A DNA stretch of 32,000 nucleotides from Trichodesmium erythraeum IMS101 (GCF_000014265.1 NC_008312.1:4380001-4412000); one strand, 5' to 3'; numbered from the stretch's first letter, positions 1 to 32,000 are shown. Made by a program: numbers and translations. Notes: a model not told the origin generated them from the sequence alone.

Positions 1-82
1 CTGTGCTATAAATATTTTATTATTAATATTTTTCAATCATATACTTGTAATTATCTGTTACTTATTCCTAATAGCTGAATAC

Positions 83-964
83 TTAATTATTTTCCTCTTC
101 CGATACTGCAAAATAGATGATAACTGGAATTAATACAATTATCATCAAGGCAATTGATAGTGCCGAACCAAACGGCCAATTTCTAGCTTTAATAAATTGA
201 TTTTGAATCAAGTTTCCTACCATCATAGTTTTTGCACCACCTAAAATATCAGGAGTAATAAAAGCACCAAATGCCGGAATAAAAACTAGTAAACAACCTG
301 CAACTATACCTCGAATTGTTAATGGTAAAAATATACGAAAAAAGGTGCGTAAATCATTAGCTCCCAAATCTTGAGCAGCTTCTAATAAATAAAAATTAAA
401 GCGTTCAATTGTGGCATATAAAGGTAAAATCATAAACGGCAAGTAGCCATAAACTAAACCAATAGTCACAGCAAAGGGTGTAAATAAAATAGTTAAAGGT
501 TTGTCTGTTAGCTGTAAACTTTGTAAGGCAATATTAAATATTCCTTCAGTCCGAAGCAGGACTATCCAAGCATAAGTACGTACTAAAAAATTAGTCCAAA
601 AAGGAATAATAACTAACATCAATAAAACATTACGCCAAGGTGGTCTAATAGTAGCAATAAAATATGCTAAAGGGTAGCCAATTAATAAACACATTATAGT
701 TGTAGTTAAACTAAAGAATAAAGACCGCCAAAATATTCCCCAGTATATTCCTTGACCTAGTCGTTGATAGTTATCTAGAGTAAATTTCCAAACGACACCG
801 CCATAAGTACCTCGTTCTAGGAAGCTGTAAATTAAAACAATTACTAACGGGATGATGAAAAAAATTAATAGCCAGATAGTTGCAGGGAATAGAAGAATTA
901 GTAATTTTTTTAGTTGAGATTTTTCAATGTTTGAGGTTGACTGTTTTTTCTGAGGTTGCCACAT
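83..964 (-). CDS. potB: Spermidine/putrescine-type ABC transporter permease (PotB-like)
   Basis: 293-aa ORF with multiple hydrophobic helices. EAA loop LLEAAQDLGANDLRTFFRIFLPL plus FTLDNY and PFWTN motifs parallel E. coli PotB as I recall it. Confidence 0.85.
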   Translation of the reverse strand: MWQPQKKQSTSNIEKSQLKKLLILLFPATIWLLIFFIIPLVIVLIYSFLERGTYGGVVWKFTLDNYQRLGQGIYWGIFWRSLFFSLTTTIMCLLIGYPLAYFIATIRPPWRNVLLMLVIIPFWTNFLVRTYAWIVLLRTEGIFNIALQSLQLTDKPLTILFTPFAVTIGLVYGYLPFMILPLYATIERFNFYLLEAAQDLGANDLRTFFRIFLPLTIRGIVAGCLLVFIPAFGAFITPDILGGAKTMMVGNLIQNQFIKARNWPFGSALSIALMIIVLIPVIIYFAVSEEENN

Positions 965-1025
965 TTTAATTAGCCAAGAAGTCAGAAATTATGACCATCA
1001 TATTTATGTTTATTTGTCAATAATT

Positions 1026-1140
1026 TTTGGTAGTATTTTTTGAAGCCAGTATAATAATTTTTGATTAGTCTTAATGACACTTTAGGATTTTTTACCCCGA
1101 AAATGGTCTCAAAGCCAGTATAAGCGGAAATACTACCAAA
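1026..1140. repeat. Perfect 13-bp inverted repeat pair (TTTGGTAGTATTT / AAATACTACCAAA) separated by ~89 bp
   Basis: Read directly at 1026-1038 and 1128-1140. An internal direct repeat AAGCCAGTATAA sits next to each arm. Lies upstream of the potB start. Confidence 0.5.
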
Positions 1141-1613
1141 TATCTAAAAATAGCTGAAGCCTAGATATACTTAAAAAATGGTTTATTTAAGGTTAAAATG
1201 TTATTGTATAAGACTTTGACCTGATTTTTAGTATCTTTTTTTCCTAAAACCCTGTGAATAGGACTCATACCATTTTTCAAAAGCTTTTCTAGATTTTTTT
1301 TAGCTGAAAAGTACAAGAGTAGGAGATCAGGGGAATAGTAAACATTTATAAAATTAATATTAACTTAGCTAAAGAGAGAAATCAAATGATTATATTTATG
1401 TTAATTATTTAATAACTGAAGTGCTACCTAAGTATAGCATTAGTGCATGTAAATTGGTATTCAACAGAATAGAAACACAAAACAGGTTAAAATAAGTATT
1501 ATAGAGATTAGTCAAATTTTAAATTTTTTATCCTGAAAATTAATTTGTGTGATGGTATAAGGAAAATGTGAAAAGTGTAGGACTTAAAAATAATTCAGCT
1601 TTAGTAAAAAATT

Positions 1614-1802
1614 ATGAAAAAAACTGATATAAATAACCAGGAATTTCTTGAGGGAAAAAATATCGTTAAAACTAAAAGAAAAGGATATTTTAGAAACATA
1701 GAAGAGGTAAAAGTTGTGACAACAATAGCAAATATTCCTGAAAACACATCTGATTCAAAATCTTTGAAACCAAAGGTTTGGGTTGCTCATACTTTTAGAT
1801 AA
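1614..1802 (+). CDS. Hypothetical small protein (62 aa), weakly supported
   Basis: ATG ORF in an AT-rich gap with no recognisable domain and no clear Shine-Dalgarno. Preceded by the TTTATCCTGAAA motif at 1527-1538. Confidence 0.2.
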   Translation: MKKTDINNQEFLEGKNIVKTKRKGYFRNIEEVKVVTTIANIPENTSDSKSLKPKVWVAHTFR

Positions 1803-1864
1803 AAACAATATCAGGTTAAGCAAGATGGGTAAAAACCTATCAATATGATAAAAATTAATTACTC

Positions 1865-1953
1865 AGGACTTATGCAATAAAAATAATTGTAGTGGTTATA
1901 TCTGGAATAATGACTAAATTATCCACTACACATAGCAATATTATGTAAGCCCT
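1865..1953. mobile_element. MITE-like small palindromic element, copy 1 (degenerate)
   Basis: Terminal inverted repeats AGGACTTATGCAATA (1865-1879) and TATTATGTAAGCCCT (1939-1953). Inner inverted repeat TGTAGTGG...CCACTACA. Same termini family as 5211-5308 and 9566-9667. Confidence 0.4.
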
Positions 1954-2110
1954 AGTACTATCAAAGTTTCCAAATTTTGGGAACCTTTTTTTTATTGAAT
2001 CTCATTTCCAATTTTTCGGTAATATATTTATTAGCAAAGTATTTAGGTAAGAAACATTCTACGTTGTATCTGCGGTCATTGAGTGGATTCGCGTTTTGCA
2101 AAAGTCACCA

Positions 2111-2491
2111 ATGCTCCCTCGACTCAGTTATCGTATCACGACAGATGAGAAGTTATTTATTGAAGATATTCGCTGGGTTACGTCTAAGGTTTTCACGTTT
2201 AATACCCTAGAAGCAAATGTCTACCAGATAATTGATAGTCCCACTTCCTTGAAACAGGTTCTCAGAAAATTACGAGGAACTCCTGGTGAAGAACTGACAA
2301 CTATAGAGGTTCAAGGAATTTTAGAGCGGTTTATCGAAGCAGAGTTAGTTCTCTACGATCGTACCTTTTATCTCAGCATTGCTATTCTCGATAGTGCAGT
2401 GGATCTCCCTACCAATTACACCGTCATCAGTTTGCGAGGGAACCTGCTAATTAACTCTCCCAAAAAGCTCAAAAGGCTAAAGTTCCCTTAA
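2111..2491 (+). CDS. PqqD-like (RiPP-recognition-element-like) small protein
   Basis: The track ORF 2096-2491 starts at TTG; I prefer the ATG at 2111. The pattern KVFTFNTLEANVYQIIDSPTSLKQVLRKL...EVQGILERFIEAELVLY matches the PqqD/PF05402 consensus layout from memory. Confidence 0.45.
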   Translation: MLPRLSYRITTDEKLFIEDIRWVTSKVFTFNTLEANVYQIIDSPTSLKQVLRKLRGTPGEELTTIEVQGILERFIEAELVLYDRTFYLSIAILDSAVDLPTNYTVISLRGNLLINSPKKLKRLKFP

Positions 2492-2554
2492 AAATTTAAG
2501 TCAGACTGGAGTAATATTATGAAAGGACTGGCTTTAGGATGAACGATCGCGGCT

Positions 2555-2977
2555 GTGGTTATTGTGGTTGTCGGGGTAAGTATGGCTATTTTCTTCTCCG
2601 TCTTCTGGAATCAAATGCAGATTAGTGGTATTGAACGTATCCAAGAGCTTTTCCCTAGGGAGGCAATTGTTCTTTCGGAAACAAGTGCCAATTTCTTGGG
2701 TTTGGAATCTCGCGGTTCCTTTCAAATTTGAGGAAATGGGGCATTGGTACTCACACCAAATGAATTGTGGTTTAGTCCCTTTATCAAACGTGATGATATT
2801 ACTATCCCCACCCAAAGCATACAAGACGTTCATTTGGTTAATTCTCACTTAGGTAAACGAATTTTGGGACATCAATTAATTTATGTTCAATTTCAAATAT
2901 CTGAGAGGAAAGATTCTGCGACTTGGTTAGTGGCTGATCCTGAGCAATGGAAAATGACAATTTTATCCCAGAATTGA
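2555..2977 (+). pseudogene. Membrane-anchored PH/GRAM-like domain protein interrupted by in-frame TGA at 2729-2731
   Basis: One reading frame gives (V)VIVVVGVSMAIFFSVFWNQMQISGIERIQELFPREAIVLSETSANFLGLESRGSFQI*GNGALVLTPNELWFSPF... and continues to the stop at 2977. The track ORF 2744-2977 is only the C-terminal piece. The start (GTG 2555 or ATG 2582) is uncertain. Confidence 0.5.
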
Positions 2978-3066
2978 TATTTGAAGTACAGAATGTGGGA
3001 GCTTTCCAATGTTGATGGATACCTATTTAAACTTACTTACAGCGGTTTTCATTTTAGTAGAAAACA

Positions 3067-3094
3067 GTAGAGATGTTCCATGGAAAGTCCCTAC
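3067..3094. repeat. Imperfect 28-bp palindrome centred on CCATGG (small dispersed repeat type)
   Basis: GTAGAGATGTTCCATGGAAAGTCCCTAC. The arms match at 10 of 13 positions. It resembles small palindromic dispersed repeats I recall from Nostocales genomes. Confidence 0.35.
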
Positions 3095-3118
3095 AAGGTT
3101 TTGGTTGTGACAATGTAA

Positions 3119-3130
3119 TTTATCCTGAAA
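3119..3130 (+). promoter_or_regulatory. Recurring intergenic 12-mer TTTATCCTGAAA, here followed 12 nt later by TATAAT
   Basis: The identical 12-mer also occurs at 1527-1538 and 5412-5423, all on the + strand and all intergenic. Confidence 0.25.
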
Positions 3131-3913
3131 AGCGCTGTATAATAGATAGGACTGACCCATAACCGCCGTCTCTAGTAGGGTTTAATTGCTATTTGCCCTC
3201 TAGAGATAGGTTATTATACTATTTCTCAAAAATAATACTATGCTTGATATTGCTATCATATATGTGTAAAAGAATATGTGTAAAAAAACTTTATATATGC
3301 GATCGCAAAAACTATGGCAAACATTATTGCTAATTTGCTTAGGAATGAGAATTTATTAACTTCGGTGATTTTCTCCACAGGAGCATTTCAGTGCCATACT
3401 CAAACGCCAATATTTGTGGATCATATTTTATCCCCATTCCTTAAACAGTCGGAGCAGGTCAATGAAAATTTCCCGGTATACTTGCTTTTTCTAATGCTTC
3501 AATGATGAACTGTTATCCTGTTAATGAAACTATAACATTATGGTTAATATTTAGTAGGATGAAACAAATTCTCAAAAGGTCTGGTAAATCTCTAAATACT
3601 ATTGATTCAAGAATATCTAGTTTAACAATACACACCATGCTATTTACTGTTTTTCTATCTATTGAAGTAAAGCATTTTTTTTTGAGAAATAGTATAAGTG
3701 ACTTTTTACTGAAAGGAGGCTGATCAGGTATCATCAAGGATATTAATTTTCAAAAAACTCCCATTACCAGTTTAATATATGATTATGATTTCATCTTGAC
3801 AGAAATTTAATTTTAATGGCTACAATATCAAAAATTTATATAAATATGGGAAATATTGACATTTGCTGTCTTAAAAACAGTCATATCACATATAGTCAAG
3901 CGATCGCTCCACT

Positions 3914-4006
3914 AGAGTTGAAATAGAGTTTGGAGACCAAACCCCTATAGTTTTTTTCGCTAATTTTGTGAGGGGGGTTTGGAGACCAAAACTCTACAGT
4001 TGAAAC
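3914..4006. repeat. Two inverted copies of a ~30-bp repeat with core TTTGGAGACCAAA, forming a long imperfect hairpin just 3' of the dioxygenase gene
   Basis: AGAGTTGAAATAGAGTTTGGAGACCAAACCCC (3914-3945) and GGGGTTTGGAGACCAAAACTCTACAGTTGAAAC (3974-4006). A third copy in the opposite orientation lies at 6278-6306. Confidence 0.55.
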
Positions 4007-4040
4007 ATACTCTACTAATGCTTATCTCGTTCTTTCTTAT

Positions 4041-4712
4041 TTAATGAATCAAACTAGGAGAAGTTAACACAAAGACATCCCGATATCCCATCTCTTCTAT
4101 CACAGGTTTAATGGGAGTGGTAAAGTGGAAAAATTCATGGTCATTTGCCAGTAATAAATCTCCAGGATTGAGAATTTTACTAAATACTGGCTTTTCTTTT
4201 TTAGCAGTATAAAGATGAGTTGCACCCCCTTGAATATTATGTCTATTCACTACAAATATACCAATAAAATCTGTGCCATCTTGATGAATACCTTCTGGTG
4301 CTGGATTACCTAAACTATTAGGGTAGCAAATAGTTCTAATTTGATGTATTCCAATTTCTGCTTCTGGATGTATTTTGCAGGAATCACAGAAGGCTAAAAT
4401 CATTTTTTTGAAGTTGTCTAAGGCAACAAGTTTATCATCTATTTCAGCATATTCTCTTTTAACATCCCCATAATTTGGAAGAGGATTATAATTTTTGCCT
4501 TGAAAAATATAACCATGAGGCTGCTTTATTACTTTTTCCCCTGAGAGAATAAAACGAGAAAGTCTTCTATAACGATACTTAGCTTTCATGTAGGGATCAA
4601 CAGGAAGGTCGGCAAAAAACGGATCAAAACCTTCCATGCTAATTGAGTTTACTTTTTTATGAGTAAACATAAAAGCATAATCTAAATTAATTGATTCTAA
4701 AATTTTTTGCAT
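4041..4712 (-). CDS. 2OG-Fe(II) dioxygenase family protein (PF10014-type, amino-acid-hydroxylase-like)
   Basis: 223 aa. YRYRRLSRF, NYNPL..GDVKREY, HQIR and the HxD facial-triad motif GIHQDGTD, with distal H in FFHFTTPI. The layout parallels IDO/leucine-hydroxylase-type enzymes as I recall them. Confidence 0.75.
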   Translation of the reverse strand: MQKILESINLDYAFMFTHKKVNSISMEGFDPFFADLPVDPYMKAKYRYRRLSRFILSGEKVIKQPHGYIFQGKNYNPLPNYGDVKREYAEIDDKLVALDNFKKMILAFCDSCKIHPEAEIGIHQIRTICYPNSLGNPAPEGIHQDGTDFIGIFVVNRHNIQGGATHLYTAKKEKPVFSKILNPGDLLLANDHEFFHFTTPIKPVIEEMGYRDVFVLTSPSLIH

Positions 4713-5210
4713 ATATATTTACCCCCCATTTTATTGAGTAAAAGTTGAGTTTTATATTGTTTATATTTTTATTATAGCTCGGCTTTATAAAAAGTACTGC
4801 TAAACAGTATACAAACTGTTAACTTTTATGAAAAAATGTATCCTATTACTCAAATAATCATTGATTTATCTTAGCTTGAATATTTATAAAAAAAAGAATT
4901 AGATTTTTATTTAAAAGATGTTTTCAAAGTTCCTGATGATGTATAAATAACTTTTTTATCCTCCACTATCTCCGTTAAAAGCTATTCCTGATCAAGAACT
5001 TATGAAAACTTTGTGGCTAGAAAGAGAGCATAGAGTAGGGGAGAAAGGAAAAAGGCATAGTAGCTATGCAAAACTACTTAAGTAATCAAAAAAAAGTATT
5101 CTTTATGCTAATAAATATATTTATCAAATATAGCTTAAAAATGAGAAATTTTAGGAGTTTACTTTTTTCAGAGTGGTTAGCAAGACTTGTCTTGATTTGT
5201 AACAGGTGTA

Positions 5211-5308
5211 ACAGGACTTACGCAGTACTAATATATATAGTTTATTAGTGTATTGGGTAATTTATTCAGAGATTTACACTACAATTATATTCTGAGCGTA
5301 AGTCCTGT
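5211..5308. mobile_element. MITE-like small palindromic element, copy 2
   Basis: Perfect 13-bp terminal inverted repeats ACAGGACTTACGC (5211-5223) and GCGTAAGTCCTGT (5296-5308) flank a 72-bp AT-rich core. Confidence 0.5.
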
Positions 5309-5467
5309 ATAATTAATTAATTATCCGTAATATTAAAGTAACTTGATTTATGAATAGGCAGAAAAAAATGACTCCTTATTATGAATACTGAATGAATGTA
5401 AGAGAAAATAATTTATCCTGAAATATTACATCTAATAGCTAAAATATAGCATCTAAAATATAACACC

Positions 5468-6232
5468 TTATTTACCTCTTACCCCTTTAACTAAAGCTTG
5501 ACAACCTTGGAGAAAAATACTCACATCTATACCTAATCCAATATACTGCACTCCACAGTCAATCCATTTTTTTGCTGCCTCAGAATTATTAGTAAAAGTA
5601 CCGACAACTTTACCAGAACTCCGAATAATTTCTACCGCTTTTTGCATTAACTCAACTACTCGAATATCATTAACTTGACCAGGAATACCTAAAGACTGGG
5701 ATAAGTCATAAGGACCGAGAAAAATCACATCAATCTCAGGAACTTTAACAATTTCTTCCATATTTTCGATGCCTTTTGTACCTTCTACATGAACTACAAC
5801 TAAAGATTCTGCATTTAATTTATTAGTAATATTGCTACCTGCTGAAGTGTAAAGTCCTGCACGAGTTCCAAATGATAAACCACGGCAACCAATAGGATTA
5901 TATTTAGCACTTTGTACTACTATTTCTGCATCACTTATTGTTTCTATTTGTGGAACTTGTACTCCCGTACTACCAATATCAAGAGCCCGTTGAATTTGTG
6001 CAGGATCGTTTTTGCTGACTCTGACAACAGGAGCAATACCTACACAGTCAGCAGCACGACAAAGGTCTTCTGCAACTAGAATATTTAAAGGTCCGTGTTC
6101 TAGGTCAATAACTACAAAATCAAATCCTGCTAGACCACAAATTTCTACGAATGCAGGGTAAGCACAATTCATAAAAGGTCCGAGTACAACTTCACCATTT
6201 TTTAGCTTTTGTTTGAGTTGATTTTTAGGCAT
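5468..6232 (-). CDS. HpcH/HpaI family class II aldolase
   Basis: MPKNQLKQKLKNGEVVLGPF...GFDFVVIDLEHGP is typical of HpcH/HpaI aldolases. The track ORF extends to a TTG at 6259; the ATG at 6232 is preferred. Confidence 0.8.
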   Translation of the reverse strand: MPKNQLKQKLKNGEVVLGPFMNCAYPAFVEICGLAGFDFVVIDLEHGPLNILVAEDLCRAADCVGIAPVVRVSKNDPAQIQRALDIGSTGVQVPQIETISDAEIVVQSAKYNPIGCRGLSFGTRAGLYTSAGSNITNKLNAESLVVVHVEGTKGIENMEEIVKVPEIDVIFLGPYDLSQSLGIPGQVNDIRVVELMQKAVEIIRSSGKVVGTFTNNSEAAKKWIDCGVQYIGLGIDVSIFLQGCQALVKGVRGK

Positions 6233-6277
6233 GGTTAATTGAATATAAGCGAAAAACAATATTAGTAGAGTCTAGAA

Positions 6278-6306
6278 TTTTGGTCTCCCAACTCTTATTT
6301 CAAAAC
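6278..6306. repeat. Third copy (reverse orientation) of the TTTGGAGACCAAA-core repeat
   Basis: TTTTGGTCTCCCAACTCTTATTTCAAAAC matches the reverse complement of 3914-3945 apart from single-base indels. Confidence 0.45.
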
Positions 6307-6344
6307 CCTACCAGGAATTTTCAATTTTTGGAATATATATTACT

Positions 6345-6387
6345 AGTTATCAGTTATTAATTATCAATTATTAGTTGTTAGTTATTA
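6345..6387. repeat. Heptamer tandem array (consensus AGTTATT, ~6 units), STRR-like
   Basis: agttatc agttatt aattatc aattatt agttgtt agttatt, read directly. Confidence 0.6.
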
Positions 6388-6954
6388 TAGCAATATATTA
6401 ATCCTAAATGATTTTGAATATAAATGAGATGTCATGGAAAAGTACACTATGATTATAACTATTTAGCTAGAGATGATATTACAACCTTTGCTTTGCAAAA
6501 TCAGAAATTGGACTATGGACTAAGCGAGTTTTTATATCATGTCCGGATCATCAGTAATCAATAAAGTATATAGTTTGTAGTAAGGCTTTTTGGGTAGATA
6601 CAGTTATGTTTCTTGTTTTACGATGAACTTTAATTATAACTATTTAACTGTACATTATATTATACCCTGATTTAGTAAAACTCTTTATTGATTATTTGGA
6701 GCGATCGCTTTGGTTCACCCTTTAATTTTTTACCTTTTGACTTACCAAGCTTAGACTTAAATATTAACTACAGCTCATGACTGATCAACCAAATTTATGG
6801 AAAAAACCATTCAGATAAAGATTACGAAGAATTAACTCAGCATGCTTGCCTTGGTGATATAAATTAAAAGAGTTAACTAAACATACTCATCTGATATAAC
6901 TCTGCTCATATCATGTTCAGGGCAAGCTGATATCATATGATTCATCAATACATA

Positions 6955-7206
6955 CTAATTTGAAATACCCCCGATATTGGGCTTACACGACAATGCAAGA
7001 TTTTTGAGCCTGGGAAAGCCCTAACCGCTGTTTTGAAAGAGGTTAAAGCCTTCCCCCTGTGTTGATAACAATCCAATTTTCTACATTAGAAGTGCCGAGT
7101 TATAGTTTCTGTCTAGTTATTGTCAACATTTAGGGCATGAATGCCACAGTTCGGACAAACTTTTAGAGACTTTATTCAGACATTCCCAACAATGTTGAAA
7201 TGTACC
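6955..7206 (-). pseudogene. C-terminal remnant of an IS200/IS605-family TnpB (OrfB) gene with several in-frame stops
   Basis: Minus-strand single frame: GTFQHCWECLNKVSKSLSELWHSCPKC*Q*LDRNYNSALLM*KIGLLSTQGEG... This is a CxxC-x15-CxxC zinc finger followed by a DR(D/N)xN(A/S)A-like motif, as in TnpB C-termini. It starts right after the stop of the 7208-8773 gene. Confidence 0.45.
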
Positions 7207-7207
7207 T

Positions 7208-8773
7208 TTATTGCACCGTTACCACTTCTTCTAAACTTTCATTTGCCAACCTATCAACTGCCCGCAAAGCATAAGTTCCTGGGTTAACTCTCACCGCATT
7301 AGTAGCAGAATTTAATACTTGCAACAGCTCCCATTGATTACCATTTTGCTGATATAAAGCCCAAGAACGAACATCTTCAATATTATCAACATTCCAACTA
7401 ATAACATCAGAATTAACCTGTACTCCCATAGGTGGTGCCGGAGGTTGGTTATCTAACCATGGCATCGCTGGAGGTAATGCTGGAGTTGGGTAAACATAAT
7501 TTTTGAACACATTATTGACACCCGCCACATTATCTCGAAACATCTTCATACTATAAAAAATATTTCCCAAAGAAAGTTGACTCGCTCTCTGACGAGAAAT
7601 TGCAACTTGTCTCTCAAACTCAGACACAGGCCAACCAGAAACTTGTAATTGACTTAAAAAGTTTCCCGCATAAATATGACGACGTTGGGGGTTTTGTTGC
7701 AACCACCAGTTTAACAACACTGGATAACTCTGTTTAGGCGGGTCGATGCGCCAATAAAGTTGAGGTGCCAAATAATCTACCCAACCTTTTGCTAACCATA
7801 ACTTCACGTCAGCATATAAACTTTCATATTGATCTAAACCTACAATACCAGGAGGGTTACCAGGGCGATAAATTCCAAACGGACTGATGCCAAATTTGAC
7901 ATAAGGTTTCTCGGCATGAATACCTTGGTAGAGACGTTCCACCATATTATTCACATTCTGTCGTCGCCAGTTAGATAGAGAAAGAGTGCCACCAGATGCT
8001 TTATAACTATTGTAGGTTTGATAGTCAGGAAACTCTTGCCCACCTTGAGGATAGGGATAGAAATAGTCATCAAAGTGAACAGCATCAATATCATAACGGC
8101 GTACCACATCGATGATGGTGTTAAAAGTTTGGTCTTGAACTACTTTCGCTCCCGGGTCTAACCAAACATATTTGCCATATCTATAGGCATATTGGGGATA
8201 TTTTACTGCTGCATGGTTAGAGGCAAAGGAACCATCATTAGGACTGAGTTGAGCACGATAGGGGTTAAACCAAGCATGGAGCTCAATGTTACGTTTATGA
8301 CTTTCAGCGATCGCGAATTCTAGAGGGTCATAATAGGGTTGAGGAGGAGTTCCCTGTTTTCCAGTCAACCAACCACTCCAGGGTTCAATGGTGGAGTTAT
8401 AGAAAGCGTCTCCATTGGGACGAACTTGTAATACTAAAGCATTAAGGTTTAGTTCCTGCATCCGGTTGAGGATGTTAAGTAATTCTGTTTTTTGTTGGGT
8501 AACGGGTAGGCCTGGTTGAGAAGGCCAGTCAATGTTAGCAACGGATGCTACCCAGACCCCACGAAATTCTCTAGGGGAAAAGGAGGAAGGTTGTTGAGCC
8601 CTGCTGGTGGGTAAATAGCTAGACATTTGAGTCAGAGTTAGTCCTAATATTAGGAAGCAACTCCAGAGGAGATTTTTGCGTCGAAAGTGAATGTTTTTGG
8701 GAATTTTAGCTAATAGTTTGCTGATTAAGTTCATTATTAAATAGTTTAAATAGTTTTGGTAATTTAACCTCAT
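7208..8773 (-). CDS. Glycoside hydrolase family 10-like (GHL10/PF02638, YngK-type) secreted protein
   Basis: 521 aa. REFRGVWVASVANIDWPS and an N-terminal hydrophobic signal are typical of the GHL10 family. An alternative start (MNLISK) lies at 8734. Confidence 0.7.
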   Translation of the reverse strand: MRLNYQNYLNYLIMNLISKLLAKIPKNIHFRRKNLLWSCFLILGLTLTQMSSYLPTSRAQQPSSFSPREFRGVWVASVANIDWPSQPGLPVTQQKTELLNILNRMQELNLNALVLQVRPNGDAFYNSTIEPWSGWLTGKQGTPPQPYYDPLEFAIAESHKRNIELHAWFNPYRAQLSPNDGSFASNHAAVKYPQYAYRYGKYVWLDPGAKVVQDQTFNTIIDVVRRYDIDAVHFDDYFYPYPQGGQEFPDYQTYNSYKASGGTLSLSNWRRQNVNNMVERLYQGIHAEKPYVKFGISPFGIYRPGNPPGIVGLDQYESLYADVKLWLAKGWVDYLAPQLYWRIDPPKQSYPVLLNWWLQQNPQRRHIYAGNFLSQLQVSGWPVSEFERQVAISRQRASQLSLGNIFYSMKMFRDNVAGVNNVFKNYVYPTPALPPAMPWLDNQPPAPPMGVQVNSDVISWNVDNIEDVRSWALYQQNGNQWELLQVLNSATNAVRVNPGTYALRAVDRLANESLEEVVTVQ

Positions 8774-8851
8774 TTTACTGGATAGTCAACTTAATATTTA
8801 GGACTGATCCACGCAGATAAAATCATACACGAACTTTAGGATAGATACCTA

Positions 8852-9517
8852 CTAATAAGTATAGTTATATTCATATTCATAATTATAAGAATCTTCAAAA
8901 TTAGTACTGACTCCAACCCCATTATTATCAACAGTACATACAAACTTATTTCGTTCTCCATACAAATCTACCCATCCTTGCCACTCCCAACCTTTTCTAG
9001 TTTTTCTCACATCTTTTTGAGAAGACCAGTTCCCATGTTTCGGAAACCCCATTTCATATGCCATAAATTCTTGACAAGAAGTCACAACACTACTGGCATT
9101 CAAATTTTTAGATTCAGATAAATTATCAGGAAAACTATCAGGATATATTTCTTTTTTGTAGGGGTATGCTACGACTTCATTGTTGTCAACATTGCAGAGA
9201 AAATTATTTCTTTCCCCATCAAATTCTACCCAACCTTGCCATTGCCAACCGGATTGAGTTTTAGTTATATCTTCCACGGATGACCACTGACCATTTTTAG
9301 GAAATCCCATTTCATCTTCCATCAATTCTTGACAAGAACTTACCACATAATTGGCATCAATATTTGTTTGATAATAATTTTTTAATCTCATTTTTCTCTG
9401 ATTCATTCTATTTGGATAACCATAGTTTCTCAGGTTAATATGACTATTATTACCAACATCACAGGCTGCTAGAAAAACAACTGTAGCTAATGTTATTACT
9501 AGTTTTGTTTTCTTCAT
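8852..9517 (-). CDS. Lipoprotein with two tandem ~64-aa domains and a Tyr-rich tail
   Basis: Signal peptide plus lipobox VFLAAC. Repeats run from residues Y57 to ~120 and S143 to ~206 (SCQE[LF]M..EMGFPK.G.WSS...K[TG]W[QE]WQGWV...GERN.F.C.VDNN). The C-terminus is YNYEYEYNYTY. Confidence 0.6.
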   Translation of the reverse strand: MKKTKLVITLATVVFLAACDVGNNSHINLRNYGYPNRMNQRKMRLKNYYQTNIDANYVVSSCQELMEDEMGFPKNGQWSSVEDITKTQSGWQWQGWVEFDGERNNFLCNVDNNEVVAYPYKKEIYPDSFPDNLSESKNLNASSVVTSCQEFMAYEMGFPKHGNWSSQKDVRKTRKGWEWQGWVDLYGERNKFVCTVDNNGVGVSTNFEDSYNYEYEYNYTY

Positions 9518-9565
9518 ATTTCCTCTGCCAAGAAATAAATCTTTTAATTATAATACCACTAAAAG

Positions 9566-9667
9566 AGGACTTACGCAACCAAACAAGAAACTGGGTTTAT
9601 TGTCCTGATTATTGTTTTTTGCCCCTCACAAAACTTAGTCTCATAACCAGGTTTATGGGTAAGTCCT
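9566..9667. mobile_element. MITE-like small palindromic element, copy 3
   Basis: Termini AGGACTTACGCA (9566-9577) and GGGTAAGTCCT (9657-9667) are inverted relative to each other, with the same end sequence as copy 2. Confidence 0.45.
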
Positions 9668-9701
9668 ATAAAAGCTATTTTTGAAGAATATGGTTGGAAA
9701 A

Positions 9702-9737
9702 ATAGGGAATATAGGGATAGGGAATAGGGATTAGAGA
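9702..9737. repeat. Heptamer array (AGGGAAT/AGGGATT type), STRR-like
   Basis: atagggaat atagggat agggaat agggatt agag, read directly. Confidence 0.5.
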
Positions 9738-9813
9738 AAGTTTTATTAATTATCAAATTAAATCGGGAATGAGGAATTAGTGAAAACTAATAGTTGATAG
9801 CTAAATTCTTAAC

Positions 9814-11630
9814 TTATTTATCCTTAATTTTCAATTCATAAATGTTCCAAAAAGCACCACTAAGAGCAGAAATTTTTAAATTATCAATATGATTACGAAC
9901 TGCTTGGAGTGTTAGAGAATTGACTAAAAAAAATACAGGCAATTGTTCGGAAACAATTTGTTGAAACTCACCGTAAATTTCCCGACGTTTATCTTCATCT
10001 ACAGTCTGATAAGCAGCAATAAACAAACGGTCTATTTTTTTTCCCAATCAGAAACTTGCCAATTTTTCATTCTTGATTCACCAGGTTTAGAACCTAGGTT
10101 AAACTGATGAAATGAACCATTACTTAACCAAAATAAGGATAGTAAATTAGGTTCAAAGTCAGCACCACGAACACCAAAAGCTCCGACATAACATTCCCAA
10201 TCTCGACTATAGAATAGCTTTTGTGAAACAGTATTAAAGTTGAGTACTTGTAAATTAGCTTTAATCCCGATACGACTTAAGTCTTCTTTAATTTTAACTG
10301 CTGTATCTATACGTAGTTTGTCTTCAGATTTTACTAAAATTGTAAATTCTACTCGGTTACTATTCTCATCTAATAATTCATTGGCATTATTATATTGAAA
10401 ACCAGAATTTAACAATAATTGTTTTGCCTTTTCAGGGTTATATTTATAGACCTTTAATCCTGCTTCTGGAGATAAGTAATAGGGGCTTTGTACTCCAAGA
10501 GGAGAATGTTGTATTTTCCCCAAACCTCGATAAATAGTATTATTAATTTGTTGGCGATTAATAGCATAAGCAACTGCTTGCCGAAAGGCTAAATTATTAA
10601 ACCAACGAGACTTAATAGGGTCTAAAAGAGGTTTTCCTTCTGAATTTTTACCTTGATTAAGATTAAAACCAACAAATCTATAGCCTAGAGCACTGCTATT
10701 ATAAATCTTATATTTACCTCGTTTTTCTTCTCGCTTAAGTAATTGAAATGCTTCGGGATCTACTCCAATACTATCTAATTCTCCTGAACGAAATCTGATT
10801 AATTGATTATCAGTTGATGGAATAATTTCAATGATAAGTTGATCAATATAGGGAAGAGAATTACCGGCTGAGTCTTTACGCCAATAGAAAGGATTTTTTT
10901 CTAAAATTATTCTTTGGGAAGGAATATAATTTGCTAGTTTAAATGCACCGTTACTAATAATTTTTTGTGGCTGTGTATTTGTATTCCAGGTTGATAAAAA
11001 TAGAGGTTTACCATCAGCATCAGTTGAGAAAATAGTATCCCGCAAAGCATGAGCTGGTAAAATTTTTAATTTTTCTACATATCTGATAAATGGGGCAAAA
11101 GGTTCGGGCAAAATAAATTCTACTCGGCGCCGATCTATTTTTTTAACTGAGGGAAAAGCACCACTACTGCCAATTCTTAAAAAGTCTCTGTAGATAGTGG
11201 GAATTTTGGGGTTGAGATAAATATCTTGATAGGTAAAGATAACATCATCAGCAGTAAGAGGTTTTCCATCAGACCATTTTAATTTTGACCGCAAAGTAAA
11301 GATAATCCGCTTTTTATCTTCAGACAAAACCCAAGATTCTGCTAAGGCAGGTTCTAATTCTCCAGTTAAGCCATTTTCTGATATTAATCCTTCGTAAATA
11401 AATCTAAAAATTTCGTATGGAGAACGAGATATGGCATAGTTAAAAGTGTTAGGTGGACTAGGGTTAACTAAAACTAATCTTGAGTTATTATTCTCATAGT
11501 TTAACAATTTTGGCTGACAACCACTGGTCAGAATTAATAAACAACATAATATAACTCCTACTAAAAAACGTACTACCCTAGAAATAGTAAACCGATGAAT
11601 GTCTTGATTTTTGTTTGGAATTTCTAGCAT
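9814..11630 (-). pseudogene. ABC transporter substrate-binding protein, family 5 (peptide/nickel OppA/DppA-like), split by a 1-nt frameshift in an A8 run
   Basis: The 532-aa ORF (10032-11630, signal ending LILTSGC) ends ...SDWEKK*. The 77-aa ORF (9814-10047) continues ..KKIDRLFIAAYQTVDEDKRREIYGEFQQIV, a typical SBP5 C-terminus. The frames switch at the T8 (minus-strand A8) run at 10035-10042. Confidence 0.7.
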
Positions 11631-12315
11631 TTGTTGAAGTTACTAAATAAAAGTTTTCTGGTTGAGATTATTTGAAATTTATTAAGGACTTGTGTAAAAA
11701 TCAACCAAGTCAATAAAAGCCGAATTTTTGGGTCTAAAGAAAGCGATCGCCAAATAACAAACTCAAACTTATCCTTGATTTTTTCAGTAAGTTTAACAGA
11801 AAGAAAATTCTTGCCGATACCTTTTAAACCAAAAATAGTTACTAAACGAAACTTATCTTCAAGGATCCATCTTGTTAGTATTTCTAATTCTTCTTCTATC
11901 ATAACAAAAGAACTTATATTGGATCTACCACTCCAAACAACTTCATTTTCTGTTTTCATTTTATTAGGTCTATTTTTTTCTTTTTCTATGTCATAGTTAC
12001 CTCCCTTTTTTTTTGCCTGATAATTAATTTTTTTTGACCTGATATTGAGTTAAAAATTGTTGTTGTAACCACTGCAGTTTAATTGCTCTTTTTTTCTCTC
12101 GGTGCGACTTTAAGCTTCTCATAAACAAAATTCATGTGCTTGCTTACCCTCCCAATATCCTAACCTTTTTCATCAACTATTTCCTGGTAAGACTTACTTA
12201 ACAAAAGAGCCGACATAATGGCTATATCATCTTTTTTAACACCATATTCAAAGGCATATTGCTCAATAAATTTCTCGGGAAAATACTGAAAATAGTCACC
12301 CGTACTTTCCTTCAC
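11624..12315 (-). pseudogene. Decayed N-terminal remnant of a STAND (HTH + NB-ARC-type) NTPase gene
   Basis: 11624-11959 encodes EEELEILTRWILEDKFRLVTIFGLKGIGKNFLSVKL...FEFVIWRSL, an NB-ARC-like stretch with a degenerate Walker A. 12079-12315 encodes a LuxR/sigma-r4-like HTH (LLLSKSYQEIVDEKG*DIGRVSKHMNFVYEKLKV) with an in-frame TAG at 12160-12162. The gene is truncated at the SBP gene start. Confidence 0.4.
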
Positions 12316-12553
12316 AATATTTATTCACTTTAATTCTCTTCTACTTCTTTTAAAATCATAACTGACTAACTGCAAAACAAAAGCTGTCAACAGTTTCAGG
12401 AAGATAGTTTAAAAATGTCCTCAAGACTTGTATAGCCCTATACACTCTCTCTGCTTATTGTTTGTGTTGTGGAAAATTTAGATGCAGTTGCCCAAAATGA
12501 AAAATAAATGGTAAAGTTTTGTAAATAACATTAAGAAATATTATTGCTGAAAA

Positions 12554-13909
12554 ATGAAACAAAAACTAACAGAAGGTAAAATAAGCACACTCTTACTAAA
12601 GCTAACACTGCCGACAGTTTGGGGAATTTTGGCGCTGCTAGGTTTCAGTATTATTGATACCTACTTTGTCGCTCAACTGGGAACAAAAGAGCTAGCAGCA
12701 ATAAGCTTCACATTCCCAGTAATAACATTCTTAAATAGTGTATCAATAGGTCTGGGAATAGGTGTTAGTTCTTGTATTTCAAGGGCTATTGGAAAGCGCG
12801 TTCAAACTCCTGTCCTCGATCGCGATGACTATAAAGTTAAGCGACTTACTACAGATAGTTTAATTTTATCTTTACTAGTAGGGGCAATTTTAGTCATTCT
12901 AGGTTTAGCAACTATTGAGCCGCTATTTACTGCTCTAGGGGCAAAAGCAGAAACTTTGCCTCTAATTCGACAATATATGAAAACTTCGTATTTAGGAGGA
13001 ATTTTTGCAGTAGTGCCAATAGTTGGTAATAGTATTATTCGCGCTACTGGTAATACATTCGTTCCCAGTGTGGTGATGACTGTAGCAGGTATTGTTAACC
13101 TTGTGCTAGACCCAATACTAATTTTTGGAGTCGGTCCAATTTCAGGGATGGGGTTACAAGGAGCGGCGTTGGCAACGGTTATTAGTATGGTAGCTACCTT
13201 AGCAGCTTCTTTGTTTTTTCTGCACTATCACCAACAAATGATCTGTTGGAAGCTGCCTAGCTTTAAGCTTCTTCTCCGAAATTGGCAAAATATCCTTTCT
13301 ATAGCTATACCTAATATAGGTCAAAATATAATCATACCAATTTCTGTCAGCTTTATTACTAGTTTGATAGCAACTTATGGCACTGCAGCAGTGGCAGCTT
13401 TTGGCATTGCTTCTAAGATAGAGGTATTTTGTTTTATAGTATTTTTGGCATTATCCAGTAGCTTTATTCCTTTTGTGGGGCAAAACTGGGGAGCAAAACA
13501 GTATAACCGTGTGTATTTAGGTGGGAACTTAGGGTTTAAGTTTAGTCTTTTTTGGGGAGCTATAATAGCGATCGCTTTAGCTATAGGCGGGAGTTGGTTA
13601 GTTTCAATATTTGATTCAGATCCCGAAGTTATCGAGGTCGCTACTAAATATCTACTGATAATGCCTATTAGTTATGGTACCCTTGGGATCACGTTAATTT
13701 CTAGTGCAACTTTCAATGCTCTGGGAAAACCTTTACCTTCTGTAATGATGAGTCTCATAAGAGTGTTATTTTTGTATGTACCTTTAACATATTTGGGAAG
13801 TTGGTTATTGGGTATCAATGGTATTTTTTATGGGACTTGTTTTGCGAATTTAGTAGTTGGTATTGGAGCTTATTTTTACTTTAATAAAACTTTTAAATTC
13901 AACAATTAA
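12554..13909 (+). CDS. MATE family efflux transporter
   Basis: 451 aa with ~12 predicted TM helices. The N-terminus LLKLTLPTVWGILALLGFSIIDTYFVAQLG is typical of MATE/NorM-type proteins. Confidence 0.85.
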   Translation: MKQKLTEGKISTLLLKLTLPTVWGILALLGFSIIDTYFVAQLGTKELAAISFTFPVITFLNSVSIGLGIGVSSCISRAIGKRVQTPVLDRDDYKVKRLTTDSLILSLLVGAILVILGLATIEPLFTALGAKAETLPLIRQYMKTSYLGGIFAVVPIVGNSIIRATGNTFVPSVVMTVAGIVNLVLDPILIFGVGPISGMGLQGAALATVISMVATLAASLFFLHYHQQMICWKLPSFKLLLRNWQNILSIAIPNIGQNIIIPISVSFITSLIATYGTAAVAAFGIASKIEVFCFIVFLALSSSFIPFVGQNWGAKQYNRVYLGGNLGFKFSLFWGAIIAIALAIGGSWLVSIFDSDPEVIEVATKYLLIMPISYGTLGITLISSATFNALGKPLPSVMMSLIRVLFLYVPLTYLGSWLLGINGIFYGTCFANLVVGIGAYFYFNKTFKFNN

Positions 13910-14348
13910 AAATAGGCCAAAAAAATGTTTTTTAACAGTAATTTTAGCTCACATTTAAAAGTGAAAATCAGCATTAACTAATGAATATATAACCTTTTCA
14001 AAGGTACTTTTTACTCAAAAATAGATACAGCAATTTTTTTTATTTTTTTTATTGATAATCTATAATTATGAGCAGCAAAATCTAATTAGAAAAAGTTTTA
14101 GTCAACAATACTTATCCCTGATAAATTCCTTTAAGCATTATATTTTTAGATGACTCATAGTCAGGTTTTAGCCCCAACATAAATATGGGAAATACTAAAA
14201 CCTAACTACAAAAAAAATAAACAGCTAATAGACTAAACTTTATTCTGAGTCTTTCAATAAAATTTTAGAAAAAAATTATTAACAAAATTAAAAAACTCAA
14301 GCTATACTATAAACTGTAAAACACCCTTAGAAAACTTACCCAAACCCC

Positions 14349-16478
14349 ATGCGGTTGCAACGTCAGTTCAGTGAACAAATTATAACCTTGGATACCCAAA
14401 ACCCCATTGGTGGGGGTGGTGAAGGTCGTATCTATCCTGTGCTCAAAAACCCCTCCTTAGTGGCCAAAATTTACCATAAACCGACAGACGAGGACGCCGA
14501 TAAACTGACCGTAATGTTCTCTCATCCACCAGATGTACCCATAGGAAGCGGACATGCAGCGATCGCATGGCCTATAGATCTATTGCGCACTACTAATAAC
14601 AAACATCAAATAGTTGGTTTTTTAATGCCTCGGGTTTCCAGAGCACAACCCCTACATATATTCTATAACCCTCGCAACCGTCGAGAACAAAAACCTCTTT
14701 TCAACTATCGTTACCTCCATCGCACAGCTCGTAACTTCGTCGCAGCCGTGAACGCTTTACATAACAGTGGATATACTATTGGTGACATCAATGAATCAAA
14801 TATTCTCGTCACCGATACTGCTCTTGTTACCCTAGTTGACACAGACTCCTTTCAAGTGCGCGACCCCTACACCAAAGAAATTTACCGTTGCCCCGTCGGC
14901 AAACTAGAATTTACTCCCCCAGAACTACAAGGTCAGAGTTTCCGGAAAATTGACCGCAAACCTGAACATGACCTATTTGGCATGGCAGTATTAATATTTC
15001 AACTTTTGATGGAGGGAACTCACCCTTTTGCAGGAATTTACAAAGGTAGAGGAGAACCCCCCAACCTTGAAGCTCGGATCCAGGCTGGTCATTTTCCCTA
15101 TAGTCAAAAGCGAGTTCCCTATCGCACGACTCCAACGGCACTACATTGGGAAATTTTACACCCCACTATACAAGAGCTATTCATTAACTGTTTTGAGTTA
15201 GGGCATGAACGCCCAGAGTTGCGCCCAGATGCTAAGGCTTGGTTACAGGGGTTGCGAGAGTCAGAAGATAGTCTAGTGCACTGTCAAAAAAATCATCAGC
15301 ATTGGTATGGAAACTACCTAAAGTCTTGTCCTTGGTGCGCGCGGACTAAACTTTTAAAAGGACGAGACCCTTTTCCATCAAGGGAAGCAGTTAGAAATAA
15401 GCAACATTTGGAACCTGCTCTCAAAAAAGGGAAACTTTTACCTTTAAAGTCACCAAAAGCTACTCCTTCTCAAAAACCAGCTCCACCAAAACCAATTGTG
15501 ATCACTCGACCCATGGGGCAATATCAACCTTTACTGACTCCTGTTGTTACTAAATTTAAGCCCCCCTCTTTACCAATAATTCCTTTGCCAGGGGGTGGTA
15601 AAGGTCTTCTTGGTATTGCTCAAGATGCTATTTTTGGTGGTTTTTGGGGAGTTTTGCTGGCGGCGGCAGTAGCAGGTCTGGTCTTAGGCATAGTTAACAG
15701 TAGCATTGCTATTTTAGGTGGTGTTGTTATGGGAATATTTTGGGGTGCTTTTTTCGCGATCGCTTGCCAATATGTTATCCCTATGAACTCATCTAGTGCT
15801 AGTTTAGGTTTAACAGGGGGGCTCTGGGGAGGGTTTCTGGCTGCTGCTATTACTGGTGCTGTTTATGGAATAGGTAACCGTCTTGGTGCATTTGGCCAAG
15901 CAGTCGTATTAGGAGGATTTTTAGGTACTATTTGGGGTAGTGTTTGGAGTTATTTTAAACCACCTTTAGCGTTTCCTGTTCCTGGGCGAGTTTTGGGTAG
16001 ACGAGGTTTATTTTTAGGTGTAATTTGGGGTGCTTTTTTAGGTACAGTTATTGGAGCTATTTTAGCTGGAATTTTTGTCTTTCAGGAAGCTATGAATGAT
16101 AATAGTAATTCTTGGGATGAATTGGTATCTATATTAATAAGTAGTATGATTTCGGCAATGGGTGTCGGTGCTATGGGTGGAGTTATAGGGGGTGTAATTT
16201 TAGGACCAATTTTAGGTGCTCCTACTTTGCCTTTGTCTAATAATTTATCCGGGGCTAGAGGTGCTTTATTAGGTGGAATTTGGGGGTGTTTTTTAGGTAC
16301 AATTATTGGCATAATTTGCGGTGGTTTTTTACCACAAATAGTGTCAATAGACTTAGTAGAAATTATGCGAGTTAATGGAGACTGGACTTCAATTTTTTCA
16401 ACAATTTTTGGAGCTGGTTTAGGTGCTCTTTGTGGCTGTTTTTCTGGGGCAACTTGGGGTTCTATGGGGAAATGGTAA
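14349..16478 (+). CDS. Atypical (non-RD) protein kinase-like domain + Cys/His zinc-ribbon-like cluster + Pro-rich linker + C-terminal glycine-zipper repeat membrane module
   Basis: 709 aa. G-loop GGGGEGRIY, VAKIY lysine, catalytic loop IGDINESN, DTD in place of DFG, TPPE in place of APE. HC-x14-CPWC lies at nt 15279-15338. From about residue 425 on there are at least 6 hydrophobic G-x-x-W-G-x-F-L-[GA] repeats. Confidence 0.75.
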   Translation: MRLQRQFSEQIITLDTQNPIGGGGEGRIYPVLKNPSLVAKIYHKPTDEDADKLTVMFSHPPDVPIGSGHAAIAWPIDLLRTTNNKHQIVGFLMPRVSRAQPLHIFYNPRNRREQKPLFNYRYLHRTARNFVAAVNALHNSGYTIGDINESNILVTDTALVTLVDTDSFQVRDPYTKEIYRCPVGKLEFTPPELQGQSFRKIDRKPEHDLFGMAVLIFQLLMEGTHPFAGIYKGRGEPPNLEARIQAGHFPYSQKRVPYRTTPTALHWEILHPTIQELFINCFELGHERPELRPDAKAWLQGLRESEDSLVHCQKNHQHWYGNYLKSCPWCARTKLLKGRDPFPSREAVRNKQHLEPALKKGKLLPLKSPKATPSQKPAPPKPIVITRPMGQYQPLLTPVVTKFKPPSLPIIPLPGGGKGLLGIAQDAIFGGFWGVLLAAAVAGLVLGIVNSSIAILGGVVMGIFWGAFFAIACQYVIPMNSSSASLGLTGGLWGGFLAAAITGAVYGIGNRLGAFGQAVVLGGFLGTIWGSVWSYFKPPLAFPVPGRVLGRRGLFLGVIWGAFLGTVIGAILAGIFVFQEAMNDNSNSWDELVSILISSMISAMGVGAMGGVIGGVILGPILGAPTLPLSNNLSGARGALLGGIWGCFLGTIIGIICGGFLPQIVSIDLVEIMRVNGDWTSIFSTIFGAGLGALCGCFSGATWGSMGKW

Positions 16479-16520
16479 TTAATAGTAAGTCTGGTTTACA
16501 AAAGTTTATTAAAAAGGTAA

Positions 16521-16573
16521 GCCAGAAGCCAGGAGCCTGGAGTCAGGAGCTAAGACTCAGGAACTAGGAGCGG
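16521..16573. repeat. Heptamer array (GCCAGGA-type, ~7-8 units), STRR-like
   Basis: gccagaa gccagga gcctgga gtcagga gctaaga ctcagga actagga gcg, read directly. Confidence 0.6.
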
Positions 16574-16600
16574 GAAAGCTGTCTATTTGTGTCACAAATT

Positions 16601-16613
16601 TGCTGTATAAAAT
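16601..16613 (+). promoter_or_regulatory. Candidate extended -10 element TGCTGTATAAAAT upstream of kinase paralog 1
   Basis: An identical 13-mer in a conserved context (CACAAAT.TGCTGTATAAAATTAATAATCT) also lies upstream of paralog 2 at 19210-19222. No experimental support. Confidence 0.25.
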
Positions 16614-16696
16614 TAATAATCTAAAATATTACTTACTTTTGCCTGAGCATTTAAGTGTTTATAATTAATAACAAATAATTGATAATTCAAAAAATT

Positions 16697-18478
16697 ATGC
16701 AGTCTGAACAAATTCTGAGAAACCGTTATAAAGTCATTAAATCTCTAGGAACTGGAGGGTTTGGCTATACCTACTTAGCTGAAGATCTAGACTTACCCGG
16801 ATATCCCAAATGCGTGGTCAAACATCTGAAGCCAAAAAGCCCGGACTCTACAGTTCTAAATATTGCTAGAAAGTTATTTCTAAGAGAAGCAGATATCTTA
16901 TACAAATTAGGTAATGACTCAGACCAAATACCAAGATTATTTGCCTATTTCCAAGAACAAAGAGAATTTTATTTAGTACAAGAATATATAGAAGGGCAAG
17001 ATATAAGTCGGGAGCTGACTCCGGGAAAAAAATTAAGTGAGTCTGACACTATTGCTTTACTCAAAGGAATATTAGAAGCATTAACAGTTGCTCATCAAAA
17101 TAATGTAATTCACCGAGATATTAAACCCCAAAATTTGATGCGCCGTAGGTCAGACAATAAAATAGTATTAATAGACTTTGGGGCGGTAAAAGAAATAGAT
17201 GTATTGACTATAAACCAACAAGGTGCAACAACTTTAACTGTTGCAGTGGGAACTCCTGGCTATATGCCCAGCGAACAAAGCAATGGTAAACCGAAGCTCA
17301 GTAGCGACATATATGCAGTAGGAATGGTAGGGATAAGAGCATTGACAGGTAAGGAACCCCAGAGTTTACTCACAGACCCCAAAACAGGAAATGTGATCTG
17401 GCGAAATGAAGCTCAAGTAAGCAACCGTCTGGCAGATATACTAGATAAGATGGTGCATGAATATTTTCCCCAGCGTTATGAAAATGCCATGGAAGTCTTA
17501 GATGTTTTACAAGAAGCGAGGAAAAAACCTAACCCACCTAAGCCAACACAGAGACCAGCGGCAGAAAGCACACTCAACGTCAACCCATCCCAACCCCGGG
17601 GTCAAGGAGGAAGTTGGTTTGCGGGGAGATTTTTCAATCAAAAACCAGCAAAAATTTCTATTCAGACATTTACTACTGTCACAGTTAACCGAAGAGGAGA
17701 AATAATAAGTCGCGCTCAAGGTCAAGCAGAAGTAATAACAGAAAATATTGGTAATGGAGTTTCTCTAGAAATGGTAAAAATTCCCGGAGGTAGGTTTTTG
17801 ATGGGGTCTCCAAAGAAAGAAGCAGAAAGACTTGACAAGGAAGGTCCGCAACATTATGTAGATGTGCCAGAATTTTTGATGGGAAAATATGCAGTTACTC
17901 AAGCACAGTGGGAAGCAGTTATGGGAAATAACCCTGCTAGGTTTAAAGGTGCAAACCGTCCTGTGGAAAAAGTAAGTTGGAATGATGCGACAGAATTTTG
18001 TCGGAAACTCTCACGAATAACAGGAAAACAATATAGTCTACCCAGTGAGAGCCAATGGGAATATGCTTGTCGAGCCCGAACAACAACACCATTTTATTTT
18101 GGAGAAACTATAACGCCTGAGTTAGTTAACTACGATGGCAACTATACTTATGCTGATGCTCCGAAAGGAAAATATCGAAAAGAAACAACAGATGTGGGAA
18201 TTTTTCCACCGAATGCATTTGGTTTGTACGATATGCATGGGAATGTGTACGAGTTTTGTCAGGATGTTTGGCATGAAAACTATAATGGAGCACCTACTGA
18301 TGGCAGTGCCTGGGAAACTGGAGGTGATAGTAGTAGAAGAGTCTGTCGTGGCGGCTCCTGGGTCAACTATCCTGGGAGGTGTCGCTCTGCGGACCGCATC
18401 AACTATGACTCGGTCGGGGCGGACTACATCGGTATTGGTTTTCGTCTTGTGAGTTTCCCCCCCAGGACTTTTGAATAG
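16697..18478 (+). CDS. Hanks-type Ser/Thr protein kinase fused to a C-terminal FGE/SUMF1-like (CLec-fold) domain, paralog 1
   Basis: GTGGFGYTY, VVKHLK, HRDIKPQN, DFG and GTPGYMPSEQ define the kinase. After a Pro-rich linker come LEMVKIPGGRFLMGSP, VSWNDA, QWEYACRA and RGGSW...GFR, typical of the FGE-sulfatase family. The ATG at 16697 is preferred over the TTG at 16679. Confidence 0.85.
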   Translation: MQSEQILRNRYKVIKSLGTGGFGYTYLAEDLDLPGYPKCVVKHLKPKSPDSTVLNIARKLFLREADILYKLGNDSDQIPRLFAYFQEQREFYLVQEYIEGQDISRELTPGKKLSESDTIALLKGILEALTVAHQNNVIHRDIKPQNLMRRRSDNKIVLIDFGAVKEIDVLTINQQGATTLTVAVGTPGYMPSEQSNGKPKLSSDIYAVGMVGIRALTGKEPQSLLTDPKTGNVIWRNEAQVSNRLADILDKMVHEYFPQRYENAMEVLDVLQEARKKPNPPKPTQRPAAESTLNVNPSQPRGQGGSWFAGRFFNQKPAKISIQTFTTVTVNRRGEIISRAQGQAEVITENIGNGVSLEMVKIPGGRFLMGSPKKEAERLDKEGPQHYVDVPEFLMGKYAVTQAQWEAVMGNNPARFKGANRPVEKVSWNDATEFCRKLSRITGKQYSLPSESQWEYACRARTTTPFYFGETITPELVNYDGNYTYADAPKGKYRKETTDVGIFPPNAFGLYDMHGNVYEFCQDVWHENYNGAPTDGSAWETGGDSSRRVCRGGSWVNYPGRCRSADRINYDSVGADYIGIGFRLVSFPPRTFE

Positions 18479-18508
18479 CCCTTTGCCCTTTTGCCCTCTT
18501 GCCCTTTG
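18479..18508. repeat. Heptamer array (TTGCCCT-type, ~4 units) immediately after the paralog 1 stop
   Basis: ccctttg ccctttt gccctct tgccctt tg, read directly. Confidence 0.5.
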
Positions 18509-18517
18509 TGGTTCATT

Positions 18518-18542
18518 CCCGCTCTGCGGGAAAAATTTTTTT
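18518..18542 (+). terminator. Weak candidate terminator hairpin CCCGC-TCT-GCGGG followed by A5T7
   Basis: 5-bp GC stem at 18518-18530. The U-run is separated from the stem by five A, so this is not a canonical terminator. The paralogous site after copy 2 has lost the stem. Confidence 0.3.
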
Positions 18543-18820
18543 AGACTCAGAGACAACGTAACAAATTATAAAAAACAAATATAAGCAAACACTGTTAACC
18601 CCCTATAATATTAGGCTGATGAAACATGTAGTGTGTAGTAGAACTTTGGCCCTACCCATAGAACCACATCTTGTAGTCAAGAGAACTTATTAGGTTAAAT
18701 AAAACATGACAGCATCAGTGTTATTTAGCATTATTGTAGGGGGTTTCTGGCATTTGCCCATAGCCATTGCATAATGAACCACAGAATAAGACCCTTCAGA
18801 ACCCAGGGCATTTGATATGA

Positions 18821-19008
18821 GATAAAAATTCCCCAGTAGCGATCGCCGCTCAAAAAAACAGTCAAACAATACATCCAACTTTTGCCCATCCAGGAACTTC
18901 AAAAGACAACTGATAAGATAAAAATTCCCCAGTAGCGATCGCCGCTCAAAAACCAATCAAATAATACATCCAACCTTTACCCTACTAGGAACCTCAACAG
19001 ATAACTCA
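18821..19008. repeat. Two tandem ~95-bp units, each starting GATAAAAATTCCCCAGTAGCGATCGCCGCTCAAAAA (HIP1 core)
   Basis: Units at ~18821-18915 and ~18916-19008, read directly. They account for the spurious 88-aa minus-strand ORF with an internal FERRSLLGNFYLIS duplication. Confidence 0.7.
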
Positions 19009-19209
19009 TTAATTTTTGGGAGCTAGCAACAGTGCTATTGGTAACTATTTATCCCAGGTAAGTTGGGGAGCTATGGGGAAAAAGTGATAAACACTACATC
19101 TAGTTAACATCAGAAAATTTATTAAAAAGGCAAAAAAAACCGCCAAAAGACAAAAATTAGCAGCCAGAAGACAAAAAAATCTCAACACCACCCATCCGTC
19201 TCACAAATA

Positions 19210-19222
19210 TGCTGTATAAAAT
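19210..19222 (+). promoter_or_regulatory. Candidate extended -10 element TGCTGTATAAAAT upstream of kinase paralog 2
   Basis: Duplicate of 16601-16613 within the duplicated block. Confidence 0.25.
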
Positions 19223-19305
19223 TAATAATCTGAAACATTATCTACTGCTAGCCGATCATCAAAACCTTTATAATTAAAAATAAACAATTGATCACTCAAA
19301 AAACT

Positions 19306-21162
19306 ATGCAGTCTGGAAAAGTCCTGAGAAACCATTATAAAATCATTAAATCTATTAACAATGGAGGGTTTGGGGATACCTACTTAGCTCAAGATATAGA
19401 CTTACCAGGATATCCAAAATGTGTCGTCAAACACCTTAAACCAAAAAACTTAGATCCTAGAGTTCTAAATGTTGCTAGAAAACTATTTGAAAGAGAAGCA
19501 GACACCTTATACAAACTAGGCAACGACTCAGACCAAATACCAAAATTACTTGCCCATTTCCAAGAACAAAGAGAATTTTACCTAGTACAAGAACATATAG
19601 AAGGGCAAGATATAAGTCGGGAGATGACTCCCGGAAAAAAATTAAGTGAGTCTGACACTATTGCTTTACTCAAAGGAATATTAGAAGCATTAACAGTTGC
19701 TCATCAAAATAATGTAATTCACCGAGACATTAAACCCCAAAATTTGATGCGCCGTAGGTCAGACAATAAAATAGTATTAATAGACTTTGGAGCAGTCAAA
19801 GAAATAGACGTATTGAGTACAGACCAAAACGGTCAAACAATTTTAACCGTTGCAGTGGGAACCCCTGGTTATATGCCCAGCGAACAAAGCAATGGTAAAC
19901 CGAAGCTCAGTAGTGACATATATGCAGTAGGAATGGTAGGGATAAGAGCATTGACAGGTAAAAAGCCCCAGAGTTTACTCACAGACCCCAAAACAGGAAA
20001 CGTGATCTGGCGAAATGAAGCTCAAGTAAGCAACCATCTGGCAAATATACTAGATAAGATGGTGCATGAATATTTTCCCCAGCGTTATGAAAATGCCATG
20101 GAAGTCTTAGATGTTTTATTAGGAGCAAAAGGAAAAATAAACCCACCTAAACCAAAACAGAGACCAACAGCAAAAACGACAGTAAACGTCAACCCATCCC
20201 AACCCCTCCCTAATAACACCATAACACAACTAAGAGATCCAGCAGAAAGTAAGTTGATGGGGAGATTTTGCAATCAAAAACCACCAAAAACCCTCACTCA
20301 GAAATTTACTACCGTCACAGTTAACCGTCAAAAACCACCAAAAAATTCTATTCAGACATTTACTACTGTCACAGTTAACCGAAGAGGGGAAATAATAAGT
20401 CGTACTCAAGGTCAAGCAGAAGTAATAACAGAAAACCTAGGTAATGGAGTTTCTCTAGAAATGGTAAAAATTCCCGGAGGTAGTTTTCTGATGGGTTCTC
20501 CAAAAACAGAAGCAGGAAGATATGACGATGAAGGTCCGCAACACTATGTAAATGTGCCAGAATTTTTCATGGGAAAGTATGTAGTTACTCAAATACAATG
20601 GCGAGCAGTTATGGGAAATAACCCTTCTTGTTTTCAAGGTGCAAGTCTTCCTGTGGAAAGAGTAAGTTGGGATGAAGCGAAAAAATTTTGTCAGAAACTC
20701 TCACAAATAACAGGAAAAAAATATAGTTTACCCAGTGAGAGTCAATGGGAATATGCTTGTAAAGCCGAAACAACAACACCATTTTATTTTGGAGAGACTA
20801 TAACCTCTGAGTTAGTTAACTATTATGGCAACTTTACTTATGCTGATGCTCCCAAAGGAACATATCGAAAAAAAACAACAAACGTAGGAATTTTTCCACC
20901 CAATGCATTTGGTTTATATGATATGCATGGTAATGTCTGGGAGTGGTGTGCCGATGAATGGCATAACAACTATTATGGTGCTCCTACAGATGGTAGTGTT
21001 TGGCTAAATGGAAATGAAAACCTCTCACCGCAGCGGGGTGGTTCCTTAGTCAACTATCCTGATCTTTGCCGTTCTTCGTTTCGCCTCTACTTCAATAGTC
21101 GTGGCGAACGCAGCAGCACTACAGGTTTTCGCGTTATCTGCGATATCGGGAGAACTCTTTGA
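19306..21162 (+). CDS. Hanks-type Ser/Thr protein kinase fused to a C-terminal FGE/SUMF1-like (CLec-fold) domain, paralog 2
   Basis: Same architecture as 16697-18478. G-loop reads NNGGFG. Carries an in-frame 54-bp tandem duplication in the linker. GNVWEWC is retained but RGGSL replaces RGGSW. The ATG at 19306 is preferred over the TTG at 19288. Confidence 0.8.
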   Translation: MQSGKVLRNHYKIIKSINNGGFGDTYLAQDIDLPGYPKCVVKHLKPKNLDPRVLNVARKLFEREADTLYKLGNDSDQIPKLLAHFQEQREFYLVQEHIEGQDISREMTPGKKLSESDTIALLKGILEALTVAHQNNVIHRDIKPQNLMRRRSDNKIVLIDFGAVKEIDVLSTDQNGQTILTVAVGTPGYMPSEQSNGKPKLSSDIYAVGMVGIRALTGKKPQSLLTDPKTGNVIWRNEAQVSNHLANILDKMVHEYFPQRYENAMEVLDVLLGAKGKINPPKPKQRPTAKTTVNVNPSQPLPNNTITQLRDPAESKLMGRFCNQKPPKTLTQKFTTVTVNRQKPPKNSIQTFTTVTVNRRGEIISRTQGQAEVITENLGNGVSLEMVKIPGGSFLMGSPKTEAGRYDDEGPQHYVNVPEFFMGKYVVTQIQWRAVMGNNPSCFQGASLPVERVSWDEAKKFCQKLSQITGKKYSLPSESQWEYACKAETTTPFYFGETITSELVNYYGNFTYADAPKGTYRKKTTNVGIFPPNAFGLYDMHGNVWEWCADEWHNNYYGAPTDGSVWLNGNENLSPQRGGSLVNYPDLCRSSFRLYFNSRGERSSTTGFRVICDIGRTL

Positions 21163-21520
21163 CCCTTTTCTCTTTTTCCCTTTTGCTCTTTATCCTCTCT
21201 TTTTCTTTTTCCTTCCCTGGTGCTCTGGAAAAAAAAATTTTTTTTGAGATATTGAAACTAAGTAACAAATTATCAAAAAAAATTAGAGGCAAAAGCTGTT
21301 AAACCCCTATAATACCGACTCATCAATATAGTGTGTAGTAAAACTTTTGCTCTACCTATAGCACTACCTCTTGTGGTCAGTAAAGTTATTGGGTTAGATA
21401 AAACATGGTAGCATCCGTATTATTTAGCATTATTGTAGGAGGTTATGGCATTTGCCCATAGCCATTACATAATGAAGCAAGGAATAATATAGCTTTGAAC
21501 CTAGGGGACTTGATATTAAA

Positions 21521-21715
21521 TAAATTTTCCCCAGTAGCGATCGCCATCAAAAATTAATCAAATATAACTTCAGGCTAAAGCTCTACTACGAACTTCAACT
21601 TACAACTCATCAGATAAATTTTAGATAAATTTTAGATAAATTTTCCCCAGTAGCGATCGCCACTCAAAAATTAATCACACATCACTTCAGGCTAAAGCTC
21701 TACTACAAACAAAAA
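21521..21715. repeat. Two diverged ~95-110-bp units with the TTCCCCAGTAGCGATCGCC core, plus an 11-bp x3 microrepeat (AGATAAATTTT, 21612-21644)
   Basis: Cores lie at about 21527-21546 and 21643-21662, each followed by TCAAAAATTAATCA...CTTCAGGCTAAAGCTCTACTAC. Paralogous to 18821-19008. Confidence 0.6.
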
Positions 21716-22323
21716 ACTTTTTTATTAATAAAAAAACCTTTGACTAAGAATTAGAACTTATAGTTTTTGGGAAACAGTAACAAAATAATTGAACTCAGAA
21801 ATAGTCACAAAACCCCAACTAGAAAACACCATTGATCTTTCTAATATCATTTATGTAATTATTTAGCAGTTTTCCAGAGTCATCACAGTTATTCCCCTCC
21901 TATTATACCATTAGAACATCAATTATTTAGCCGAAAGCATCTAGAGTATTTTTCAGTATAGTTCTGTACTTTAGGTACTTTAGATAGTTAAAAATCTTAA
22001 CTACTCCGGCTAATAATATATGATAAAATAGGAAAGCCATCAACTCCCCTTATGTTCCAGTGTGATCAGAAACAAAACTAATCAAAAATTAGCCTTATGA
22101 TCATAAACATTTCACATAAACCAAATTTCTCCGCTATATTTACACCAATGCTACCAGACTAGACATCAATAGTGTTACTAGTCCCCTAGCTTGCCATTTA
22201 GCCTACCTTTTCAACAAACCTCCTTTATCAACCCAACATAAGCATAATATTTTTGTCTAGTGTATCAAACTCATGTTAAAAAGATAAAGTACAGCTAAAA
22301 AACTTATAAGTAGGAAACTAAAA

Positions 22324-22839
22324 ATGCCCGAAAAAAATCAATTGATACAAAATTTATTAGAAAACTTACAACTATTACCCCATCCAGGAGGTGGGTTTTA
22401 TAAAGAAGTATATCGTAGTCAAGGGATCATTCCTAAAACAGCATTAAGCCAAAAATTTTCAGGCGATCGCTCATATTGTACCAGTATTTATTCTTTATTA
22501 ACCTCAGAAGACTTTTTTGGCTTTCATAAAGTCAAGCAAGATGAGATATACCATTTTTATGGAGGAAGTTCACTTACCGTTCATACTATCAGCCAAGAAG
22601 GAAACTATCTTAAGCGTAAACTTGGTATGGATCTAGAGAATGGAGAACAACCCCAATTAGTTATTCCTGCCGAATGTTGGTTTGCTTCTAACGTAGAAGC
22701 AGAATATTCCTACGCTTTGATAGGTTGTACAGTAGCTCCAGGATTTCATTTTGATGATTTTGAGTCAGCACAAAGAAAAACACTATCAGAGAAATATCCT
22801 CAACTGAAAGATATTATCCATAAATTTACTAAAGAATAA
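22324..22839 (+). CDS. Cupin superfamily protein (DUF985-type)
   Basis: 171 aa. LLPHPGGGFYKEVYRS near the N-terminus and IGCTVAPGFHFDDFE are characteristic of DUF985 cupins. Confidence 0.75.
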   Translation: MPEKNQLIQNLLENLQLLPHPGGGFYKEVYRSQGIIPKTALSQKFSGDRSYCTSIYSLLTSEDFFGFHKVKQDEIYHFYGGSSLTVHTISQEGNYLKRKLGMDLENGEQPQLVIPAECWFASNVEAEYSYALIGCTVAPGFHFDDFESAQRKTLSEKYPQLKDIIHKFTKE

Positions 22840-23085
22840 AAAAATATCCCACCGTTTCATCATACAATTATCCCTATTAGGGATAATACTAGAAAATTAA
22901 ACCCTCACCCCTTTAGAAAAAAGTACTCAGAGATTTTTTAGTGAGCCAAGCAATAGTAGATGTATACCACAGTTAGAACATAGTTTGATAATTAAAATAC
23001 TATTCGTCTCAAACTTTCAGGACTCACACAAAAACACTAACTGTCTCCCGTAAGAGCCTCCCATCAGTACCTTTTTTTTTACTAT

Positions 23086-23110
23086 GCCTCCTGCCTCCTG
23101 CCTCCTGCCT
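23086..23110. repeat. Heptamer array GCCTCCT x3.5, STRR-like
   Basis: gcctcct gcctcct gcctcct gcct, read directly. Confidence 0.6.
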
Positions 23111-23665
23111 TGATCCATATATCCATCCTCAATTTAAGAACCATTCACCCCAGTCTGTAACTTATCCCTCCACAGCCTGAAAACCCCTTGAAACAGCAAG
23201 TTACTAGTGCACATAGTTTTCCTGGCTTCATCGTAACATTAAAATCTCTATCTACATGAAACCCACAAGCAGCAAACAATTAATCAGGAAAGATACCCCT
23301 CATGCTCCTGCCAATATTCTTTCTTACTAGTCGTTAGCATTTCACTTATCTTTATTTATTTCATTAAAAGCGATCGCTTGTCTCCCCTCATAAATTAGAA
23401 ATAAACCCACAATATCACCACGAATATTTAATTATTTAAACTATATTAAATTTTTTAGTTAGCACCTTACGCTAAACTGTAATTAAGAATAAGTGAAAAC
23501 CTTTAGTTGTATAGCTTAATACTATAATGATTAATTCGCAGTACATCTCAACACCTTTCAAAAAAAATAGTATATATTGAAAATGTAACCAGATTTAAAA
23601 TAACTTTGACAATTTAAAAAAGTTGTATTAATCTGACGAAACTCTGACCAAGAGGATAAAAATCA

Positions 23666-23878
23666 ATGGAATTAGATGTAATTTATAACCAACAAGAATC
23701 AGGCTTTCTACAGTTAACAATTACTGAATATTTTCAACGGTCTACTAAAGGTCAATGGAATTCCCTAGGACGTCATAGCGTTTTGCGGATATTAAAATCT
23801 AACTCTCCCTCTACTTCTACCCCCCTCAATAGGGGAAAGAAAAAACGAGATTATCAGTTTAAAACTTTTACCCTTTAG
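23666..23878 (+). CDS. Hypothetical small protein (70 aa)
   Basis: ATG preceded by AGAGGA about 8 nt upstream. No recognisable domain. Isolated in a long ORF-free stretch. Confidence 0.25.
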   Translation: MELDVIYNQQESGFLQLTITEYFQRSTKGQWNSLGRHSVLRILKSNSPSTSTPLNRGKKKRDYQFKTFTL

Positions 23879-24603
23879 CAATATGTTTTAGTAACGTGAA
23901 GAACTATCTCATATTATCAGTATAATAATATTCCTTACAAGTCATTCTATGCTGGGAAGGTAATCAAAAAAATAACTAGACAAATCACGAAAACTAGTTA
24001 ACAATCAAATTATTCTAATAAATTACCTCTCTCAGCATAGCAAAACTTGAGATAATTTCTATAGGAATTATCAGCAAAGATTTAGATAATTTCTATAGAA
24101 ACTGTAATATAACCTAAATTAATGAAAGAAGTATTACTCTGCTTTACCTGAAGAGGATACCCGAGAAACAATTAATCATTTAACAATCAAACTTTCCCAC
24201 ACAGGAAACCCATAACTTATAGAATTAATTCAGCTCCATAAGTTAAACAATTCTAAAATAGTAATAATTTATAGTTCTCATGTAAGTTGGGTTATTCACT
24301 CAAGAACCCATATTTATTAAGAAAAAACAGTCTTAAAGTCCAACAGTATTATTCAAATAGAGAAGATTCATGTTAGTATATTTAGGACTATTTGGCCATA
24401 TTTTTTTTCTATTATATTCAGAAAATAATCTATTCTAAACTTAACACATTAAATCTAAAAATCAAGTACAATAGACCCAGATTTGAAAAATAAATTCAAA
24501 AAAATCAAGCATAAATACTAGACAGAACAAACTTTTGTTTCCCGTACTAGCAAAAAAAGATCCCTCAAGATCTAGAAAAACGTATTTTAAATAATCAAAA
24601 AAC

Positions 24604-25752
24604 GTGAAGCGACGGAATTTTTTAATTGGGGCAACGGCAATAACTTTAGCTGAATTTTTAGCAGGATGTGAAACACAAGCAGACTTAAAAGTTAAACTGT
24701 TAAAAAATAGTATTCCGGCTCAAATGGCATCAAAATTTCTAGGGGAATTACAATCTCCTATTAAATCAAGTTTTCAACCAATAGAAAGCTTAAATGAATT
24801 ATTTTATTTACTGCAAAATTGGCAAAAAAAACTTTTATTAGAAAAACAGCAATCATCTATAAACAAAACAGAAAATATAAATATAGCTAATCTGGTTACC
24901 TTAGGAGATTATTGGTTAGCAAATGCAATTAAACAAGAATTAATTCAACCTTTTAATTCTCAATCTTTAGCAAATTGGAATAAATTACCAGAAAAATGGC
25001 TCGAACTAGTCAAACGTAATAATCAAGGTTATGTAGATCCCCAAGGAAAAATTTGGGCAGCACCTTATCAGTGGGGCACAACTTTAATTGCTTATCGAGT
25101 TGATAAATTTAAAGCTTTGGGATGGGAACCTAAAGACTGGAGCGACCTATGGCGACCTGAATTGAAAGGTAATATTTCTTTGCTAAATCAAGCCAGAGAA
25201 GTTATTGGTTTAACCCTAAAAAAACTAGGTAAATCCTACAATACTAAAAACATTGATCAAGTAGAAAAATTAAAAGCAGAACTAGTTAAACTCAATCAAC
25301 AAGTTAAATTCTATAGTTCCAATAATTATTTACAACCATTAATTATTGGAGATACTTGGTTAGCAGTTGGTTGGTCCAATGATATATTACCATTACTCAA
25401 AAAACGTAAAAAAATTGCCGCTGTTGTTCCTCAGTCAGGAACAGCTTTATGGGCTAATTTATGGGTTAAACCTGCTGCCAGTCCAGAGAATTCCTTAACA
25501 GAAAAATGGATTAATTTTTGTTGGCAACCCCAGGTAGCACAACAAATGTCAATAATAACCCAAACTAGTTCACCAATTATGCCAAAAATTAATCCCAATG
25601 AATTAATTTCAGACATCAAAAATAATCCCTTATTATTACTCCCACAAGAAATTATTGAAAAAAGTGAATTTCTGGCTCCATTAGCAAATAGTACAATTGA
25701 ACAGTACCAAAAATTATGGCAAGAAATTCGTCAACCCGTCCATATTCAATAA
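24604..25752 (+). CDS. Extracellular solute-binding lipoprotein, PotD/PotF-like (polyamine ABC transporter)
   Basis: GTG start. RRNFLIGA..LAGC is a Tat-like signal with a lipobox. SGTALWANLWVKPA and WINFCWQPQVAQQM resemble the PotD family. Confidence 0.7.
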   Translation: MKRRNFLIGATAITLAEFLAGCETQADLKVKLLKNSIPAQMASKFLGELQSPIKSSFQPIESLNELFYLLQNWQKKLLLEKQQSSINKTENINIANLVTLGDYWLANAIKQELIQPFNSQSLANWNKLPEKWLELVKRNNQGYVDPQGKIWAAPYQWGTTLIAYRVDKFKALGWEPKDWSDLWRPELKGNISLLNQAREVIGLTLKKLGKSYNTKNIDQVEKLKAELVKLNQQVKFYSSNNYLQPLIIGDTWLAVGWSNDILPLLKKRKKIAAVVPQSGTALWANLWVKPAASPENSLTEKWINFCWQPQVAQQMSIITQTSSPIMPKINPNELISDIKNNPLLLLPQEIIEKSEFLAPLANSTIEQYQKLWQEIRQPVHIQ

Positions 25753-25802
25753 ACAATTATTGATCCTTTCATGACCGATTTTTAATCCAATTTAACTACT
25801 CC

Positions 25803-26363
25803 TTACTCCCTAAAATGAAATAATATTTTATCCAAATTTTGCAAAGTATCCTCTATACTATCATTCACCAATTGGATATCAAACTCTGTAGCAGCCTCAA
25901 GCTCTTCAGTCGCCCGTTGTAGACGTTTAGTGATCGCCTCCTCCGAATCTTGTCCCCTACCCCATAATCGTTCTTCCAATTCAGCCATCGAAGGTGGTAA
26001 AATAAATATGCGTAAGGCATCAGGAAAAGTCCTTTGAATTTGTCGTGCACCCTGTAGCTCAATTTCTAAGATCATTGATCTACCTTGTTCAATATTTTCA
26101 ATCACAGGAACACGTGGTGTACCATAAAAATTACCTGCATATTCTGCCCACTCCAATAATTCTTCACTTTCAATCATTTCTCGAAATTGATCATGGTCTA
26201 CAAAAAAATAGCTCTTTCCCTCCACCTCCCCTGGTCGAGGAGAACGAGTCGTAACAGATACAGAAAAAGCCAATCCGGGATGGCGATGTAACAAACAGCT
26301 TAACAAAGTTCCCTTACCTACACCACTCGGTCCAGTTAAAACAATTAATTTACCAGTTTGCAT
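25803..26363 (-). CDS. gmk: Guanylate kinase
   Basis: 186 aa. P-loop GPSGVGKGTL, TTRSPRPGE and YGT motifs. Adjacent to remA, as is common. Confidence 0.9.
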   Translation of the reverse strand: MQTGKLIVLTGPSGVGKGTLLSCLLHRHPGLAFSVSVTTRSPRPGEVEGKSYFFVDHDQFREMIESEELLEWAEYAGNFYGTPRVPVIENIEQGRSMILEIELQGARQIQRTFPDALRIFILPPSMAELEERLWGRGQDSEEAITKRLQRATEELEAATEFDIQLVNDSIEDTLQNLDKILFHFRE

Positions 26364-26495
26364 AATTTTGCTTATAGTAAAGTAGTCGCCAAAACATTTT
26401 AAGATATCCTCAAGTTCTCAAATTTCTTATCTCTTGTGAATTTCACTTCTGAGTTCTGGGTAGTACTGAAGCCTTATGCCTTTCAAAATTAGCCA

Positions 26496-26747
26496 TCAGT
26501 CATCTTTATTAAATAAAAATCTATTTGCCACTGTCTCAGGTTGAATAGAAGAAAGAATAACATGATTAGAATCTGTAATAATTACAGCTCTAGTGCGTCG
26601 ACCATAAGTAGCATCAATTAATTGGCCTCTTTCTCGTCCATCATTAATTATCCGCTTAATAGGAGCTGATTCTGGACTAACAATTGTCACAACTCGATTA
26701 GCAGAAACAATATTACCAAAACCAATGTTAATGAACTGGGTATCCAT
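26496..26747 (-). CDS. remA: RemA/DUF370 family regulator
   Basis: 83 aa. [29 protein letters not shown]...[18 protein letters not shown] is the conserved RemA signature. Confidence 0.85.
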
Positions 26748-26935
26748 AAGAGATTATAATGACATAGATTGAAATGAAATCTTCCTGAAAATAAATGGGC
26801 AATTGCGACATGGGGACATTCCCCAACTTCACAAAGCTCAAGAGCTTTCTTAACAGGAGGCTTCAGGTTTTTGTTTCATAGTATCAGCAAAACCAAGATT
26901 TACTTTAACTAAGATTTTTTGATTGTTACCTAACT

Positions 26936-28687
26936 GTGCAACCTGTTGATTATACCACTCTTATAGCTTCTTGTTCTCAACTCCGGTCTCAATGGTTACC
27001 GGCCAGGTTAGAACATGTTATACAGCGCGATCGCTTTACCATTTCTCTTGCCCTGCGAACTCTCAAAAAAAGAGGTTGGTTAGATATTTCCTGGCATCCT
27101 CAAGCAGCTCGCATCTGTATCGGCGATCCTCCTCCTCGCATCCCTGATACATTTACCTTTAGCCAACAACTAAAACATCAGTTAAATGGTTTAGCTTTAA
27201 TAGCCATTGCTGAAGTTTCACCATGGGAGAGGGTGTTGGATTTTCAATTTGCGAAACGCCCTGGAGAAAAACCTCTTTGGCATCTTTATGTAGAAGTTAT
27301 GACTAAATATAGTAATGTTATTCTAACTACTGTAGATAATTTAGTTATTACCTGTGCTCGTCAAATTAATATTCAACAGTCTAGCGTCCGTCAAATTCAA
27401 ACTGGTCAACCTTATGAACTGCCACCATCTTTGACTAACTCTATTCCTAGAGTGTCAGAAACTCAACAGCACTGGCAAGAACGAATTAGCTTAGTTCCTG
27501 GCTCATTATCCCGAAATGTCATTAAAAATTATCGTGGTTTGAGTAAGGCATTGGTAGAACCAATGATTAAAACTGCCGGTCTAGACCCACAACAACTGAC
27601 AAATAGTCTTAATAACTCAGACTGGGAGAAATTATTTCAACTTTGGCAAAAATGGTTACAAGCTCTTGATAAGTTAATCTTTAATCCTGGTTGGACATCT
27701 ACAGGTTACACAGTAACGGGCTGGAAAGCTATTGAATGTGTTGATAGTGTTGGTGAATTATTGAATCACTATTATACTCAACAGCTTAACCAGCAAGAGT
27801 TTACTCAACTACATCATCAAATTAGTCAAAAAGTTAATAGTATTACAGCTAAGTTACAGCTAAAGGCCCAGACTTTCACTCAACGTTTAGAGCAGTCCGA
27901 TGGGGCAGAGTTGTTGCGATCGCAAGCTGATTTACTTATGGCCAATCTTCAGGAATGGCAGCCAGGGATGAAAAATATTTCCCTTCCAGACTTTGAAACA
28001 GGAGAAATTATATTTATCAAGTTAGACCCAGAAAAAAATGCAGTGCAGAACGCTCAAAGCATTTATAAGAAGTACCAAAAATTGAAAAGGGCACATACCA
28101 TAGTTAAGCCACTTTTAGCAGAAGTTCAAAATGAAATTCACTATTTGGAACAAGTAGAAGCTTTTTTATCTCAGTTAAATAATTATCGCAGTCCAGAAGA
28201 TTTACAGACTTTGGAGGAAATTCGGGAAGAGTTGATCCAACAAGGGATACTTAATGCCCCAGAACATCATCAGCAAAATAATAGAAAAGATACAGAATTT
28301 TATCGTTACCAAACTCCTAGTGGACTAGAATTATTAGTAGGTCGTAATAACCGTCAAAATGATCTCTTGACTTTTCGGGTAGCAGGAGATTATGATCTAT
28401 GGTTCCATACTCAGGAGATACCAGGGAGTCACCTCCTGTTGCGACTGGATGCAGGTACTATACCAGACGAAGTTGACCTCCAGTTTGTTGCAGATATGAG
28501 TGCCTTCTATAGTCGTGGGCGTCAAAGTGAAGTAGTTCCAGTTATTTACACCAAACCTAAGTTTGTATATAAACCAAAGGGAGCAAAACCTGGTATGGTC
28601 ATTTATAATCAAGAGCAGGTTTTGTGGGGTAAACCACAAAGTGCAGCAGTCCACATCAATCAAAAGTCAACTACACCCTTTAATTAA
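26936..28687 (+). CDS. NFACT family protein (FbpA N-terminal domain + DUF814; RqcH-like ribosome quality control factor)
   Basis: 583 aa, GTG start. Central coiled-coil region. C-terminal DLWFHTQEIPGSHLLLR and VIYTKPKFVYKPKGAKPG are typical of the NFACT-R/DUF814 domain. Confidence 0.8.
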   Translation: MQPVDYTTLIASCSQLRSQWLPARLEHVIQRDRFTISLALRTLKKRGWLDISWHPQAARICIGDPPPRIPDTFTFSQQLKHQLNGLALIAIAEVSPWERVLDFQFAKRPGEKPLWHLYVEVMTKYSNVILTTVDNLVITCARQINIQQSSVRQIQTGQPYELPPSLTNSIPRVSETQQHWQERISLVPGSLSRNVIKNYRGLSKALVEPMIKTAGLDPQQLTNSLNNSDWEKLFQLWQKWLQALDKLIFNPGWTSTGYTVTGWKAIECVDSVGELLNHYYTQQLNQQEFTQLHHQISQKVNSITAKLQLKAQTFTQRLEQSDGAELLRSQADLLMANLQEWQPGMKNISLPDFETGEIIFIKLDPEKNAVQNAQSIYKKYQKLKRAHTIVKPLLAEVQNEIHYLEQVEAFLSQLNNYRSPEDLQTLEEIREELIQQGILNAPEHHQQNNRKDTEFYRYQTPSGLELLVGRNNRQNDLLTFRVAGDYDLWFHTQEIPGSHLLLRLDAGTIPDEVDLQFVADMSAFYSRGRQSEVVPVIYTKPKFVYKPKGAKPGMVIYNQEQVLWGKPQSAAVHINQKSTTPFN

Positions 28688-28840
28688 ATTTTTTTTTATA
28701 AAAAATTGATCAATAGTTTGTTAATATGATGTAAGTGAGATAATTAAAACCCCTAAAGTAAAAGCTGCAGACTTGGGAATGCGTAGCTATAGCTATAGGT
28801 TAATCTCACAGAAACAACAACGGAAGATATAATAAAATTT

Positions 28841-28868
28841 AAGCCAGTTTTCTCAAGCTGGTTTTTTT
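28841..28868 (+). terminator. Weak candidate intrinsic terminator downstream of the NFACT gene
   Basis: AAGCCAG-(10 nt)-CTGGTTT stem (one G-U pair) runs into a T7 tract. It lies ~155 nt after the stop and the stem is short. Confidence 0.3.
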
Positions 28869-29175
28869 ATTATATCGATAATATCACAAAAAAGCTTTCT
28901 TTACCTATTTCATACCAAAGAAGAGAGGCCCGAACTAGCCCCCTATCCCGACGTATTATGACCAAAATAACGTTTATTTCCAAAACAGTGGGCTAAACTC
29001 AGAACTTAAACACAAAGTATGGGTTTTAATTAGATTTGTGCTTAGTCTTTGTCAGACAAGGTAATCCATAGATAAAAAACGGTATAAATAGTCTCTTATT
29101 GAAGGGTATTAATAAAATAGGATCAATGATAATCCTTTTAACCCAATATACCCAGTTTTTTTATTGGTAATAACT

Positions 29176-29979
29176 ATGCTACAACAGAGTTTAATCAGAC
29201 TCAATAAAAATGGACAATACAATTATCAAGATTACAGGTATTTACCAGAACTAGATCTTGGGGTTGTTAATCAGGAACTTAGTCAAGCAGATCCTCACAC
29301 TTTAGTACAGTGGGGGTTAAAAATTTTTAAGGAAGGTCTGGTTATGAGTACCAGTTTTGGTATTCAGGCTGCTGTTATGTTACACCTAGTTACAAGTGTT
29401 ATACCTAATATTCCTGTTATCTGGATTGATACAGGATATTTACCAGCCGAAACCTATAAATTTGCTGAAGAGTTGATAGAACGACTGAAACTTAATGTGA
29501 AAGTTTATCAGTCACATATTAGTCCAGGTCGGATGGAAGCTTTATATGGCAGACTTTGGGCAGAAAAAGATCTTGAGGCTCTTAACCGCTATGACCAAAT
29601 TCGCAAAGTAGAACCCATGCAACGAGCATTGAGAGAGCTGAAGGCCACTGCTTGGTTAGCTGGGTTAAGGGGAGAACAAACCAAGCACCGCCAAAGTTTA
29701 GATCGCATTAGTAAACAGTCGAATATATATAAAATTTTACCAATACTCAATTGGAATGCACGGGATATTTATCAATATTTAACTGCTCATAATTTACCAT
29801 ATCATCCATTTTTTGATTTGGGATACACTACTGTAGGAGATTGGCATTCTAGTCGGCCTCTTACTACTGATGATCAAGATGAACGGGATACTCGCTTTTA
29901 TGGTCTTAAGCAGGAGTGTGGGCTACATTTGCCTCAAACACAAGAAGAGGCTCAAAGTCTTGATTCTAGTTTATTGTAA
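29176..29979 (+). CDS. cysH: Phosphoadenosine phosphosulfate (PAPS)-type sulfate-assimilation reductase
   Basis: PAPS_reduct-type fold motifs ([18 protein letters not shown]) and C-terminal KQECGLH. No CC...CxxC Fe-S motif, so it looks thioredoxin-dependent PAPS-type. The track ORF starts at TTG 29164; ATG 29176 is preferred. Confidence 0.85.
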
Positions 29980-30039
29980 TTACAGTCAACTCTCAGCAGA
30001 TTAATTATCAGGGTTTTTATTAAAAATCTTTGTTTATTT

Positions 30040-30450
30040 GGTTTCTAACCGCCTACAGGTGTACCTCACTGAATCGAAAATATACTGTAATTTGAGCAGG
30101 ATGAGATGATTATTGCCATACCCTAAAGGCCTTAGGTTTGATATTATTCCTGACTGTTAGGTACAGAGAAACAACCCAGGCGTCCCTCTGATGCGGGTTA
30201 AAGTCTCAAAACCCTGCACTCACCCCTATTGCTGGGGATGTATTAAGCGGGTCTCTGCCTTCATTTAGAGCCTCGGAATTCCCGAGGGCGACTTACCAAA
30301 AATTCTTGTGGGTCTTTAATTTGCCTTTAGGGCACAAACTGCTCTAAAACCTGAAAGCTTCCCAAGTTAGACTTAAGGGCCCACGGATATTTTCAAGGAA
30401 CCTCTTTTTCTACAGTATTTATCAGAGAAGGCTGGTTGCGAAACCAAATT
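30040..30450. other. GC-enriched, hairpin-dense ORF-free island (candidate structured RNA or heavily decayed gene)
   Basis: No ORF of 60 aa or more on either strand across 29980-30978. Local stems: CCTAA/TTAGG (30122-30136), GCGGGTT/AACCC(T)GC (30193-30217), CCCC/GGGG (30223-30237), CCTCGG/CCGAGG (30271-30287), TGGTT-GCGA-AACCA (30433-30446). The strand is undetermined. Confidence 0.25.
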
Positions 30451-30978
30451 TTATTTAAACATGGATTTTCCCTGGATTATTGGCCAGGCTTGAAACTCAA
30501 TTTTTCCTATTTAAGTTGAGTAGGGTAAGTTAGAAGGTTAAAATTATTTGCTGGGAGTTAGTCTCAAACAATGTGTAAAACATTAATAAACCATTGAGTA
30601 TAAGTGAAATCTACTATTTGATTTGACAGTGGTTCACAGTAGGGGTTTCCTACAAAGTTTTATTGATACAACGTAGTTCATCAATCTCAAAAGTGCTACA
30701 TATATTGAGGAGTTACCCATAAACCAAGTTTATCGACTAAATTTCCTGATTTGACAAACAATAAATAATAAGGGTAATAAACTGATTTTCTTGTAACGGT
30801 GGGTAGTCATACTGGAATATCATCATCTTAAAAAAAAAGTCTGTTTTTTTTACTTTTGCTATTAAGCAGGTGGATAAAATTAACTACACATTTTTCCAAG
30901 CCGAATTACTTATACTATATCTCTCACATCAAATTAGCCGAGGCCTGCAATGAGTGTTTAAGTGCTTATAGTTTTGAT

Positions 30979-31827
30979 TCAGTTTAAAAATTCAGAATGA
31001 TAACGAATATGATCTTCAATAAAAGATGTAATGAAATAATAGCTATGATCATAATTTTTTAGCATTCTTAAAGTTAGTGGTAAACCAACTTTTTGACAAG
31101 CACTTTCAAACACTTCTGGGAGTAATTGCTTTTGAGCTAAAAAAGGATCTACAGTTCCTACATCAATTAAAATTGGACGATTATACTTATAAGTTAAAAC
31201 TAATTCACTAGCATCATAATCACGCCAATTTTTTGTGTTTGTACCTAAATAATTCCTAAAAGCTTTCTTTCCCCAATAACAACGCATAGGTGCTGCAATT
31301 GGAGCAAAGGCGGAAACAGATTGATATTTTTCAGGATTTTTCAAAGCACAAATTAGTGCTCCATGACCTCCCATAGAGTGACCGAAAATACTTTGCTTAT
31401 CTGGTTGTACAGGAAAATTTTTGGCAATAATTTCTGGTAGTTCTTCGACGACATAACTATACATTTGATAGTGCTTTTTCCAAGGTTCTACAGTAGCGTT
31501 AATATAGAATCCTGCACCTGTACCTAAATCCCAATCATCATCCTCTCCAAAAGTACCAGTATTTCGTGGGCTTGTATCTGGTACAACTAAAATTAACCCA
31601 TATTTATTAGCAAATTGTTGCGCTCCTGCTTTAGCCATAAAGTTCTCTTCAGTACAGGTTAAACCTGAGAGAAAATACAGAATAGGAAGAGGTTGTGATT
31701 TTGCTAGCGATGGTTGGTAAATTGAGAAACGCATTTCAGTATTACAGGTGGAAGATGAGTGGAAATAATAGCTTACTGTACCACCAAAGCATTGATGTTT
31801 TTTAACCAATTTAATTTTTGTAGACAT
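30979..31827 (-). CDS. fghA: S-formylglutathione hydrolase (esterase D family)
   Basis: 282 aa, collinear with E. coli FrmB/YeiG as I recall it. Shared motifs: LYFLSGLTCTEENF, PDTSPR, GHSMGGHGAL nucleophile elbow, YDHSYYFI. Confidence 0.9.
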   Translation of the reverse strand: MSTKIKLVKKHQCFGGTVSYYFHSSSTCNTEMRFSIYQPSLAKSQPLPILYFLSGLTCTEENFMAKAGAQQFANKYGLILVVPDTSPRNTGTFGEDDDWDLGTGAGFYINATVEPWKKHYQMYSYVVEELPEIIAKNFPVQPDKQSIFGHSMGGHGALICALKNPEKYQSVSAFAPIAAPMRCYWGKKAFRNYLGTNTKNWRDYDASELVLTYKYNRPILIDVGTVDPFLAQKQLLPEVFESACQKVGLPLTLRMLKNYDHSYYFITSFIEDHIRYHSEFLN

Positions 31828-32000
31828 AAGTCATTTCAGTTTTCTATTATTAATGCTGACTTCTGAAGCCGGAGGTTTGAAACATGATTTTTTTTATTTC
31901 CTTGAATAAGAGAAAGCGCATAAGGGAAATACAGGTAAAAATAGGCTTGTATGATAGCACGAAGCTTTATTTACCAAAGGCTGTAACTTTAAAAAATATC

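What the first reader, a model, noticed from the sequence alone, without database searches (positions are those of the whole stretch)
18347..18478. Hypervariable C-terminal tail of the FGE/CLec-like domains with an NNC codon pattern: possible DGR variable regions (partner at 21034-21162)
My hand alignment of the paralogs used conserved anchors RGGS, VNYP, CRS, R and GFR, with identical length. Between the anchors, 18374-18436 vs 21061-21123 share only 28 of 63 nt, against 80% or more in the rest of the FGE-like domain and ~99% in part of the kinase domain. Five codon columns keep third-position C while positions 1 and 2 vary: atc/ctc, aac/tac, gac/cgc, tac/agc, atc/agc. That is the footprint expected when AAC-rich template codons are diversified by adenine mutagenesis. 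The scaffold RGGSW-x6-CRSA-x-R-x12-GFR at the extreme C-terminus of a CLec/FGE fold is what I recall for DGR variable proteins. I also recall cyanobacterial DGR targets being reported to include kinase-CLec fusions. Two caveats apply. No RT, avd or template repeat is in this window. Several synonymous differences in anchor codons (cgt/cgg, ggc/ggt, tgt/tgc, cgc/cgt) are ordinary divergence not explained by a shared template.
Basis: partly seen in the sequence, partly recalled or inferred. Interest (0 to 1): 0.8.

Follow-up and report, generated by a model that had tools for sequence, protein, structure and literature searches.

The report
Known DGR target tail plus a fossil
The variable tail at 18347-18478 is a genuine variable region of a diversity-generating retroelement, but it is the already published remote target Tery_2829 of Trichodesmium erythraeum IMS101, and its proposed partner at 21034-21162 is a frozen, degenerate relic of a different variable-region lineage.

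Summary
Two tandem kinase/FGE (CLec-type) paralogs are 86-100% identical over most of their length, but share only 28 of 63 nt at 18374-18436 vs 21061-21123.

The window is T. erythraeum IMS101, about chromosome 4,380,001-4,412,000. Gene A is Tery_2829 (ABG52003.1) and gene B is ABG52005.1.

Aligned to the published template repeat TR2 of IMS101, 18351-18470 is identical at 106 of 120 nt. Twelve mismatches sit on template adenines, at codon positions 1 or 2. The other two lie at the extreme 3' edge (P = 5e-9). Three papers already list Tery_2829 as a remote DGR target, one as hypervariable in ocean metagenomes.

Gene B's tail matches neither IMS101 template (39 non-adenine mismatches to TR2). 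It belongs to a second tail class (…GFRLVCDGGRTL) and departs from that class's invariant positions at 21 sites, 17 of them non-adenine. It lacks the downstream GC hairpin. It is identical in all 12 full-tail members of its 90% cluster and about 95% conserved in another species, which is background divergence.

So the DGR reading is right for A and wrong for B. The A/B contrast reflects two tail lineages, not one template. Nothing is new for A. B as a fossil is a small refinement.

The parts
16679..18478 (+). Gene A, a Ser/Thr kinase + FGE/CLec protein. It is Tery_2829 (ABG52003.1, WP_011612364.1) and a published remote DGR target.
   Evidence: ORF. Pfam Pkinase at aa 17-268 and FGE-sulfatase at aa 364-591. 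100% identical to P0001 of IMS101. The ORF has the same length as RVP_4396679, chromosome 4396679-4398478, in Paul et al. 2022 Table S2.
18351..18465 (+). Variable region of gene A, homologous to template repeat TR2 of IMS101. The diversified columns lie in 18362-18434.
   Evidence: ungapped alignment to TR2 with 12 mismatches, all at template adenines and none at non-adenine positions in this span. All 26 adenines of the diversified stretch sit at codon position 1 or 2. A matches the invariant columns of five other class-1 tails at 121 of 123 positions.
18435..18465 (+). Invariant 3' block of the VR (TTGGTTTTCGTCTTGTGAGTTTCCCCCCCAG). It is the likely homing-initiation (IMH-like) homology.
   Evidence: Identical to TR2. 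Identical to L001-L004 and L006; the L009 ortholog differs at two bases. Pfreundt et al. 2014 describe a 35-bp conserved 3' stretch. The role in homing is inferred, not tested.
18479..18504 (+). CT-rich 3'UTR repeat CCCTTTGCCCTTTTGCCCTCTTGCCC, conserved downstream of the target genes.
   Evidence: A matches class-1 invariants at 29 of 29 positions in the stop codon plus first 30 nt of 3'UTR. The motif is also recognisable in class 2 and in gene B. Function unknown.
18516..18532 (+). GC-rich hairpin TTCCCGC-TCT-GCGGGAA followed by a T run. It looks like a terminator and is possibly the DGR target hairpin.
   Evidence: (-7.6 kcal/mol, z = -2.3). An equivalent hairpin follows the other intact class-1 and class-2 tails. 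The role in homing is inferred.
19288..21162 (+). Gene B, the tandem paralog. It is a Ser/Thr kinase + FGE/CLec protein (ABG52005.1, WP_011612366.1).
   Evidence: ORF, Pfam, accessions. Vallota-Eastman et al. 2020 Table S3 list it only as a paralog, without the remote-target tag. It is absent from the 18 remote targets in Paul et al. 2022.
21034..21162 (+). Tail of gene B. It is a degenerate, non-diversifying relic of a second VR class (…GFRLVCDGGRTL type).
   Evidence: 56 mismatches to TR2, 39 of them at non-adenine positions. 111 of 132 matches to class-2 invariants, with 17 of the 21 misses at non-adenine sites. Identical tail in all 12 full-tail members of its 90% cluster. 8 differences in 162 nt against the L009 ortholog, which is background divergence. 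No GC hairpin downstream.
16589..21800 (+). Tandem duplication of about 2.7 kb (gene plus downstream intergenic DNA) that carries genes A and B.

Best explanation
**What gene A's tail is.** Gene A (Tery_2829) is a Hanks-type Ser/Thr kinase fused to a C-terminal FGE-type C-lectin fold. Its last ~40 codons are a remote variable region of DGR2 of Trichodesmium erythraeum IMS101.

**How diversification works.**
- The template repeat TR2 lies about 1.77 Mb away, next to the RT gene Tery_1728/1729. It is transcribed as an abundant non-coding RNA.
- The DGR reverse transcriptase copies this RNA and misincorporates opposite adenines.
- The cDNA then replaces the VR. Replacement is guided by the invariant 3' block, and probably also by the downstream hairpin.
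- Up to 17 codons, carrying 26 adenine positions (all at codon positions 1 or 2), are rewritten. The scaffold codons are reset to the template sequence.
- In this genome 12 of the 26 positions differ from the template.
- According to the literature, the cognate RT carries a premature stop in the IMS101 sequence. The allele is therefore frozen in this strain and varies in wild populations.

**What gene B's tail is.** Gene B is a tandem duplicate whose last ~280 nt belong to a different VR lineage (class 2). No class-2 template is reported in IMS101. Its tail has accumulated ordinary substitutions at scaffold and 3' homology positions, has lost the hairpin, and is fixed. It is a fossil VR.

**Shown versus inferred.**
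- Shown here: the TR/VR alignment, the adenine restriction, the class assignment, and the population and ortholog contrast.
- Taken from papers: the existence and positions of the RT and TR, TR expression, the RT stop codon, and hypervariability in Tara Oceans reads.
- Inferred: the homing roles of the 3' block and the hairpin, the ligand-sensing function, and the fossil origin of B's tail.
For: **Gene A against the template and its class**
- 18351-18470 vs TR2 is identical at 106 of 120 nt. Twelve mismatches fall on template adenines. The only two others are at the 3' edge, at 18466 and 18470.
- the probability that all 12 fall on adenines is 5e-9. All 26 adenines of the diversified stretch are at codon position 1 or 2.
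- six other class-1 tails share every scaffold base with A, synonymous sites included, and vary as NNC/NNT codons. These come from Trichodesmium MAGs, an ENA assembly and an ortholog in another species. Variable columns number 15, 15 and 2 at codon positions 1, 2 and 3. A matches 121 of 123 invariant columns, and both misses are at adenines.
- against the syntenic ortholog L009 (94.7% identity overall), VR-A drops to 62-82% identity while B's tail stays at 91-98%.
- members of A's 90% cluster carry at least four different VRs. All 12 members of B's cluster that include the tail carry the same one.

**Identity of the genes and published status**
- identity with Tery_2829 (ABG52003.1) and ABG52005.1.
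- PMC4143802: TR RNA, 12 VRs, 17 codons, 26 adenines, RT stop codon.
- PMC7517822 Tables S1 and S3: ABG52003.1 is tagged as a remote variable protein. ABG52005.1 is listed only as a paralog.
- PMC8867640 Tables S1 and S2: TR sequences. Tery_2829 is listed as hypervariable 'yes' with TR2 homology.

**Fold**
- the C-terminal domain matches the DGR variable protein TvpA (2Y3C, E = 1.4e-23).
Against: - The RT and TR were not seen with the tools, because the IMS101 genome is not in the searchable collections. Their existence and the TR sequence rest on the three papers.
- My TR-specific metagenome scan found nothing. It assumed AAT where TR2 has TAT.
- One apparent strain difference in VR-A (L006) is paralog-derived and cannot count as new diversification.
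- A MAG of T. erythraeum GBRTRLIN201 carries a VR-A identical to IMS101's. Diversification in the T. erythraeum lineage may therefore be rare or already switched off in nature.
- For B, the class-2 invariant columns rest on only three nucleotide sequences.
Confidence: 0.93

Rival explanations
1. Both tails are variable regions diversified from one shared template.
For: The scaffold is the same, RGGS-x-P-x-CRS-x-R-x13-GFR, with equal length. Five NNC/NNC codon columns are present. A 13-nt stretch, GTCAACTATCCTG, is identical in the two tails.
Against: B differs from TR2 at 39 non-adenine positions and aligns no better to TR1. B matches class-1 invariant columns at only 62 of 123 positions. The two tails also differ in the 3' homology block and in the 3'UTR.
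Confidence: 0.02
2. Gene B's tail is an active variable region of an unreported class-2 template somewhere in the IMS101 genome.
For: Class-2 tails in other Trichodesmium assemblies differ mainly at codon positions 1 and 2 within otherwise 99.7% identical loci (L010 vs L011). A class-2 template therefore probably exists in some Trichodesmium. IMS101 has another class-2 gene, Tery_4351.
Against: B departs from class-2 invariants at 17 non-adenine sites, including W to L in RGGSW, A to S in CRSA and three bases in the 3' block. There is no hairpin downstream. The tail is identical in all 12 full-tail members of its 90% cluster and shows only background divergence from the ortholog in another species. 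Two independent surveys of IMS101 list no such template or target.
Confidence: 0.04
3. No retroelement is involved. The tails diverged by relaxed or diversifying selection on the ligand-binding loop of duplicated genes.
For: No RT or TR is in the window. Paralog tails can diverge quickly.
Against: For A, ordinary divergence cannot explain perfect identity at all non-adenine template positions, synonymous sites included, while 12 adenine positions differ. Nor can it explain the 15/15/2 distribution of variable columns over codon positions. For B, the current state is compatible with ordinary evolution. Even so, its NNC/NNT codons on a class-2 scaffold point to a templated past.
Confidence: 0.02

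Closest known systems
Remote variable protein Tery_2829 of DGR2 in Trichodesmium erythraeum IMS101 (Pfreundt et al. 2014; Vallota-Eastman et al. 2020; Paul et al. 2022)
   Same: It is the same gene. The protein is identical. The ORF length matches the published chromosome coordinates 4396679-4398478. It has TR2 homology and is listed as hypervariable.
   Different: Nothing differs for gene A. The papers do not discuss the neighbouring paralog's tail beyond listing it as a paralog.
TvpA, Treponema denticola variable protein 1 (PDB 2Y3C), a DGR variable protein with an FGE-type C-lectin fold
   Same: The C-terminal domain is homologous by sequence (E = 1.4e-23). The VR sits at the C-terminal end of the fold.
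   Different: TvpA is a lipoprotein with no kinase domain, encoded next to its RT. Gene A is a cytoplasmic-type kinase fusion targeted in trans from about 1.77 Mb away.
Bordetella phage BPP-1 DGR (Mtd, TR, Brt, IMH and downstream hairpin)
   Same: It shows the same adenine-specific TR-to-VR differences, a VR at the 3' end of the gene, an invariant 3' homology block and a GC hairpin downstream.
   Different: It is a phage tail-fibre target in cis with a classical CLec fold. Here there are many chromosomal targets in trans. The hairpin lies about 50 nt beyond the homology block and looks like a terminator. Its role here is untested.
Relic VR paralogs such as all3226 of Nostoc sp. PCC 7120 (Vallota-Eastman et al. 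2020)
   Same: Like gene B, this is a kinase/CLec paralog with remnant VR-like sequence and no active diversification.
   Different: all3226 keeps remnant homology to a template in its own genome. Gene B's tail matches neither IMS101 template and belongs to a tail class whose template is not reported in this genome.

Membership tests
DGR variable region (gene A, 18351-18465) | A template repeat elsewhere in the genome that matches the VR | tested here: met
   The TR2 sequence taken from PMC8867640 Table S1 aligns without gaps and is identical at 106 of 120 nt. The TR itself could not be fetched with the tools.
DGR variable region (gene A, 18351-18465) | TR/VR differences confined to template adenines | tested here: met
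   All 12 internal mismatches are at adenines, P = 5e-9. The two other mismatches are at the 3' boundary.
DGR variable region (gene A, 18351-18465) | A DGR-type reverse transcriptase in the same genome | not testable with these tools
   There is none in the window. The literature reports Tery_1728/1729, which has a premature stop, and Tery_1035.
DGR variable region (gene A, 18351-18465) | VR at the C-terminal end of a CLec/FGE-fold ligand-binding domain | tested here: met
   Pfam FGE-sulfatase at aa 364-591 of 599. Homology to TvpA, 2Y3C.
DGR variable region (gene A, 18351-18465) | An invariant 3' homology (IMH-like) block and a downstream hairpin | tested here: met
   The 31-nt block 18435-18465 is identical to TR2. 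It is also identical in all the other class-1 tails except the L009 ortholog, which differs at two bases. The hairpin is at 18516-18532. The function of either element was not tested.
DGR variable region (gene A, 18351-18465) | Site-restricted hypervariability between strains or populations | tested here: met
   The L009 ortholog is 62-82% identical in the VR against 94.7% overall. Members of the 90% cluster carry at least four VRs. The caveat is possible assembly chimeras. Paul et al. 2022 list the gene as hypervariable 'yes'.
DGR variable region (gene B, 21034-21162) | A template repeat in the genome that matches the VR except at adenines | tested here: not met
   There are 39 non-adenine mismatches to TR2, and the alignment to TR1 is equally poor. 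The gene is not among the published targets.
DGR variable region (gene B, 21034-21162) | Site-restricted hypervariability between strains or populations | tested here: not met
   The tail is identical in all 12 full-tail members of the cluster. It shows 8 differences in 162 nt against the L009 ortholog, which is background divergence and is not restricted to adenine columns.
DGR variable region (gene B, 21034-21162) | An intact 3' homology block and hairpin of its class | tested here: not met
   B matches 33 of 37 class-2 invariant positions in the 3' block. There is no stable hairpin, z = 0.01.
Hanks-type Ser/Thr protein kinase (genes A and B) | A Pkinase domain above the Pfam threshold | tested here: met
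   E = 1.3e-34 for A and 2.3e-30 for B.

The most novel reading that the evidence does not exclude
The tandem pair records modular exchange of VR cassettes. Two kinase paralogs kept nearly identical by gene conversion carry about 280-nt tails from two different DGR lineages. One tail is still templated by TR2. The other is a fixed relic of a class-2 DGR that T. erythraeum no longer has but that still seems active in other Trichodesmium species. Together with identical VR alleles in two independent T. erythraeum isolates, this would mean DGR targets in this lineage are being frozen one by one in nature, not only in culture.
Probability: 0.4. Interest if true: 0.3.

Novelty: already known. Interest (0 to 1): 0.15.

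Why it matters
Gene A adds nothing new. Tery_2829 is listed as a DGR remote target in three papers, and its hypervariability in ocean metagenomes has been reported.

The case is useful as a check on the scan. A reader working from raw sequence recognised a real DGR variable region without seeing the RT or the template.

The modest added value concerns the neighbour.
- Gene B's tail belongs to a different VR class.
- It is degenerate and is fixed across assemblies and species.
- This is a concrete example of a target that has left the diversification system.

Tried and rejected
- **Template copy in the window.** Low-stringency blastn searches found none.
- **Fetching the source genome.** IMS101 proteins are not on record for contig look-ups. 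The genome-collection scan returned only Trichodesmium MAG loci, none with an RT or TR.
- **Metagenome scans.** Both returned nothing. The first assumed AAT at a codon where TR2 has TAT. The second used only invariant bases and still found nothing, so that collection apparently lacks these sequences.
- **Viral-contig scans.** Two scans were empty.
- **Reaching the Trichodesmium RT through a relative.** I used the Anabaena sp. 90 plasmid DGR RT as the query. Nearly all named hits in the listed top 120 were Nostocales, and none was from Trichodesmium.
- **L006 as evidence of fresh diversification.** L006 is identical to the window outside genes A and B. It differs in VR-A at 15 sites; 14 are TR2 adenine positions and one (18345) lies just upstream of the printed TR2. 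I rejected this as evidence. The L006 VR equals that of paralog Tery_0461, and 23 of 23 kinase-domain differences equal gene B bases. It is therefore gene conversion or an assembly chimera.
- **The 79-aa FGE-like ORF downstream of the class-2 gene in L010 and L011.** I considered it as a possible template repeat. I rejected it because it is the 3' end of another paralog.

Full report
**1. The observation**

The window contains a tandem duplication of about 2.7 kb, 16589-19200 and 19198-21800. Each copy carries one gene. Gene A is 16679-18478 and gene B is 19288-21162. Both encode an N-terminal Pkinase domain and a C-terminal FGE-sulfatase (C-lectin-type) domain.

A sliding comparison gives the following:
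- 85-100% identity through the kinase;
- about 86% through the FGE domain;
- 45-60% in about 18248-18530;
- 75-88% again in the duplicated non-coding DNA downstream.

18374-18436 and 21061-21123 share 28 of 63 nt, and no other 63-nt window of the gene alignment falls below 45. The anchors, the five NNC columns and the synonymous anchor differences are all there. No RT, Avd or template-like copy is present in the 32 kb.

**2. Where the window comes from**

Gene A is 100% identical to a Ser/Thr kinase of Trichodesmium erythraeum IMS101. It is Tery_2829, with accessions ABG52003.1 and WP_011612364.1. Gene B is ABG52005.1 and WP_011612366.1.

The ORF 16679-18478 has the same length as the entry RVP_4396679, chromosome 4396679-4398478. 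The window is therefore chromosome 4,380,001-4,412,000.

The IMS101 genome itself is not in the searchable contig collections.

**3. Two classes of tail**

The C-termini of homologs fall into two scaffolds:
- Class 1: …AWETGGDSSRRVxRGGSWxxxPxxCRSAxRxxxxSxExDxxxIGFRLVSFPPRTFE. This class includes gene A and Tery_0460, Tery_0461 and Tery_0462.
- Class 2: …VWLNGNKxRSPLRGGSWxxxPxxCRSAxRxxxxRRDxxxxxGFRLVCDGGRTL. This class includes Tery_4351 and, in damaged form, gene B.

The A/B contrast is therefore between two tail lineages attached to otherwise near-identical paralogs.

**4. Gene A is a true DGR variable region**

*Comparison with other class-1 tails.* I collected six more class-1 tails at the nucleotide level:
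- four from Trichodesmium MAGs (L001-L004);
- one from an ENA assembly syntenic with the window (L006);
- one from the syntenic ortholog in another Trichodesmium species (L009).

They share every scaffold base, synonymous sites included, and vary as NNC/NNT codons. Between RGGSW and GFR, variable columns number 15, 15 and 2 at codon positions 1, 2 and 3. A matches the invariant columns derived from five of these tails (excluding A and L006) at 121 of 123 positions, and both misses are at adenines.

*Comparison with the published template.* Paul et al. 2022 (PMC8867640, Table S1) print the two IMS101 template repeats. Aligned without gaps, TR2 and window 18351-18470 are identical at 106 of 120 nt.
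- Twelve mismatches are at template adenines: 18362, 18363, 18374, 18392, 18399, 18407, 18414, 18417, 18425, 18429, 18431 and 18432.
- The only two other mismatches, at 18466 and 18470, lie at the 3' edge where template and target part.
- The chance that 12 mismatches all fall on the 28 adenines among 115 positions is 5e-9.
- All 26 adenines of the diversified stretch are at codon position 1 or 2. This equals the 26 adenines and 17 codons reported by Pfreundt et al. 2014.

*Cis elements.* The 31-nt block 18435-18465 is identical to TR2. A GC hairpin, TTCCCGC-TCT-GCGGGAA, with a T run follows at 18516-18532. An equivalent hairpin follows the other intact tails.

*Fold.* The C-terminal domain is homologous to TvpA, a solved DGR variable protein (2Y3C, E = 1.4e-23).

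**5. Variation between strains and species**

Against L009 (94.7% identity over 11.3 kb), 45-nt windows across VR-A fall to 28, 37 and 34 identities. Those across B's tail stay at 44, 43 and 41.

Members of A's 90% protein cluster carry at least four VRs: VNYPGR…, LNYPWW…, DFSPRG… and HFFPWW…. All 12 members of B's cluster that include the tail, from several MAGs and assemblies, carry the same one.

One caution applies. L006 is identical to the window outside genes A and B. It differs in VR-A at 15 sites; 14 are TR2 adenine positions and one (18345) lies just upstream of the printed TR2. However:
- its VR equals that of paralog Tery_0461;
- 23 of 23 differences in A's kinase region equal gene B bases.

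That mosaic is gene conversion or an assembly chimera. I do not count it as fresh diversification.

**6. Gene B is not a target**

- Against TR2 in the same register, B has 56 mismatches, 39 of them at non-adenine positions. Its alignment to TR1 is equally poor.
- It matches class-1 invariants at 62 of 123 positions and class-2 invariants (L007, L010, L011) at 111 of 132.
- Seventeen of its 21 departures from class 2 are at non-adenine sites. They include TGG to TTA in RGGSW, GCG to TCG in CRSA, and three changes in the 3' block.
- No hairpin follows it (z = 0.01).
- It differs from its L009 ortholog at 8 of 162 positions. This is background divergence, and the differences are not restricted to adenine columns.

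Its codons in the former variable columns are still mostly NNC/NNT, which fits a templated past.

Class-2 tails do look diversified elsewhere. L010 and L011 hold the same gene from two samples and are 99.7% identical. About 22 mismatches fall in the gene region, and 14 of them lie within the 72 nt at L010 11727-11798. This points to a class-2 template in other Trichodesmium species. None is reported in IMS101.

**7. What is already published**

- Pfreundt et al. 2014 (PMC4143802) described the highly expressed TR RNA. It lies next to an RT gene split by a stop codon (Tery_1728/1729). They also described 12 VR genes, mostly kinase-DUF323 fusions. Resequencing the VRs in culture showed no change.
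- Vallota-Eastman et al. 2020 (PMC7517822) list ABG52003.1 as a remote variable protein. They list ABG52005.1 and ABG53343.1 only as paralogs. They also discuss paralog dispersal and loss of diversification.
- Paul et al. 2022 list Tery_2829 as a TR2 remote target that is hypervariable in Tara Oceans metagenomes. Gene B is absent from their 18 loci.

**8. Mechanism and verdict**

Gene A's tail works as a trans-targeted DGR variable region. Adenine-mutagenised cDNA of TR2 replaces 18351-18465 and rewrites up to 17 codons on the ligand-binding face of the FGE/CLec domain that is fused to the kinase. The ligand and the signalling output are unknown. Papers propose sensing or substrate selection.

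In the sequenced strain the cognate RT is reported broken, so the allele is static. A MAG of another T. erythraeum isolate has the same VR-A and the same Tery_0462 VR. This hints that activity in this lineage is low or was lost before cultivation. That point is not settled here.

Gene B's tail is a fossil. The finding is real, correctly interpreted for A, mistaken for B, and already known.

Noticed in passing
window 18516-18532; L009 about 1271-1287; L010 and L011 about 11895-11910: The loop of the GC hairpin just downstream of the VR genes is inverted between close relatives, while the stem is kept. The window has CCCGC-TCT-GCGGG and L009 has CCCGC-AGA-GCGGG. L010 has CCCGC-TCC-GCGGG and L011 has CCCGC-GGA-GCGGG. 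These are two independent loop flips in two comparisons.
   Followed up: partly
window 18362-18374 and 21049-21061: A 13-nt stretch, GTCAACTATCCTG, is identical in VR-A and in B's tail, although the flanking scaffold codons differ. It includes three positions that are template adenines in TR2. It could be chance or a short conversion tract between the tandem paralogs. B's ortholog in L009 has it too.
   Followed up: partly
window 17119-17435 and 20388-20768 (compared with L006): All 67 differences between the window and a syntenic 21.9-kb ENA contig lie inside genes A and B and are paralog-derived. 23 of 23 in A's kinase equal gene B bases, and 17 of 26 in B equal gene A bases. This indicates frequent gene conversion between paralogs, or metagenome assembly chimeras.
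   Followed up: yes
window 18479-18504 (and 21163-21190): The CT-rich 3'UTR motif CCCTTTGCCCTTTTGCCCTCTTGCCC directly after the stop codon is conserved in all class-1 target genes. It is recognisable after class-2 genes and after gene B. It lies outside the TR2 stretch printed in the literature. It may be a target-side cis element.
   Followed up: no
P0015 (Tery_4351, IMS101) and L007 11650-12652: Tery_4351 is a kinase with two tandem FGE domains. Each ends in a class-2 VR-like segment with different variable residues. The internal one reads on into the second domain. In the ENA assembly L007 both copies carry the same VR.
   Followed up: partly
P0122 and P0140 (T. erythraeum GBRTRLIN201 MAG): An independent T. 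erythraeum assembly has VRs identical to IMS101's in Tery_2829 and Tery_0462. This sits uneasily with the idea that the DGR was switched off only in the IMS101 culture.
   Followed up: no
window 14349-16478 (+): A third gene lies just upstream of gene A. It encodes 709 aa with a weak, sub-threshold Pkinase match and a long glycine-rich, hydrophobic C-terminal half. That half contains an internal 73-nt repeat at 16003-16075 and 16258-16330.
   Followed up: no
window 18820-19009 and 21518-21688: Families of 55-62-nt direct repeats containing the cyanobacterial HIP1 palindrome GCGATCGC lie in the intergenic DNA after each paralog, with two copies per unit.
   Followed up: no
L010 12413-12652; L011 12414-12653: A 79-aa ORF with an FGE hit lies about 570 nt downstream of a class-2 kinase gene. 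It is the 3' end of a further paralog with a damaged scaffold (RGVSW, CRCA, WDGGITF), so it is another relic tail.
   Followed up: partly
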